From: an uncultured Desulfovibrio sp.
GTDB taxonomy: Bacteria > Desulfobacterota > Desulfovibrionia > Desulfovibrionales > Desulfovibrionaceae
Direction of reading: 5' to 3'
DNA: 64,000 bases
NCBI GenBank assembly: GCA_937889575.1
Contig: CALBYZ010000020.1
Location: 51 to 64,050 of the forward strand
Below are positions 1 through 64,000 of the stretch, in pieces; within the stretch, counting starts at the first letter, position 1, and each line of letters starts with the position of its first letter. The notes under the pieces were generated by a model that had not been told where the DNA came from, searched no databases, and saw nothing but the letters and a program-made list of their open reading frames with translations. The position numbers were made by a program, and so were the translations under genes.

Positions 1-1
1 G

Positions 2-247
2 GTGCGCTGGCTCAACATGACGGCCATCGAGAACGTGTTCGTGGCCGGCGATGCGCTGACCGGCCCAAGCAAGATCGGCAAGGCCATCTATTCCGGCCTG
101 CGCGCCGCGCGCTCGCTCGGCAACTGGCTGGAGCTCAAGGCCGAGAACCGCCAGACGGAATTTGCCGGCGACGAACTCATCAGCCGCGAGGCCGACCGTT
201 TCCCCGGCGGCCCCTTCAAGGACGCGCCCCGGGTGCGCGGCCTGTAG
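2..247 (+). CDS. C-terminal part of FAD/NAD(P)-dependent oxidoreductase (GltD/NfnB-like); truncated by window edge
   Basis: VFVAGDALTGPSKIGKAIYSGLRAA matches the C-terminal FAD-binding GD motif of pyridine nucleotide-disulfide oxidoreductases; followed by a ferredoxin-like gene. Confidence 0.7.
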   Translation: MRWLNMTAIENVFVAGDALTGPSKIGKAIYSGLRAARSLGNWLELKAENRQTEFAGDELISREADRFPGGPFKDAPRVRGL

Positions 248-271
248 CAGGCGTAAGGAAAAGAGGCCGCC

Positions 272-814
272 ATGGAGAACCTGGAAAAGCAAAAGACGCT
301 TTGCATCGATTATTCCAAATGCATCGGCTGCGAGACGTGCGAGTATGTGTGCCGGTTCGTGCACGACGTGCCGCGCATCCACATGATCCGCGCCGCCTCG
401 GGGCTCATGGCCCCGCTGTATTGCCGCCATTGCGAGCAGCCCAACTGCGCCAAGGTCTGCAAGCGCGGGGCGATCCGCCGCGATGTGGACGGGGCCATGG
501 TGCTTCTGCCCATGCTCTGCCGCGGCTGCGAATCGCGCCAGTGCATGCTCGCCTGCCCGTACATGGCCATTTTCGAGACCGACAAGGGAGTCATGATCGT
601 CAAGTGCGACCTGTGCGCCGCGAGAAGACAGATGGGCCAGGAGCCGGCCTGCGTGGCCATGTGCCCGTGCGGGGCCATCCATTACGTTAAGCGCGAGGCC
701 GTGCCGGCCCTGGCCGACGCCGCGTTTGCCGCTGCCGAAAAGCGCGTGCTCGACTGCCTGCGTCCGGCCAAAAGCGGCCCGGAAACCACCGGAGGCGACG
801 CCGAAAAGCCTTGA
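272..814 (+). CDS. 4Fe-4S dicluster electron-transfer protein (HydN/CooF/DmsB-like)
   Basis: CIGCETCEYVC, CRHCEQPNCAKVC, CRGCESRQCMLACP, KCDLC...PACVAMCP; GAGG RBS. Confidence 0.9.
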   Translation: MENLEKQKTLCIDYSKCIGCETCEYVCRFVHDVPRIHMIRAASGLMAPLYCRHCEQPNCAKVCKRGAIRRDVDGAMVLLPMLCRGCESRQCMLACPYMAIFETDKGVMIVKCDLCAARRQMGQEPACVAMCPCGAIHYVKREAVPALADAAFAAAEKRVLDCLRPAKSGPETTGGDAEKP

Positions 815-913
815 CCCGGACGGAAAAGCGCGTCACCCAGGCCGTGCGGCGCGTTTCGCCGCCAAACGGCCGGACGGCGCGGCGCGCCCCCGCCGGCGAC
901 CCGGAGGACACGC

Positions 914-1528
914 ATGCAGACCCCCCAAGACGACACGACGGCCCTTGCCCAGGCCGAAGCCCTGCACCAGACCGCCCTGGAGGCCATGGAACGCAAGGAG
1001 CTGAACGCGGCCAGGGAGGGCTTCCTCAAGGCCCTGGACGCGTTCTCGGCCGGCGGCGACGCCGTGGGCCAGGCCATGACCCAGCACAACCTGGGACTAT
1101 GCGCCCAGGAATCCGGCGACCTCGTCGCGGCGAAGCAGTGGCTGGAGAAATCCCTGGCCATCAGCGAAAAAGAGGACCTGGACGGCGGCATGACCGTGAC
1201 CAGCCACCAGCTCGGCGTGGTGGCGCAGTTGGCCGAGGACTACGAGACGGCCAAATCCTGGTACGACAAGGCGCTTGCCCTTGAGGAAAAGCACGGCAAC
1301 ACCGTGGGCGAGGCCAAGACCACCCACCAGCTGGGCCTGACCGCCAATTTGCAGGGCGACCTCGAGGCGGCCAAGGTCTGGTACGCCCGCGCCATCGCGC
1401 TTTTCGAGCAGCTCGGCGACGAAGGGAACGCGGCCAAGACGAAGAAACTTCTGGATTACCTGACCGATTACGAGCGCCAGGGCAGCCACGAGGGCCACGC
1501 CGGCCCCTGCGCCCACGGCAAGCACTGA
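914..1528 (+). CDS. Tetratricopeptide repeat protein with His/Cys-rich C-terminal tail
   Basis: Repeated A..HQLG/HNLG...A..WY.KAL TPR units; GGAGG RBS; tail SHEGHAGPCAHGKH. Confidence 0.8.
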   Translation: MQTPQDDTTALAQAEALHQTALEAMERKELNAAREGFLKALDAFSAGGDAVGQAMTQHNLGLCAQESGDLVAAKQWLEKSLAISEKEDLDGGMTVTSHQLGVVAQLAEDYETAKSWYDKALALEEKHGNTVGEAKTTHQLGLTANLQGDLEAAKVWYARAIALFEQLGDEGNAAKTKKLLDYLTDYERQGSHEGHAGPCAHGKH

Positions 1529-1582
1529 TGCGGCGTTCTGTGAAAACATGTTGCTGTTTTTGCAGATAAAGTAGTTATTTCA

Positions 1583-1630
1583 GTGTGTTGTCCTCGAAAT
1601 CCGCAGGTGCGGATTCCGAGGACACGACAC
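1583..1630. repeat. 48-bp imperfect inverted repeat (20/23 arm identity, 2-nt loop)
   Basis: GTGTGTTGTCCTCGAAATCCGCA-GG-TGCGGATTCCGAGGACACGACAC. Confidence 0.8.
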
Positions 1631-1756
1631 GAGGCTTCGGGCGGCTGTCCTGGCCGCAATCCGGCCGCGCCACGGGCTCCATCGGAGCGGCGTACGCTTC
1701 GGGAGCGCCCGTGGCGCGGCCTTGCGCGCGCCGGCGGCATGGCGGCGGAAACGGGC

Positions 1757-2884
1757 ATGCTCCTTTACATCCACGTTCCCTTTTGCCGGGGCAAGTGCCG
1801 GTATTGCTCCTTCGTGTCCCGGCCCTTCGACATGGGCGAAGTCGAGGCCTACACCGCTTCGCTTTGCGCCGAGATGCGGCTTTGGGGCAAGAAGCTCGGC
1901 CGGCCGAAGCTGGAGACGATCTATTGCGGCGGCGGCACGCCGAGCCTGCTCCCTCCCTGGGCGCTCAACCGCATCATGCCCGAACTGCGCCGTCATTTCG
2001 ATTGCGACGCCACGGTCGAGTGGACCTTCGAGGCCAATCCCGACTCGGCCCTGGACGGGCAATACCTCAAGTCCCTCCAGAGGTACGGCGTCAACCGCCT
2101 GAGCCTTGGCGTGCAAAGCCTCGTCGACGCCGACCTGCGCTTCCTCGGGCGGCCTCACGACGCGGCGCAGGCCGTGGCCGCCTACACGCTGGCGCGGCAG
2201 GTCGGGTTTGCCAACATCAGCCTGGATTTCATCTGGGGACTGCCCGGCCAGCGCGAGGCCGCGTGGCTGGAGACGCTCAAGGCCGCGGTGCGCCTGCGCC
2301 CGGAGCACCTTTCCTGCTACGGCCTGACCGTGGAAGAGGGCACGCCATTGGCCGCGGACGTGGCCGCGGGCGGCGTGGAACTCCCCGCCGAAGCCGAGCA
2401 GGGGCGCATGTACGTGCGCGGGGCCGAGTTCCTGGAGGAGATGGGCTACCTGCAATACGAGGTGTCGAACTTCGCCCGTATGGGGTTCGTCAGCCGTCAC
2501 AACTCCGGCTACTGGGAAGGCAGGGACTACCTGGGCCTTGGCCCGGCCGCGGTCTCGACCCTGGCCGGCGTGCGCTTCGGCAATCCCGGCGACCTCAAGG
2601 AATGGATCGCGGGCGTGCGCGCGGGCAAGGTCGGCCAGGGCGGCGAGGTCTTAAGCGACGCCGACAAGGCGCGCGAAATGGTGATGCTCTCCCTGCGCAC
2701 GGCCAAGGGCCTGCGCCTGGCCGCCTACCGCAAACGCACGGGACGCGATTTCATCAAGGACAACGAGGGGCTCGTCACGGCGCTGCGCCAAAACGACCTC
2801 ATCCGCATAAGCGCCGGCCATCTGCGCCTGACCAAGAACGGCTTTCTCGTCAGCAACGTGATCCTCGAACGCCTGTCCTACTGA
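1757..2884 (+). CDS. hemW: Radical SAM heme chaperone HemW (HemN-like); alternative start 1739
   Basis: LYIHVPFCRGKCRYCSF (CxxxCxxC), GGGTPS, NRLSLGVQS, YEVSNFA, HNSGYW. Confidence 0.9.
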   Translation: MLLYIHVPFCRGKCRYCSFVSRPFDMGEVEAYTASLCAEMRLWGKKLGRPKLETIYCGGGTPSLLPPWALNRIMPELRRHFDCDATVEWTFEANPDSALDGQYLKSLQRYGVNRLSLGVQSLVDADLRFLGRPHDAAQAVAAYTLARQVGFANISLDFIWGLPGQREAAWLETLKAAVRLRPEHLSCYGLTVEEGTPLAADVAAGGVELPAEAEQGRMYVRGAEFLEEMGYLQYEVSNFARMGFVSRHNSGYWEGRDYLGLGPAAVSTLAGVRFGNPGDLKEWIAGVRAGKVGQGGEVLSDADKAREMVMLSLRTAKGLRLAAYRKRTGRDFIKDNEGLVTALRQNDLIRISAGHLRLTKNGFLVSNVILERLSY

Positions 2885-4248
2885 AGCCGGCCCGAGCTTG
2901 ACGGCTCGCGGTCGGCCAGGTCCCTGATCCGCCCTCTGCCGTCCATGAGCGCGGCCAGGCGGGCGGCTTCACGCTTGAACCGGGCGAGCTGCGCCGCCGG
3001 CAACGGATCGGCGGCCATTTGCGGATTGGCCAGGGCGTTGACCGGCGTGCCGTTTTCATAGATGCGAAAATCCAGGTGCGGCCCGGTGGCGTAGCCGGTC
3101 TGGCCCACGTAGCCGATGACCTGTCCCTGGTCCACGTGCGTTCCCTTGGCCAGGCTCTTGGCGAAGCGGCTCAAGTGGTTGTAGCGCGTGACCCAGGTCT
3201 TGCCGTGGCGCACGGTGACGTAGTTGCCGGCGGCGTGGTTGCGGCCGCGCTCGACCACCACGCCTGCGCCCACGCTCCAGACCGGCGTGCCGGTCGGCGC
3301 GGCGTAGTCCACGCCGTAGTGGGCCTTGCGCACCTTGAGGATGGGGTGCAGGCGCGAACCGGTGAAGCGCGAGGTGATGCGCAAAAAGGAGAGCGGCGCG
3401 CGCAGGAACATCTTGCGCAGCGGCCTGCCGTCGGCGTCGAAGTAGGCGGGCCTGCCCTTGGCGTCGAGCAGGGCGAAGCCTTCGTGCGTCCTGCCCTGGT
3501 TGACGAAGCGCGCGGCCAGCACCCTGCCCGTACCGATGTATTCCCCTTCCACGTAGCGCTTTTCGACAACGGCCCGGAAACTGTCGCCCGGTTGCACGTC
3601 GCTGCAGAAGTCGATGTCCGAGGCGAAGACGTCGGCCAGGGCCACCGCCGTTTCGGCGTCGCCGCCCGCGGCTTCGACGGCCTGGAACAGGCTCGAGTCG
3701 ACGGTGCCGGCCATGACTTCCCGGCGCACTTCGCATTGCTTCGTCTCGACCCGGGCGGCAAGTTCGCCGTCCGCGCCGTCGATGACCAGGGTCTCCGTGG
3801 GGCTGATGTCGTATTCGAAGGCCACGAATTCCCGGTCGCGCAGCGTCATGCGGTACGGCTGGCCGGACTGGATGTCCTCGAAGGCGAAATCGTCCGGCAC
3901 GGGCAGGGCGGCGAGGGTTCCGGCGTCCACGTAGCCGTCGAGGATGCCGCCGAGGGTCTGGCCGGGTTTGACCGCGTCGGAGAGGACTTCCACGGACGGG
4001 TCTTCGCTTGGCGTCTCCGTCACCTGTGCAAAAAGATTGGTCCGGGGCTCGCAGAGCCCCTCGGCCCAGGGCGGGCAGGCGGTATGGGGCAGGGCGGTCT
4101 GCTGCCTGGGGGTAAAGATGCCCGACAGCAGCAGGTATGCGCCGGCCACGCCGGCCAGCAGCAGGATGCCGGTGAGCGTGAGGGTGTTCTGACGACGTCC
4201 GGGGCGTACGATAATCCGGGCACTGCCTTTTCGTGCGAAAAACGGCAT
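2878..4248 (-). CDS. M23 family peptidoglycan DD-endopeptidase (MepM/Csd3-like) with N-terminal TM anchor
   Basis: RLHPILKVRKAHYGVDYAAPTGTPV, YNHLSRF, GYATGPHLDFR; hydrophobic N-terminal segment; alternative start 4260. Confidence 0.9.
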   Translation of the reverse strand: MPFFARKGSARIIVRPGRRQNTLTLTGILLLAGVAGAYLLLSGIFTPRQQTALPHTACPPWAEGLCEPRTNLFAQVTETPSEDPSVEVLSDAVKPGQTLGGILDGYVDAGTLAALPVPDDFAFEDIQSGQPYRMTLRDREFVAFEYDISPTETLVIDGADGELAARVETKQCEVRREVMAGTVDSSLFQAVEAAGGDAETAVALADVFASDIDFCSDVQPGDSFRAVVEKRYVEGEYIGTGRVLAARFVNQGRTHEGFALLDAKGRPAYFDADGRPLRKMFLRAPLSFLRITSRFTGSRLHPILKVRKAHYGVDYAAPTGTPVWSVGAGVVVERGRNHAAGNYVTVRHGKTWVTRYNHLSRFAKSLAKGTHVDQGQVIGYVGQTGYATGPHLDFRIYENGTPVNALANPQMAADPLPAAQLARFKREAARLAALMDGRGRIRDLADREPSSSGRLQ

Positions 4249-4782
4249 GGGTATCCTCATGGGCGACGGGATGCCGGGCGGCGTGGGGAACACCCTCCGG
4301 ACGTTGCGGGCGCTACGGCAGGGGCGCAACCGACGCGGCGCGCCCCCACGACCGGATCATGGGGGCGCGCGTTGCCGGACGGCGCTTGCGCCGTGTACGG
4401 ATCATGCCCGAGCGGCATGGCACGCTTTGTTAACCGGCAGGCAAAACATTTCATGAACGATTAGTCATGAACCGGGCGCGGCCAGCCTTTTTTTTCCGGC
4501 TTGTCGCCGAAAAACTTCACAAAAATTTTTTTGACGGTTTTATCCATGCGTATCCTTGACTCAGATAAATAAAAGAGAGGGAGAAAAGCTGATCCTGTTA
4601 AGGCTACCATCTCAAAATCTGAGGTCAAGTTGGGATGGATTTGTTGTGTTTTTACTGTATATTTGTATATTTTTAATATAATAGACTTGGGAAATGTCAT
4701 TTGCAAAAAAAATTGAATTCAATACTTATAAATACTGCGACTAGTATTTTGGTATAAATTTTTTTTCTGCAAAAGGACGGTA

Positions 4783-5469
4783 TTGATGCTTTGGGAAAAA
4801 ATGTCCGTGAATTGCGCCATTCTCCTGCGGTTCGATGCAACGGGGCTTGACAAACCCGGCAGCCCGGAAACCGTTCCCGGTCCGCGGGGGACGCAACGCA
4901 CCACGGGCCCTGCGCGTATACCGCCGTCCCGGGCGGGCCGGCTGTTTGCCGCTCTCGTCCTTGCCACACTCGCCGCCTGCTCGCGCGCGCCCGAGCCGGT
5001 CACGGGCTTCGGCGGCCTCGCCTTCGGCGCGCCGCGCCCGGCGGACTGCGCCGCCCTGGCCGTGCCGCTGCCCCAGTCCCTGGCCGGTTCCCTGGCCTAC
5101 TGCGCCAAGGACGGCGGGGTCGCGTTCGCCGGCGCGACGCTCGCGGATGTGTCGCTCGGGTTTTTCGAAGGCCGCTTTTTCGCCGCCTCCGCCGTCCTGG
5201 CCGATCCCGGACAGGCGGACGCCCTGGCAAAGCGCTTGACCGCAACCCATGGCCGGCCCTATTGCCGCGACAGGGACGCCGTCTGCCTCTGGCGCATGGG
5301 CGACGCGGACGCCGTGCTGGAAACGCCGCAGGCGGGGCCGCCACGGCTGCTCGTGCGCTCCCGCTCCCTGGCGGGGCAGGTCGCGGCGGCCGGCGGAGAG
5401 TCCGCCGCAGCGGCCATGCCCGCCCTCGGCGACGCGCCCGGGGCTGGCGACGCCACGCCCGCGCAGTAA
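4783..5469 (+). CDS. Hypothetical lipoprotein (start uncertain)
   Basis: LFAALVLATLAAC lipobox followed by a globular region; the lipobox lies about 65 codons after the first ATG. Confidence 0.55.
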   Translation: MMLWEKMSVNCAILLRFDATGLDKPGSPETVPGPRGTQRTTGPARIPPSRAGRLFAALVLATLAACSRAPEPVTGFGGLAFGAPRPADCAALAVPLPQSLAGSLAYCAKDGGVAFAGATLADVSLGFFEGRFFAASAVLADPGQADALAKRLTATHGRPYCRDRDAVCLWRMGDADAVLETPQAGPPRLLVRSRSLAGQVAAAGGESAAAAMPALGDAPGAGDATPAQ

Positions 5470-5516
5470 CCGACGGCCGTTTATGCCGGCCGTCGCCAAC
5501 CACGACGAAGGCTTGC

Positions 5517-6743
5517 ATGGATTTGCTTGGCAACGAGAAACGGCCCCTGGCCGAGCGCAGCCGTCCCACGGCGCTTGCCGAATTCGTCGGCCAGACCCAC
5601 GTAATTTCCCGCCTGACGAACATCCTGGCCGGCCCGCGCCTGCCGAGCCTGCTTTTTTTCGGCCCGCCGGGCTGCGGCAAGTCCACGCTGGCGCTGATTC
5701 TGGCGCGGGCCAAGGGGCGGCCCTACGTGCGCGTGAGCGCGCCCGAGGCCGGGCTCGCGGCGCTGCGCGACCTGATCAAGGGCAAGGAAATTCTCATCCT
5801 CGACGAACTGCACCGTTTTTCCAAGGCGCAGCAGGATTTCTTCCTGCCGCTGCTCGAAACCGGCGAGATCGTGCTTTTAGCCACCACCACGGAAAACCCG
5901 TCCTTTTCCGTGACGCGCCAGCTCCTGTCGCGGCTGCACGTCTTCCGGCTGCGGCCCCTGTCCCACGCCGAGCTCCTCATCCTCGCCGAACGCGGGGCCA
6001 AGGAGGCGGGCATGGACCTCGCCCCGGAAAGCCTGGAAGTGATGGCCATGCTCTCCTCGGGCGACGGCAGGACGCTTTTAAACCTCGTGGAATTCGCCGC
6101 CGCCCTGCCGGAGGCGATGCGCGCGCCCGAAGAACTCAAGAAACAGCTGCCCGAGGCCCTGGCCCGGGGCGACCGCGACGGCGACTCGCACTACGAGCTG
6201 GCCTCGGCCATGATCAAGTCCATCCGCGGCAGCGACCCGGACGCCGCGCTCTACTATCTGGCCTGTCTGCTGGAATCCGGCGAGGACCCGCGCTTTTGTT
6301 GCCGCCGGCTCATGATTTCGGCCTCGGAGGACGTGGGTCTGGCCGATCCCATGGCCCTGCCCCTGGCCGTGTCCGCGGCCGAGGCCGTGGAGAAGATCGG
6401 CATGCCCGAAGGGTTCATCCCCCTGGCGCAGACGGTCGTCTATCTGGCGCTGGCTCCCAAGAGCAACAGCAGCTACGCCGCCTATCTCGCCGCGAAAAAA
6501 GACATCATGCAGTCCGGGGTGAAGCCCGTGCCCCTGCACCTGCGCAACCCGTCCACGCGCCTGCAACGGGAGTGGGGCTTCGGCAAGGGCTACAAGTATC
6601 CCCATGCCTACCCCGACGCCTGGGTGGACCAGGAGTACATGCCCGAGGAACTGGCCGGCCGGCAGTATTACACGGCCAAGGACCAGGGCCTGGAGCCGCG
6701 CCTGGCCGCCAGGCTGGCCCGGCTGCGCAAGGGACGGTCCTGA
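5517..6743 (+). CDS. rarA: Replication-associated recombination protein A (RarA/MgsA AAA+ ATPase)
   Basis: PLAERSRP, GPPGCGKST, LDELHRFSKAQQD, ATTENPSF, IKSIRGSDPDAALYY, PLHLRNP, GYKYPH. Confidence 0.95.
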   Translation: MDLLGNEKRPLAERSRPTALAEFVGQTHVISRLTNILAGPRLPSLLFFGPPGCGKSTLALILARAKGRPYVRVSAPEAGLAALRDLIKGKEILILDELHRFSKAQQDFFLPLLETGEIVLLATTTENPSFSVTRQLLSRLHVFRLRPLSHAELLILAERGAKEAGMDLAPESLEVMAMLSSGDGRTLLNLVEFAAALPEAMRAPEELKKQLPEALARGDRDGDSHYELASAMIKSIRGSDPDAALYYLACLLESGEDPRFCCRRLMISASEDVGLADPMALPLAVSAAEAVEKIGMPEGFIPLAQTVVYLALAPKSNSSYAAYLAAKKDIMQSGVKPVPLHLRNPSTRLQREWGFGKGYKYPHAYPDAWVDQEYMPEELAGRQYYTAKDQGLEPRLAARLARLRKGRS

Positions 6744-7059
6744 TCCGCCCCGGGCGGGAATTTTGACCGCTGCCGGAGTCCTGCCGGGTCAAAAGGATAC
6801 GCCAGCCCGGATGGGCCGCGCCGGGCTCTTGCGCGTCCCGCGCTGACGGAAGGCCTTGCGAGGCCGGACAAAAGTCGCCAGCGCCCGGCCTTGCCGGGGT
6901 GTTGCAAAAAAGCTACTTTTTCCGGCGCGGTCCGGCACGACGCCGGCCGCCCTGTTCGGAAAGTGTCCCGGCGCGCCGCGCCGCCCGCCTTTCCCCACAC
7001 GGCCCGGCGCCGGACGCGTCACGCTTCCGGCCGTGGCCCATACCCGGACGCGTGACGCC

Positions 7060-7953
7060 ATGAACGACCCCCGCTTCGAGGCCTTTTTCACCGGACCCGC
7101 CCGGGAATACCTGATCCGGGCCATCGACCTCGCCCTGGAGGAGGACGGGCCGGACCTCACCTCCCAGGCCGTTTTCGCCCCGGACGACCGGCTTGCCGCG
7201 CGCATCGTGGCCAAGCAGGATTCCCTCGTGGCCGGGCTGCCCATCCTGCCGCTGGTGCTTGAGCGCATGGGCGACGCCGCGCGCTGCGAGGTCGCCTTTT
7301 CCGCCGCAGACGGCGACGCCGTGGCGGATCGTACGGTCGTTGCCGCCATCACCGGTCCGGCCGTGACGCTGCTGAAGGCCGAACGGGTCATGCTCAATTT
7401 CCTCTGCCATCTCTCCGGCATCGCCAACCGGGTCCGTCAGGCCACAGCCGCCCTCGGCGGCGGCAGAACCCGGCTGCTCGACACGCGCAAGACCCTTCCC
7501 GGGCTGCGCTATCCCGAGAAATATGCGGTCCTCGTCGGCGGCGGCGTCAACCACCGCAAGAACCTGGCGGAAATGCTCATGTTCAAGGACAACCACATCG
7601 ACCGGGCCGGCGGCATCCCGCAGGCCATGGCCGCCTTGCGCAAGGCCTACCAGGGAAGAATGGACAAGATGCCGCCCGTGGAAATCGAATGCCGCACCCT
7701 GGAGGAGGTCGGACAGGCCGTGGCCGAGCGGCCGGCACGGATCATGCTCGACAATATGGACATGGAGACCATGCGCAAGGCGCTTTCCATGGTGCCGCAG
7801 GGCATCGAGACGGAGGTCAGCGGCGGGGTGGACCTCGCGGCCCTTGCCTCCATTGCGACCCTGGGCGCGGATTTCGTGTCCGTGGGGCGCATCACCCATT
7901 CCGCGCCGAGCGCCGATTTCAGCATGCTGCTCAAGGAGACCACAGCCCCATGA
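7060..7953 (+). CDS. nadC: Nicotinate-nucleotide diphosphorylase (carboxylating)
   Basis: ALEEDGPDLT, AERVMLNFL.HLSGIA, LDTRKTLPGLR, GGGVNHR, FKDNHI, IMLDNM, EVSGG. Confidence 0.95.
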   Translation: MNDPRFEAFFTGPAREYLIRAIDLALEEDGPDLTSQAVFAPDDRLAARIVAKQDSLVAGLPILPLVLERMGDAARCEVAFSAADGDAVADRTVVAAITGPAVTLLKAERVMLNFLCHLSGIANRVRQATAALGGGRTRLLDTRKTLPGLRYPEKYAVLVGGGVNHRKNLAEMLMFKDNHIDRAGGIPQAMAALRKAYQGRMDKMPPVEIECRTLEEVGQAVAERPARIMLDNMDMETMRKALSMVPQGIETEVSGGVDLAALASIATLGADFVSVGRITHSAPSADFSMLLKETTAP

Positions 7954-8987
7954 ACGACGCATCCGTCACGCAGCGCATCACGGACCTTCGCCGCGCCCGC
8001 GGCGAGTCCCTGGCCATCCTCGCGCACCACTACCAGCGCGACGCCGTGGTCGCCCACGCCGACATCCTGGGCGACTCCCTGGAGCTTTCCCGCAAGGTGG
8101 CCGGGCTTTCGGCCCGGGACATCGTTTTTTGCGGCGTGTTCTTCATGGCCGAGACCGCGGCCATGCTGGCAGGTCCCGGGCAGCGGGTGCACATCCCCGC
8201 GCCGGACGCCGCCTGCGTCATGTCCGAGATGGCCCCGGCCGCCCTCGTCGAAAGGGTGCTGACGCGCCTTGCCGCGGCCGGGCGCGACGTGTTGCCGCTG
8301 ACCTACGTCAACTCCTCCGCCGCGGTCAAAGCCGTGGTCGGGGCGCGGGGCGGGTCGGTATGCACCTCGGCCAACGCCGGCAAGATGCTCGAATGGGCGC
8401 TCGACCAGGGGCGCGGCGTGCTCTTTCTACCCGACAAGATGCTCGGGCAAAACACCTGCAACGCCCTGGGCGTTCCCGTGGAAAAACGCTGCATCCTCGA
8501 CGTGCGCGGCGGCGGGGAGCGCCTGGACCTCGCGGCCGCAGCTTCGGCCGAAGTGCTTTTCTGGCCCGGGCAGTGCGTCATCCATGCGCGTTTCAAGGCC
8601 CGCGACATCGCGGCCGTGCGCGCCGCGCACCCGGGCGTCAAGGTGGTGGTCCACCCCGAATGCGCCCCCGAGACCGTGCAGGCCGCGGACGCCGCCGGCT
8701 CCACCTCGTTCATCATCAAATACGTGGCCGAAGCCCCGGCCGGGGCCGAGATCGTCATCGGCACGGAAATCAACCTCGTTTCACGGCTCGCCCGGCGCTA
8801 CCAGGGCGAAAAGACCATCCGTCCGCTTTGCGTGTCCGGCTGTTCCAACATGGCCAAGGGCACGGAAGAGAACCTGCTGGCCCTGCTCGAGACTCTGGAC
8901 ACCGCCGCGCCCGTGACCGTGCCCGAGGACGTGCGTGGACCGGCCACGGCGGCGGTGGCCAAGATGCTTGAAGTTTCGGCCCGATAG
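7950..8987 (+). CDS. nadA: Quinolinate synthase
   Basis: ILAHHYQ, VFCGVFFMAETA, YVNSSA, CTSANA, VVHPEC, GTEINL; ATGA overlap with nadC. Confidence 0.95.
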   Translation: MNDASVTQRITDLRRARGESLAILAHHYQRDAVVAHADILGDSLELSRKVAGLSARDIVFCGVFFMAETAAMLAGPGQRVHIPAPDAACVMSEMAPAALVERVLTRLAAAGRDVLPLTYVNSSAAVKAVVGARGGSVCTSANAGKMLEWALDQGRGVLFLPDKMLGQNTCNALGVPVEKRCILDVRGGGERLDLAAAASAEVLFWPGQCVIHARFKARDIAAVRAAHPGVKVVVHPECAPETVQAADAAGSTSFIIKYVAEAPAGAEIVIGTEINLVSRLARRYQGEKTIRPLCVSGCSNMAKGTEENLLALLETLDTAAPVTVPEDVRGPATAAVAKMLEVSAR

Positions 8988-9011
8988 GCGGCCGGAAAGG
9001 GAGAACGCGCG

Positions 9012-10592
9012 ATGGTCTACCGCATGCACGCAAACGCCCTGGTCGTGGGCTCGGGACTGGCCGGCCTCACGGCCGCGCTGACGCTGGCCGATCACGGCCT
9101 GGAAGTGATCCTGCTCACCTCCGGCGACGACCTCGACGACGGCAACAGCGCCCTGGCCCAGGGGGGCATCGTCTTTCGCGGCCCGGACGACTCGCCGCAA
9201 CTGCTCGAACGCGACATGCTCACCTGCGGCTGGCGCTACAATTCGCCGCGCGCCGTCAAGTACCTGGCCAAACGCGGCCCGCAGGTGGTCCAGGAGATGC
9301 TCATCGACCGCCTGCAGCTGCCCTTCGACCGCAAGGGCGACGGCTCCGGCTGGCACCTGGGCAAGGAGGGCGGCCACAGCGTGTCGCGCATCCTGCACAT
9401 GGCCGACCGTACCGGGCGCGCCATCATGGAAGGGCTCATGGCCGCGGTCAAGGCCCATCCGAACATCAAGATCCTGGTCAAGCGCACGGCCGTGGACCTG
9501 CTCACCTCACACCACCATGCCACGCTGCTCGAATTCAAGTACCAGCTGCTCAACCAGTGCCTGGGGGCCTACGTCTTAAACGAGGTCTCGGGCCAGGTGG
9601 AGACGATCCTGGCCGACTTCACGGTCCTGGCCACGGGCGGTTGCGGCAGGCTCTTCCTGCACACCTCCAACACCCGTTCCTCCATCGGCTCGGCCCTGGC
9701 CATGGCCTCGCGCGCCTTCGCCAAGGTCATGAACGTGGAGTACGTGCAGTTCCATCCGACCACGCTTTTCCACCGCGCCGACCGGCGGCTGCTCATCACC
9801 GAAGCCCTGCGCGGCGAAGGGGCGCGGCTGGTCAACGACCGGGGCGAGCCGTTCATGACGCGCTACGACCCCCGCGCGGACCTCGCCCCGCGCGACATCG
9901 TCACCCGGGCCATCCTGGCCGAGATGCTCAAGACCGACCACGACTGCGTCTACCTCGACGTGGCCAACTACGTGAAAAACGTGGCGGAACACTTCCCCAC
10001 GGTGTGCAAGGGCTGCCTCGAGCTCGGCATCGACGTCACGAAGCAGCCCATCCCTGTGGTGCCGGCGGCACACTATTTCTGCGGCGGCGTGCTCACGGAC
10101 AACGCCGGCCGCACGACCCTGGAACGGCTCTACGCCGCGGGCGAATGCGCCTGCACCGGCATCCACGGGGCCAACCGCCTGGCGAGCACGTCGCTTCTCG
10201 AGTGCCTGCTGTGGGGCTACAGCGTGGGCCAGGACATCGGCAAGCGGGCGGGGCACAAGGTCACGCTCGGCCGCCGGCTCGTGGACAGCATTCCGGACTG
10301 GGTGAGCCCGGGCTCCAACCAGAACGAGGACCCGGCGCTCATTGCCCAGGACTGGGCCACCATCCGCAACACCATGTGGAACTACGTGGGCATCAACCGC
10401 TCGTCCTCGCGCCTCAAGCGCGCCTTCGAGGATCTGCGCGAGCTCAACAAGCACCTGCACGACTTCTATCGCGAAACGCCGCTTTCCAAGGCCATCGTGG
10501 ACCTGTTCCACGGCTGCCAGGCCGCCTACACCATCACCATCGCGGCCATGCAGAACCGCCGTTCGCTCGGTTGCCACTACCGCATCGACTGA
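9012..10592 (+). CDS. nadB: L-aspartate oxidase
   Basis: VVGSGLAGL, NSALAQGGI, EGGHSVSRILH, QFHPT, LITEALRGEG, LAPRDIV, PAAHYFCGG, GANRLASTSLLE. Confidence 0.95.
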   Translation: MVYRMHANALVVGSGLAGLTAALTLADHGLEVILLTSGDDLDDGNSALAQGGIVFRGPDDSPQLLERDMLTCGWRYNSPRAVKYLAKRGPQVVQEMLIDRLQLPFDRKGDGSGWHLGKEGGHSVSRILHMADRTGRAIMEGLMAAVKAHPNIKILVKRTAVDLLTSHHHATLLEFKYQLLNQCLGAYVLNEVSGQVETILADFTVLATGGCGRLFLHTSNTRSSIGSALAMASRAFAKVMNVEYVQFHPTTLFHRADRRLLITEALRGEGARLVNDRGEPFMTRYDPRADLAPRDIVTRAILAEMLKTDHDCVYLDVANYVKNVAEHFPTVCKGCLELGIDVTKQPIPVVPAAHYFCGGVLTDNAGRTTLERLYAAGECACTGIHGANRLASTSLLECLLWGYSVGQDIGKRAGHKVTLGRRLVDSIPDWVSPGSNQNEDPALIAQDWATIRNTMWNYVGINRSSSRLKRAFEDLRELNKHLHDFYRETPLSKAIVDLFHGCQAAYTITIAAMQNRRSLGCHYRID

Positions 10593-10601
10593 CGCGCCAA
10601 T

Positions 10602-10628
10602 AAAAAAATCCCGGCTCGCACCGGGATT
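10602..10628 (-). terminator. Rho-independent terminator for hisHF (faces convergent nadB)
   Basis: AATCCCGG-6nt-CCGGGATT stem with A7 on + strand, giving a U-tail on the - strand. Confidence 0.65.
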
Positions 10629-10731
10629 CCCCACATCCTCCCCCTTTCGGGGTGGTCCAGGAGGGGCCCTTGCCCCTCCTGGCCGCCGGAGGCATTCTTC
10701 TTATCTTCTCTTGTCTATCTTTTCACTTCTC
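10629..10731. repeat. REP-like intergenic hairpin repeat, copy A
   Basis: CCAGGAGGGGC-CCTT-GCCCCTCCTGG followed by CCGCCGGAGGCA and a pyrimidine tract; its reverse complement shares 23 identical bp with copy B. Confidence 0.75.
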
Positions 10732-11511
10732 TCACCACACCCGCCGCACCTTCACGCCGCGCGCGGCCATGCGGTTCTTGCAGTCTTCGATGGAGTATTC
10801 GCCGTAGTGGACGATGGAGGCGATCAGCGCCGCCGAGGCCTTGCCCACGGTCACGGCGTCGGCCATGTGGTCGGGGTTGCCCGCGCCGCCGGAGGCGATG
10901 ACCGGGATGGTCACGGTTTCGCTTATTAGCCGCGTCAGCGTCAGTTCGTAGCCGGTCTTGGCCCCGTCGGCGTCGATGGAGTTGCAGCAGATCTCGCCGG
11001 CCCCCAGCGCCTCCACGGTCCTGGCCCATTCCACGGCGTCGAGGCCCATGGGCTTGCGCCCGCCGTGGATGACGATCTCGTAGCCGGAGGGAATCTTTTC
11101 GCTGACCGGCACCTGTTTGACGTCCATGCCGACCACCACGCACTGGGAGCCGAACGCGGCCGCGCCCTGGCTGATGATGTCCGGATTCTTCACGGCCGCG
11201 GAGTTGACCGAGATCTTTTCCGCGCCGGCCAGAAGCACCGCGCGCATGTCCTCCACCGTGGAAATGCCGCCGCCCACGGAGAAGGGGATGAAAATCTGGC
11301 TCGCCACCTTGTCCACCACGTCGAGCATGATGCCCCGGCCTTCGCTCGAGGCCGTGATGTCGTAGAAGACGAGTTCGTCGGCGCCGGCCTCGTAGTAGAG
11401 GCGGGCGGTTTCCACCGGGTCGCCGATGTCCACGTTGCCCTTGAACTTGATGCCCTTGGTGAGCTTGCCGTCGCGCACGTCGAGGCAGGGAATGACGCGT
11501 TTGGAGAGCAT
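10732..11511 (-). CDS. hisF: Imidazole glycerol phosphate synthase, cyclase subunit
   Basis: [68 protein letters not shown]. Confidence 0.97.
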
Positions 11512-11513
11512 GG

Positions 11514-12146
11514 TTAGCGTGCCTCCTTGCAGTAGGCGGCGAAGTTGGCCAGGAGCGCGAGTCCGGGGCGGCCGCTTTTTTCCGGATGGAACTGCACCGC
11601 CCAAAGCCCCTTGCGGCCGTGGATCGAGCAGAAGGGCAGCCCGTAGTCCGTGACGCCGATGACGTATTCGGCGGCGGGCACCGGGTAGTAGCTGTGCACG
11701 AAATAGAATTCGGCTTCCTTGTCGATGCCGTCGAAGAGCTCGCACGGCCGCGAAAGCGTCACGCGGTTCCAGCCCATGTGCGGGATGCGGATGGGTTCGC
11801 CGTCCTCGTCGGTCAGCGCCGGCGAAAACATGGCGCACTGTCCGGGAATGACGCCGAGGGCCGTGGTGTCGTTTTCCGCGCTGTATTCGAGCAGGATCTG
11901 GCAGCCAACGCAGATGCCGAGCAGCGGCTTGCCGGCGGCCACCTGCGCGGTGAGCAGGGCGTCGAGGCCGGTGGACGTCAGCTCGTGCATGGCCTGGCCG
12001 GCCGCGCCGACGCCGGGAAAGACGATGCCCGCCGCGTCGGCGATCACGGCCGGATCGGCGGTGATGCGGCAGGGGATGCCGAGATGGTCCAGCGCCCGGC
12101 GCACGCTCGTCTGATTGCCGGCCTTGTAATCCAATATGGCAAGCAT
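11514..12146 (-). CDS. hisH: Imidazole glycerol phosphate synthase, glutamine amidotransferase subunit
   Basis: [46 protein letters not shown]. Confidence 0.97.
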
Positions 12147-12167
12147 GCGGTGTAACTCCTTGCGCCT

Positions 12168-12292
12168 TGCCTCCGGCGGCCAGGAGGGGCGTTGCCTCTC
12201 CCGGACCTCTCCGACAGGGGCTCTGCCCCTGCACCCCGCCGGGGGGAGTGATTCCCCCCGGCCTCCCCGAAGGGAAAAGTGGGGGGAGGCCC
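12168..12292. repeat. REP-like intergenic hairpin repeat, copy B (several tandem stems)
   Basis: TGCCTCCGGCGGCCAGGAGGGGCGTTGCC..., CAGGGGC-TCT-GCCCCTG, CCGGGGGGA-GTGAT-TCCCCCCGG. Confidence 0.75.
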
Positions 12293-12394
12293 TTGTGAAA
12301 TGGGTATGCGACGGCGCGAAGCGCCATTTCGCAGGCACCGGTTGTGAACATTTTTGGCGTGTTTGGCAAGGCGGGCGCGTACGGCGCGAAACGC

Positions 12395-14320
12395 CTACTT
12401 CTTGCGTTTGAACATCTTTTCCATTTCGCGAATCGAGAAGCGCACCGTCACCGGCCGGCCGTGCGGGCAGTAGTCGCGTTCCGGGGCCCTCGCCCACTGG
12501 GCGAGCAGCGCCACGGCCTCGTCGTCGGCCAGGCGCGTTCCCGCCTTGACCGCGGTCTTGCAGCTCATGAGGATCCAGAGGTCCTGCAAGGACTTCGATT
12601 GCCCGGACAGGGCGGCGGAGAGGTATTCCCGCGCCTGGCCGAGGGTGAGCCCGGGGGGTGCGCCGGTGATGGCGACGACGCCCGGACGGGGCGTTTCCAG
12701 GATGAAGCCGACGGCGCGCAGTTCGTTGTGCAGCTCGCGCAGCTTCGCCTGCTCGCTCGGGTGCAGCGACGTCTCGACCGGGATGCCCACCGGCCGGCTG
12801 TCGCCGCGCGAGCCCGAGGCCTCCATGGCCGCGTAGATGACGCGCTCGTGGGCGGCGTGCTGGTCCACGAGCACGAGTTCGCGGCCGAGATCCACGAGCA
12901 GGTAGGTGTCGGCGAACTGGCCGAGGTAGCGCAGTCCCGGCGGCAGGGCGGGTTCGATCTCCTCGGGCGCGCGGGCGAAGGCGGGTTCGGGCGCTTCCTC
13001 CGCTTCGGGCGTTTCGGCGCGTGCGTGGCGTTCCACGGCCGGGGGCGCGAAATGGCGCACCGGCGCGGGCTGGCCCTGGCGGCGGTTGTCGGCGGCGGCG
13101 CGAGCCGGCGTCGGGGCCGGGGCGGACCGGTCCGGACGGGACGCGTACGCCGGCGGGGCTTCGCGCACGGCCTCGCCCATGGGCACGGTCTGCGTCGGCA
13201 TCGGCGCGTCGGCGCGCACGAGTTCGTCCAGGAAATCGCGGCGGGCGGGGAATTTCGGCGGCTCGCCGTCCGTTTTCACCCAGGGCTCGGGCGCGGGCAC
13301 GGTGCGCAGCACGAGCGCCTTGTCCAGGGCCTGGCCCACGGCGCGGCGCAGGTTGACGAACACGGCCTGCTCGTCGCGAAAGCGCACCTCGGTCTTGGCC
13401 GGATGCACGTTGACGTCCACATCCTCGGCGGGAATCTCCAGGAAGATGACGCATTGCGGGTATTCCCGCGCGAGCAGCCGGCCCTTGTAGGCCTCGCGCA
13501 CGGCGGACAGCAGCACCCGGTCGAGCACGGCGCGGCCGTTGACGTAGAAAAGCATGCGGTCGGCCCGCGCCTGGGCCTTGAGCGGCTTGCCGAGGACGCC
13601 GTGGATGCGGATGGGGCCGAGCGCGTATTCCATCTCGAACAGGTCGTCGGTCACGGCCGGCGGCCACATGCCGCCAAGCCGCGCGGTCAGGTTCTGGCCC
13701 GCCGGGAAACGCAGCGCCGTGCGCCCGCCCACGGACAGCTTGAGCGCCACGTCCAGGCGCGCCAGCGCCGCGCGGCAGAAAAGCTCCGAAGCCCGCTTGG
13801 TCTCCACGGCCTCGGATTTGAGGAATTTGAGCCGCGCCGGCACCGCGGCGAAAAGGTCGCGCACCTCGATGCGCGTGCCGCGCGGCATGGCCGCCGGGCC
13901 GCGCTCGGCGATGCGGCCGTTTTCCACGCGCAAGAACGCGCCCTCGTCAAACGCTTCGTGGCGCGAGGTGATGATGCAACTGGAGACCGAGGCGATGCTC
14001 GGCAAGGCCTCGCCGCGAAAACCGAAGCTCTCGATGCCCGACAGTTCGTCCATGGAGGCGATCTTGCTCGTGGCGTGGCGCGTGACGGCCAGCGGCAGCT
14101 CCTCGGGCGTCATGCCCCAGCCGTCGTCGGCGACGGTGAGCAGCGTCCGGCCGCCGCCTTCGATGGCCACCTCGATGCGCGTGGACCCGGCGTCGAGGCT
14201 GTTTTCCACGAGTTCCTTGAGTACGCTCGCCGGCCGTTCGACCACTTCGCCGGCGGCGATCTGGTTTTGCAGTTCCGGCGGCAGGACGCGGATGGTGCGA
14301 TGCTTGATGGCGCGAGTCAT
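12395..14320 (-). CDS. mutL: DNA mismatch repair endonuclease MutL
   Basis: [75 protein letters not shown]. Confidence 0.97.
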
Positions 14321-14431
14321 GTTCCCGAGCATACGCCAACTCCAAAACGGACGCCAGCGGACCCAAGCGGCTGGAAAAGCGGACCCGGGAGGCGTAGGGA
14401 TTCCCAGCGGCACAATCCAAGGAGGCCCGTC

Positions 14432-15553
14432 ATGCCCATTGCCCACAACTACCTGCGCACCCGGGTGCGCCTGTCCCATATCGTCGCCAACTACGAGCTG
14501 CTGTGCGGTTACGGCGGCCACGTCCTGGCCGTGGTCAAGGCCGACGCCTACGGGCACGGCCTGGTCGAGACGGCCGCGGCCCTGGAGGCGGCCGGCTGCG
14601 ACGCCTTCGCCATCGGCTCCGTGGCCGAGGGCGCGGCGCTTCGCGACTGCGGCTCGCGCGGGGCGATCATTTCCCTGCTCGGCCCGGTCCTGCCCGAGGA
14701 CGACGCCCTGGCGCTTGAAAAGGACGTGGTGCCGTTCATCCACGATTTCGACCAGCTCGACCGCCTGGCCAGGGCGGCGGCCAAGGCCGGCAGGAAGGCC
14801 AGGGTGGCGCTCAAGTTCGACACGGGCATGGCGCGGCTGGGGTTCAGCGAAAAGGACGTGCCGCATCTTCTGGCGCACCTCGGCGAGCGGCCCGCCATCG
14901 AACCGGTCATGGTCAGCTCGCACCTGGCCACGGCCGACGACCCCACGGCCTTCGACTACGTGAGCGCGCAAGGCGGCCGCTTCGCGCGCATCTGCCAGGC
15001 GCTGCGCCACGGCGGGCTCACCTTCGAGGCCTCGCTTTGCAACAGCGCCGGCATCCTGGCCCATGCCGGGGAATTCGGCTTCGACGCCCGCCGCGCCGGC
15101 ATCGCGCTCTACGGCGTCAACCCCTTCCAGGGCACGGACCGCGAACAGCTGGGCGTTGGCCTGCTGCCGGCGATGGAAACCACGACCCGCATCGTCTCGG
15201 TCCACGACCTGCCGCGCGGGGCCTCCATCAGCTACGGCCGGACGTTCATCGCCGAGCGCGACATGCGCGTGGCCATCGTGGCGGCGGGCTATGCCGACGC
15301 CTACAGCCGGGGGCTGTCCAACAAGGGCTTCATGTGCCTTTCGGGCCGGCGCGTGCCGATCCTCGGCCGGGTGTGCATGCAGCTGACCGCCGTGGACGTT
15401 TCGGGGCTCGAGCCCGCGCCCGGCGACCTGATCCACCTGCTTGGCGGCGACGGCCCCGGCGCGGTGACCGCCGACGACCTCGCCCTGTGGTGGGAGACCA
15501 TCCCCTATGAGGTGTTCTGCCTGTTCGGGCTCAATCCCCGCGAATATTGCTGA
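14432..15553 (+). CDS. alr: Alanine racemase
   Basis: AVVKADAYGHG PLP-lysine motif, KFDTGMARLG, ISYGRT, GYADAY, GRVCMQ, TIPYEV; GGAGG RBS. Confidence 0.97.
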   Translation: MPIAHNYLRTRVRLSHIVANYELLCGYGGHVLAVVKADAYGHGLVETAAALEAAGCDAFAIGSVAEGAALRDCGSRGAIISLLGPVLPEDDALALEKDVVPFIHDFDQLDRLARAAAKAGRKARVALKFDTGMARLGFSEKDVPHLLAHLGERPAIEPVMVSSHLATADDPTAFDYVSAQGGRFARICQALRHGGLTFEASLCNSAGILAHAGEFGFDARRAGIALYGVNPFQGTDREQLGVGLLPAMETTTRIVSVHDLPRGASISYGRTFIAERDMRVAIVAAGYADAYSRGLSNKGFMCLSGRRVPILGRVCMQLTAVDVSGLEPAPGDLIHLLGGDGPGAVTADDLALWWETIPYEVFCLFGLNPREYC

Positions 15554-15742
15554 GTGTTCCGTGTCTGGCGACAGCGCCGGACCCTTATTGCATTATAGAC
15601 TGAATAAGTATGATTTTCCCCTGGCCACGGCGCTGCGGCGACCTTATGTACCATGCAAGGCCCGGCGTTCGCCGGCCGAGAGTCTCCAGGACGGCGGACC
15701 GGCGAATCTCCTGCGAGACGCTTTGCCAGAGGAGAACATACC

Positions 15743-17155
15743 ATGGAAACAGCCCGCAAGGCCGACCGCGCCATTCGCGGCATGTTTTTCGACCTCATAG
15801 ACGATCCCTGGAAATATGCGGACAAGGAACACGAGGCGGCCCGATTTCATCCGGACGGACTCCTGGTCGTCGCGGGCGGGAAGATCGTCGACTTCGGTCC
15901 CTATGATGCGGTTGCGCCGCGCCATCCCGGCGTGGAAACCGTGCACCTCGAAAACCGGCTCATCCTGCCGGGATTTATCGACGGCCATATCCACTTCCCC
16001 CAGGTGCGCGTGCTCGGCGCGTACGGCAACCAGTTGCTGGACTGGTTGCAGAAGTGGATCTTTCCCGAGGAGCTCAAGTACAGCGACCGCGGCTACGCCC
16101 GCGAGGCGGCGGGAAAGTTCTTCGACGCCCTGCTCGCCGCCGGCACCACGACCTGCCAGGCGTTCACCACCAGCAGCCCCGTTTCCACCGAGGAGTTCTT
16201 CGAGGAGGCGACGCGGCGCAACATGCGCGTCATCTCGGGCCTAACCGGCGTGGACCGCTTCGCGCCCAAGGAATTCCTCATTTCCCCGGACGACTTCTAC
16301 CGCGAGTCCAAGCGGCTCATCGAACGCTACCACCGCAAGGGCCGCAACCTCTACGCCATCACGCCGCGCTTCGCCGTGGGCTGCAGCGGCGAGATGATGG
16401 ACCGCTGCCGCCAGCTCAAGGAGGAGCATCCCGACTGCTGGGTCAACACCCACATCTCGGAAAACCCCTCGGAAGTGCGCACGGCCAAGGAGCATTTCCC
16501 GGACTGCGCGGACTACACGCAGGTGCACGAACGCCACGGCCTGCTTGGCCCAAAGTTCACGGCCGGGCACGGCATCTGGCTCTCGGGCGACGAGATGCGG
16601 CGGTTTTCCAAGGCCGGCGCGGCCGTGGCCTTCTGTCCGCTGTCCAACCTGTTCCTCGGCAGCGGCCTGTTCCGCCTGGGCCGGGCCAAGGACCCCGAGC
16701 ATCCGGTGCGCCTGACGCTCGGCAGCGACATGGGCGGCGGCAACGCCTTCTCCCTCGTGCGCGTGATGGAGGAAGCCTACAAGGTCGGCATGTGCAACAA
16801 CACCATGCTCGACGGCTCCGTCGATCCGCGCGCCCAGGACCTGGCCGAGGCCGACCGCAACAAGCTTTCGCCCTACCGCGCCTACTACATGGCGACCCTC
16901 GGCGGCGCGCACGCCCTGTACCTCGACGACCTCCTCGGCAATTTCGAGCCGGGCAAGGAAGCCGATTTCGTGGCGCTGGACTGGAACGCCGGCCAGGCGG
17001 CCATGGCCTGGCATCAGTCCCTGGCCGCAGGCGAGGCCGGGCCGCGCACCATCGACGAGGCGGCCCAGCTGCTTTTCGCCGTCATGGCCGTGGGCGACGA
17101 CCGCAACGTGGACGAGACCTGGATCGCCGGCGAACGCGCCTACAAGAAGGCCTGA
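15743..17155 (+). CDS. guaD: Guanine deaminase (amidohydrolase superfamily)
   Basis: PGFIDGHIHFPQ, YGNQLLDWL, AITPRFA, THISEN, AHG-like GHG, CPLSNLFLGSG, GSDMGGG, GKEADF. Confidence 0.9.
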   Translation: METARKADRAIRGMFFDLIDDPWKYADKEHEAARFHPDGLLVVAGGKIVDFGPYDAVAPRHPGVETVHLENRLILPGFIDGHIHFPQVRVLGAYGNQLLDWLQKWIFPEELKYSDRGYAREAAGKFFDALLAAGTTTCQAFTTSSPVSTEEFFEEATRRNMRVISGLTGVDRFAPKEFLISPDDFYRESKRLIERYHRKGRNLYAITPRFAVGCSGEMMDRCRQLKEEHPDCWVNTHISENPSEVRTAKEHFPDCADYTQVHERHGLLGPKFTAGHGIWLSGDEMRRFSKAGAAVAFCPLSNLFLGSGLFRLGRAKDPEHPVRLTLGSDMGGGNAFSLVRVMEEAYKVGMCNNTMLDGSVDPRAQDLAEADRNKLSPYRAYYMATLGGAHALYLDDLLGNFEPGKEADFVALDWNAGQAAMAWHQSLAAGEAGPRTIDEAAQLLFAVMAVGDDRNVDETWIAGERAYKKA

Positions 17156-17240
17156 GGCGCGGGCGGGGGACGCCTTGAGTGGCCACGCGTGGCCGTTTGG
17201 CGTCCCCGCCGGCATCGACAGGCAGTGCAAGGAGGCGGCC

Positions 17241-17888
17241 ATGGAAGTGCGCATCGCACGGGCTTCGGCCGTGGTGTCCCAGCGGGTGCCGCCGGAGCGC
17301 GAAGAGTGGTTTCTGGCCTGGCAACGGGGCGTCTCGGCCGCGGCCGAGACCTTTGCGGGATTTCGCGGCACCGACGTCTTTCCGCCGGCGGCCGGGGCGG
17401 GGGAGCAGTGGATCACGGTGATCCATTTCGATGCGCCGGACCAGCTCGAGGCCTGGCTCGCCTCGCCGGTGCGGGCGCAGTGGGTGGAAAAGCTGCGGGC
17501 GCACGTCGGCGATTTCGATCTGGCGTCGTTTTCCCGGGGCTTCGGGCCGTGGTTTTCCTGTCTGCGCGACGGGGCCGACCATGACGCGCCGCCGGGCTGG
17601 AAGATGGCGCTTGTCGTGCTGCTCGGGCTTTACCCCACGGTCATGTGCCTGACCCTTTTCCCGGGGCCGTTTCTTTCGCCGCTGGGCCTCGCGCTCTCGA
17701 TGCTCCTCGGCAACGCCATGAGCATCGGCATCCTGCAATGGGGCGTGATGCCGCTTCTCAACGTCGGCTTCGGCCGCTGGCTCACGGCCTCCGGGCCGGC
17801 CGGGCGCCGCACGACCGTTCGGGGCGTTGCGGTCATCGCCGCGCTGCTTGGCGGGCTGGTGCTCTTTTTCCGGGCGGTTGCGGGGTAG
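17241..17888 (+). CDS. ABM-like (dimeric alpha/beta barrel) domain fused to three predicted TM helices
   Basis: N-terminal VVSQRV...FLAWQ...FAGFRG.DV...VIHFD...LEAWLAS..R; C-terminal PPGWKMALVVLLGLYP and two more hydrophobic helices; AAGGAGG RBS. Confidence 0.7.
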   Translation: MEVRIARASAVVSQRVPPEREEWFLAWQRGVSAAAETFAGFRGTDVFPPAAGAGEQWITVIHFDAPDQLEAWLASPVRAQWVEKLRAHVGDFDLASFSRGFGPWFSCLRDGADHDAPPGWKMALVVLLGLYPTVMCLTLFPGPFLSPLGLALSMLLGNAMSIGILQWGVMPLLNVGFGRWLTASGPAGRRTTVRGVAVIAALLGGLVLFFRAVAG

Positions 17889-17911
17889 GGGGCATCCCGT
17901 CCCGGCGGGGC

Positions 17912-19330
17912 TTACGCCCGCGTCGGGATGCCGTGGATGCGCAGGTAGCGGTAGAGGCTTTGCTTGCCCAGTTCCGACAGCTCGCAGGCCTTGTGGATGT
18001 CGCCGCCGGTCTGCTGCATGAGGGCCTTGAAATAGCGGAACTCGGTGTCCTTCTTGTAGGCGTCGAAGGGGGTAAGCGCCATTTCCGCGGCAGCGGCGGC
18101 CGGCTCCGCGCCCTGCGCCGGTTCCAGTTCCTGGCCGTTGCCGTTTTCCTGGCGCTTGCCGCTCATGATGCGGATGCGCACCTCGGGCGGCAGGTGCTTG
18201 GGATACAGCGTCGGCTCGAACTGGGCGCGCACGATGATGTTTTCCATGAGGTTGACCAGTTCGCGCACGTTGCCCGGCCAGTCGTATTCCTGCAGGCTGT
18301 CCAGGAACTCCGGGGAAAAGCCCTTGAGCGGCACCTTGTACTTCTTGCAGTAGGCGTTCATGTAGTGGATGGCCAGCTCGCGGATGTCCTCGCCGCGTTC
18401 GCGCAGCGGCGGAATGTGGATGTGCATGGTGCGCAGGCGAAAAAGCAGGTCGTTGCGGAAACCGCCGGCTGCGACCAGGGCTTCGAGGTCCTTGTTGGTG
18501 GCGGCCACGAGCCGGAAGTCGCTCGTTTCCTCCTCCTTGGCCCCGACCGGGCGGAAGCGGCGTTCCTGGAGCACGCGCAGGAAGGCCTTTTGCTGGGAAA
18601 AGGGCAACTCGCCCACTTCGTCGAGAAAAAGCGTCCCCTTGTCCGCCTGCTTGATGAGCCCTTCCTGTTTTTTCTCCGCACCGGTGAACGCCCCCTTGGC
18701 GTGGCCGAAGAGCACCGATTCGATGAGCGTTTCCGTGAGGCTCGAGCAGTCCACCACGACGAAGGGGCCTTCGGCCCGGTCGCTGTTGTCGTGGATGGCG
18801 CGGGCGAAGAGTTCCTTGCCCGTGCCGGTCTCGCCGGTGATGAGCGTGTTGGCGTCGGCGTTGGCGGCCTGCGCCACGAGATCGAGGCAGCTGGCCACGC
18901 GCTGGCTGTTGCCGATGATGCCTTCGCGCTTTAAGGCCACCGCCGGCGGACGGTTGGCGAACTTTTCCTTGCGGTATTGCAGGGCGCGAATGAGCGGCAG
19001 GGTCATGGTCTCTGCCGTGGCCGGCTTTTCGATGTAGTCCCAGGCGCCGTTTTTGATGGCCAGTTCCGCGCCGTTGGGGTAGCTCGCTCCCGTGAAGATG
19101 ATGACTTCCGGGGCCTTGTCGCGCTCGATGATCTTGGGGATGGAGAGGAGGCCGTTGCCGTCGGGCAGGTCCACGTCGAGGTAGACGACGTCGTAGACGT
19201 CGTTGTCCAGGGCGTCGAGCCCCTTGGTCAGGCTCGGGCGCGTCTCGACCTCGTGCCCCATGCCTTCGATGACCAGCCTGCACACCTCGCGGATGTGGGT
19301 GTCGTCGTCGATCACCAGAATCTTCGCCAT
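17912..19330 (-). CDS. Sigma54-dependent response regulator (REC-AAA+-HTH)
   Basis: ILVIDDD, LDVDLPDGNG, GETGTGKE, LFGHAKGAFTGA, FLDEVGE, YDWPGNVREL. Confidence 0.95.
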   Translation of the reverse strand: MAKILVIDDDTHIREVCRLVIEGMGHEVETRPSLTKGLDALDNDVYDVVYLDVDLPDGNGLLSIPKIIERDKAPEVIIFTGASYPNGAELAIKNGAWDYIEKPATAETMTLPLIRALQYRKEKFANRPPAVALKREGIIGNSQRVASCLDLVAQAANADANTLITGETGTGKELFARAIHDNSDRAEGPFVVVDCSSLTETLIESVLFGHAKGAFTGAEKKQEGLIKQADKGTLFLDEVGELPFSQQKAFLRVLQERRFRPVGAKEEETSDFRLVAATNKDLEALVAAGGFRNDLLFRLRTMHIHIPPLRERGEDIRELAIHYMNAYCKKYKVPLKGFSPEFLDSLQEYDWPGNVRELVNLMENIIVRAQFEPTLYPKHLPPEVRIRIMSGKRQENGNGQELEPAQGAEPAAAAAEMALTPFDAYKKDTEFRYFKALMQQTGGDIHKACELSELGKQSLYRYLRIHGIPTRA

Positions 19331-19459
19331 CTCGCCTCCCTTGTGTCCCCCGACACACGGGAATGTGTAAGGGGAAGCGCCGTTTTTGTCGAGACGCGGC
19401 GGCCGCGGCGTTTGACGCCTGCCTGGGGGATTCGTAAAGTCGCATAAAGGAGGGCGGAC

Positions 19460-19897
19460 ATGCCCGAGAGATCGACCGTGCCGCGCAAGCGCCCCATCCT
19501 GGTGTGGATCATCTTTCTCTTTTACCTCGTCAGTTCCGTGCAGGTGATCGTGGGCCTTTTCTTCGTCACGGCCGGCGGCGTGGAGATGGCCCCGGAACAG
19601 CAGGCGTATCTGGCCAAGTTCACGGTCATGGACCGGGTGATCGGCTACATCAACGCGGGGCTCACGCTCGTGGGGGTGACGCTGCTTTTTTCGCTGCGCA
19701 GGCAGGCGGTGAGCGTGCTGGCCGTGGCGTTCGCCTGCAACCTCTTTTCCACGGCCGTTGTCTGGGTGAGGACCGACCCGGCCTCGGTCATATCCCCGAC
19801 GGGGCTCACCGCCCAGGCCGTGGGCATCGCCATCTTCGGCGCGGTGGTCTATTACGCTTGGCGGCTGGGCAAGCGGGGGATGCTGACCGGGCGTTGA
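19460..19897 (+). CDS. Hypothetical four-TM membrane protein
   Basis: Four hydrophobic segments; GGAGG RBS. Confidence 0.7.
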   Translation: MPERSTVPRKRPILVWIIFLFYLVSSVQVIVGLFFVTAGGVEMAPEQQAYLAKFTVMDRVIGYINAGLTLVGVTLLFSLRRQAVSVLAVAFACNLFSTAVVWVRTDPASVISPTGLTAQAVGIAIFGAVVYYAWRLGKRGMLTGR

Positions 19898-19952
19898 GTG
19901 CCTCTTGGTTAGCATCGGAAAGCTTCTGGCTGAAGGCGTGTAAGGACACTGC

Positions 19953-20666
19953 ATGAAAGAGAAGTCTGGAACCTTCAGTGTGACAAGACATTTTGATGAA
20001 AGCCTTGCCGCCAAATATGAGCGCAGGATTCGATTGTTTTGCCCAAGCTATGACGCCTTGCACCAAATGGTCATTTCCTGGTTGCAGGACTTGCCGGCCA
20101 CGGCGGACGTTCTTTCTGCCGGAGCCGGAACGGGGGCTGAAATCATCACGCTCGGCGCAAGCTTTCCCTTTTGGCGTTTTGTCGCCGTGGATGTTTCGCC
20201 TGATATGATCCGGGCATGTCAAGCGAGGGCAAGGGACGCCGGCATGGCGGAGCGGGTTGCCTATTACAATGGCCGCTTGCAGGATTATAAACCGACGACG
20301 GCTTTTGATGCGGCTTCGTCCATCTTCGTTTCCCACTTTCTGAAGGAGAGGGATGTAAAGCGTTCCTATTTCAGATCCATATCGGAGAACCTGAAAGTCG
20401 GTGGGGTGCTTGTTCTCGCCGATCTCTTCGGCGACAAGGATTCTCCGGAATTCAAGAATTTATTGGATGCGTGGTTACGATCCTATGCATTGCATGGGGT
20501 ATCCGATGAAGAGTTGATTCGTGACCGCATGCACGTCGAGAGGGACGTGGATTTCGTTTCGGAAAGCGAGTTGGCTGCGCTCTTGTGCGAAGCGGGGTTT
20601 TCTAGGCCGTTACGATTTTATCAAACCTATTTGTTTGGCGGCTGGATTGCTCGGCGCGTCGCTTGA
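19953..20666 (+). CDS. Class I SAM-dependent methyltransferase (CmoA-like), low GC
   Basis: VLSAGAGTGAE motif I, VAVDVSPDM, FVSHFL, LKVGGVLVLAD; visibly AT-richer than flanks. Confidence 0.85.
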   Translation: MKEKSGTFSVTRHFDESLAAKYERRIRLFCPSYDALHQMVISWLQDLPATADVLSAGAGTGAEIITLGASFPFWRFVAVDVSPDMIRACQARARDAGMAERVAYYNGRLQDYKPTTAFDAASSIFVSHFLKERDVKRSYFRSISENLKVGGVLVLADLFGDKDSPEFKNLLDAWLRSYALHGVSDEELIRDRMHVERDVDFVSESELAALLCEAGFSRPLRFYQTYLFGGWIARRVA

Positions 20667-20761
20667 ACGTGATATCTCGTTTTGCTGTTGAGAAACGCCG
20701 CCATCTGTTCCCCTTGAGGCGCGCCAAGGGCTGCTTGTGGCGATTGTGGCTCCTGCCGCGC

Positions 20762-21538
20762 TTACCGGGGCATGTCGGAGCGCTTCGATCCGTCCGACGA
20801 TAGTAATGCCACGGCGTACGTCGTTTCGATCATGCCGTTCCCGGCGCGAAAACGCTCTTCATAATACCGTACGAAGTCCCGATACCGCGCGGGGCTGGCC
20901 ACTTTCTTGCCGGGCGTGTGCGTGACGCCCGCGCCTTGCAGGCTGCGCAGCATCGCGCCGACGCTTTCGTGCGCGACGACGTGCGTCTCCTCGCTGACCG
21001 TCGCCGCAACGCCCGGCAGTTGCGCGAACAGCTCCCGGTAATACGCCGCCGGCCGCATGGGGTAGACCGAGCCGAAGCCCGTGGCCTGCGACGCTGCGGC
21101 AAGCTCCCACAGCGTCCCTTCCACATAGAGCGCGATGGCGAAGCCGCCGCCCGGGCGCAACAGCCGCAGGTTCGCCGCGATGGACGCGGCCGGATCGGCG
21201 TACCAGTGCATAGCCGAGGCCGAGCAGAGAAAGTCGAACGTGGCCGGGCGAAACGGCGGCCGTTCGCCGTCGGCCGCGACCTTGCGCGCGCCGGGCATGG
21301 CCGCGTGCGCGAGCATCCCGGGCGCGAGGTCGAGCGCCACGTAGACGCCGCCGTGGCAGCGCGGCGCGAGTTCGCGCGTGAGCAGGCCGCTGCCGGCCCC
21401 GATCTCCAGCACGTTGCCGTGGATTTCCCCCGGACACAGCGCGGCCAGCCGCGTGGCGACAAGTTTTTGCACCCGGGCCGCGCGTTCGTACGTGGCCCCG
21501 GCCCGGTCGAAACGCCGGCGGATGGATGCCTGATTCAA
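20762..21538 (-). CDS. bioC: Malonyl-ACP O-methyltransferase BioC
   Basis: IRRRFDRAGATYERAARVQ, LEIGAGSG, DLAPGML, DGERPPF, SAMHW; TTG start overlapping the upstream stop; biotin cluster context. Confidence 0.85.
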   Translation of the reverse strand: MNQASIRRRFDRAGATYERAARVQKLVATRLAALCPGEIHGNVLEIGAGSGLLTRELAPRCHGGVYVALDLAPGMLAHAAMPGARKVAADGERPPFRPATFDFLCSASAMHWYADPAASIAANLRLLRPGGGFAIALYVEGTLWELAAASQATGFGSVYPMRPAAYYRELFAQLPGVAATVSEETHVVAHESVGAMLRSLQGAGVTHTPGKKVASPARYRDFVRYYEERFRAGNGMIETTYAVALLSSDGSKRSDMPR

Positions 21539-22152
21539 ATGACGTGCTCCGCAAGAAGGTCGGGAGAAGGCCAATGCCCGCCGTCGTGGACGCGAAGCGT
21601 CGCTCCGGGCAAGAGCGCGAGCGCCCTGTCCAGGGCCGCGCGGTGCACGATGCGGTCGCGCGTTCCCCAGACCACCGTGACATTGGCCGCCGGCACAGGG
21701 GATTCGGCGACGGCGGAGGCGCGCAGGTAGTCGAGCCCGGCGGCAAGGGGCGCGGCCCAGGCCGGATTCCAGGCCGGTGCGCCGGGTGCGCCAGATTCGC
21801 CAGGCGCGCCGCAGTTTTTCCAGAACGCGCGCACCGTGGCCTCGGGAGCTTTGTCCATGGCGGCGCGCATGGATTGGACGATCCGGTCGGGAAAGCTGTC
21901 GCCGAAGCGGGCGAAGGGTGCGAAAAGCACCACCTTGGCGGCGCGCGGAAAAAGCGTGGCGGCGTGCCTGAACAGCATGTGCGCGCCCGTGGACCAGCCG
22001 GCGAGCACCCGCGCCGGGTTTGCCGCCGCGCGCGCAACAAGGGCCGCCTCGTCGCCGTCCAGGAACGGGGCGAGAAAATCCAGGCGCGCCGAAAGCCCGG
22101 GAAAGAGCGTTTCGGGACCGGCCCAGCCGGAAACGAACACCGCGTCGGTCAT
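21535..22152 (-). CDS. Alpha/beta hydrolase, probable pimeloyl-ACP methyl ester esterase (BioH/BioG-like)
   Basis: VSGWAG oxyanion motif, AGWSTGA nucleophile elbow, WGTRDRIV, GGHWP; lies between bioF and bioC. Confidence 0.75.
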   Translation of the reverse strand: MTDAVFVSGWAGPETLFPGLSARLDFLAPFLDGDEAALVARAAANPARVLAGWSTGAHMLFRHAATLFPRAAKVVLFAPFARFGDSFPDRIVQSMRAAMDKAPEATVRAFWKNCGAPGESGAPGAPAWNPAWAAPLAAGLDYLRASAVAESPVPAANVTVVWGTRDRIVHRAALDRALALLPGATLRVHDGGHWPSPDLLAEHVI

Positions 22153-23327
22153 GGGAAAAAGGAAACCCGGAGCCTGGAAAAGCCGAGGCGGATGCGCTTG
22201 ATGTCGTCGCCCGTGAGGTCGGCGCGAAGCGACAGCCGCAACCGCGCCGTGCCCTCGGGCACGGTCGGCGGCCGCACGGCGGCGACGAGCAGGCCCTCGG
22301 CCATGAGCAGCGCCTGGGCGTGCAGCGCCACCCGGTTGCGGCCGCAGGAAACGGGAATGATCTGCGTGGTCGAGCCCATGGTGTCGAAGCCGAGGCCGTT
22401 TAGGTGGTCCCGGATATCCTTGGACAGGCGCATGAGCCGCGCGCCCTCGCCGGGATTGGCCTTGATGTGGCGCAGCGCGGCCAGCGACGCGCCGAGCACC
22501 GCCGGCGGCAGGGCCGTGGAAAAAATGAACGACCGGCCCCGGTTGCGCAACAGTTCGATGGTCTCCACCCGGCCGGCGACAAAGCCGCCCTGGGATCCCA
22601 ATGCCTTGCTGAGTGTGCCCACGTGCACGTCCACGTCCTCGGAGAGCCCGAGCGCGGCGCTTAGGCCCCGTCCCCGGCCGAGGACGCCCGTGGCGTGGGC
22701 CTCGTCCACGACCACCAGCGCCCCGTGGGCTTTGCCAAGCTCGACGATCCGCGCTAAGGGAGCCACGTCGCCGTCCATGCTGAAGACCGTGTCCGTGACG
22801 ATGATCTTCTTCTCGGCCTGCGCCTCGCGCAGAAGCAGCCGCTCAAGATGCTCCATGTCCAGATGCCGGTAGCGCACGAGCCGGGCTCCGGAGAGCCGGA
22901 TGCCGTCGATGATGCTGGCATGGTTGAGGCGGTCGGAAAAGACCACGGTGTGGCGGTCGGCCAGGGCGGAAAAGACGGCGAGGTTGGCGGCGTAGCCGCT
23001 GCCGGTGACGAGCGCCGCTTCCTGGTATTTAAAAGACGCCAGCTCCGCCTCGAGCGTCTCGGCCAGGGCGAAGTTGCCGGTGATGAGCCGCGAGGAGCTC
23101 GAAGAGCAGCCGTAGCGCTCCAGGGCCTTGGCCGCGCCGAGGACGAGGTCCGTGTGCTCGGCCAGCCCCAGGTAGTTGTTGGAGGCGAGGTTCAACAGCC
23201 GCGTTCCCGAATAGAGCAATTCCCGGGCCGCGCCGTCGTCGATCGGCGGGATGGTCCGGAAGCTGTCCGAGTTGCGAAGCTTGGCCGCCTCGGGCACGAT
23301 GTATCTGCCGAAAAAGGATGTACTCAT
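22149..23327 (-). CDS. bioF: 8-amino-7-oxononanoate synthase; alternative start 23354
   Basis: NLASNNYLGL, SRLITG, SGYAAN, SDRLNHASIIDG, TDTVFSMDGD, VDEAHATG, GTLSKALG, RPPTVP. Confidence 0.95.
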   Translation of the reverse strand: MSTSFFGRYIVPEAAKLRNSDSFRTIPPIDDGAARELLYSGTRLLNLASNNYLGLAEHTDLVLGAAKALERYGCSSSSSRLITGNFALAETLEAELASFKYQEAALVTGSGYAANLAVFSALADRHTVVFSDRLNHASIIDGIRLSGARLVRYRHLDMEHLERLLLREAQAEKKIIVTDTVFSMDGDVAPLARIVELGKAHGALVVVDEAHATGVLGRGRGLSAALGLSEDVDVHVGTLSKALGSQGGFVAGRVETIELLRNRGRSFIFSTALPPAVLGASLAALRHIKANPGEGARLMRLSKDIRDHLNGLGFDTMGSTTQIIPVSCGRNRVALHAQALLMAEGLLVAAVRPPTVPEGTARLRLSLRADLTGDDIKRIRLGFSRLRVSFFP

Positions 23328-23352
23328 GGCTAACGGTTCCGGGAGGGAGTCC

Positions 23353-24669
23353 ATGCGGATCTGGCATCCCTGCACCCAGATGAAGGATCACGAGTCGTAT
23401 CCTCCCGTCTTTATGGACCGCGGTCAAGGGATTTACCTCTTCGACCGCGAGGGCAACGCCTACATCGACGCCATATCCTCCTGGTGGGTCAACCTTTTCG
23501 GCCACGCCAATCCCCGAATCGTCGCGGCCGTGACCGAACAGCTTTCGCGTCTGGAACACGTGATATTCGCCGGGGTGACCCACGCCCCGGCCGAGGAATT
23601 GGCCGATCGTCTCTTGAAGATCGCCATGCCGGGGCTGACGCGCGTCTTTTTTGCGGACAACGGTTCCTGCGCCGTGGAGGCCGCGCTCAAGATGAGCCAC
23701 GCCTCTTTCCGCAACCTCGGCCATCCCGAAAAATGCCGCTTCCTGTTCCTTGCCAACGGCTACCACGGCGAAACGGCCGGCGCGCTCGGCGTGTGCGGCG
23801 ACAGGCTCTACGCCGCGCCCTTCAAACCGCTTTTCATCGAGCAGATCGAGGTGCCCGGCCCGGACTGCCTGTTCTGTCCTTACGGCAAGACGCGCGAGAC
23901 CTGCGACACCGAGTGCTTCGCCCCCATGGAAGCGGCCATCTGGGCGCACAAGGACGAGCTCGCCGGGGTCATCGTCGAGCCGCTCGTGCAGTGCGCCGGC
24001 AACATGCGCATGTATCCGCCGGCGTATCTGGCCAAGCTGCGCCGGGCCACGACCGCTGCCGGCATCCATTTCATCGCCGACGAGATCGCCGTGGGCTTTG
24101 GCCGCACGGGCACGATGTTCGCCTGCGAACAGGCCGGGGCCGCGCCGGATTTCATGTGCCTGTCGAAGGGCATCACCGGCGGCACGCTGCCCCTGTCCTG
24201 CGTGCTGACGACCGACGCGGTGTTTGACGCCTTTTACCATGACTACGTGGACGACAAGGCGTTTCTCCACTCCCACAGCTACACCGGCAATCCGCTCGCC
24301 TGCGCCGCGGCCTGCGCCACGCTGCGCATCTTCGAGGAAGACGACGTCATCAACGCCAACAAGGCCAAGATCGCGTACTTGCAGCAGGCCGTGCGCGAGC
24401 GCTTCGCCGGCTGCCGGCACGTCATGGATATCCGCAGCACGGGCTGGATCACGGCCGTGGAGCTCTATGCCGACCCCGGGCGCAAGGAGCCCTTCGATTG
24501 GCGCAAGCGCACGGGATTTCGGATATACCGGGAAGCGATCAAGCGCGGGGCGTGGCTGCGCAACCTCGGCGACATCGTCTATTTCATGCCGCCGTACGTG
24601 ATCACGGAAACGGAAATCGACAAACTGGCCGACATCGCCCTCGATGCGGTCAAGGCGGTGCTCAAATGA
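23353..24669 (+). CDS. bioA: Adenosylmethionine-8-amino-7-oxononanoate (DAPA) aminotransferase; alternative start 23326
   Basis: IWHPCTQM, DAISSWWVNLFGH, FFADNGSCAVEAALKM, YHGET, EPLVQCAG, DEIAVGFGRTG, LSKGITGG, HSHSYTGNP. Confidence 0.95.
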   Translation: MRIWHPCTQMKDHESYPPVFMDRGQGIYLFDREGNAYIDAISSWWVNLFGHANPRIVAAVTEQLSRLEHVIFAGVTHAPAEELADRLLKIAMPGLTRVFFADNGSCAVEAALKMSHASFRNLGHPEKCRFLFLANGYHGETAGALGVCGDRLYAAPFKPLFIEQIEVPGPDCLFCPYGKTRETCDTECFAPMEAAIWAHKDELAGVIVEPLVQCAGNMRMYPPAYLAKLRRATTAAGIHFIADEIAVGFGRTGTMFACEQAGAAPDFMCLSKGITGGTLPLSCVLTTDAVFDAFYHDYVDDKAFLHSHSYTGNPLACAAACATLRIFEEDDVINANKAKIAYLQQAVRERFAGCRHVMDIRSTGWITAVELYADPGRKEPFDWRKRTGFRIYREAIKRGAWLRNLGDIVYFMPPYVITETEIDKLADIALDAVKAVLK

Positions 24670-25283
24670 AGCGCTATTTCATCACGGGCACGGGCACGGG
24701 CATCGGCAAATCGCATTTCTCGGCGCTTTTCGCGAGCCGGCTCAAGGAAGAGGGGCTTTCCGTGCGCTACATCAAGCCCGTGGCCACGGGCTATCCCGAG
24801 GACGACGACGCGGCGTTCGTGGCGCGCCGTGCCGGCCTTGCCCCGGAGGATGCGGTGACGCTGTATACGGCGAGCGAGCCGGCCTCGCCGTGCTTCGTCT
24901 TCGACCCGTTTCCCTTCGAGGAGTGCGTCGCACGCATGGAGGCGCTTTGCGCGGACCGCGACGCGGTGCTTATCGAAAGCGCCGGGGGCTTGGCCGTGCC
25001 GCTTGGCGTGCGGCGCTACAACTACCATTTCGCCCTGGCGCTCGGCTGCGACGTGATCCTTGTCGTGCCGAACAGGCTCGGCTGCCTCTCCGACGCCGTC
25101 GTCTACGGCCATTTCGCCGAGCGCCATAGGATGGTCCTGGACGCCATCGCCCTCAACGACTTCTTCGCCGAAAGCCCGCGCCACGCCGACCGCAACGCGG
25201 CGGAACTGGGGCGGCAGTTTCCGGGGAAGGTCGGCTACCGCTACGCCGCCGCCCTGGATATCCTGCCCGGACAAGACTCCTGA
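24666..25283 (+). CDS. bioD: Dethiobiotin synthetase
   Basis: FITGTGTGIGKS, YIKPVATG, ESAGGLAVPL, LGCLS; ATGA overlap with bioA. Confidence 0.9.
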   Translation: MKRYFITGTGTGIGKSHFSALFASRLKEEGLSVRYIKPVATGYPEDDDAAFVARRAGLAPEDAVTLYTASEPASPCFVFDPFPFEECVARMEALCADRDAVLIESAGGLAVPLGVRRYNYHFALALGCDVILVVPNRLGCLSDAVVYGHFAERHRMVLDAIALNDFFAESPRHADRNAAELGRQFPGKVGYRYAAALDILPGQDS

Positions 25284-25343
25284 CCCTGCGCCCGGGCCGT
25301 GGTCTGCGCCGCGGCCCGGGCCCGATGCCCCGTTTGCCGTCCC

Positions 25344-26543
25344 TTACGCCTGCGCCGCCAGTCCCCCCGCATCGACCTTCCTGCTCGTCAGCACGTAGCA
25401 CAGCGCCACGCCGCCGAGGCACCAGACGGCGTCGGCCTCCAGCATGCCGGTATATCCCAGGCCGTGCATGGCCGCCGCGCCGAGCACCGGGCCCAGGAAA
25501 TTGCCGATTTGCAGCGAGAGCATCATCAGGTTGGAATTGACCGTCTTGAAGCGCGGCTCGGAGATGTTGAACATGAGCCCGTAGAGCGCCGGCGAAATGA
25601 CCCCCGTGCCGACGCCCATGACCAGCGACGAGGCGTACAGGCCGGCCAGGCTGGAGGAATGGGCGGCCAGAAAGAAGCTCGCGGCGGACACGAGAAAGCT
25701 GAAACGGATGAGGCTGACCTTGCGCACCCTGTCGAAATGCCTGTTGCCGGCCAGGCGGATGACGATCATGCAGCACATCTGGATGCTGAAATACAAGCCG
25801 ACGTCCTGGTAGCCCCGCGATTGGAACAGGCCCTTGGCCATGAAAAAAAGCGATGAAAAGGCCACGATGTAGATGGCGTTGAGCCCGAGCACCAGGGCGA
25901 TGGCCGGCTTGCAGGCGTTTTTGTACATCTCCCCGAGCGACAGGGATTTCGTGCCCCAGGCGGCTTCCGGCGCGGCCTTCTGCCGGCGGCCGATGACCCA
26001 GATCATGGCGAGCCCCGGCAGCAGCAGAAGCGACATGTCCCGGTAGCCGTAGGCGGCCGAGGGCAGGTGCGGCGCCAGCGCGTCGCATACGGCCGGCACC
26101 AGGGAATAGGGCAGCAGTTGGGCTATGGAATAGAGGCTGAAGGCCTGGCCGCTGTGTTCCGTGGGAATGCGCGAAACCATGAGCGTCATGCAGGCCGCGG
26201 ACAGGAGATAGACGGCCACGCCGTTGACCAGGCGCACGGCAAAAAGCGCCGCAACACCCGTCGCGTAGAGGTAGGCCGCGCCGCAGCCGAGCAGGAGCAA
26301 CGCGCCGACCGTGGCGCAGGGTACGGCGTTTTTGACGGTCAGGTAAGGGCTTGCGAACAGGAAAAAGGCGATGGTCGCCAGCGCCGACGAGCCGATGAGG
26401 AATCCCCGCCAGTCCGCAGGGACGCCGATCTGTTGCAGGTAGACGTAGAGATTATAAAAAACAGTGATGTTGCAGTATGTTAAAAATATCAGCAGGCAGG
26501 CGAAGACGAAATCGATGGTGAAGAGGCGCTCTTTCTGGTGCAT
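25344..26543 (-). CDS. MFS transporter (12 TM)
   Basis: MHQKERLFTIDF start typical of MFS_1 exporters; about 12 hydrophobic helices; 26 bp downstream of the TetR gene. Confidence 0.85.
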   Translation of the reverse strand: MHQKERLFTIDFVFACLLIFLTYCNITVFYNLYVYLQQIGVPADWRGFLIGSSALATIAFFLFASPYLTVKNAVPCATVGALLLLGCGAAYLYATGVAALFAVRLVNGVAVYLLSAACMTLMVSRIPTEHSGQAFSLYSIAQLLPYSLVPAVCDALAPHLPSAAYGYRDMSLLLLPGLAMIWVIGRRQKAAPEAAWGTKSLSLGEMYKNACKPAIALVLGLNAIYIVAFSSLFFMAKGLFQSRGYQDVGLYFSIQMCCMIVIRLAGNRHFDRVRKVSLIRFSFLVSAASFFLAAHSSSLAGLYASSLVMGVGTGVISPALYGLMFNISEPRFKTVNSNLMMLSLQIGNFLGPVLGAAAMHGLGYTGMLEADAVWCLGGVALCYVLTSRKVDAGGLAAQA

Positions 26544-26569
26544 GGCGGGACGACCGGTGGCAGGGGGCG

Positions 26570-27259
26570 TTAGGGGTGCTGCGTAAGCCCGCCCGTGACG
26601 AAGGCGGCCAGGGAGCGCCCTATGGCGGCGGCGTCCTGCGCCGTATAGGCGGCGGCTTCGCTGAAATGGAGAAACGTGTTTTGGTTGCGTGCAAAGGCGC
26701 TGGCGACGATGAAAAGGGAAAAGGCGAGCGCCTTGCAGTCGATGCTCTCCGGAGCCGTGCCGCTGGCCGCGGCGACGAGTGCGGAGAACGCCTCCAGGGT
26801 CGGCCTTATCGCCACGTCGTAGATGGTGTCGAAGCTGGCGGTCGGGGTGATGAACTCCCGCTGCAACAGCAGGCTCATCCATTGCGAGCGGTTGGAGGCG
26901 AGAAGCGCCGCGGCGAGCTCCGCCACCATGACGCCGGCGCGCGCGGCAGGGGAGGCGTCGGCGTCCGTGCGCGCGGCGGCCGCGTCCAGGGCGGCGCGGT
27001 GCAGCGCGGCCAGTTCCCCGGCCACGCGCGCGACGACCGCCGCGTAGAGCCCCTCCTTGCCGGAGAAATGAAAGGCAATGGAGGCGATGTTCGTCTCCGC
27101 CGCCGCCGCCACCTCGCGGATGCCGACGCCCTCGAAGCCGCGCTCTGCAAAGAGCCGTAGTCCTTCCTCGAGCAGCCGCTCGCGGGTGCGCCGGCCCCTG
27201 GCCTGGCGTGCCCCCGCATCTTGCGTCGCATCCGGCAGGACTTCGTTTCGTTGGGCCAT
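26570..27259 (-). CDS. TetR/AcrR family regulator (CecR/YbiH-like)
   Basis: LLEEGLRLFAERGFEGVGIREVAAAAETNIASIAFHFSGKEGLY HTH. Confidence 0.92.
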   Translation of the reverse strand: MAQRNEVLPDATQDAGARQARGRRTRERLLEEGLRLFAERGFEGVGIREVAAAAETNIASIAFHFSGKEGLYAAVVARVAGELAALHRAALDAAAARTDADASPAARAGVMVAELAAALLASNRSQWMSLLLQREFITPTASFDTIYDVAIRPTLEAFSALVAAASGTAPESIDCKALAFSLFIVASAFARNQNTFLHFSEAAAYTAQDAAAIGRSLAAFVTGGLTQHP

Positions 27260-27266
27260 GTGCCGG

Positions 27267-27302
27267 AAGCTACGCCCGCCCGGGACAATGTCAATCGTTT
27301 GA
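27267..27302 (-). promoter_or_regulatory. Sigma70 promoter of tetR-MFS with overlapping palindromic operator
   Basis: - strand TTGACA (27294-27289), 16 bp spacer, TAGCTT (27272-27267); palindrome TCAATCGTTTGA at 27291-27302. Confidence 0.6.
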
Positions 27303-27418
27303 TTAAATTTGCTGCCGGCGCGACATGTGCGCCCGGGAAATCAAGGCTGGAGCCGTTTGGGGCGGGCATGCGGCAGGATACGACCCTGCCGCATGCCCGG
27401 GAGCAAGACGACCTTTGG

Positions 27419-28219
27419 CTAATTTTTCGAGAGCAGCTCCATGGCCGCGTCGACGCCGGCGTTTTCGTGGACGATGGCCGTAACCGCCTGCAACAGTTTC
27501 GCGGGCTCGGGGTCCTGGAAGATGTTGCGCCCGACGGACAGGCCCGCGCCGCCGGCCAGGACGCTGTTGCTGATCATTTCCAAAAGCCCGCGCCGGGAAT
27601 CGATCTTCGGCCCGCCGGCGATGACCACCGGCACGCAGCAGCCGGCCACGACCTTGGCGAAGCTGTCCGGGTCGCCGGTGTAGGGCACCTTGACGATGTC
27701 CGCGCCGAGTTCGTTGCCCACGCGCGCGCAGTGGGCCACGACGTCGGCGTCGAACTCGTTTTTGACCTTGGGGCCGCGCGCGTACATCATGGCCAGGACC
27801 GGCATGCCCCAGGAGACCGCGGCTTCGGTCACGAGCCCCAGGTCGTCGAGCATCTTGGCCTCGGTCTCGTCGCCGAGGTTGACGTGCACGGACACGGCGT
27901 CGGCCCCCAGGCGCACGGCTTCCTCCACCGTGCAGACGAGGGTCTTGGCGTTGGGGAAGGGCGAGAGGCTGGTGCTGGCGGAAAGGTGGATGATAAGCCC
28001 CACGTCGCGACCGCGCGCCCGGTGGCCGCAGCGCACGACGCCCTTGTGCATGAGCACGGCGTTGGCCCCGCCGGATACGATGCCCGTGACGGTTTCGCGC
28101 ATGTCCTCGATGCCCGCGATGGGGCCGACGGAGACGCCGTGGTCAAGCGGCACGATGATGGTGCGGCCGGTGTCGCGGTTGACGATGCGTTCGAGGCGGA
28201 TGGATTTGCCGATGGTCAT
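27419..28219 (-). CDS. DhnA-family class I aldolase, probable 2-amino-3,7-dideoxy-D-threo-hept-6-ulosonate synthase (archaeal-type AroA')
   Basis: [82 protein letters not shown]; Tyr-rich leader upstream. Confidence 0.85.
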
Positions 28220-28275
28220 GGTCGTTCTCCTTGCGGGTTTCGCGAAGGAGCCCGGGTCCCGGTCGGCTTTGCATG

Positions 28276-28308
28276 AAAAAGGGCCGCCGGGCGAATCGCC
28301 CGCGGCCC
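28276..28308 (-). terminator. Attenuator terminator upstream of aroA'
   Basis: - strand GGGCCGCGGGCG-ATT-CGCCC(G)GCGGCCC-TTTTT, ending 56 nt before the ATG. Confidence 0.8.
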
Positions 28309-28334
28309 CTGTCGGCGGTGTCGTGGTTGCGGCC

Positions 28335-28433
28335 CTACGCGGCCGCGCCACCCGCCGTGCCGCGAGCGCGAAGGCCGTAATAATAATACGAGCCGGTCGG
28401 AAACATGCGCGTGGCGGTCATGCGGGCGTTCAT
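28335..28433 (-). CDS. Tyr-rich leader peptide [32 protein letters not shown]
   Basis: In-frame TAT TAT TAT TAC (28388-28377), three possible ATGs (28433, 28421, 28406), TAG at 28337-28335, followed by a terminator. Confidence 0.8.
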
Positions 28434-28480
28434 GGATAATTCCCTAGCCCACGACCGGCCGGCCGTCAAGGGACTTGGCG

Positions 28481-28657
28481 CTACGGCGACGCGCAGCCCA
28501 GGGCCTTGACGACCGCCGTGAAATCCGCCTCGCCGAGGCCCGCTTCCGCCAGCTTGCGGTAGAGCGGCTCGAGCACGGCGAGCATCGGCGAAGGGGCGTG
28601 GGTCTCGGCCGCCGCCTCCACGGCGAGGCGCAGGTCCTTGGCCATGTGCTTCGCCAT
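28481..28657 (-). pseudogene. 58-aa fragment resembling the C-terminus of a 3-hydroxyisobutyrate/6PGD-family dehydrogenase
   Basis: MAKHMAKDLRLAVEAAAETHAPSPMLAVLEPLYRKLAEAGLGEADFTAVVKALG; GGAGGG RBS; no N-terminal Rossmann domain upstream. Confidence 0.65.
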
Positions 28658-28679
28658 GGGAACCCTCCGCGCGGAGGGC

Positions 28680-29819
28680 TTATTTTCCGGCGGGCAGGGC
28701 GCCTGTGGCGGAGAGCTTGTCGAGCACCTGCCCGCACAGCAGGTCGTAGCCGGTCATGGTCATGTGCACGCCGTCCTTGGCCCGCAGCGACACCTTCTTG
28801 CCGCCGATGTCCTTGGCCTGCACGTACTTGCCCGAAGCGTCGGTGAAAAGGTCCGAGGCCTCCATGTAGGCGCAGCCGCCGATCTTGGCGCAGGCGTCCC
28901 TGGCCGCGGCGTTGACCGCGGTCACACGGGCGTTGTAGGCCGCGTCGCGCATGGCGGGCAGGCCCACCCACACGACCTTGACCCCGGCCCCGGAGGCGAT
29001 GCGCAAAAAGCTCTCGGCCTTCTCGCGGTAGGCGTCGCTCCAGGCGGGCGTGCCGGGCTGCTTGCCGGCTATGGAATTGTTGGCGTCGTTGCCGCCCATC
29101 ATCACCACCACGGCCGAGAGCTTTTCCTTGGCCACCAGTTCGTTCAACCGTTTTTCCCAGTCGAAAAACCGCTTGTTGATGAGCCCGGTGGAAACCTTGC
29201 CCAGCGGATGGCAGCCGACGCCGGTCTGGTCCAGGCGATGGGACAGGGTCATGCCGATGCCCACGGCCAGGGAGTCGCCGACCACGGCCACGGCGGCGGA
29301 TTTGTCCCTGGCGGCCGGGGCGGCTTCCCTGGGTTCCTTTGCCGGGGCCTCGGCGCGCTCCTTGGCGGGCGGCGCCGCTTCGGGCGTTTTGCCCGCGGCG
29401 GCGGGCCGGGCCGGGGCAGGCTGCTCCTTGGCCGGAAAGATGTTGTCCGGGGCCGGCGCGGGTTCGATCGGCTCGCTTTTGGGCTGGGGCAGGGCGGCGG
29501 CCTGGACGGGCTTGGGTTCCAGGGTCTTCTTGGTCTGCTCCTCGGGCGAGGCAGGGCGTTCGGCCGGCGGTGGCGGCGTTTCGGGCACGAGGTCTGCCGG
29601 CGGCGCGGCGGCGGGCGGCGCGGCTTCGGGAACGGGTTTGACCTCGGCTTCGGCGGCGGCCGGGACTGTTTCGTGTTGTTCGGGAACGTGTTGCTGCGCC
29701 GCAGCGGTTTTTCCGTTTGCGGCCTTGTTTTCGTTTTTGCCGGAGGTGTTGACGCAGGCCGGGACGAAGGCGGCCGCGACGAGCAGGAACGCGAGGAGGA
29801 GAGGAGTTGCAGGACGCAT
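28680..29819 (-). CDS. Lipoprotein with Pro/Ala/Glu/Lys linker and SGNH/GDSL domain (DUF459-like)
   Basis: FVPAC lipobox; about 150-aa low-complexity linker; VVGDSLAVG, MMGGNDAN, KDGVHMT. Confidence 0.8.
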   Translation of the reverse strand: MRPATPLLLAFLLVAAAFVPACVNTSGKNENKAANGKTAAAQQHVPEQHETVPAAAEAEVKPVPEAAPPAAAPPADLVPETPPPPAERPASPEEQTKKTLEPKPVQAAALPQPKSEPIEPAPAPDNIFPAKEQPAPARPAAAGKTPEAAPPAKERAEAPAKEPREAAPAARDKSAAVAVVGDSLAVGIGMTLSHRLDQTGVGCHPLGKVSTGLINKRFFDWEKRLNELVAKEKLSAVVVMMGGNDANNSIAGKQPGTPAWSDAYREKAESFLRIASGAGVKVVWVGLPAMRDAAYNARVTAVNAAARDACAKIGGCAYMEASDLFTDASGKYVQAKDIGGKKVSLRAKDGVHMTMTGYDLLCGQVLDKLSATGALPAGK

Positions 29820-30049
29820 GATGCTTTGTTGCCAGGATCCGGGTGTGCTGGGGTGTCCGTGGAAAGGGCCCGGGGTCGCCGCGGGAAACGGCGCTGCGTC
29901 CCCGGCCGAGGCGTCGCCGGCTTGGCGCTTGGGCTGCGCCGGCGGCGTCCTGGTGCCGAAAACGATGTTCATGGGGAAGCTTATGACCCAAGGTGCAGGG
30001 GCGGTCAAATCGAAGATGCGGCCTGGGCGGCAGGGGAGTCGGGCCGGGG

Positions 30050-30823
30050 TCACTTGGCGGCGGACGGATCCTTGAACCCGTAGGAAGCCAGGATGGCCTG
30101 CCCCTTTGTGCCGTGCAGGAAGTCGATGAAGGCCTTGGCCGCCTCCTTGCGCGGGCAGGCGGCGAGCATGGCCGCCGGGTAAACGATGGGGGCGTGGCCG
30201 GTGAGCGCCGCGACCACGCGCACGCGTTTTTGCGCCATGCGCGCGTCCGTGGCGTAGACGAAGGCCGCGTCCACCTCGCCGAGGGCGACATAATCGAGAG
30301 CCTGCTTGACCGACAGGCCGTAGACCATCTTGGGCGAGAGCTTTTCCCAGAGGCCGAGACCGTCCAGGACCTGCTTGGTGTAGCTGCCGGCGGGCACGGC
30401 GTCGGGCTCGCCGAGCGCCAACTTGCCCACCTTGTCGCCGCCGAGGTCCGCGACGCAGGTCACGGCTTTTTCGTCGGCAGGCACGGTGAGCATCAGGGCG
30501 TTGGCCGTGAAGTCCACGCGTGTGGCCGGATCGATGAGCCCGTCCCTGGCCGCCCGGTCCATGGTGACCTGGTCGGCCGGGGCGAAGACGTCCACGGGCG
30601 CGCCGGCTTCGATCTGCTGCAGCAGCTGTCCCGAAGCGGCGAAATTGACGAAGACCGTAAGGCCCGGGTGTTCGGCCTCGAAGGCGTTCTTGACGTCCGA
30701 CATGGCGCTGCTCAGGCTGGCGGCGGCGGACACGATCAGTTCCTCGGCCGCGGCGGGGCGCGGGAATAGCGCCGCCAGCAGCAGGCCTGCGGCAAGGACA
30801 AGGGCGAGGCGGGGACGCGGCAT
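30050..30823 (-). CDS. modA: Molybdate ABC transporter substrate-binding protein
   Basis: VSAAASLS, NFAASGQLLQQIEAGAPVDVF, GEPDAVPAGSY, VALGEVDAAFVYATDA, PIVYP. Confidence 0.92.
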   Translation of the reverse strand: MPRPRLALVLAAGLLLAALFPRPAAAEELIVSAAASLSSAMSDVKNAFEAEHPGLTVFVNFAASGQLLQQIEAGAPVDVFAPADQVTMDRAARDGLIDPATRVDFTANALMLTVPADEKAVTCVADLGGDKVGKLALGEPDAVPAGSYTKQVLDGLGLWEKLSPKMVYGLSVKQALDYVALGEVDAAFVYATDARMAQKRVRVVAALTGHAPIVYPAAMLAACPRKEAAKAFIDFLHGTKGQAILASYGFKDPSAAK

Positions 30824-30838
30824 GGCGGCGCTCCTTTG

Positions 30839-31846
30839 TCAGGCGATGCGCAGGATTCCGGAGGCTCTTCCCGTGGGGGCGCCCGGCGCGTCGCGCTGTG
30901 CGGCCGCACGCTCCTCCCTCCGGGGCGGCAGGCAGCCGGCCGGCGCGGGCGGGCGCGGTGCCACGCGGCGCGAGCGCGTGCGTTTTTCCTCGTACATGCG
31001 CGCGTCGGCGCAGCTGAGCAGTTCCGCGAGGCTTCCCGCGCAGTCGATATCCAGACAGGACAGGCCGATGCTCGCCGAGAGCACGTAGGGCCGCTTGCCC
31101 GCGGCGTTGAAGGACGCCATGCAGGCGAGCAGGCGCTCCTTGGGCTCCACGGCCTCGCGGGGCGTCTCCTCGATGCCGAACACGGCGAATTCGTCGCCCC
31201 CCAGGCGCGCCAGCACGTCGGATTCCCGGAAGGTCTCGCGCAACAGTCCGGCCATGTCCCCGAGCATGCGGTCGCCCTCGCGGTGGCCCAGGTTGTCGTT
31301 GACGATCTTCATGCCGTCGACGTCCACGTAGAGCAGGAATGCGCCCCGGGCCAGCCGCCGCGCGGACTTGAACAGCTGCCCGGCAAGGGTCAGAAAGCCC
31401 CGGCGGTTGAACAGCCCGGTCAGTTCGTCGGAAAGGGCCGCGCCCATGAGCTGCTTGTAGAGCTGGTGACGCTCGATGGCGTGGAGGATGGCGCGAAAAA
31501 GGGCCTGGCCGTCGAAGCCGCCCTTGACGAGGAAGTCCTGCGCGCCCTCGCGCACGGCCATGGTGGAGATTTCCCGGTCGTCCAGGCCGGAGAGCACGAT
31601 GATGGGCAGGTCCGGGAAGGCGGCCCGCACCGAGGTGAAGGTGGTCAGTCCCGTGGAGTCCGGCAGGTTGAGGTCGAGCAGCACCACGTCCGCGCCGTCC
31701 TCGGCCAGGGCTTCGACGCCGTCGGCGAGCAGGGGCGCGTGGCGCAGATCGAAGGCGGCGTCCGCGCCGTCCTCCAGGTAGGCCCGAACCAGTTCCGCGT
31801 CGCCGTAGTCGTCCTCGATCAGCGTGATGCGAAGCGTCATCGTCAT
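30839..31846 (-). CDS. REC-GGDEF diguanylate cyclase response regulator
   Basis: LIEDD, LLDLNLPDS, AQDFLVKG, DELTGLFNRRGF, DVDGMKIVNDNLGH..GD, RESD I-site, RLGGDEF. Confidence 0.93.
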   Translation of the reverse strand: MTMTLRITLIEDDYGDAELVRAYLEDGADAAFDLRHAPLLADGVEALAEDGADVVLLDLNLPDSTGLTTFTSVRAAFPDLPIIVLSGLDDREISTMAVREGAQDFLVKGGFDGQALFRAILHAIERHQLYKQLMGAALSDELTGLFNRRGFLTLAGQLFKSARRLARGAFLLYVDVDGMKIVNDNLGHREGDRMLGDMAGLLRETFRESDVLARLGGDEFAVFGIEETPREAVEPKERLLACMASFNAAGKRPYVLSASIGLSCLDIDCAGSLAELLSCADARMYEEKRTRSRRVAPRPPAPAGCLPPRREERAAAQRDAPGAPTGRASGILRIA

Positions 31847-32301
31847 GGCCGGCCCTCCCAAACGACGCCGCGCGGCGGCAGCTTGGCCAGGGACAGCCAG
31901 AAATCCTCCACGCCCTTGAGGACGCGGGAAAATGCGTCCATGCCGAGGGGCTTTTGCAGGTAGCAGTTGGCGCCGAGGCCGTAGCTCGCCGCAATGTCCG
32001 TTTCGGCGTCTGAGGTGGTCAGCACGAGCACCGGAATGGAGCGCAGCCCGGCGTCGCGTTTGACTTCGAGCAGCACTTCGCGGCCGTCCATGCGCGGCAT
32101 GTTGAGGTCGAGCAGGATGAGGTCCGGCCGGATCGCGGCGGCGTGTTCCCCCTGGCGGCGCAGGTAGCGCATGCCTTCCTCGCCGTCGCCCACGCGCTCC
32201 ACGGACAAGGCGACGCGGGAGCCGCGCAGGGCTTCGAGGATCAGCTCCACGTCGCCGGGATCGTCCTCCATGAGCAGGATGCGCACGGGCATGGCGTTCA
32301 T
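31843..32301 (-). CDS. Single-domain response regulator (Rcp1-like)
   Basis: ILLMEDDPGD, RPDLILLDLNMPRMDG, PVLVLTTS, GANCYLQKP. Confidence 0.92.
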   Translation of the reverse strand: MNAMPVRILLMEDDPGDVELILEALRGSRVALSVERVGDGEEGMRYLRRQGEHAAAIRPDLILLDLNMPRMDGREVLLEVKRDAGLRSIPVLVLTTSDAETDIAASYGLGANCYLQKPLGMDAFSRVLKGVEDFWLSLAKLPPRGVVWEGRP

Positions 32302-34148
32302 GGCGCGCCGGCCTCCCGGTCCGGCAGGGTGAAGAAGAACGTGGAGCCTTCGCCTTCGACGGACTCCACCCAGATGCGGCCGCCGTGGCGTTCGACGATG
32401 CGTTTGCAAAAGGCCAGGCCGATGCCGGCTCCGGCATGCTCCTTGGCCGTGGTCAGGCGCTGGAACATGCGAAAGACCCGGTCGAAATGGCGGGGCGCGA
32501 TGCCCATGCCGTTGTCGGCCACGGAGACGACCCAGGCGTCGTCTTCGCGTCGTGCCGCGACGTGGACGGCCGGCGGGGCGTCGCCCCGGTATTTGACGGC
32601 GTTGCCGACGAGGTTCTGGAAGAGCTGGGCGAGCTGCGTGGCGTCGGCGACCACGGCCGGCAGGGCGTCGCGCGTCACGCTCGCCCCGGCCTCGGCCAGG
32701 GGCAGTTCCAGGTTGTCCAGGGCCACGTCCAGGGCCTGCCCCAGTTCCGTCTCGGCAAAGGCCGCGCGGCTCGTGCCCAGGCGCGAATAGGTGAGCAGGT
32801 GGTTGATGAGCTGGCTCATGCGCCGGGCTCCGTCCACCATATAGGCCATGTAGCGCTCGCCGGTCTCGTCGAGCTGGCCGGCGCAGCGTTTGCCGAGCAG
32901 CTCGGCGAAGCTCGTGATCTTGCGCAGCGGCTCCTGGAGGTCGTGGGAGGCGACGTAGGCGAACTGCTCCAGGTCCTTGTTGGAATTTTCCAGGGCGGCG
33001 GTCTTTTCGGCCAGCACGCGGTCGCGTTCCTCGAGTTCCCCGGCCATGGCGTCAAACGCCCTGCCCAGGCGGTGCAGTTCGCGGATGCGCGGCGCGCCGG
33101 CCGTGCGCGTGGCGAAGTCGCCCCGGCCGATGGCTTCGGCCCCCTCGACCAGGGCGACGATGGGCCGCACCAGGAGCCGTGCGCCAAAGAATCTGGCCGC
33201 GCCGAGGCCGACGATGCCGACCACGGCCAGCCAGGCGAGGTGATCCCAAAGAAGCGTTCGCGAGGCGGCGTAGGCCTCGGCAAGGGGGCGCTCCACGAAC
33301 ACGACGGGGGAGCCGGGGCGTTGCGGCACGATGCGCGCCCAGCCGACGAGCTTGCCTTCGCCGTCGAGGCCGGCGGTTTCCATGCCCCCGAAAGCCTTGT
33401 CGGCCATGGCCCGGACCAGGGGCGAGGCGGCAAGTTGCCGGCCCACGGCGGGCAGCTTTTCCGGGAACGTCGCCAAAAGGATTCCCGACGGGGCGAGCAC
33501 GCCCACGATGCCGCCCGGGGGCGGCGGGGCGGCGGTTACGGCTTCGGCCAGGGCGTCCAGGGTCAGGACCGCCGCGACCACGGCCTTGACCTCGCCGTCC
33601 CAGCCCAGGGACGGGCAGGCGGCCACGGCCAGGGGACGGCCGCCCTGGCTCGTGACGAATGGGCCGGCATGGCAGGTTTTCGTGGCGACGGCCTGCTTGA
33701 ACCAGTCCCGGTCGGCAAAGGAGACGGTCTGGATGGGCGTGCGGCCGGGCGGAAAGCCGTCGCCGGCCGCGTCGCGGGCTTCGGCGATGCGCTCGCCGCC
33801 GGCGGAGACCGCCAGGATGTTGGCCATGCCCGGGCCGGATTGGCGCAGGAGTTCGGAAAAAAGCAGGATGCAGCCCTTGGGATCGACGACGCGCACCACG
33901 GTGGCCGCGGCCAGGCTCTCGACCAGGCGCATGGCCGCGGCCAGGCGTCCTTCCTCGCCGGCGGCCAGGGCCTGCGCCCGGTTGTTCACGGCAATGCCGG
34001 CTTCGGCGCGGGCTTTGGCGCCCTGTTCGAGGCCGTGGTGGAGCGCCAGGGCCAGGGCCGGCAGCACGGCCAGAAGGACAAGCCCCATGAGCGCCGCGCG
34101 AAGGCCAAGCGGCGTCGGGCATCGTGGTGGTGCAGGAGGGTGCGTCAT
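32298..34148 (-). CDS. Cache-HAMP sensor histidine kinase (Cph1-like core)
   Basis: TM, Cache (FADRDWFKQA), TM, HAMP; FAYVASHDLQEPLRKI, FQNLVGNAVKY, DNGMGI, GIGLAFCKRIV. Confidence 0.92.
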   Translation of the reverse strand: MTHPPAPPRCPTPLGLRAALMGLVLLAVLPALALALHHGLEQGAKARAEAGIAVNNRAQALAAGEEGRLAAAMRLVESLAAATVVRVVDPKGCILLFSELLRQSGPGMANILAVSAGGERIAEARDAAGDGFPPGRTPIQTVSFADRDWFKQAVATKTCHAGPFVTSQGGRPLAVAACPSLGWDGEVKAVVAAVLTLDALAEAVTAAPPPPGGIVGVLAPSGILLATFPEKLPAVGRQLAASPLVRAMADKAFGGMETAGLDGEGKLVGWARIVPQRPGSPVVFVERPLAEAYAASRTLLWDHLAWLAVVGIVGLGAARFFGARLLVRPIVALVEGAEAIGRGDFATRTAGAPRIRELHRLGRAFDAMAGELEERDRVLAEKTAALENSNKDLEQFAYVASHDLQEPLRKITSFAELLGKRCAGQLDETGERYMAYMVDGARRMSQLINHLLTYSRLGTSRAAFAETELGQALDVALDNLELPLAEAGASVTRDALPAVVADATQLAQLFQNLVGNAVKYRGDAPPAVHVAARREDDAWVVSVADNGMGIAPRHFDRVFRMFQRLTTAKEHAGAGIGLAFCKRIVERHGGRIWVESVEGEGSTFFFTLPDREAGAP

Positions 34149-34573
34149 GTTTCCCGCGCCTCGCACGTCCCTGTTGATCGCGTTGCCGTTTTCGACCGGA
34201 GACAAGGGAGGCGGGCTTGCTGCAGTCGCGGCGCAATGCGCGGCGACGGCGTGTTGTTCGCGGCGTTCGCTGTTTGGCAATTGTGTAGGCTGTAATGCTT
34301 TTGCTGTAAAGACGTTGCATTACTGACACTATATTTGCCGAATCCGTGTTTGCATGCATGTGTGATGGGAAATGGGTGAGGCCCGGGAAATAACGTTGCA
34401 ATAGAGAACACGATTGCCGGGAAATCGTGATATCTCGTTTTGGCGCGCCGTGCGACCGGCGTATGCGCCTTTCCGGTCGGGGAAATCCCCTCCAGGCGGT
34501 TGCCAGCGGCCACAGTGCGGTCTATGGATGGGGCAACCCGATGCGGCCTGCGCCGCGAAGCCCGCGAGGACCC

Positions 34574-34927
34574 ATGCCGAAAGGCGACGCCTGCAAAACC
34601 CTTTCGCCCCTGGAGGCCGTGCGCCGCTACTGTCTGGTCGCCTGCATGGGCGGGCAGCGCAGCCTCGTGGCCGCCTGCGCCGACAAGGGCTGTCCGTTTC
34701 ATCCCCTGCGCATGAAGGAAATCCCCGAGGGTTTCGGCGTACGCGTGGTGCGGGTGGTGCGGCGGTTCTGCCTGCGCTGCACGGTCGGCGACCGCGACGC
34801 CGTGCGCCGTTGCACCGAGCACGACGTCTGTCCCGTCTGGGCCTACCGCGTGGGCGTCTCGCCCAAAAAGCTCAAGCGCCTGATCGCCGAAAAGCGCCGT
34901 CCCCGCCAACTCGAATTGCCGTTCTGA
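34574..34927 (+). CDS. Small basic protein with two Cys4 repeats and C-terminal QLELPF
   Basis: RRYCLVAC..C...CP and RRFCLRC..C...CP repeats; GAGGA RBS. Confidence 0.8.
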   Translation: MPKGDACKTLSPLEAVRRYCLVACMGGQRSLVAACADKGCPFHPLRMKEIPEGFGVRVVRVVRRFCLRCTVGDRDAVRRCTEHDVCPVWAYRVGVSPKKLKRLIAEKRRPRQLELPF

Positions 34928-35163
34928 TCGAACAGTTCCCCCCGCCTTGACCGCCCGTCGCGGCGAACGGCGCTCCTGACCGGGTAAGCGGCTGGGGTGC
35001 CCCGTTCGCGCCGTTCCCCATCCATGGGAAGGGTCGCGCCGTTTGCCGAAAATCGCGGGCGTTTCCCTCGCGGGCCGCCCTATACGGGTCGCATCCCGGC
35101 CGCAGCCGCCCAACCGGCCGGGCAACCACGGCCCGGCCGCAAGCCGGCAGCAAGGAGCGACCC

Positions 35164-35475
35164 ATGACCACGACGACGGCCGATCCGACACGCTCAAGGG
35201 AGTTCACGCAACTCGTGCGCAAGCGCTGGGGCGTCTCCCTGACCCTGACCGCCTTCATGCTCGCGGTCTACTACGGCTTCATCGCCATCCTGGCCTTCCG
35301 GCCGGAGCTTTTCGCCACGCGCATCGGCGAGCACATGACCGTCGGCATTCCCGTGGGGCTTGGCGTCATCGTCGTCTCGTGGCTGGCCACGGGCGTCTAC
35401 GTGCGCTGGGCCAACGACGACTACGACGCCGCCGTCAACAACCTCAAACACGCCATGCGGGAGGAGCGGGGATGA
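35164..35475 (+). CDS. DUF485/YjcH family membrane protein
   Basis: EFTQLVRKRWGVSLTLT, two TM helices, YVRWANDDYD; directly upstream of actP. Confidence 0.88.
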   Translation: MTTTTADPTRSREFTQLVRKRWGVSLTLTAFMLAVYYGFIAILAFRPELFATRIGEHMTVGIPVGLGVIVVSWLATGVYVRWANDDYDAAVNNLKHAMREERG

Positions 35476-37019
35476 ACGACTTCACCACCACCATCGGGCA
35501 ACCCAATGCCACGTCAGTGATCTTTTTCATTTTCTTTATCCTCGGCACGCTGGCCATCACCTATTACGCCGCGAAAAAGAGCCGGGGAGCCTCGCAGTTC
35601 TACGCCGCCGGCCGCTCGGTCACGGGCTGGCAGAACGGCCTGGCCCTGGCCGGGGACTACATGTCCGCCGCCTCGTTTCTGGGCATCGCCGGTCTTGTGT
35701 CGCTCAAGGGCTACGACGGCCTCATCTACTCCATCGGCTTTCTCGTCGGCTGGCCCATCATCATGTTCCTCGTCGCCGAGCCCCTGCGCAACCTCGGCAA
35801 GTACACCTTCGCCGACGTGGTCGCCTACCGGCTCTCGCAAAAGCCCATCCGCATCGCCGCTTCCATCGGTTCGCTGCTCACGGTCTGCTTCTACCTCATC
35901 GCCCAGATGGTGGGCTCGGGCTCGCTTGTCAAAATGATGTTCGGCCTGCCCTACGAGACGGCGATCATCGCCGTGGGCGCGGTCATGATCGCCTACGTGC
36001 TCTTCGGCGGCATGCTGGCCACCACCTGGGTGCAGATCATCAAGGCCGTGCTGCTCCTGGCCGGCGCCACGGTCATGGTGCTGATGGCCCTTTCCAAGTT
36101 CGGCTTCGACGTGATCGGGCTTTTCAACGCCGCCGCCGCGACCTACGGCGAAAAGGTGCTTAATCCCGGCGGCCTCGTCGCCAATCCCCTGGATGCCGTG
36201 TCGCTCGGCATCGCGCTCATGTTCGGCACGGCCGGCCTGCCGCACATCCTCATGCGCTTCTACACCGTGCCCGACGCCAAGACCGCCCGCAAATCCGTGT
36301 TCTACGCCACCGGGCTCATCGGCTACTTCTACGTGCTGACCTTCATCATCGGCTTCGCCGCCATGGTGCTCGTCGGGCGCGACATCGTGGCCAGGGTGGA
36401 CGCCGGCGGCAACATGGCGGCCCTGCTTCTCGCCGAAGTCACGGGCGGCACCGTGTTCCTGGGTTTCATCGCGGCCGTGGCCTTCGCCACCATCCTCGCC
36501 GTGGTGGCCGGGCTCACGCTTGCCGGCGCGACCACGCTCTCCCACGACCTCTATGTCAACGTCTGGCGCGGCGGGAAATCCTCCGAGGAAGACGAGATGA
36601 AGGTGGCCAAGCGCGCCACGGTGGGCCTTGGCGTGGCGGCCATCCTGCTCGGGCTGGCGTTCAAGGGCCAGAACGTGGCCTTCATGGTCGGCCTGGCCTT
36701 CGCCATCGCCGCCAGCGCCAACTTCCCGGCCCTGCTCCTCTCCATCCTCTGGAAGGGCACGAGCACCTTCGGCGCGACGGCCAGCATCGTGACCGGCACC
36801 GTGGCCGCCGTCGGCCTGATCCTGCTTTCGCCCACGGTCTGGGTGGACGTTTTCGGCAACCCCGCGCCGATCTTTCCCTGGAAGAACCCGGCGCTCATCT
36901 CCATGCCCGCCGCCTTCTTCGCCGGCTGGCTCGGCTCGGTGCTCGTGCCCGACGCCAAGGCCCAGTCCCTCTATGCTGCCCAACAGATCCGCAACTACCT
37001 CGGCGTCGGCGCGGAATAG
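35472..37019 (+). CDS. actP: Cation/acetate symporter ActP (SSS family)
   Basis: FYAAGRSVTGWQNGLALAGDYMSAASFLG, GTAGLPHILMRFYTVPD, AVAFATILAVVAGL, FAIAASANFP. Confidence 0.95.
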   Translation: MNDFTTTIGQPNATSVIFFIFFILGTLAITYYAAKKSRGASQFYAAGRSVTGWQNGLALAGDYMSAASFLGIAGLVSLKGYDGLIYSIGFLVGWPIIMFLVAEPLRNLGKYTFADVVAYRLSQKPIRIAASIGSLLTVCFYLIAQMVGSGSLVKMMFGLPYETAIIAVGAVMIAYVLFGGMLATTWVQIIKAVLLLAGATVMVLMALSKFGFDVIGLFNAAAATYGEKVLNPGGLVANPLDAVSLGIALMFGTAGLPHILMRFYTVPDAKTARKSVFYATGLIGYFYVLTFIIGFAAMVLVGRDIVARVDAGGNMAALLLAEVTGGTVFLGFIAAVAFATILAVVAGLTLAGATTLSHDLYVNVWRGGKSSEEDEMKVAKRATVGLGVAAILLGLAFKGQNVAFMVGLAFAIAASANFPALLLSILWKGTSTFGATASIVTGTVAAVGLILLSPTVWVDVFGNPAPIFPWKNPALISMPAAFFAGWLGSVLVPDAKAQSLYAAQQIRNYLGVGAE

Positions 37020-37144
37020 GGAAAGGGGGAGGGAAGACGGGAGAGAAAGAGGAAGAGTCAGGAGGGGCGTTGCCCCTCCCGAACCCACCCCACCGGGGGG
37101 GATCATCCCCCCCGGACCCCCTGGATGGGGAGAGGAGAGGGGGG
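37020..37144. repeat. REP-like intergenic hairpin repeat, copy C
   Basis: Purine tract, then CAGGAGGGGCGTTGCCCCTCC and CCGGGGGGGAT-C-ATCCCCCCCGG stems similar to copy B. Confidence 0.75.
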
Positions 37145-38203
37145 ATGCGGGAATCTTGTGTTTCGGTGAATACAGATGCTCGAATCTTGGCAGAATCTTT
37201 GGATAAAGCCCGGGAGCCTCGGGAATTGGCGGCGCTGTTGCGCAACATCCGGGCTTTCGTGGCCGGCCGGGCCGGCGGCGGCGACGTTCTGGAAACGGGG
37301 CGCGCCGCCGCCGCGCTCTATGACGCGCTCCTCGCGCGCGCCGCCGCCCTGGCCCGCAGCGGCCCGGTCGCGCCGCCGCCGGGAGCGTGCCTGCTGGCGC
37401 TCGGCAGTCAGGGGCGCTGCGAACAGTTCCTGGCCACGGACCAGGACAACGCCCTCGTCCTGCCAGGTAAGGCGGACGCAGGCGGCCGGCAGGCGTATGC
37501 CGCGTTTGCCGGCCGCATGCGCGACATCCTCGAGGCGGCCGGCATGCCGCCCTGCCCCCGGGGCATCATGGCCGCCGCGCCCGAATGGCGAAGGACCGCG
37601 CGCGAATGGCGGGACGCCCTGGACGGGGCCGCGGACAGGCCCGACGCTGCTGGCGTGCTCCTCGTGTCGCTTTTGGCCGACGCGCGCGCCGTGGACGGCG
37701 ACGCCGCCCTGGCCATGGCCGTGGCCGCCCATGTCCGCCGCCGCGCGGCCGACGCGCCGCTGCTCGTGCGGGGACTGGCGCGCGAGGCCCTGCATTTCGC
37801 GCCCGAGGCCCACCTGCCCGGGCCGCTGTCCCTGTCGGGCCGCCATGCCCCGGTCGATCTCAAACGTGCGGCGGTCTATCCCCTGGTTCTTGGCGTCAAG
37901 GCCCTGGCCCTGGAGGCCGGCGTCCCGGAAACCGGCACCGTGGCGCGCATCGGGGCGCTGTCCCGCCTGGGGCGCATCGGCCAGGACTCGGCCGCGCGCC
38001 TGGAGCGGGCTTTTTCTTGCGTCCAGGCCCTGCGCCTGCGTCGTCAGGCCCAAGCCGCAGCGGCGGGCGGGCAGCCGGACAATCGCCTGGACCCCGCGTC
38101 CCTGTCGCCCCCGGACAGGGAGGAGTTGCGCCGCGCCTTTCGCGCCGTGGCCGATTTCACGGCCATGCTCGAACACCATTTCAGCCTGGCCTACCTGACC
38201 TGA
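37145..38203 (+). CDS. DUF294-type nucleotidyltransferase (NTase plus substrate-binding domain), no CBS; start uncertain
   Basis: LGSQGRCEQFLATDQDNAL, CPRGIMAAAPEW, DLKRAAVYPLV, T..RI..L. Confidence 0.8.
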   Translation: MRESCVSVNTDARILAESLDKAREPRELAALLRNIRAFVAGRAGGGDVLETGRAAAALYDALLARAAALARSGPVAPPPGACLLALGSQGRCEQFLATDQDNALVLPGKADAGGRQAYAAFAGRMRDILEAAGMPPCPRGIMAAAPEWRRTAREWRDALDGAADRPDAAGVLLVSLLADARAVDGDAALAMAVAAHVRRRAADAPLLVRGLAREALHFAPEAHLPGPLSLSGRHAPVDLKRAAVYPLVLGVKALALEAGVPETGTVARIGALSRLGRIGQDSAARLERAFSCVQALRLRRQAQAAAAGGQPDNRLDPASLSPPDREELRRAFRAVADFTAMLEHHFSLAYLT

Positions 38204-38213
38204 AGGAGGAGCC

Positions 38214-40088
38214 ATGCAGGCAAACGACCCATCCCGCCAACCGGACGCCGTGCAGGCCTTCCTCGCCGGCGTGCCGCCCTTCGACCGGCTGCCGTCGTTC
38301 GAGCGCGCCGCCCTGGCCGCCGCCTCCCGCGTCGCTTTGTACCTCGAGGGCGAACCCGTGCGCGCGGACGGGGACGTCTGCTGCGTCCAGCGCGGCGGGG
38401 TGCGCCTGCGCCGGCCCGGAGACGGCCCGGAGCGCGACGACGTGCGCGGCGAAGGCGAGTGTTTCGGCGCGGCCTGCGCCCTTGCGCCGGACGGGGATCG
38501 GGAAACGGGCGGCGAGGGCGTCGCCCTGGAGGACACCTTCCTCGTGCGCCTGCCCGGGCAGGCGTTCGCCGCCGTGTGCCTTCGCCACGGCTTCGTTGCG
38601 GACTACTTCGCCGACGCCTTGTCCCCGGCCGCAAGGGACGGCCGCATGCCCGACCCTCCCGGTTGCCCCGATCCGGCCGACGGCGACTACCTCTTCACCC
38701 GCCTTGCCGGCGACGTGGCCTCGCGGGGACTTGCGGCCGTACCCCGGGGCACGGACCTGCGCCAGGCCGCCCGGGTCATGGAGGCCGGGCAGGTGGGATC
38801 GGTGCTCGTGCGCGAGGGAGCGGGCGCGGTCATCGGCATCGTCACGGACCGGGACCTGCGCCGCGCCGTGGCCACGGGCATGGCGCTTGCCGCCCCGGTC
38901 GAAACGCTCATGTCCGCGCCGGTCGCGACCATCGACGCCGCGACCCCCTGTTTCGAGGCCCTGTTGCAGATGACCGGTTCCGGCGTCCGCCACCTGCTCG
39001 TGACAAGGGACGGCGAGCCGGCGGGCATGGTCACGGCGAGCGATGTGCTCCTGTCCCACGGCCGTTCGCCCATGGCCTTGTTGCGCGCGGCCCGGCGCGC
39101 GGCGGACGTGGCGGATCTTGGCGAGATCTGCCGGGGCATGCGGCCGCTTGCCGCGGCGCTCGTGGCCCGGGGCGCGACGGCGGCCGTCGTTTCGAGCGTG
39201 CTGACGCTGCTTGCCGAGCAGGTGCTCGCGCGGCTCTTGCAACTGCTGGAAAAACGCTGCGGCCCGTCGCCCGCGCCGTGCCGCTGGCTGCTTCTGGGCG
39301 CGGCCGGCCGGCGCGAGATGCTCCCCGGCTCCGGCCTCTCCCTGGCCGCCGTGCCGGACGACGGCGGCGACCCCATCGTGGGCCGGGCGGCGCGGACCTA
39401 TATGCAGGCCTTCCTGTCCCAGCTCGGCGACGCGCTCGCGGCCCTTGGCCTGCATGCCCCGTCCACGCGGCTGGTCCTTGGCGACCCGCGCACGGCGCTT
39501 TCCCCGCAGGGGTTTGTCCTGGACGGCGATCCGCTCGACCACGAGGCGTCCTTGGAGGGCTTCGACGCCCGCGTCCTTGGCGGCGAACCAATGGCCGCAG
39601 GGGAAGGGAACGGCTTTCCCCCGGGCCTCGCCGCGGCCTGGCTTGCGGCCGCCGCTTCGCGGCCCGCGCCCCTTGGCCTGTACCAGGGCCGGCTCATGGA
39701 GCGCGACGGCGGCGCCTGCGACGTGCTCGACGTCCTTGCCAGGGGCTCGCGGCCGGTCACGGCCCTGGCCCGGCTGGCCGCCCTGCGCTGCGGCGTGGCG
39801 CAAACCGGCACTGCGGCGCGTCTCGACGCCCTGGGCCGTCTGGGCGTCGTTGACGAAGGGACGGCCGCCCGCGCCGCGGAGGCGTTCGCGTTTTTCGAGG
39901 CCGAGCGGCTGGGCGCCCTGCTCACCGGGCGCGAGGTTTCGGGTCGCGACGAGGCGCCCGTGCCCCTGGCGAGCGTTTCGCCGCGCCGTCGCCATGGTTT
40001 CCGCGCCGCTTTCGCCGCACTGGAAGCGTTGCGTCTGGCGCTTGCCGCACACGCGGCGGCAGGGGAGGACTGTCATGGGCCTGTTTGA
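38214..40088 (+). CDS. cNMP-binding + CBS pair + degenerate DUF294 domain protein
   Basis: FLAGVPPFDRLP..GEGECFG (cNMP); AARVM..VGSVLV..GIVTDRDLRR..LM, GVRHLLV..GMVTASD (CBS); LLGAAGRREM. Confidence 0.8.
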   Translation: MQANDPSRQPDAVQAFLAGVPPFDRLPSFERAALAAASRVALYLEGEPVRADGDVCCVQRGGVRLRRPGDGPERDDVRGEGECFGAACALAPDGDRETGGEGVALEDTFLVRLPGQAFAAVCLRHGFVADYFADALSPAARDGRMPDPPGCPDPADGDYLFTRLAGDVASRGLAAVPRGTDLRQAARVMEAGQVGSVLVREGAGAVIGIVTDRDLRRAVATGMALAAPVETLMSAPVATIDAATPCFEALLQMTGSGVRHLLVTRDGEPAGMVTASDVLLSHGRSPMALLRAARRAADVADLGEICRGMRPLAAALVARGATAAVVSSVLTLLAEQVLARLLQLLEKRCGPSPAPCRWLLLGAAGRREMLPGSGLSLAAVPDDGGDPIVGRAARTYMQAFLSQLGDALAALGLHAPSTRLVLGDPRTALSPQGFVLDGDPLDHEASLEGFDARVLGGEPMAAGEGNGFPPGLAAAWLAAAASRPAPLGLYQGRLMERDGGACDVLDVLARGSRPVTALARLAALRCGVAQTGTAARLDALGRLGVVDEGTAARAAEAFAFFEAERLGALLTGREVSGRDEAPVPLASVSPRRRHGFRAAFAALEALRLALAAHAAAGEDCHGPV

Positions 40089-40803
40089 CCGCTTGCTGCG
40101 CCGCACCGGGGCCGCGCAAACGCCCGAGGCCCTTGCGCCCGCGCTTCTCGCGCACCAGGCGGCGCAGGCCGGGCGCGACGCCAGGGCGCTCCTCGACGCC
40201 TGCGCCTTCGTGGCCGTGGACACCGAACTGACCGGTTTCGACCCGCGCCGCCATGCCTTGGTCTCCATCGGCGCGGTACGGCTTTCCGGGCTTTCGATCC
40301 TGCCCGGCGCGTCGTTTTATTCGCTGGTGCGGCCCCCGGGCGCGGTGCCGCGCGACGCTTCCCTCGTTCATGGCCTCACGGCCTCGGGCCTTGGCGACGC
40401 GCCTGAAGAAGCCGAAGTCCTTGCCGCGTTCCTCGATTTCGTCGGCGACGCCATCCTCGTCGGCCACCATATCGATCTGGACATGGGCTTTTTGAATGCC
40501 GCCAGCCGCCGCTGCCTGGGCGGGCCGCTGGTTGCGCCCTGCATCGACACCCTGCGTCTGGCCATGGCTTTCGAAGAGAAGCGGCTCGTCGCCGGGGGCA
40601 GGGCAGGGGAGGCGGAAAGCCTCGACTATTCCCTGCCGGCTCTGTGCCGCCGCTACGGCCTGCCGGAATTTGCCGCCCACGACGCCCGCGCCGACGCCGT
40701 TGCAGCGGCCTATCTGTTCGTGCTCCTGGCCCGCAAATGCGGCCGCGGCCGCCCGTTGACCCTGGACGGGCTCTGGCGCGCCGGCCGGACCTGGTGGCGC
40801 TGA
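40075..40803 (+). CDS. DEDDh 3'-5' exonuclease (DnaQ-like)
   Basis: FVAVDTELTG, SIGAV, LVGHHIDLDMGFL, IDTL, HDARADA. Confidence 0.9.
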   Translation: MGLFDRLLRRTGAAQTPEALAPALLAHQAAQAGRDARALLDACAFVAVDTELTGFDPRRHALVSIGAVRLSGLSILPGASFYSLVRPPGAVPRDASLVHGLTASGLGDAPEEAEVLAAFLDFVGDAILVGHHIDLDMGFLNAASRRCLGGPLVAPCIDTLRLAMAFEEKRLVAGGRAGEAESLDYSLPALCRRYGLPEFAAHDARADAVAAAYLFVLLARKCGRGRPLTLDGLWRAGRTWWR

Positions 40804-40825
40804 CGCAGGGGATGCAAAAAAAGTG

Positions 40826-40869
40826 TTGACGGGCCGCGGCCTGTTCGCTAAATAGGAATCAACAGCAAC
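40826..40869 (+). promoter_or_regulatory. Sigma70 promoter of the perR operon with TAGGAAT repeats nearby
   Basis: TTGACG (40826), 17 bp, TAAATA (40849); TAGGAAT overlaps the -10 and recurs just before the start codon. Confidence 0.55.
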
Positions 40870-40883
40870 TAGGAATAAAAACT

Positions 40884-41348
40884 ATGTCGATGGAAGCCCT
40901 CAAGCAACTGTTCGCCAAAAGCGGCCTGAAGTTTACCACCCAGCGCTATCTGGTGTACAAAGCCATGACCACGACCCGGGATCACCCTTCGGCGGAGACG
41001 GTCTGGCGGCGGGTGCGCGAGACCGCGCCGGCCATTTCGCTGGACACGGTCTACCGCACCCTGTCCGCCCTGGAGGCGCGGGGCTTGGTGAGCCGGGTGC
41101 CGTGCGGCGGCGACGAGGGGCGCTTCGACGGCGATGTGACGCCGCACCACCATCTGGTGTGCTTGTCGTGCGGCCGCATCGAGGACTTCACCATGCCGGG
41201 GGCGGATCTTGACGACCTGCCGCCGGCGGTCGCCGCGTGGGGCGTTCCCCGCGACGCGCAAATTCTGGTGCGCGGCGTGTGCCGCGCCTGCCTCTCACGC
41301 ATGCACAACGTCAACCCGCAAGAAAACCAAAGGAGCCAATCGAAATGA
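40884..41348 (+). CDS. perR: Fur-family peroxide regulator PerR
   Basis: TTQRYLV, DHPSAETV, ISLDTVYRTL, RFDG..PHHHLVCLSCG, GVCRAC; precedes rubrerythrin. Confidence 0.85.
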   Translation: MSMEALKQLFAKSGLKFTTQRYLVYKAMTTTRDHPSAETVWRRVRETAPAISLDTVYRTLSALEARGLVSRVPCGGDEGRFDGDVTPHHHLVCLSCGRIEDFTMPGADLDDLPPAVAAWGVPRDAQILVRGVCRACLSRMHNVNPQENQRSQSK

Positions 41349-41839
41349 GCAAGACCCTGGATCACCTCAAGGAAGCGTTTGCCGGCGAATCCCAGGCCAA
41401 TCGCAAGTACCTCGCCTATGCCGCCCAGGCCGAGAAGGAAGGCCACCTCGGCGTCGCCAAGCTCTTCAAGGCCGCCGCCGCCGCCGAGACCGTCCATGCC
41501 CACACCCATCTGCGCAACATGGGCGGCATCAGGGACACGGCCGCCAACCTCCAGGACGCCATCGCGGGCGAGACCCACGAGTTCAAGAGCATGTATCCGG
41601 GCATGATCGAGGACGCCAAGGCCGAGGGCGAAAAGGCTGCCGAGCGCGGCTTCACCTTCGCCAACGCCGTTGAGGAACTCCATGCCAACCTGTACGCCGA
41701 AGCCGCCAAGGACGTCGCCGGCTATCCCGAGAAGGACTGGTACGTCTGCTCGGTGTGCGGCTACACCGTCGCCGGTGCGGTCCCGGACAAGTGCCCGGTC
41801 TGCCTGGCCCTGGCCAAGGCGTTTTTCAAGGTCGATTAA
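41345..41839 (+). CDS. rbr: Rubrerythrin
   Basis: AFAGESQANRKY, AETVHA, GETHE..MYP, VEELH, CSVCGY..CPVC. Confidence 0.93.
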   Translation: MSKTLDHLKEAFAGESQANRKYLAYAAQAEKEGHLGVAKLFKAAAAAETVHAHTHLRNMGGIRDTAANLQDAIAGETHEFKSMYPGMIEDAKAEGEKAAERGFTFANAVEELHANLYAEAAKDVAGYPEKDWYVCSVCGYTVAGAVPDKCPVCLALAKAFFKVD

Positions 41840-41880
41840 TCGCGGCCGGCGTCGTTCGGCGACACGGAAAAGGAGCGAGC

Positions 41881-42096
41881 ATGGCAGCGCCTGAAGAGAT
41901 GTGGCAGTGCCAGACCACCAATTGCGGCTACATCTACAATCCGGACAAGGGCGACCGCAAAGGCAGGATTCCAGCGGGAACCGCCTTCGCCGACCTGCCC
42001 GACGACTGGAAGTGCCCGGTGTGCGGTGCCGGCAGGAAGTGCTTCAAGCCGCTGGCCGGACCGGGTTCGACCAAGGACGTGCAGTGTCCCGTCTGA
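41881..42096 (+). CDS. Rubredoxin-like protein
   Basis: WQCQTTNCGYIYNPDKGD..GTAFADLPDDWKCPVCGAG. Confidence 0.9.
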   Translation: MAAPEEMWQCQTTNCGYIYNPDKGDRKGRIPAGTAFADLPDDWKCPVCGAGRKCFKPLAGPGSTKDVQCPV

Positions 42097-42136
42097 CGGC
42101 CGGGGAGCCCCTGCGGGCTCCCCGGATCGGAAGCGC

Positions 42137-42164
42137 AAAGGCCCCGCGTGAGCGGGGCCTTTTT
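42137..42164 (+). terminator. Bidirectional rho-independent terminator
   Basis: AAAGGCCCCGC-GTGA-GCGGGGCCTTTTT between convergent genes. Confidence 0.85.
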
Positions 42165-42195
42165 CGTTCGTATGCGGAACGTCGAAACCCCGCGG

Positions 42196-43314
42196 CTATG
42201 CCTTCGGAGGCGCTGCGTCGGATGCGGGCGCGCTGATGACGTTGCGCTCCTCGAGCACGTGCCGGTAGTCCTCGCCGTAGAGCGAGAGCATGACCATGGC
42301 GAACCCGAGCACCAGCGGGCCGTAGAGGATGCCGAGGGCCCCGAAGAACTTGATGCCCCCGATGATGGAGAGGAACACCCAGAACGTGGACATCTTGGAG
42401 CGGTTTTGCATGAGGATCGGCCGGATGATGGAGTCGATGCTCGAAACCACGACCGCGCCCCAGCCGATGAGGAAAACGCCCCATTGCCATTGGCCGGTGA
42501 GGATCAGGTAGATCGAGACGGGCAGCCAGATGATGGCCGTGCCGACCACCGGAATGAGCGAGGCGAAACCCATCATGCAGCCCCAGAAAAAGGGCGGTAT
42601 GCCCACGATGAAGAGCCCGAGGCCGCCGGCCGCGCCCTGGGCCAGGGCGATGACGAAGGCCCCGAGAATCACGGACTTGGCCACGTCGTCGAGCTGGCGG
42701 AAGATGCGGTTTTCCTGGCTCGTGGACAGCGGCAGCAGGTAGCGGGCGTAGCCGAGCATGGCCTCGCCGTCGCGGATGAGGAAAAAGAGCACGAAGATGA
42801 GGATGACGAAGTTCATCGTCAGCACGAACACGTTGCCGATGATGGTGGTGCCGCTGTTGAGCAGGATTTGCCCGGCGTTTTTGGAAAGCGACAGCAGGTC
42901 GGCCTGGAGGGCGAGCTTTTTGATGTTCAGGAAGGGCAGGTGCTCCTGTATCCAGCCCAGGTAGGGGGCGACGGCTTCGTGGCTGAAAAGCGCGTTGAAG
43001 TCGATGGTGGCGAGCTTGGTTTGCAGGGCGTTGACGGACAGGACGCCCTGGGCGAGCAGCGCGCCGAGGAAGACGAAGACCGGAATGATGAGGCAGGAGA
43101 AGATGAGCACGGTGGTCAGAAGCGCCGCCGGGGTGGCCCGCCCGCCGCACAGGCCGGCGATTTTGCGGTGCACCGGCTGAAAGAGCGTCGCCAGCACCAC
43201 GCCGATGATGAGGATGTCCACGAAGGGCCGCAGCACGATATAGGCCAGGACGAGCGAGGCGGCGAGGATGAGAAGCAGGAAGGTCGAATAGAATTGGCGG
43301 CGTTCTCTGTTCAT
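42196..43314 (-). CDS. AI-2E family transporter
   Basis: LFFLIRDGE, SVILGAFVIALAQG, LIPVVGTAIIWLP, DSIIRPIL, IGGIKFFGALGILYGP. Confidence 0.9.
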   Translation of the reverse strand: MNRERRQFYSTFLLLILAASLVLAYIVLRPFVDILIIGVVLATLFQPVHRKIAGLCGGRATPAALLTTVLIFSCLIIPVFVFLGALLAQGVLSVNALQTKLATIDFNALFSHEAVAPYLGWIQEHLPFLNIKKLALQADLLSLSKNAGQILLNSGTTIIGNVFVLTMNFVILIFVLFFLIRDGEAMLGYARYLLPLSTSQENRIFRQLDDVAKSVILGAFVIALAQGAAGGLGLFIVGIPPFFWGCMMGFASLIPVVGTAIIWLPVSIYLILTGQWQWGVFLIGWGAVVVSSIDSIIRPILMQNRSKMSTFWVFLSIIGGIKFFGALGILYGPLVLGFAMVMLSLYGEDYRHVLEERNVISAPASDAAPPKA

Positions 43315-43458
43315 GCCGCATCCTGTAGCAAAACCGCGGGCACGGCGGCAAGGGCGGATCGCCCGCGACGCGGCGTTGCGCTGTCCCGCCGGAACAACGT
43401 AACATGGCTTCCATGACGACGCCTTATTCGACGCCTTCCCGTACCCAGGTCGCGCCCC

Positions 43459-44469
43459 ATGCCCGTTGAGCCGTCGCCCCAGAACGGCGAACGCGGCAAC
43501 GCCGGGCGTAAATCGCGTTTCTGGCCGCGCCCGTCGCTTTACGACCTGACGCCTGAACTGCTCGGCGACCCCGACGCCACGGCCACGGAAATCCGCGTAC
43601 GCGACTGGGCCTACGTCCTGACTGCCCGGGGCGTGCCCCACGTGCTGCGCCGCGACGGCTCCGGCTGGCGGCTGTTCGTGCCCGGACGGCGCGCGGACGA
43701 AGCCCTGGAGGAGATCGCCGCCTACACGGCCGAACGCGAAAACCGCGTGCTGCCCGATCCGCAGGCCGCGCCGCGCCGGCCTGCGGCCACGCTGCCGGTC
43801 CTCGCCGTCATGGGCGTCGTCGCCGGCATCTGGGGCTTTCTGCTCGGCGAGGCCGTGTGGCAGGGCCGGCGCATCCCCTGGCGCGAGATCGGGGCCGGGG
43901 ACAGCGCGGCCATGCTCGCCGGGCAGTGGTGGCGCGCCGCGACCGCTTTGTGGCTCCACGCCGATCCGGCCCACCTTTTCGGCAACGCCGCCTGCGCGGC
44001 GCTTTTCCTGAGCCTGCTGTGCCGCGAAACGGGGCTCGGGCTCGGGTTTGCCCTCACGGTTGCGGCCGGCATCGGCGGCAACGTGTGCAAGGCCCTCGTC
44101 CAGGGGCCGGGCATGCACTTCCTGGGCGCGTCCACCGCCGTGTTCGGGGCGCTTGGCGCACTTGGCGGGGTACGGCTGTCGGGGTTTCAGGCCGGCCTTT
44201 CCGCCAGGCGCTTTCTGGCCGCTGGCGCGGTGCTCATGCTGCTGGCCATGCTCGGGGCCGGTTCCGAGGAGACCACGGGACAGGTGGATCTGGCCGGGCA
44301 TTTCTTCGGATTCCTGTGCGGCACGGCCCTGGGGCTGGCCGTCGGCTGGCGGCTGTGCCGCGCAGGCAGGCCGGGCCGCGCGGCACAAGCGGCGTTTGCC
44401 GTGCTGGCCGGGGGCGCGAGCCTCGTGGCCTGGGCGCTCGGCGTCGGCTGGTGGTGGCCCCGCGGTTGA
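43459..44469 (+). CDS. Rhomboid family intramembrane serine protease with N-terminal soluble domain
   Basis: QWWRAATALWLHADPAHLFGN, GASTAVFG (catalytic Ser), DLAGHFFG (catalytic His). Confidence 0.9.
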   Translation: MPVEPSPQNGERGNAGRKSRFWPRPSLYDLTPELLGDPDATATEIRVRDWAYVLTARGVPHVLRRDGSGWRLFVPGRRADEALEEIAAYTAERENRVLPDPQAAPRRPAATLPVLAVMGVVAGIWGFLLGEAVWQGRRIPWREIGAGDSAAMLAGQWWRAATALWLHADPAHLFGNAACAALFLSLLCRETGLGLGFALTVAAGIGGNVCKALVQGPGMHFLGASTAVFGALGALGGVRLSGFQAGLSARRFLAAGAVLMLLAMLGAGSEETTGQVDLAGHFFGFLCGTALGLAVGWRLCRAGRPGRAAQAAFAVLAGGASLVAWALGVGWWWPRG

Positions 44470-44578
44470 GGAAGGCTTTGCTTAATGCGCCGTTTTCGGT
44501 TAAAGCCGTCGATTGTCGCTGCCTTGCGCCATGTGGCGGGGCGGCGAAACGGCACGACGCCCGTGGGAGTGGGAAGCC

Positions 44579-45082
44579 ATGAGTTTAAACGGCCTCGTTT
44601 TCGAGGGTGAGGATATTCTTTACAGGACCGGCAAGCACTGGGTGGTGCTGGCCAAGGCCGCGATCCTGTTCGCTCTGGCCCTGGCCGTGTGGTCGAGCGG
44701 GCCGGCGCTGACCGCTCTGGCGCAGTTCAAGGTGCCGGAGGAGCTGGAAAAGTTTCTGCCCAGGATCATCACCGCCGCGATCTGGCTGTTCCGCTATATC
44801 TTTTTCATCATTCTGACCCTGCTGGCCCTGACCCGCCTGTTCTCCTTCTTCACCCTGCGTGTGGGCGTGACGGAAAAACGCCTTCTGTGCGACGATGCGC
44901 TGTTCGGCACCTTTTCCCTGGACGTCGGCAAGGTCGAGTCCGTCAAGTGCGAACCTGGCCTGTTCGGCGGCCTGCTCGGCTACGGCAAGGTCATTCTGAC
45001 CGCCTCGAGCAGCCAGCGGCTGGTGCTGACCAACATCCGTCGCCCCCACGCCCTGGAACAGGAACTCTTCGCCGCCAAGTAG
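44579..45082 (+). CDS. Membrane protein with bacterial PH domain
   Basis: Two TM helices, then VTEKRL..KVESV..GLLGYGKVIL..I..P. Confidence 0.75.
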   Translation: MSLNGLVFEGEDILYRTGKHWVVLAKAAILFALALAVWSSGPALTALAQFKVPEELEKFLPRIITAAIWLFRYIFFIILTLLALTRLFSFFTLRVGVTEKRLLCDDALFGTFSLDVGKVESVKCEPGLFGGLLGYGKVILTASSSQRLVLTNIRRPHALEQELFAAK

Positions 45083-45156
45083 GACCGGCGGCGTCGCGGC
45101 GGCCGCCGGTGCGGCCGGCCCCGTCGTAAGCGTCCTTCCCCGGACCGCCGACCACC

Positions 45157-46611
45157 ATGTATCTCTATCGCAAACCCATCAAGCAGTACGGCCTGCTGTT
45201 CAAGATGCTGGCTGTCTACATCGGCATTCTGGTTGTGGCGTATTTCACGACGTCCACGCTTTTGATCTACATCAAGGAATCGGTCAACATCTCGCGCGAC
45301 ATCGTCAAGGTCCGTTTCGAGGTCCTCTCCATTTCGCAGCGGCTCGTGGACAGCCTGCTTTCCATGGAGGAGAATCAGAAGAAGTACGAGATCATGCATT
45401 CCGAGGAATACAAGAAAAACTTCCTCGCCGCGCTCAACGAATACAAAAACGCCATTTGGAGCATCCTCTGGTTCCGCTACGAGAGCTTCTCCGTCTGGGA
45501 GGAGCTGCACGCCGAGTTCCGCGCCGCATTTCCGGAACTGGCGCAAGGCAAGGCCCTTGCCGGCGAGCCCTGGATCGACCAGGAGACGCTCAACAAATGG
45601 ATGCGCATCGTGATTAGCGCCCGCCAGGACAACGAACGGGTGCTCGAATCGGGCATGCGGGAGCTCTACCGCATCAGCGAAGTGGCGGTGAGCCGCGGCG
45701 TCACGGGCCTGGTCGTCTCCATCGGCCTCGGGCTGCTTGGCATCCTCTACCTGACCTATTCCCTGCGCCGGCCGCTGCGCGAGCTGCGCCGGGGCATCCG
45801 CGCCTACACCCGCGACGGCCGGTTGGAACCCATCCGCGTCCTTTCCAACGACGAACTCGGCGAGCTCGCCCAGGCGTTCAACGACATGACCGTACGCCTC
45901 AAGGAAGAGGAGCGCATGCGCGCGGACTTCATCGACATGGTCAGCCACGAGATCCGCACGCCGCTGACCTCCATCCGCGAATCCGTCAACCTCATGCGCG
46001 AACGCGTGCTCGGCGAAATCAACGAGCGCCAGAAGCGCTTCCTGGACATCGCCAGCGACGAGCTCCAGCGCATCTCCGCCATGCTCACGAGCCTGCTCAA
46101 GGTCTCGAGCATGGCCTCCCAGATCGTGGACCTCGCGCCCACGCCCTTCGATCCCGAGAAGCTGGTTCTCGAGACCCTGGAAAAAGCCGCGCCGGCCGCC
46201 GAAGCCAAGGGCATCGCCTTGACGCCGCGCGTGGGGCGCGACATCGTTTCCGTGGTCGGGGACCGCGAACTGCTCGGCCAGGCGCTTTACAACCTCGTCG
46301 GCAACGCCGTGAAGTTCTCCCCGCCCGGGCGGACGGTGCTCGTGGGTCTGGAAATGGCCGACGGCGGGCGCAAGCTGCTCGTCAGCACCAGCGACGAGGG
46401 CCCGGGCATCGCCGAGGAAGAGCAGCCCTACGTCTTCAACAAATACTACCGCGGCGCGCGCACCAAGCGGACCACCGACGGCATCGGCCTTGGGTTGTCC
46501 ATCGCCAAGACCATCGTCGAGGCCCACGGCGGCAACATCTGGCTGTCGAGCCTGCCCGGCAAGGGCTGCACGTTTTACTTTACAATCCCCGTGGATGAGG
46601 CAACAGCCTGA
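45157..46611 (+). CDS. HAMP sensor histidine kinase (GlrK/QseE-like)
   Basis: DELGELAQAFNDM, VSHEIRTPLTSI, NLVGNAVKFS, DEGPGI, GIGLGLSIAK. Confidence 0.93.
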   Translation: MYLYRKPIKQYGLLFKMLAVYIGILVVAYFTTSTLLIYIKESVNISRDIVKVRFEVLSISQRLVDSLLSMEENQKKYEIMHSEEYKKNFLAALNEYKNAIWSILWFRYESFSVWEELHAEFRAAFPELAQGKALAGEPWIDQETLNKWMRIVISARQDNERVLESGMRELYRISEVAVSRGVTGLVVSIGLGLLGILYLTYSLRRPLRELRRGIRAYTRDGRLEPIRVLSNDELGELAQAFNDMTVRLKEEERMRADFIDMVSHEIRTPLTSIRESVNLMRERVLGEINERQKRFLDIASDELQRISAMLTSLLKVSSMASQIVDLAPTPFDPEKLVLETLEKAAPAAEAKGIALTPRVGRDIVSVVGDRELLGQALYNLVGNAVKFSPPGRTVLVGLEMADGGRKLLVSTSDEGPGIAEEEQPYVFNKYYRGARTKRTTDGIGLGLSIAKTIVEAHGGNIWLSSLPGKGCTFYFTIPVDEATA

Positions 46612-46612
46612 T

Positions 46613-47230
46613 ATGGCGCAAAACATGAAGAACACGATCGTCGGAAATGCGGCCCGCGGCCTGTGCCTCGCGCTTGTGTTCCTGGCCTGCGGCTGCGTCG
46701 CGAAAAAGCCTCCCGCGCCGTCCGTGCCGCCGCCTCCGCCCCAGGCCGCCGCGACCGCGGTCGCCTCGCCGGCCTGCGAACCCACGCGCAACAGCCTCTA
46801 CGACCAGGGCGTGTGCGCCTACGACAGCGGCGAGGTCAAGCGGGCCATGGGCCTGTGGCGCATCGCCAGCAACACCGACCCGGACGCGGCCGTGCGTCAG
46901 AAGGCCCTGTTCGCCATGGCCGGGGTCAAGCTCGCCCAGGCGAACACCGAGGCCGAGATGGCCGCGGCCATGGAGCTCTTCGACGTCTGGACCAAGGGCA
47001 CGCCCCCGGGCGGCAGCGGCGAGGATCCGCGTTTCCTGCTGTCCGCCCTCAAGAACTTGAAACCCGCAGCGACGCTCAAGGAGCAGAAGGCGACGCTCGA
47101 GCGCGAGTGCGCCAAAAAGCTCGCCGAGCGCGAGGAACACGTGCGCAAGAGCATCCAGCAGCAGGTCCGGGCCCTGGAAACCATCCACCAGCAGATCCAG
47201 GAAAAGAAAAAAGGCCTGATCAACAACTGA
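46613..47230 (+). CDS. Lipoprotein with helical domain and coiled coil, between kinase and regulator (QseG/YfhG-like position)
   Basis: LVFLACGC lipobox; Pro-rich linker; C-terminal QQQVRALETIHQQIQEKKK coiled coil. Confidence 0.7.
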   Translation: MAQNMKNTIVGNAARGLCLALVFLACGCVAKKPPAPSVPPPPPQAAATAVASPACEPTRNSLYDQGVCAYDSGEVKRAMGLWRIASNTDPDAAVRQKALFAMAGVKLAQANTEAEMAAAMELFDVWTKGTPPGGSGEDPRFLLSALKNLKPAATLKEQKATLERECAKKLAEREEHVRKSIQQQVRALETIHQQIQEKKKGLINN

Positions 47231-47255
47231 CCCTCGTCGCGCTCCGCGCGACCGG

Positions 47256-48635
<1,380 letters not shown>

Positions 48636-48783
48636 CCGGACCTTCCCTGACGCGGGCTTGCCCTTGGCAGGAAGCGGCCTTTCTGTCAGAGATCGGGGGC
48701 AACCCGCACTCGTGCATGAAGGCGCGCCCCGCGCGCAAAGACATGGAACAGGCATGCGGCAGGAACGGAACGGCTTGGCTTCG

Positions 48784-49485
48784 ATGCCCACGGGGCGCAG
48801 GAAGATCGCGCGCCAGGTGGTGCTGCCGTTTCGCATCTCCCTTGCCATCAGCATCAAGAGCATCCGGGTGCGTTTTCTGCGTTCCCTGGTCACGGTGGCG
48901 AGCCTCGTGCTCGCCGTGGCGTTTCTGAGCTTCATCCTCGCCGGCACCGAAGTCGCGGGCGGGGTGCTGGCCACGGGCGACGCGCGCCTGCGCCTGGCGC
49001 TGCAGGACGCCGGCTACGACCTGCCGGCCGTGGCCCCGCCGCCCGAACAGGCGGCCGCGGAGGCCGCGCGCCTGGGCGCGAGCCCCAAGGAACGCTGGAT
49101 CGTGCTGCTGTCGCTGCTCGTGTGCACGGTCGGCATCGTCAACGCCCAGCTCATGGCCGTGACCGAACGGTTCCGGGAAATCGGCACCATGAAGTGCCTG
49201 GGGGCCCTCGACCGCTTCGTGCTGCGTCTTTTCCTGCTGGAGGCCGGCATGCAGGGTCTGGCCGGATCGTTCGTCGGCGCGCTGTGCGGCATGGCCGGGG
49301 CCGTGCTCGTCGGGCTCGTGCGCTACGGCGGGGTGGCCGTTTCCGGCCTGACCTTCGCCGGCATGGGGCGGGTGCTCCTCGTTTCCATGGCCGTCGGCGC
49401 GGGCCTCAGCCTGCTCGGCGTGGTCTATCCGGCCGTGGTGGCCGCCAGGATGCGGCCCGTGGAAGCCATGCGGGCCCAGGAATGA
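48784..49485 (+). CDS. Small FtsX/MacB-type ABC permease with a very short periplasmic loop; alternative start 48754
   Basis: [64 protein letters not shown]. Confidence 0.88.
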
Positions 49486-49543
49486 CGCGCGGCCGGGGCT
49501 GACCGGAGAAAACGCGTCGAGAAGGGAAGGGGGAGCGCGGCAG

Positions 49544-50284
<741 letters not shown>

Positions 50285-50290
50285 GGCCGG

Positions 50291-53200
50291 ATGGCGCGCC
50301 GACTGCCGTTTCCCGCCCCCCTGTCGCGCACCGTCGCGTTTCGCGCGGCGCTGTGCGCGCTCCTGGCCGCCTGTCTGGCCCTGTTGCCGGCCGGAGCCTT
50401 GGCCAAGCGGGCGAAAAAGGACGCCGCCGATCCGCGCGCGGCCGCCCTGGCCGCCTCCTGGGCCGCCGCCCCCGATGCCGGGGGGGGGCTTGAGCGGGCG
50501 GTCATCGACGGCTTGGCCGGGCTTGGCTCGCGGGTGACGGGGAGTGCTGGCTGCGCCGTCGCTGCCGAGGCCGTGGAAGTGTTTTTCAAGGGCCTTGGCG
50601 CGGGCGAGGTCGGCCGGCTCGACTACGTGGCCCCGGTCATGGACCACGCCCCGGCGACCCTTGCCGCCTCCGGCGGCGGCAAGGCCGCCCTTTCGCCATT
50701 GGCGCTCAATGCGCTCACCCCCGGGGCCGTGCCGCCGGAGGGGCTTTCCGGCCCCGTGGTCTGGGCCGGGGCAGGGGAGTACGGCGACTTCAACGGCAAA
50801 TCCCCGGACGGGGCCATCGTGCTCATGGACCTGCGTTCGGGACGGGGCTGGCAGGCCGCGGCCCAGCTCGGGGCCAAGGCCCTCGTCTACGTTGCCGACG
50901 ACGCCTCGGGCGAGGCTGCCGACGCCGGGCTTTTCCGGGACAAGTTCGAGCTCACTCCCGTGCGCTTTCCCCGCTTCCTGCTCTCGGCGGGCGCGGCGCG
51001 GGAGCTTTTCGGCGACTACGCCGCGCTTTCCGGCGACCCGGCCGGCCCCGTGGCCACGGTCGCCGCCAGGGCGGCCTGGAAGCCTGCCGTGGCCGCCGAC
51101 GTCTACCTCCTTTTCCCGGGAACCGATCCCGACCGGGCCGGCGAACTGCTCGTGGTCGAAGCGCCCTTCGACGCCGCGGCCTTTGCCCCGGGCAATGCGC
51201 CCGGCGCGGACGAGGCTGCTTCCATCGCCGCGTTGCTGCGCCTTGGCCGCGAATTCGCCGCGCATCCCCCGGCCCGGCCGACCCTGCTTTTGGCCTCCTC
51301 CGGCCATGCCCAGGCCCTGGCCGGCCTGCGCGAATTCTACGCCGCCCTGCGCGACAAGGGCAAAGACCTGCGCACCCGCTCCCGTCAGGCCCGCGACGAC
51401 CTCCGGGCCCTCGACGAGGTGCTGGAAGGGCTGGCGAAGCTGGAGGAGGGCGGGGAGGCCGCCGCCCCGGCGCTGCTCGCCCGGCCCGACGTGCGCCGGG
51501 CCATGACCGAGACCCTCAAGGACGCGGTGGACGCCGTCACCACGCGCCTGATGGAGTTGCGCCTGGCCCCGGGCGCGAAGGATCAGCCGGCCATCGACGC
51601 TTTGGCCGAACGCCGGGCGCTTCTGCGTCGGCTCATGTGGCGCGAGGATTTCACTTTGGCCAAGCCGGACGAGGCCGCCGCGCTCCTGGCCCTCGTGCCC
51701 GAGGCCCGGGAGCGGCTCACGCGCGCGCAGGCTTCCGCCGAAATCGAGCGGCGCTGCGTGGAAAGCGCCCGCGACCTGCGCAAGCGCGTGGGCGAGCGGG
51801 ACATCGTCGCCCAGGCGTCGCTCTACCTTTCCAGCCACGGCCAGGGCGTGGGCGCGTTCGCCCGGGGATTTACCTTCGACGTCAAGCCCGACGTCAACCC
51901 GGTCCAGGCCTACGGCCGCATCAACCGCTCCCTGGCCGCCGCGGCCCAGGCCGCGATCCGAAGCCGGGGCCTGCCCGCAGACTACTACCAGGACGGCATG
52001 CGCGACGACCGCAGCCGCCCCTGGCAGGGCCTGCTGCCCGACCGGCCAAAGCTCGGCGGCGAGATCGGCAACATCGCGGGCGTGCTCGGCGTCACGCTTG
52101 CGACCGTGGCCGACGCGCGCCTTGCCTGGGGCACGCCCGGCGACGTGCCCGCGTCCGTCGATTTCGACGCGCTCACGAGGCAGTCCCGCTTCGTCGCGGA
52201 CGTCGTTGCGGCCATGGCCGCCCCGGACTTCGAAGTGGGCGAGAAACGGCCGCGCAACGTCTTTTCCTCCCTGACCGGCCGCGTCAACTTTATCCGCCAG
52301 GGCGAGCTTTTCCCCGAGCGGCCCGCGCCCGGCACGGTCCTTTGCGTCTATCAGGGCAAGACGCGCTTCTACGCCGTGACCGACGCCAAGGGCATCTTCC
52401 GGGTAAACGGCCTGGCCAACAAGAAATACGTCCTGGACAAGGCCGTCATCGAGGGCTTCCGCTTCGACCCGGACACCGGCGAGGCCGTGTGGGCCGTGGA
52501 CAAGAAGCAGACCGGCAAGGAGGCCTACCGGGTCAAGATGAACCGCAACGCCATGGAAACCGACCTCGTCATGTTCGGTTGCCGGCAGAGCACGCTTTTT
52601 GCCGCCTTCGACCCGCGCACGTTCCGTTATTTCACGCGCATCGAACTCCTCGACGCCCGGCGCGAGGCCCCGCCGCTGCGTTCCTGGTTCAGCCGCCTGG
52701 ACACCCTCGATTCCACGCTGCTTTCGATCTTCCTCGAGCCCGGCACGCCCTACAAGTGCATTCTCTCCGACACCGTGCTCGCGCGAAAGCTCATCCTGCT
52801 CCATTCCAGTCCCGAGCACCCCACGGGCACGGGCTACCTCGTGGACGCCTGGCCCGTCCTGCCCGTGACCGAACTGCTCGGGGCCAGGGACATGTGGGAG
52901 CTCGTGGGGCCGCGCGTGCAGAACCTCGAAAATCACGGCATCGTGAACGAACGCATCCGTGACCTGGAAAAGCGGGGCCGCGATCTCTACGCCAAGGCCC
53001 TGGCCGACGCCGGAGCCAAGCGCTTCGACGCCATGATCGCCGCCGCCCGCTCCAGCTGGGCGCTGGCCGTCCGCGTCTACAACGACGTGGAAAAGACCCA
53101 GCGCGACGTGCTGCTCGGCGTGCTGTTCTACATCGCGCTTTTCATTCCCTTCGCCTACTGCGTCGAGCGCGTGGTCTTCAACTTCGCCGACATCCACAAG

Positions 53201-55300
53201 CGCATCGTCGCCTTTCTCGCGGTCCTCGCCGCGGTCATCGCCGTGGTCTACCAGGTCCACCCGGCCTTCCAGCTGACCTACAGCCCGCTCGTGGTCATAT
53301 TGGCCTTTTTCATCCTCGGGCTTTCGGTCATGGTGGCGCTGATCATCTTTTTGCGCTTCGAGCGCGAGATGACCGCGCTGCAGCGCCGCGCCTCCCATGC
53401 CAAGTCCTCGGACATCGGCGGCTTGCGCGCGTTCGCCGCGGCCTTCGTCATCGGCGTCAGCAACCTGCGCCGGCGCAAGGTGCGCACGGCGCTGACCTGC
53501 CTCACCCTCGTCATCCTCACCTTCACCATCATGAGCTTCACGAGCGTCAAGTCCACCCGCGACGAGGGGGCCTCGCGCTTCGCCGACGCCGCGCCCTACC
53601 GGGGCGTGCTGCTCAAAAACGCCGGCTGGCGTTCGCTGCCGCCCGAGGCCTTGTCCGTGGTGCGCGACGCCTATGCCCGGGGCCAGGTGGTCGCGCCGCT
53701 TGCCTGGCTGGAGCTGCCGGAAAAGACCCTGACCCCGTCCACGGTCATCCATGCGGGCGCCCGCAGCGAGACCGTGCAGAGCTTTCTCGGGCTTTCCGAC
53801 CAGGAAGCGGACATCGGCCGCATGCGCGGCCTGCTCGTCGCCGGGCGCTGGTTTTCCCCGGACGACCGCGACGCCGTGCTTTTGCCCGCGCCCATGGCCG
53901 AACGCCTGGGCGTCGCCCCGGGCGGCACGGTCACGCTCTTCGGCCGGCCCTTCACCGTGGCCGGCATCCTGCGCAAGAACGCCCTGGACGAGCGCGTGGA
54001 CCTCGACGGCGAGTCCGTCACCCCGGTGGTCTATCCGAGCGAGGCCGCGGCCGAGACGTCCGAGGCCGAAAAAGAGGCCGTGGAGTCCGGCGAGGACGTC
54101 AAGACCATGCAGGCCCGCTACCAGCACCTCGACGACGACCTGACCGTGGTCGTGCCCTACGACACGCTCATGGGCCTTGGCGGACAGCTCAAGTCCATCG
54201 TCGTGGCTCCGCCCGCCGACGCCCTGGTCATGGGCAAGGCCACGACCGAAGGCGGCGGGGAGCTTGCGGCGCGGCTGGCCGACCGCTTCGGCCTGGCGGT
54301 CTTTTCCGGCCAGGACGACGGCGTCTTCGTCTACCATGCCGGCGACGCCCTGGGCTACGCCGGGGTGCCCAACATCCTCGTGCCGCTGGTCATTTCCGTG
54401 CTCATCGTGCTCAACACCATGATCGGCGCGGTGTTCGAACGCAAACGCGAGATCGGGGTCTACACCGCCGTGGGCCTGGCCCCGTCCCACGTCTCCTTCC
54501 TCTTCATCGCCGAGGCGCTGGCCTTCGCCGTCATCAGCGTGGTGTTCGGCTATCTGCTCGCCCAGGTCGCGGCGGGACTCTTATCCGGCACGCCCCTGTG
54601 GGCCGGCATGACCGCCAACTACTCCTCCATGGCCGGCGTCGCGGCCATGGGGCTCGTCATCGCCGTGGTGCTCCTGTCCGTCATCTACCCCTCGCGCATG
54701 GCCGGCAAGATCGCCATCCCGGATGTCAACCGCTCCTGGAGCATGCCCGAGCCCGTGGCCGGCGCGATACGCACCCGCCTGCCGTTTCTCGTACGCGTGC
54801 GCGAGCAGGAATGCGCCGGCGGCTTTCTTTTCGACTACTACGGCACCCACCAGGACATCTCCCACGGCCTTTTCGCCACGGGCGACGTGGATTACGCCTT
54901 CGAATGCCCCTGGGATCTGCCCGGGGCCGAACCGCACCCCAAGGAGCGGTTTCCGGAATTTTGCGACCTACGGGCCTGCATGCGCATTTCCGCCACGGTC
55001 TGGCTGGCCCCCTTCGATTTCGGCATCAAGCAGGCCATCGCCATCAGCTTCATTCCGTCGCAGGACACGCCCGGCTATATGGAAATCGAGGTGGAACTGT
55101 CGCGTCAGGCCGGCGAAGCCGGCATGTGGAAGCGGCTCAACAAGGGCTTCGTCAACGACCTGCGCAAGCAGCTGCTCGTCTGGCGCTCCCTGGAGGAGGC
55201 CGTGCGCGTGGCGTATGAGGACAAGGTGGTGAGCGACTTCAGCGCACGCATGCGCGGCGGCGGGGAGGGCGGCGACGCCCCGGCCGGAGGCGCGGCATGA
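50291..55300 (+). CDS. 1669-aa fusion: signal peptide, PA/M28-peptidase-like domain (degenerate), beta-sandwich, TM bundle, MacB-PCD and FtsX permease, C-terminal soluble domain
   Basis: GPVVWAGAG (PA), VEAPFD..GADEAAS..SGHAQ (M28-like), TDAKGIF, GVSNLRRRKVRTALT, NTMIGAVFERKREIGVYTAVG, IAEAL. Confidence 0.85.
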   Translation: MARRLPFPAPLSRTVAFRAALCALLAACLALLPAGALAKRAKKDAADPRAAALAASWAAAPDAGGGLERAVIDGLAGLGSRVTGSAGCAVAAEAVEVFFKGLGAGEVGRLDYVAPVMDHAPATLAASGGGKAALSPLALNALTPGAVPPEGLSGPVVWAGAGEYGDFNGKSPDGAIVLMDLRSGRGWQAAAQLGAKALVYVADDASGEAADAGLFRDKFELTPVRFPRFLLSAGAARELFGDYAALSGDPAGPVATVAARAAWKPAVAADVYLLFPGTDPDRAGELLVVEAPFDAAAFAPGNAPGADEAASIAALLRLGREFAAHPPARPTLLLASSGHAQALAGLREFYAALRDKGKDLRTRSRQARDDLRALDEVLEGLAKLEEGGEAAAPALLARPDVRRAMTETLKDAVDAVTTRLMELRLAPGAKDQPAIDALAERRALLRRLMWREDFTLAKPDEAAALLALVPEARERLTRAQASAEIERRCVESARDLRKRVGERDIVAQASLYLSSHGQGVGAFARGFTFDVKPDVNPVQAYGRINRSLAAAAQAAIRSRGLPADYYQDGMRDDRSRPWQGLLPDRPKLGGEIGNIAGVLGVTLATVADARLAWGTPGDVPASVDFDALTRQSRFVADVVAAMAAPDFEVGEKRPRNVFSSLTGRVNFIRQGELFPERPAPGTVLCVYQGKTRFYAVTDAKGIFRVNGLANKKYVLDKAVIEGFRFDPDTGEAVWAVDKKQTGKEAYRVKMNRNAMETDLVMFGCRQSTLFAAFDPRTFRYFTRIELLDARREAPPLRSWFSRLDTLDSTLLSIFLEPGTPYKCILSDTVLARKLILLHSSPEHPTGTGYLVDAWPVLPVTELLGARDMWELVGPRVQNLENHGIVNERIRDLEKRGRDLYAKALADAGAKRFDAMIAAARSSWALAVRVYNDVEKTQRDVLLGVLFYIALFIPFAYCVERVVFNFADIHKRIVAFLAVLAAVIAVVYQVHPAFQLTYSPLVVILAFFILGLSVMVALIIFLRFEREMTALQRRASHAKSSDIGGLRAFAAAFVIGVSNLRRRKVRTALTCLTLVILTFTIMSFTSVKSTRDEGASRFADAAPYRGVLLKNAGWRSLPPEALSVVRDAYARGQVVAPLAWLELPEKTLTPSTVIHAGARSETVQSFLGLSDQEADIGRMRGLLVAGRWFSPDDRDAVLLPAPMAERLGVAPGGTVTLFGRPFTVAGILRKNALDERVDLDGESVTPVVYPSEAAAETSEAEKEAVESGEDVKTMQARYQHLDDDLTVVVPYDTLMGLGGQLKSIVVAPPADALVMGKATTEGGGELAARLADRFGLAVFSGQDDGVFVYHAGDALGYAGVPNILVPLVISVLIVLNTMIGAVFERKREIGVYTAVGLAPSHVSFLFIAEALAFAVISVVFGYLLAQVAAGLLSGTPLWAGMTANYSSMAGVAAMGLVIAVVLLSVIYPSRMAGKIAIPDVNRSWSMPEPVAGAIRTRLPFLVRVREQECAGGFLFDYYGTHQDISHGLFATGDVDYAFECPWDLPGAEPHPKERFPEFCDLRACMRISATVWLAPFDFGIKQAIAISFIPSQDTPGYMEIEVELSRQAGEAGMWKRLNKGFVNDLRKQLLVWRSLEEAVRVAYEDKVVSDFSARMRGGGEGGDAPAGGAA

Positions 55301-57279
55301 CGGCTCCGGGCCGCATCCGCAAGCGCGCCGTGCTCCTGGGCATCGCGCTCGGGCTCGCGATTTGCGCCGTCACGCCGCTGAATAACCTCTATTACGGGGC
55401 CACGCCGCTCGGCGGCGGGCATTTTCCCCTGGCGCCCTTTTGCATCCTGGTCCTGCTCACGCTTTTGGCCGCAGGGATCGGGCGGCTCGTGCGCGGCCGG
55501 GCGGTGCTTACCGGCACGGACCTCATGGTCTGCTGGATGCTCATGGTCGTGGTTTCGGGCGTGGCGCACACCGGGCTTGCGCGCACCTTTTTCATAACCC
55601 TCACCGCGCCGCAGCATTTCGCCAGCGAAGGCAACCAGTGGCGACACATCCTGGGGCCGCTTTTGCCCATGGGCTGGTATCCCGGCGACGCCGATGCCGT
55701 GGAGACGCTCTACAACGGCCTTGCCGGCGGCTATACCATGTCCTGGGGCCAGGTGCTCGCCGCCATCCCCTGGAAGGCCTGGACCGGGCCCCTGGCCGCC
55801 TGGGGCGTGTTCGTGGGCCTGTGCTTTTTCGTGATGCTTTCGCTCACGAACCTCTTCGCCAGGCAGTGGGTGTCCAACGAACGCATGAACTTCCCTCTGC
55901 TGCGCCTGCCCGAGGCCATGACCGGGGCCATGGACGCCGGCGGACTGGCCGGCTTTTTCACCGACCGCTTCCTGCTCTGCGGGGCGCTCGTCAGCATTTG
56001 CCTGCATACGATCAACGGCATCGGCTTTTACGACCCGTCCGTGCCGCAGCTCCCGACGCTCATCCTCGCCGGGCCGTATTTTCCCAAGACCGGGCTTTTT
56101 TCCGGCTTCACCAAGCTCAAGATCTACTTCTACCCGGCGTTCATCGGCTTCGCCTTCCTCACCGCGCGCCAGATTTCCCTGAGCTTCTGGGTGTTTTTTC
56201 TGCTCGGCGGCTTTTTCTACGGCGTCCTCGACATCCTGGGCCAGCAGGTGCCGGCCTCGGCGCTCGGCGTCACCTTCGGCCCGACCCTGGCCCTGCCCGA
56301 GGAAACGCAGATGATCGGCGCCTACGGCGTCTTTTTCCTCTTCATCCTGTGGCTGGCCCGCCACCATCTGCTGGCCACGGCGCGCGACGCCCTGCGTTTT
56401 CGCTTCCGCGGCCCGGACGAGGCCGAGTGGGTGGGCGCGTCGGCCTCGCTGTGGTGCCTGCTCCTTGGCGGCGGGGCGCTCGTGGCCTGGAGCGTGGCCT
56501 TCGGCATGCCGCTTTTCCAGGCGATGCTGCTGCTCGGCGCGTTTTTCATGGTCATGCTCGTGGCCAGCCGCATCATCTGCCAGGGCGGCATCGCCTATTT
56601 CACGCTGACCGCCGCGCCGACCGACGGCCTGCTCGCGTTTTTCGGCACGGGGCTACTGAGCCGCACGGCGCTGCTCATGGCCGCGGTCATGCAGAAGATG
56701 CTCTTCGTGGATTTGCGGGAATCGCTTCTGCCGTCGCTGTTCCACGCCGCCAAGGTGGGGGAGGGCAGGCGGCCCAAGGCGCTGTACCTGGCCGGCATCG
56801 TCGTCGCCCTGGCCCTGGCCGTGTGCGTGTCCTTCGCCGCCGTGCTGGCCGTTTGCCACAAGTACGGCCTGCGCGACTTGCAGGTGGACTGGGAGACGCA
56901 GACCGTGACCACGGTCTACGAAAACGTGCAGCGCCTGCTCGAGGCCCCGGCCGGCTCCAACAACACCGTGATCGGCTTCACGCTCCTTGGCGCGGCGGTC
57001 ATGTTCGCGCTTGTGGTCGCCTACCAGCGCTTCTACTGGTGGCCGATCCATCCCCTCGGCTATCTGACCATGTATTCCTCGGCCATGCGCATCCTGTGGT
57101 TTTCCTTTTTTCTCGGCTGGCTGTGCAATCATCTGACCTTGCGCTACGGCGGCATCGTCCTGCTCAAGCGGGTGCGGCTGCTTTTTATCGGCTTGATACT
57201 GGGTGATTTCCTCATGGGCGGAATCTTTGCGGTGATCGGGCTGTGGACGGGGCAGAGCTACCTCGTTTTGCCGAACTAG
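55297..57279 (+). CDS. Polytopic membrane protein, OPT-like (DUF6785/DUF6784-like)
   Basis: About 16 hydrophobic helices; RAVLLG, NERMNFPL, WWPIHPLGY; ATGA overlap with the upstream gene. Confidence 0.75.
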   Translation: MTAPGRIRKRAVLLGIALGLAICAVTPLNNLYYGATPLGGGHFPLAPFCILVLLTLLAAGIGRLVRGRAVLTGTDLMVCWMLMVVVSGVAHTGLARTFFITLTAPQHFASEGNQWRHILGPLLPMGWYPGDADAVETLYNGLAGGYTMSWGQVLAAIPWKAWTGPLAAWGVFVGLCFFVMLSLTNLFARQWVSNERMNFPLLRLPEAMTGAMDAGGLAGFFTDRFLLCGALVSICLHTINGIGFYDPSVPQLPTLILAGPYFPKTGLFSGFTKLKIYFYPAFIGFAFLTARQISLSFWVFFLLGGFFYGVLDILGQQVPASALGVTFGPTLALPEETQMIGAYGVFFLFILWLARHHLLATARDALRFRFRGPDEAEWVGASASLWCLLLGGGALVAWSVAFGMPLFQAMLLLGAFFMVMLVASRIICQGGIAYFTLTAAPTDGLLAFFGTGLLSRTALLMAAVMQKMLFVDLRESLLPSLFHAAKVGEGRRPKALYLAGIVVALALAVCVSFAAVLAVCHKYGLRDLQVDWETQTVTTVYENVQRLLEAPAGSNNTVIGFTLLGAAVMFALVVAYQRFYWWPIHPLGYLTMYSSAMRILWFSFFLGWLCNHLTLRYGGIVLLKRVRLLFIGLILGDFLMGGIFAVIGLWTGQSYLVLPN

Positions 57280-57288
57280 GACTTGCCG

Positions 57289-59247
57289 ATGTACGACGAC
57301 AAGGAACTTGCCGAATACCGGGACCTGCTCCCCGCGCCGAAACATTTCGAGGAGGGCTTCGACTGGAAGACCATCGTCGGCGCGGTCTTCATCGGCTTCC
57401 TCATGATGCCGGGCAGCATGTACCTGCAACTGGTCATCGGCACCGGCATCGGCCCGGCCGCGCGCTGGGTCACCATCATCCTCTTTGCCGAGATCGCCAA
57501 GCGCGCCTACACCGAACTCAAGCAGCAGGAAATCTTCCTGCTTTATTACATGGCCGGCGCGGCCATGGCCTCGCCGTTCCACGGACTGCTCTGGAACCAG
57601 TACCTCGTGCAGTCCGACGCGGCCAAGATGCTGGGCTTAACCGACCTCATCCCGACCTGGGTCGCGCCGGGGCCGGATTCCGAGTCCCTGGTCGCGCGCA
57701 CGTTTTTCCATCGTGACTGGCTCGTCCCGATCCTGCTCCTCGTCGGCTCCCAGATCGTGCAGCGCATCGACCACTTCGGCCTGGGCTACGCGCTCTACCG
57801 CATCACCTCCGACGTGGAGAAGCTGCCCTTTCCCATGGCCCCGGTCGGCGCGCTCGGCACCATGGCCCTGGCCGAATCCACCGAGGACCGCAAGACCGGC
57901 TGGAAATGGCGCGTCTTTTCCATAGGCGGCATGATCGGGCTGGTCTTCGGTGCGGTCTACGTGCTCTTTCCCGTGGTCTCGGGCCTGGTCTTTACCGAAC
58001 CCGTGCGCCTGATCCCCATCCCCTGGGCCGATTTCACCCGCAACACCGAAGGCTGGCTGCCGGCCGTGGCCACGGGCATCCAGTTCGACCTGGGCCTGGT
58101 TTTCACCGGCATGGTGCTGCCGTTTTGGGCCGTCATCGGCGGCCTCGTCGGCCTTGCCATCACCTTCGTCGCCAACCCGATCCTTTTCCACCACGGCATC
58201 CTGCACCGCTGGCGGCAGGGCATGGGCACGGTGGAGACGGTTTTCGCCAACAATTTCGACTTCTACATGTCCTTCGGCATCGGCCTCGGGCTCGCCATCG
58301 GCGTCATCGGCGTGTGGCAGGTGGCGCGGTCCCTGCGCAAGGGCGGCGTCGGCGGCGCGGCCTACAAGGCGCTTTTCGACACGAACAAGGCGCGCGGCGA
58401 CATCAACTTCTGGGTTTCCGTGGCCATCTACGTCTTTTCGACCCTGGCCTACGTCGCCATGTGCCTGTTCCTCGTGCCGCAGTTTCCCTGGATGTTCTTC
58501 GTGCTCTACGGCTTCGTCTACACGCCGGTCATCTCCTACATCACCGCGCGCATGGAGGGCATCGCCGGCCAGTTCGTGAGCCTGCCCCTGGTGCGCGAGG
58601 CGAGCTTCATCGCCGGGGCGAAGTTCTTCGGCTACCAGGGCATCGAAATCTGGTACGCGCCCATCCCCATCCACAACTACGGCAAGGCGACCGTGGATTT
58701 CCGCGAAATCGAGCTGACCGGCACGAGCCTGCGCGGCATCATCAAGGCCGAGATCGTGGTCTTTCCCGTGGTCATGACCGCAAGCCTGCTCTTTTCCCAG
58801 TTCATCTGGCAGCTCGCGCCCATCCCCTCGGCCAGCTACCCCTACGCCCAGGAGCTGTGGCACTTGCAGGCGCTCAACACCCTGCTCATGCAGACCTCGA
58901 CCCTGGAGGGCAATTCGCTGTTTTTCCAGGCCCTAAACGGCTGGTTCGTCACGGCGGGCCTGGGCCTGGGCCTGGTCACCTATTTCCTGCTCATGATCTT
59001 CGGCCTGCCCGTGCTGCTCGTCTACGGCATCGTGCGGGGCCTGGGGCAAAGCGTGCCCCACGGCCTCATCCTCGAAGTCGTGGGCGCGCTTTTGGGGCGC
59101 TATTATTTCCTCAAACGCTACGGCAAGAAGTGGCGGCAGTACGCGCCGGTGCTTTTGGCCGGCTTTTCCTGCGGCATGGGGCTCATGGGCATGTTCGCCA
59201 TGGGGGCGACGCTTATTCTCAAGTCCCTTGGGAAACTGGCGTATTGA
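57289..59247 (+). CDS. OPT/YSL-like polytopic membrane protein (putative peptide transporter)
   Basis: KTIVGAVFIG..SMYLQLVIG, QQEIFLL, VEKLPFPMAPVGA; about 16 TM. Confidence 0.75.
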   Translation: MYDDKELAEYRDLLPAPKHFEEGFDWKTIVGAVFIGFLMMPGSMYLQLVIGTGIGPAARWVTIILFAEIAKRAYTELKQQEIFLLYYMAGAAMASPFHGLLWNQYLVQSDAAKMLGLTDLIPTWVAPGPDSESLVARTFFHRDWLVPILLLVGSQIVQRIDHFGLGYALYRITSDVEKLPFPMAPVGALGTMALAESTEDRKTGWKWRVFSIGGMIGLVFGAVYVLFPVVSGLVFTEPVRLIPIPWADFTRNTEGWLPAVATGIQFDLGLVFTGMVLPFWAVIGGLVGLAITFVANPILFHHGILHRWRQGMGTVETVFANNFDFYMSFGIGLGLAIGVIGVWQVARSLRKGGVGGAAYKALFDTNKARGDINFWVSVAIYVFSTLAYVAMCLFLVPQFPWMFFVLYGFVYTPVISYITARMEGIAGQFVSLPLVREASFIAGAKFFGYQGIEIWYAPIPIHNYGKATVDFREIELTGTSLRGIIKAEIVVFPVVMTASLLFSQFIWQLAPIPSASYPYAQELWHLQALNTLLMQTSTLEGNSLFFQALNGWFVTAGLGLGLVTYFLLMIFGLPVLLVYGIVRGLGQSVPHGLILEVVGALLGRYYFLKRYGKKWRQYAPVLLAGFSCGMGLMGMFAMGATLILKSLGKLAY

Positions 59248-59259
59248 GGGGGCGTCGTC

Positions 59260-60660
59260 ATGCGGGATGACCTGTCCGTCCTGGTCAGTCTGCTCCAGAG
59301 CGTGAGCGTGATCATGGTCCTGGCCTTCGTGCTCGCCAGGACCAAAGCCTTCGCCGACATCCTCGACGGCCGGCCGACGCTCGGGGACAAGGCCGTCATC
59401 ATCGCGGCCTTCGGACTTTTTTCTATTTACGGCACCCTTTCCGGCATCCCCCTCATGGGGTCCTACATCAACATCCGCGACCTCGGGCCGGCCCTGGCCG
59501 GGCTTCTGGCCGGGCCCTGGGCCGGCTTCGGGGCCGGGCTCATCGGCGGCGCGCACCGCTTCTCCCTGGGCGGCCCCACCTGTTACGGCTGCACGCTCTC
59601 GACGGTCGTGGCCGGGCTGGTCGGCGGCTTGGTCCACAAACGCCTCGGCGGGCGGCTCCCGACCACGGGCCAGGCCGCGGCCCTGGCGCTGGCGATCGAG
59701 GCCTTCCACATGCTCGCGGGCCTGGCCTTCGGCCAACCCTACGAGACAGCGCTTGCCATCGTGCGTTCCGCCGCCGTGCCCATGCTCGTCTCCAATGCCG
59801 TGGGCATGGCTATTTTCGTGCTGATCATGCGCGTGGAGATCGAGGCCCGCGAGACGCGGCGCGTCAAGGAGGCCATCGAAGGCGAACTGCGCGTGGCGCG
59901 CGACATCCAGATGGGCATCGTGCCGCGCCTGTTCCCGCCGTTTCCCGACCGGCCCGAGGTGGAGCTTTTCGCGGTCCTCGATTCGGCCAAGGAAGTGGGC
60001 GGCGATTTCTACGACTATTACGCCCTGGACGACGATCGCATCTTCCTGGTCATTGGCGACGTCTCGGGCAAGGGCGTGCCGGCTTCCTTGGTCATGGCCG
60101 TGACCATGACGCTTTTCAAGGCCTATGCCCGGGCCGGGCGCAGCCCGGCGGAGGTGGCGGCCAAGGTCAACGACAAGCTGGCCGAAGGCAACGAGACCGG
60201 GCTTTTCGTCACGGCATTTTGCGCCGTGCTCGATTTGTCCACGGGCGTGGTGCGCTACGCCAACGCCGGCCACAACCCGCCGCTGGTGTTGCGCGAGCGC
60301 GGCGAGTCCGCCTACGTGCCGCGTCTGGGCGGGCTCGTGCTCGGAGGCGTGCCGGAATATCCCTACCGCACCGGCAGCCTGACACTGACTCCGGGCGACA
60401 CGCTCGTGCTTTACACCGACGGCGTGACCGAGGCCATGGACGCCGGGCAGGCGCTTTTCGGCGACGTGCGGCTGCTCGACGCCTGCCGGCCCGAACGCCA
60501 CCGCGCGCCGCAGGTGGTGGTGGAGGCGCTCCTTGGCGCGGTGCGGGAATACGCCGGCGACGCGCCGCAGTCCGACGACATCACGATTCTCGCCGTGCGC
60601 TATCTCGGCCGCGAACCGGGGGGCATCCCTCTTGACGCCGTGGCTGGTTCTGGAATATAA
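59260..60660 (+). CDS. LytS/YhcK-type 5TM sensor fused to a SpoIIE/PP2C phosphatase
   Basis: FGLFSIYGT, NIRDLG..GGPWAG..GGAHRF; VGGDFYD, GDVSGKG, NAGHNPP, YTDGVTEA, DDITIL. Confidence 0.9.
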   Translation: MRDDLSVLVSLLQSVSVIMVLAFVLARTKAFADILDGRPTLGDKAVIIAAFGLFSIYGTLSGIPLMGSYINIRDLGPALAGLLAGPWAGFGAGLIGGAHRFSLGGPTCYGCTLSTVVAGLVGGLVHKRLGGRLPTTGQAAALALAIEAFHMLAGLAFGQPYETALAIVRSAAVPMLVSNAVGMAIFVLIMRVEIEARETRRVKEAIEGELRVARDIQMGIVPRLFPPFPDRPEVELFAVLDSAKEVGGDFYDYYALDDDRIFLVIGDVSGKGVPASLVMAVTMTLFKAYARAGRSPAEVAAKVNDKLAEGNETGLFVTAFCAVLDLSTGVVRYANAGHNPPLVLRERGESAYVPRLGGLVLGGVPEYPYRTGSLTLTPGDTLVLYTDGVTEAMDAGQALFGDVRLLDACRPERHRAPQVVVEALLGAVREYAGDAPQSDDITILAVRYLGREPGGIPLDAVAGSGI

Positions 60661-60807
60661 ACTTCGGTTTCGCGTTGAGCACAACAAGGTTGCCGTGCTC
60701 CCGATACTCCGGAAGCCGCCCTTGACTCCGGGAAATGACGACTTACCAGGGTGTCACACCCGTCCCGGCCTGCCGACGCGGCGCGGACAACGCGCAAGGA
60801 GAAACGC

Positions 60808-61032
60808 ATGGCGCGCATTACCGTTGAAGATTGTCTTGAAAAAATCAACAACCGTTTCCTGATCGTGCAGATGGCCATCAAGCGGGTGCACCAGTACCGT
60901 GAAGGCTACGATCCCCTGGTCGAATGCAAGAACAAGGAAGTGGTCACCGCCCTGCGCGAAATCGCCGCCGGCGAAGTGCTGCCGAGCGAGCCCATCGTGG
61001 AAGCGGGCGTGCTGCTGCCTGAAAACGAATAG
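60808..61032 (+). CDS. rpoZ: RNA polymerase omega subunit
   Basis: [41 protein letters not shown]. Confidence 0.97.
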
Positions 61033-61041
61033 TGAAATCCG

Positions 61042-62154
61042 ATGCCCCGGGATTACTATGAAGTGCTCGGCGTCGAACGCGGCGCCGATGACGAGACGAT
61101 CAAGAAGGCCTACCGCCAGCTGGCTTTCAAGTTTCATCCGGACCGCAATCCCGACGATCCCGAAGCCGAATCCAAGTTCAAGGAAGCGGCCGAGGCCTAC
61201 GAGGTGTTGCGCAACGCCGAAACCCGCGCCCGCTACGACCGCTTCGGCCACGAGGGCCTGGGCGGCAACGGCTTTGGCGGCTTCGGCTCCACGGACGATG
61301 TCTTCAGCGCCTTTTCCGACATCTTTGGCGAGTTCTTCGGTTTCGGCGGCCGCGGCGCATCGCGCGGGCCGCGCCCCCAGGCCGGCAACGACCTGCGCTA
61401 CGACCTGACCGTCTCCTTTCGCGACGCGGCCAAGGGTACGGAAGTCACGCTGAAGATTCCCAGAAACGTCGAATGCCACGTCTGCGGCGGTACCGGGGCC
61501 GAACCCGGGACCTCGCCCGAGACCTGCAAACAGTGCGGCGGCAGCGGCCAGGTGGTCCAGAACCAGGGCTTTTTCCGCATCGCCGTGACCTGCCCCATCT
61601 GCCGGGGCGAGGGCAAGGTGGTCACGTCCCCGTGCCGCGAATGCCGGGGCCGGGGCGTGACGCGCCAGACGCGCGAACTCAAGGTCCGCGTGCCTGCGGG
61701 CGTGGACGACGGCAGCCGGCTGCGGCTGCGCGGCGAGGGCGAATCCGGGCTGCACGGCGGCCCTCCGGGCGACCTCTACGTCATCCTGCACGTCGAGGCG
61801 GACAAGGTCTTCGAGCGTCAGGGCCAGAACCTCGTGCTGCGCGCCGAGATAGGCTTCGTCCAGGCCGCGCTCGGGCACAAGATCGAGGTGCCGACGCTCG
61901 ACGGCCACGAGATGATGGACATTCCCAAAGGCACGCAAAGCGGCGAGGTGTTTTCCCTGCGGGGGCTCGGCCTGCCCGTGCCCGGATCGAGCCGTAGTGG
62001 CGACCTGCTGGTCGAGGTGACGGTGGTCACGCCGAAAAACCTGACCAAGAAGCAGGAAGAGCTTTTGCGCGAGTTCGAGAAGCTCGACGAGCAAAAGCCC
62101 ATGAAAAAGGTGAAGGATTTCTTCCGTAAGGCCAAGGAGGCCATGGGGAACTGA
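61042..62154 (+). CDS. dnaJ: Chaperone DnaJ
   Basis: [16 protein letters not shown] region, four CxxCxGxG repeats, VPAGVDDG. Confidence 0.97.
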
Positions 62155-62585
62155 TGTCCATGTCGCAACGTTTGCTCACCGCGCTGTGCGCGTCGCTGTG
62201 CGCCGTGTTCCTGGCTTCCGCCGCTCTGGCCGGGTCGGCCGAGGAGTTCCGCGAAGGCATCGCCGCCGCCCGGGCCGGCGACATGGACAAGGCCATGGCC
62301 ATCTTCACCCGGGTGATCGAGGACGGCGCAAAGGACGCGGGCATGGACGTCAAGAACATGGCCAGCGCCTACAACCTGCGCGGCATGTGCCACGACGCGA
62401 AAAACGAGGCCGAGCTGGCCCTGGCCGACTACTCCAAGGCCATCGAGCTCGACGCCAAGATGGCCGAGGCCTACGGCAACCGGGCCATGCTCTACATGAA
62501 GCTCGGCGACGTCGACAAGGCCAAGGCCGACGCCACGGCCGCCAAACGCATCGACCGCAAGGTCAAGGTGCCGCATTTCGAGTAG
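62154..62585 (+). CDS. Exported TPR protein
   Basis: Signal peptide ending ALA; [22 protein letters not shown]. Confidence 0.85.
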
Positions 62586-62592
62586 GGATTCC

Positions 62593-63105
62593 ATGAGCGA
62601 GGAACTGACCCATATCGACGCCGAAGGCCGCACCCGCATGGTGGATGTGGGAGCCAAGTCCAAGACGCGGCGGCTGGCCATTGCCGGCGGCGAAGTGCGC
62701 CTTGGCGAAAAGACCATGCGCCTGCTTTCCGACGCCGCCCTGCCCAAGGGCGACGCCCTGGCCACGGCCAAGATCGCCGGCATCATGGCCGCCAAGCGCA
62801 CGGCCGAGCTCATCCCCCTGTGCCATCCGCTGCCGCTCGCTTTCGCCGACGTGCGCTTCACCGTCGATGCGGACGCCTGCGTGGTGCATATCGAGGCCGA
62901 GGCCTCGACCACGGCCGAAACCGGCGTGGAAATGGAGGCGCTCACCGCCGCCTCCGTCGCCGCCCTGACCCTCTATGACATGTGCAAGGCCGTGCAGAAG
63001 GATATCGTTCTCGGCGAGATTCGGCTGCTGTATAAGGCCGGCGGCAAATCCGGCACCTATGTCTCCCCACTGTGGCCCAAGGAGCGGCCCCTGCCCGAGG
63101 CCTAG
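62593..63105 (+). CDS. moaC: Cyclic pyranopterin monophosphate synthase MoaC
   Basis: [64 protein letters not shown]. Confidence 0.97.
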
Positions 63106-63130
63106 GCGTTTTCCTTTTTTGGGCAAGGCA

Positions 63131-63162
63131 AAGGCCCGGCGGACGCGCGTCCGCCGGGCCTT
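63131..63162. terminator. 32-bp perfect palindrome between convergent genes; probable terminator
   Basis: AAGGCCCGGCGGACGCGCGTCCGCCGGGCCTT. Confidence 0.6.
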
Positions 63163-63187
63163 GTCGTCTGGGCGGAATGGGGCGGGG

Positions 63188-63529
63188 TCATTGGCCGCGG
63201 GGACGCGCGCCCTGCGGGTTCGTGCACACGGCGTAGCCGACGTTGCAGTTGTTGATGCAGTTGGCCACCCCGGCGCACATCATGACGCAGCGCTGGTAGC
63301 TCTGCATGCAGCTGTTGTTGGCGTTGCCCCCTGGCTGGCCCTGGGGCATGCCCTGTGGTTGCTGCCGGTTGCCGCCTTGTTGCTGGCCGGGCGGCATGCC
63401 CATGGGGCCCTGCTGGGCGAGGAGCAGCGGCGTCTGGCCGGCGTCCGCCGGCGCGGCGGCGAGGCCGAAGGCCAGGGTCAGCGTGAAAAGCGCCACGCCG
63501 ACGCAACGTGATAGCTTGACGATGAACAT
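63188..63529 (-). CDS. Small secreted protein: signal peptide, Gln/Gly/Pro linker, six-Cys C-terminus
   Basis: GGAGG RBS; MFIVKLSRC..AAAPADA; CMQSYQRCVMMCAGVANCINNCNVGYAVC. Confidence 0.75.
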   Translation of the reverse strand: MFIVKLSRCVGVALFTLTLAFGLAAAPADAGQTPLLLAQQGPMGMPPGQQQGGNRQQPQGMPQGQPGGNANNSCMQSYQRCVMMCAGVANCINNCNVGYAVCTNPQGARPRGQ

Positions 63530-63581
63530 GGAATACCTCCCTGGGATGACGCTGCGACGTACGCCCATGCGCTGTCCGGCG

Positions 63582-63959
63582 TCAATCGAGATAACGCGAG
63601 GCCACCCAGCCTTCGAGGCCCCTGGTGTAGGCCCAGACATGAGCCCATGACCCCTCGTGGGAAAGCACCTGCACCTGTTCGCCCTTCCCCAGCGAGGCGA
63701 CGATGCCGCACTTGGTCGTAGGACAGGAACGCAGGCTCAGGCCGTCGATGTTGACCGCTGCGTAGACCGCATCCGGCGGCACGACCACGGCCGGGGGCAC
63801 GGCCACGCAGCCGTAGTCCGGCGACCAGTAGTAGCCGTCCGGACAGGGCGGCGGCGGGGCGGGATAGTAGACAGCCGGACCGGCCGTGACCGTGCAGCCC
63901 GCAAGCGCCGCCGCAACGCCCAAAACCGCCGTCAGGAGCAGGGCTTTTGTCGCCTTCAT
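63582..63959 (-). CDS. Lipoprotein with a Pro-rich segment and bacterial SH3 domain
   Basis: LAGC lipobox; LSLRSCPTTKCGIVASLGKGEQVQVL..WAHV..GWVASRYL. Confidence 0.85.
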   Translation of the reverse strand: MKATKALLLTAVLGVAAALAGCTVTAGPAVYYPAPPPPCPDGYYWSPDYGCVAVPPAVVVPPDAVYAAVNIDGLSLRSCPTTKCGIVASLGKGEQVQVLSHEGSWAHVWAYTRGLEGWVASRYLD

Positions 63960-64000
63960 GATCGTGTCTCCCCCTTGTGTCCCCGGCTCTCGGGCCTGAC

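Follow-up and report, generated by a model that had tools for sequence, protein, structure and literature searches.

Attenuators of the pheL, trpL and hisL kind are textbook devices. In Escherichia coli pheL-pheA and trpL-trpEDCBA, a short ORF with tandem cognate codons is followed by an intrinsic terminator, a mutually exclusive antiterminator shares the 5′ arm of that terminator, and the position of the ribosome on the leader selects between the two folds. The nearest experimentally studied analogue of the locus described here is aroR-aroF of Corynebacterium glutamicum, in which, as summarized in PMC11802643 (citing Neshat et al. 2014), a Phe-Tyr-Phe leader attenuates the gene of a DAHP synthase, which catalyses the first committed step of aromatic amino acid synthesis, and responds to Phe and not to Tyr. 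In E. coli, the three entry enzymes AroF (Tyr), AroG (Phe) and AroH (Trp) are controlled by TyrR/TrpR repression and allosteric feedback (PMC11802643), and a comparative survey of 2005 listed tyrosine genes as RNA-regulated by T-boxes, not by attenuators (PMC1262725).

For sulfate reducers, Song et al. 2005 (PMC1173090, Table 7) list a “putative attenuator”, taken from Merino’s website, before the aroA′ supraoperon of D. vulgaris. The entry predicts a terminator and an antiterminator in a single genome, without leader peptide, codon specificity, paralogue-specific leaders or promoter geometry. Gene family and lineage are the same as here, and the entry is almost certainly the operon-type member of the family described below. 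Nothing else on leader-peptide attenuation in Desulfovibrio was found in open-access full text beyond this Table 7, and tryptophan and leader peptides are not mentioned in Rodionov et al. 2004.

Here, we describe a locus in a 64,000-nt stretch of DNA (the window) from an uncultured Desulfovibrio sp. Comparison of its sequence with those of relatives makes it highly probable that a ribosome-mediated transcription attenuator ties the expression of a stand-alone aroA′ copy to the availability of charged tRNA-Tyr. The locus has the short ORF with tandem codons, the intrinsic terminator and the predicted exclusive antiterminator of pheL and trpL, but it differs from these in that the signal codons are for Tyr, that it resembles the Rfam leaders neither in sequence nor by covariance model, that the leader ATG coincides with the predicted +1 rather than following a Shine-Dalgarno sequence, and that the stop codon lies in the predicted apical loop of the antiterminator. 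It shares with aroR-aroF, as that system is summarized in the passage cited, an aromatic-codon leader before the gene for an entry enzyme; the gene here encodes AroA′ (ADH-synthase family), belongs to another phylum and has no sequence relation to aroR-aroF. We would therefore place it in a new family of a known kind of device rather than propose a new mechanism, the noteworthy features being the apparent tyrosine specificity, the paralogue-specific leaders and the probable leaderless start.

Organization of the locus

Along the minus strand, a DUF459/PatB-like gene ends first and is followed by a gene remnant of 58 codons, the promoter, the leader, the terminator and aroA′. The coordinates of the features are given in Table 1. 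When the minus strand was re-read, all positions given in the preliminary description of this DNA proved correct, including those of the TTGACG box resembling a −35 element, the position of which is kept in relatives, the 32-aa leader ORF with its four consecutive Tyr codons, and the GC-rich terminator with U5 upstream of the aroA′ ribosome-binding site. The leader ORF, which ends with UAG (28337-28335), draws attention to the unannotated small ORFs that are missed by gene callers.

Table 1. Features of the leader and aroA′ region, in window coordinates.
Feature	Position	Strand	Remarks
−35 box TTGACG of leader promoter	28464..28469	−	Motif read; recurs in about 70 related loci
Candidate −10 box TAGGGA	28441..28446	−	17 nt past −35 box, 7 nt before ATG
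Leader ORF, 32 codons and stop	28335..28433	−	A of ATG (28433) is the predicted transcription start
Putative regulatory codons UAU UAU UAU UAC (Tyr ×4)	28377..28388	−	Kept in clade
Small hairpin displaying Tyr codons	28372..28394	−	−8.5 kcal/mol, z = −3.6
Antiterminator hairpin (predicted), 70 nt	28298..28367	−	−46.1 kcal/mol, z = −3.6; basal helix covaries
Intrinsic terminator: stem-loop 28308-28281 and U5 28280-28276	28276..28308	−	−25.9 kcal/mol, z = −3.9 (against shuffles)
Shine-Dalgarno sequence AAGGAG of aroA′	28227..28232	−	Conserved in clade
aroA′ paralogue, 266 aa, monocistronic	27419..28219	−	ATG at 28219; TIGR01949

The 58-codon ORF (28481-28657, minus strand) is the C-terminal end of a gene of the 3-hydroxyisobutyrate-dehydrogenase family (NAD_binding_11), and it ends 11 nt upstream of the −35 box. 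In the related loci L001 and L002, the corresponding position is taken by a complete gene of about 300 codons; therefore, what the window organism has directly upstream of the promoter of the leader is the remnant of a deletion.

The aroA′ product has a DeoC fold and belongs to the family of 2-amino-3,7-dideoxy-D-threo-hept-6-ulosonate synthase (ADH synthase). It scored 380.2 bits against TIGR01949, the ADH synthase equivalog (cut-off 299.45), and 402 bits against NF005556, whereas the score against the archaeal class I FBP aldolase model was 200 bits, far below the cut-off of 430. By these scores, the gene is of the AroA′ type, as the preliminary description had it. Neither aroB′ (dehydroquinate synthase II) nor a second aroA′ was found anywhere in the 64-kb window, and aroB′ was also not found beside aroA′. 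The partnership with aroB′ holds for the operon-type paralogue in relatives (see below).

Promoter and predicted start of the leader mRNA

A TTGAC sequence precedes the leader ATG by 35-40 nt (mostly 36-37) in about 70 related loci. When leaders were aligned on the ATG, positions −46 to −42 proved to be rich in A in many of them; TTGACA comes next, and then “TA” near −13. A pyrimidine is present at −1 in 69 of 71, and an A at +1. A purine-rich Shine-Dalgarno sequence before the ATG was not conserved in this alignment. The conserved TTGAC-to-ATG distance and the lack of a conserved Shine-Dalgarno sequence point to a transcription start on, or within 1-2 bases of, the A of the ATG, and so the mRNA of the leader is probably leaderless. 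Corynebacterial leaders lack a 5′ UTR as well.

The candidate −10 box of the window is a weak match, and the window has AGGGAA at 28445-28440. The locus could therefore be read as the same attenuator with a conventional start, in which transcription begins upstream of TTGACG, or this box is not a promoter, and the AGGGA 8 nt before the ATG is a Shine-Dalgarno sequence. The relatives argue against this reading, because their −10 boxes at the same place are better matches (TAGAAT in strain variant X27, 7 nt before the ATG; TATTTT in others; and in Solidesulfovibrio fructosivorans JJ, a culturable strain with a Tyr-type aroA′, the arrangement TTGACG-17-TAGAAA-6-ATG, with the leader MFTRTNATRTFFAGSYYYYGRRARGLAGGAAI), and because the purine-rich stretch is not conserved in them, whereas the TTGAC-to-ATG distance and the pyrimidine and A at −1 and +1 are.

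The contigs of four true metatranscriptomes run without interruption from aroA′ through the terminator into the leader. This shows that the leader and aroA′ are on one RNA and that read-through transcripts exist. The ends of these contigs were at 28432 (X29), 28407 (X24) and 28380 (X23); assembled contigs mark ends poorly, although the ends fit a transcription start at 28433. Positions 28433-28586 were not covered by contigs of the four true metatranscriptomes. A contig from X22, a run of uncertain type (“RNA?”), crosses 28433 and extends up to 28596, which would suit a start farther upstream, but this contig may be DNA or an upstream transcript, and the true metatranscriptome contigs all end at or before 28432. 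The metatranscriptomes that match the related locus L005 gave contigs of 10-13 kb with no ends marked. Taken together, these data make a conventional, Shine-Dalgarno-led start unlikely relative to a leaderless one, although it is the best surviving of the alternatives that we considered.

A family of aromatic leaders upstream of aroA′

The comparison set consisted of 80 loci encoding protein relatives, all from Desulfovibrionales and neighbouring Desulfobacterota, with one genome per species scanned. It was found that about 70 of the 80 aroA′ loci have an ORF of 24-41 codons that starts with ATG and contains a dense aromatic run, about 100-140 nt upstream of aroA′. Examples of such runs are QYWYYWFSCACGRGEVC, FYFWFWFSHARGQGG, RFFFFFSF..NACGLGVR and YFFYFFYFW. 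The preliminary description had suggested a search for Tyr/Phe runs upstream of orthologues, and the outcome agrees with its proposal: an aromatic run is general in the family, and the Tyr run is kept in the clade of the window. These leaders constitute a widespread leader-switch family in sulfate reducers, so far undescribed, the mechanism of which is textbook.

The composition of the run follows the genes behind it, as established by tblastn with the AroB′, PheA and EPSP synthase of one locus and by the precomputed Pfam context of the M. hydrothermalis locus. Mixed Phe/Tyr/Trp leaders precede aroA′-aroB′-pheA-EPSPS operons. Leaders with Tyr only precede monocistronic aroA′ genes (the window, L001-L006, L031, L043 and L066), and leaders with Phe only precede other monocistronic aroA′ genes (L012, L014, L018, L021, L023, L039, L040, L053, L061, L071, L073 and L080). 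In Desulfobacteraceae, Phe/Tyr leaders without Trp precede aroA′-pheA pairs (L055, L062, L069 and L076). The operon-type leader of L041, AAWMWSYWW, has four Trp in eight residues, which indicates that sensing weighted towards Trp is also within the range of the family.

Tyr-type and operon-type loci came from the same MAG in two cases (L002 with L033, and L003 with L048), and Phe-type and operon-type loci in one (L012 with L036). The Tyr-type enzymes group as a single clade in a neighbour-joining tree, whereas the Phe-type enzymes fall into at least two clades. The co-occurrence of Tyr-type and operon-type copies in single MAGs, together with the single Tyr-type clade, indicates that the window aroA′ is an extra, apparently tyrosine-dedicated copy and not part of the pathway operon. 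The aromatic leader itself supports a predicted role of aroA′ in aromatic amino acid synthesis.

Several loci depart from these arrangements. L070 and L079 have two tandem aroA′ genes before aroB′-pheA-EPSPS, and in L079 the leader is ahead of the first copy. The aroA′ paralogues of L011, L019, L026, L030, L046 and L057 have no recognizable aromatic leader; because the tree shows L011, L019 and L026 as sisters to a clade of Phe-type enzymes, the leader appears to have been lost or replaced by other control. L029 and L031 are short contigs binned as Porticoccaceae and Verrucomicrobiota, respectively, that carry a Desulfovibrionaceae-like Tyr-type aroA′. The leader of L031 is identical to that of L003, and both contigs are probably mis-binned.

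Tyrosine codons of the window leader

Translation of the 64-kb window in all six frames gives a single YYYY tetrapeptide, compared to 0.004 expected. The stretch of Tyr codons is identical in nucleotide sequence in L001, L002, L005 and L006. Three of the four codons are the minor codon UAU, the usage in likely genes of the window being 81 UAU vs 305 UAC. A second aromatic run, FFYW at 10608 (minus strand, 10590-10640), was rejected as an artefact: it is the translated U-run of another intrinsic terminator, CCCGG-UGCGAG-CCGGG-AUUUUUUU, which lies where a pair of convergent genes ends.

A run of codons for one amino acid does not guarantee that this amino acid is the signal, since the Phe-Tyr-Phe leader of C. 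glutamicum aroR, according to the passage cited above (PMC11802643), responds to limitation of Phe only. The leader might thus sense Phe, or aromatic amino acids in general, with the Tyr run being tolerated but not decisive; the window leader does have one Phe codon upstream of the Tyr run, and that of L003 has two or three. However, the Phe codons vary, and 3-4 consecutive Tyr codons are the only aromatic feature common to the whole clade of the window. Furthermore, separate Phe-only and mixed leaders are present on other paralogues, sometimes in the same genome. We therefore regard Phe or general aromatic sensing as improbable, slightly more so than a conventional leader start, and favour charged tRNA-Tyr as the putative signal.

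Terminator and predicted antiterminator

The structural set comprised 72 leaders, after omission of the false positive L026. A canonical terminator of −17 to −32 kcal/mol was found in all 72, with the usual form GGGCCGC-N-GGC, loop, GCC-G-GCGGCCC and U-run. In the window, it reads GGGCCGCGGGCG-AUU-CGCCCGGCGGCCC followed by U5. A simple consensus scan missed this terminator because of a one-base bulge. The motif of the family terminator matched nowhere else in the window, with a pattern that, because of one extra base, also missed the window’s own terminator. In the alignment made from sequence alone, 98.1% of the cells are paired in the terminator, with double changes in 6 pairs, and the de novo consensus given by RNAalifold is the terminator.

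The fold predicted to compete with it is a long hairpin with a basal helix formed by GCUCGCGGC (28367-28359), which lies within the leader ORF, and GCCGCGGGC (28306-28298) of the terminator 5′ arm. Its upper helices pair 28357-28341 with 28334-28313, with the UAG in the apical loop, and this hairpin accounts for 77% of the predicted ensemble in the window. The element corresponding to GCUCGCGGC is conserved in the family as GCCUGYGGYC and starts 6, 9 or 12 nt past the last aromatic codon, always in frame. It forms 10 of 10 pairs with the terminator 5′ arm in 60 of the 72 leaders, and at least 9 of 10 in 68. The stretch from the element to the 5′ arm folds as one long hairpin, with the basal helix and a variable upper helix, in every sequence, and the leader stop codon is in the upper part or in the apical loop across the family. 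The mean predicted energy of the antiterminators is −34.8 kcal/mol, compared to −24.0 kcal/mol for the terminators.

The antiterminator helix was evaluated on alignment A1, made with MAFFT from sequence alone and containing 70 sequences. It was found that 97.1% of the cells of this helix are paired; a shift of the partner by 1-3 columns lowers this share to 31-44%. The column pair 49/134 is UA in 37, CG in 15, UG in 14 and AU in 2 sequences, as raw counts over related sequences. Column 134 is an unpaired R-G mismatch in the terminator stem, and the terminator therefore cannot account for this covariation, which is the strongest single evidence for the predicted alternative fold.

The preliminary description had placed the antiterminator elsewhere, between CGCGGCC near the end of the leader (28347-28341) and GGCCGCG in the terminator 5′ arm (28307-28301). 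This complementarity exists, but as the antiterminator it was rejected, because the conserved, covarying helix is that between 28367-28359 and 28306-28298. The alternative partner that had been named for CGCGGCC, the GGCCGC just past the stop codon, was retained, as this pairing forms the apical helix in every fold.

A region 1:2 anti-antiterminator, as in trp leaders, was sought with two duplex tests. With gaps allowed, the family as a whole gave a weak excess, with a mean z of −1.2 and with p < 0.05 in 22% of the leaders. The strict ungapped test was not significant overall, and the pairing was clear only in L033, L034, L044, L047, L048, L020 and L049; in the first five of these, region 1 makes 9 of 10 pairs and directly abuts the aromatic run. 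In the clade of the window, neither the gapped nor the ungapped test gave a region 1:2 pairing above chance. Such a pairing is thus not demonstrable here, unlike in E. coli, which suggests that the default fold is one of readthrough rather than termination.

An antiterminator as the default fold, and a terminator/antiterminator pair in general, would also suit an RNA with a metabolite, tRNA or protein as its ligand (a riboswitch, a T-box or a TRAP-like system), with the ORF being incidental. We consider this very improbable, because the ORF stays open with a fixed start, the conserved element is always whole codons past the aromatic run, and the codon run varies with the genes controlled while the RNA skeleton is constant. 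Moreover, an Rfam search of the leader matched no family; the best score, which was unrelated, was 19 bits against a gathering score of 97, and the Trp, Phe, His, Leu and Thr leader families and the T-box were absent even at E values up to 10.

The leader peptides are not conserved outside the aromatic run and a short Ala-Cys/Arg-Gly stretch, the codons of which are constrained by the RNA. This suggests that translation as such is what matters, and not a function of the peptide. A functional micropeptide, or a chance ORF beside an ordinary terminator of the gene remnant that ends just upstream of the −35 box, has little in its favour other than the position of the remnant and the existence of the ORF, and is scarcely credible given the recurrence in about 70 of 80 loci, which excludes chance, and the pairing of the terminator with a covarying antiterminator.

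Proposed mechanism

The core of the preliminary proposal, a ribosome-mediated attenuator with Tyr codons before an AroA′-type gene, is upheld by the conserved mini-ORF, the codon run that tracks the genes controlled, the terminator and the covarying antiterminator. It required correction in the segment assigned to the antiterminator, in the start of the leader mRNA, which is probably leaderless, and in the nature of the gene, which is a stand-alone paralogue without aroB′ and not a member of the pathway operon. From the features described above, we infer a translated leader with its transcription start at the ATG and with charged tRNA-Tyr as the signal; scarcity of this tRNA would increase expression of aroA′ in the following way.

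Transcription would start at, or within 1-2 bases of, position 28433 from TTGACG-17-TAGGGA, and the 32-codon leader would be translated as a leaderless mRNA. When Tyr-tRNA is scarce, the ribosome would stall at UAU-UAU-UAU-UAC. A ribosome that is stalled with an early Tyr codon in the A site would cover about 13 nt downstream, and because GCUCGCGGC begins 9 nt past the Tyr run, this element would be left free. It could then pair with the terminator 5′ arm as the base of the 70-nt antiterminator, which is the more stable fold and would form during transcription, and RNA polymerase would read through into aroA′. The small hairpin that displays the Tyr codons has a possible role as a pause hairpin.

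When Tyr-tRNA is plentiful, the ribosome would melt and occupy the 5′ strand of the antiterminator hairpin up to the UAG in the apical loop. With the antiterminator blocked, the weaker terminator (−26 kcal/mol and U5) would form, and transcription would stop at about 28276. That the terminator would win with a ribosome at the stop codon, 20 nt beyond the conserved element, is a steric and kinetic argument. As no region 1:2 pairing above chance was found in the clade of the window, we describe the system as a three-element switch, in which the untranslated default would be readthrough.

On a wider scale, we are inclined to think that Desulfovibrionales and some Desulfobacterales meter the entry into the non-DAHP pathway with two or three isozymes of AroA′, and that every isozyme has a separate leaderless leader as its gate, with Tyr only, with Phe only or with a mixture of Phe, Tyr and Trp. 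As far as the open-access literature goes, the Tyr-only leader would be the first tyrosine-dedicated ribosome-mediated attenuator. We hold this broader proposal with less confidence than the attenuator of the window. It resembles the AroF/AroG/AroH arrangement of E. coli in that several copies of an entry enzyme would each answer to one aromatic amino acid, and differs from it in that the partition would lie in the leader peptides. If true, it would be an RNA-level counterpart of that scheme, the stand-alone aroA′ copies would be amino acid-specific isozymes, and tyrosine would join the amino acids governed by classical attenuation. The leaders would also give regulatory, independent evidence that DeoC-type aldolases of sulfate reducers serve aromatic amino acid synthesis and not glycolysis. 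The family, which offers about 70 naturally occurring variants as well as compensatory changes found in nature, could serve as a compact and well-conserved model of leaderless leader-peptide attenuation outside Actinobacteria.

Other features near aroA′

A CUCCUU sequence 13 nt upstream of the aroA′ AAGGAG can pair with it (28225-28250, minus strand) and is partly conserved in the clade. As a hairpin that would sequester the Shine-Dalgarno sequence (28250-28225), it was no better than shuffled sequences (z = −1.2).

Directly after the aroA′ stop codon, there is a long perfect hairpin, CCGGGCAUGCGGCAGG...CCUGCCGCAUGCCCG (27363-27400, minus strand), without a U-run. It may be a U-less terminator or a stabilizing 3′ structure.

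A gene for a TetR/CecR-type regulator lies downstream of aroA′. Its promoter (27257-27294, minus strand) consists of TTGACA (27294-27289), 16 nt, TAGCTT (27272-27267) and 7 nt before the ATG (27259). This gene shares the promoter-to-ATG geometry of the leader, and many mRNAs of this organism may thus be leaderless.
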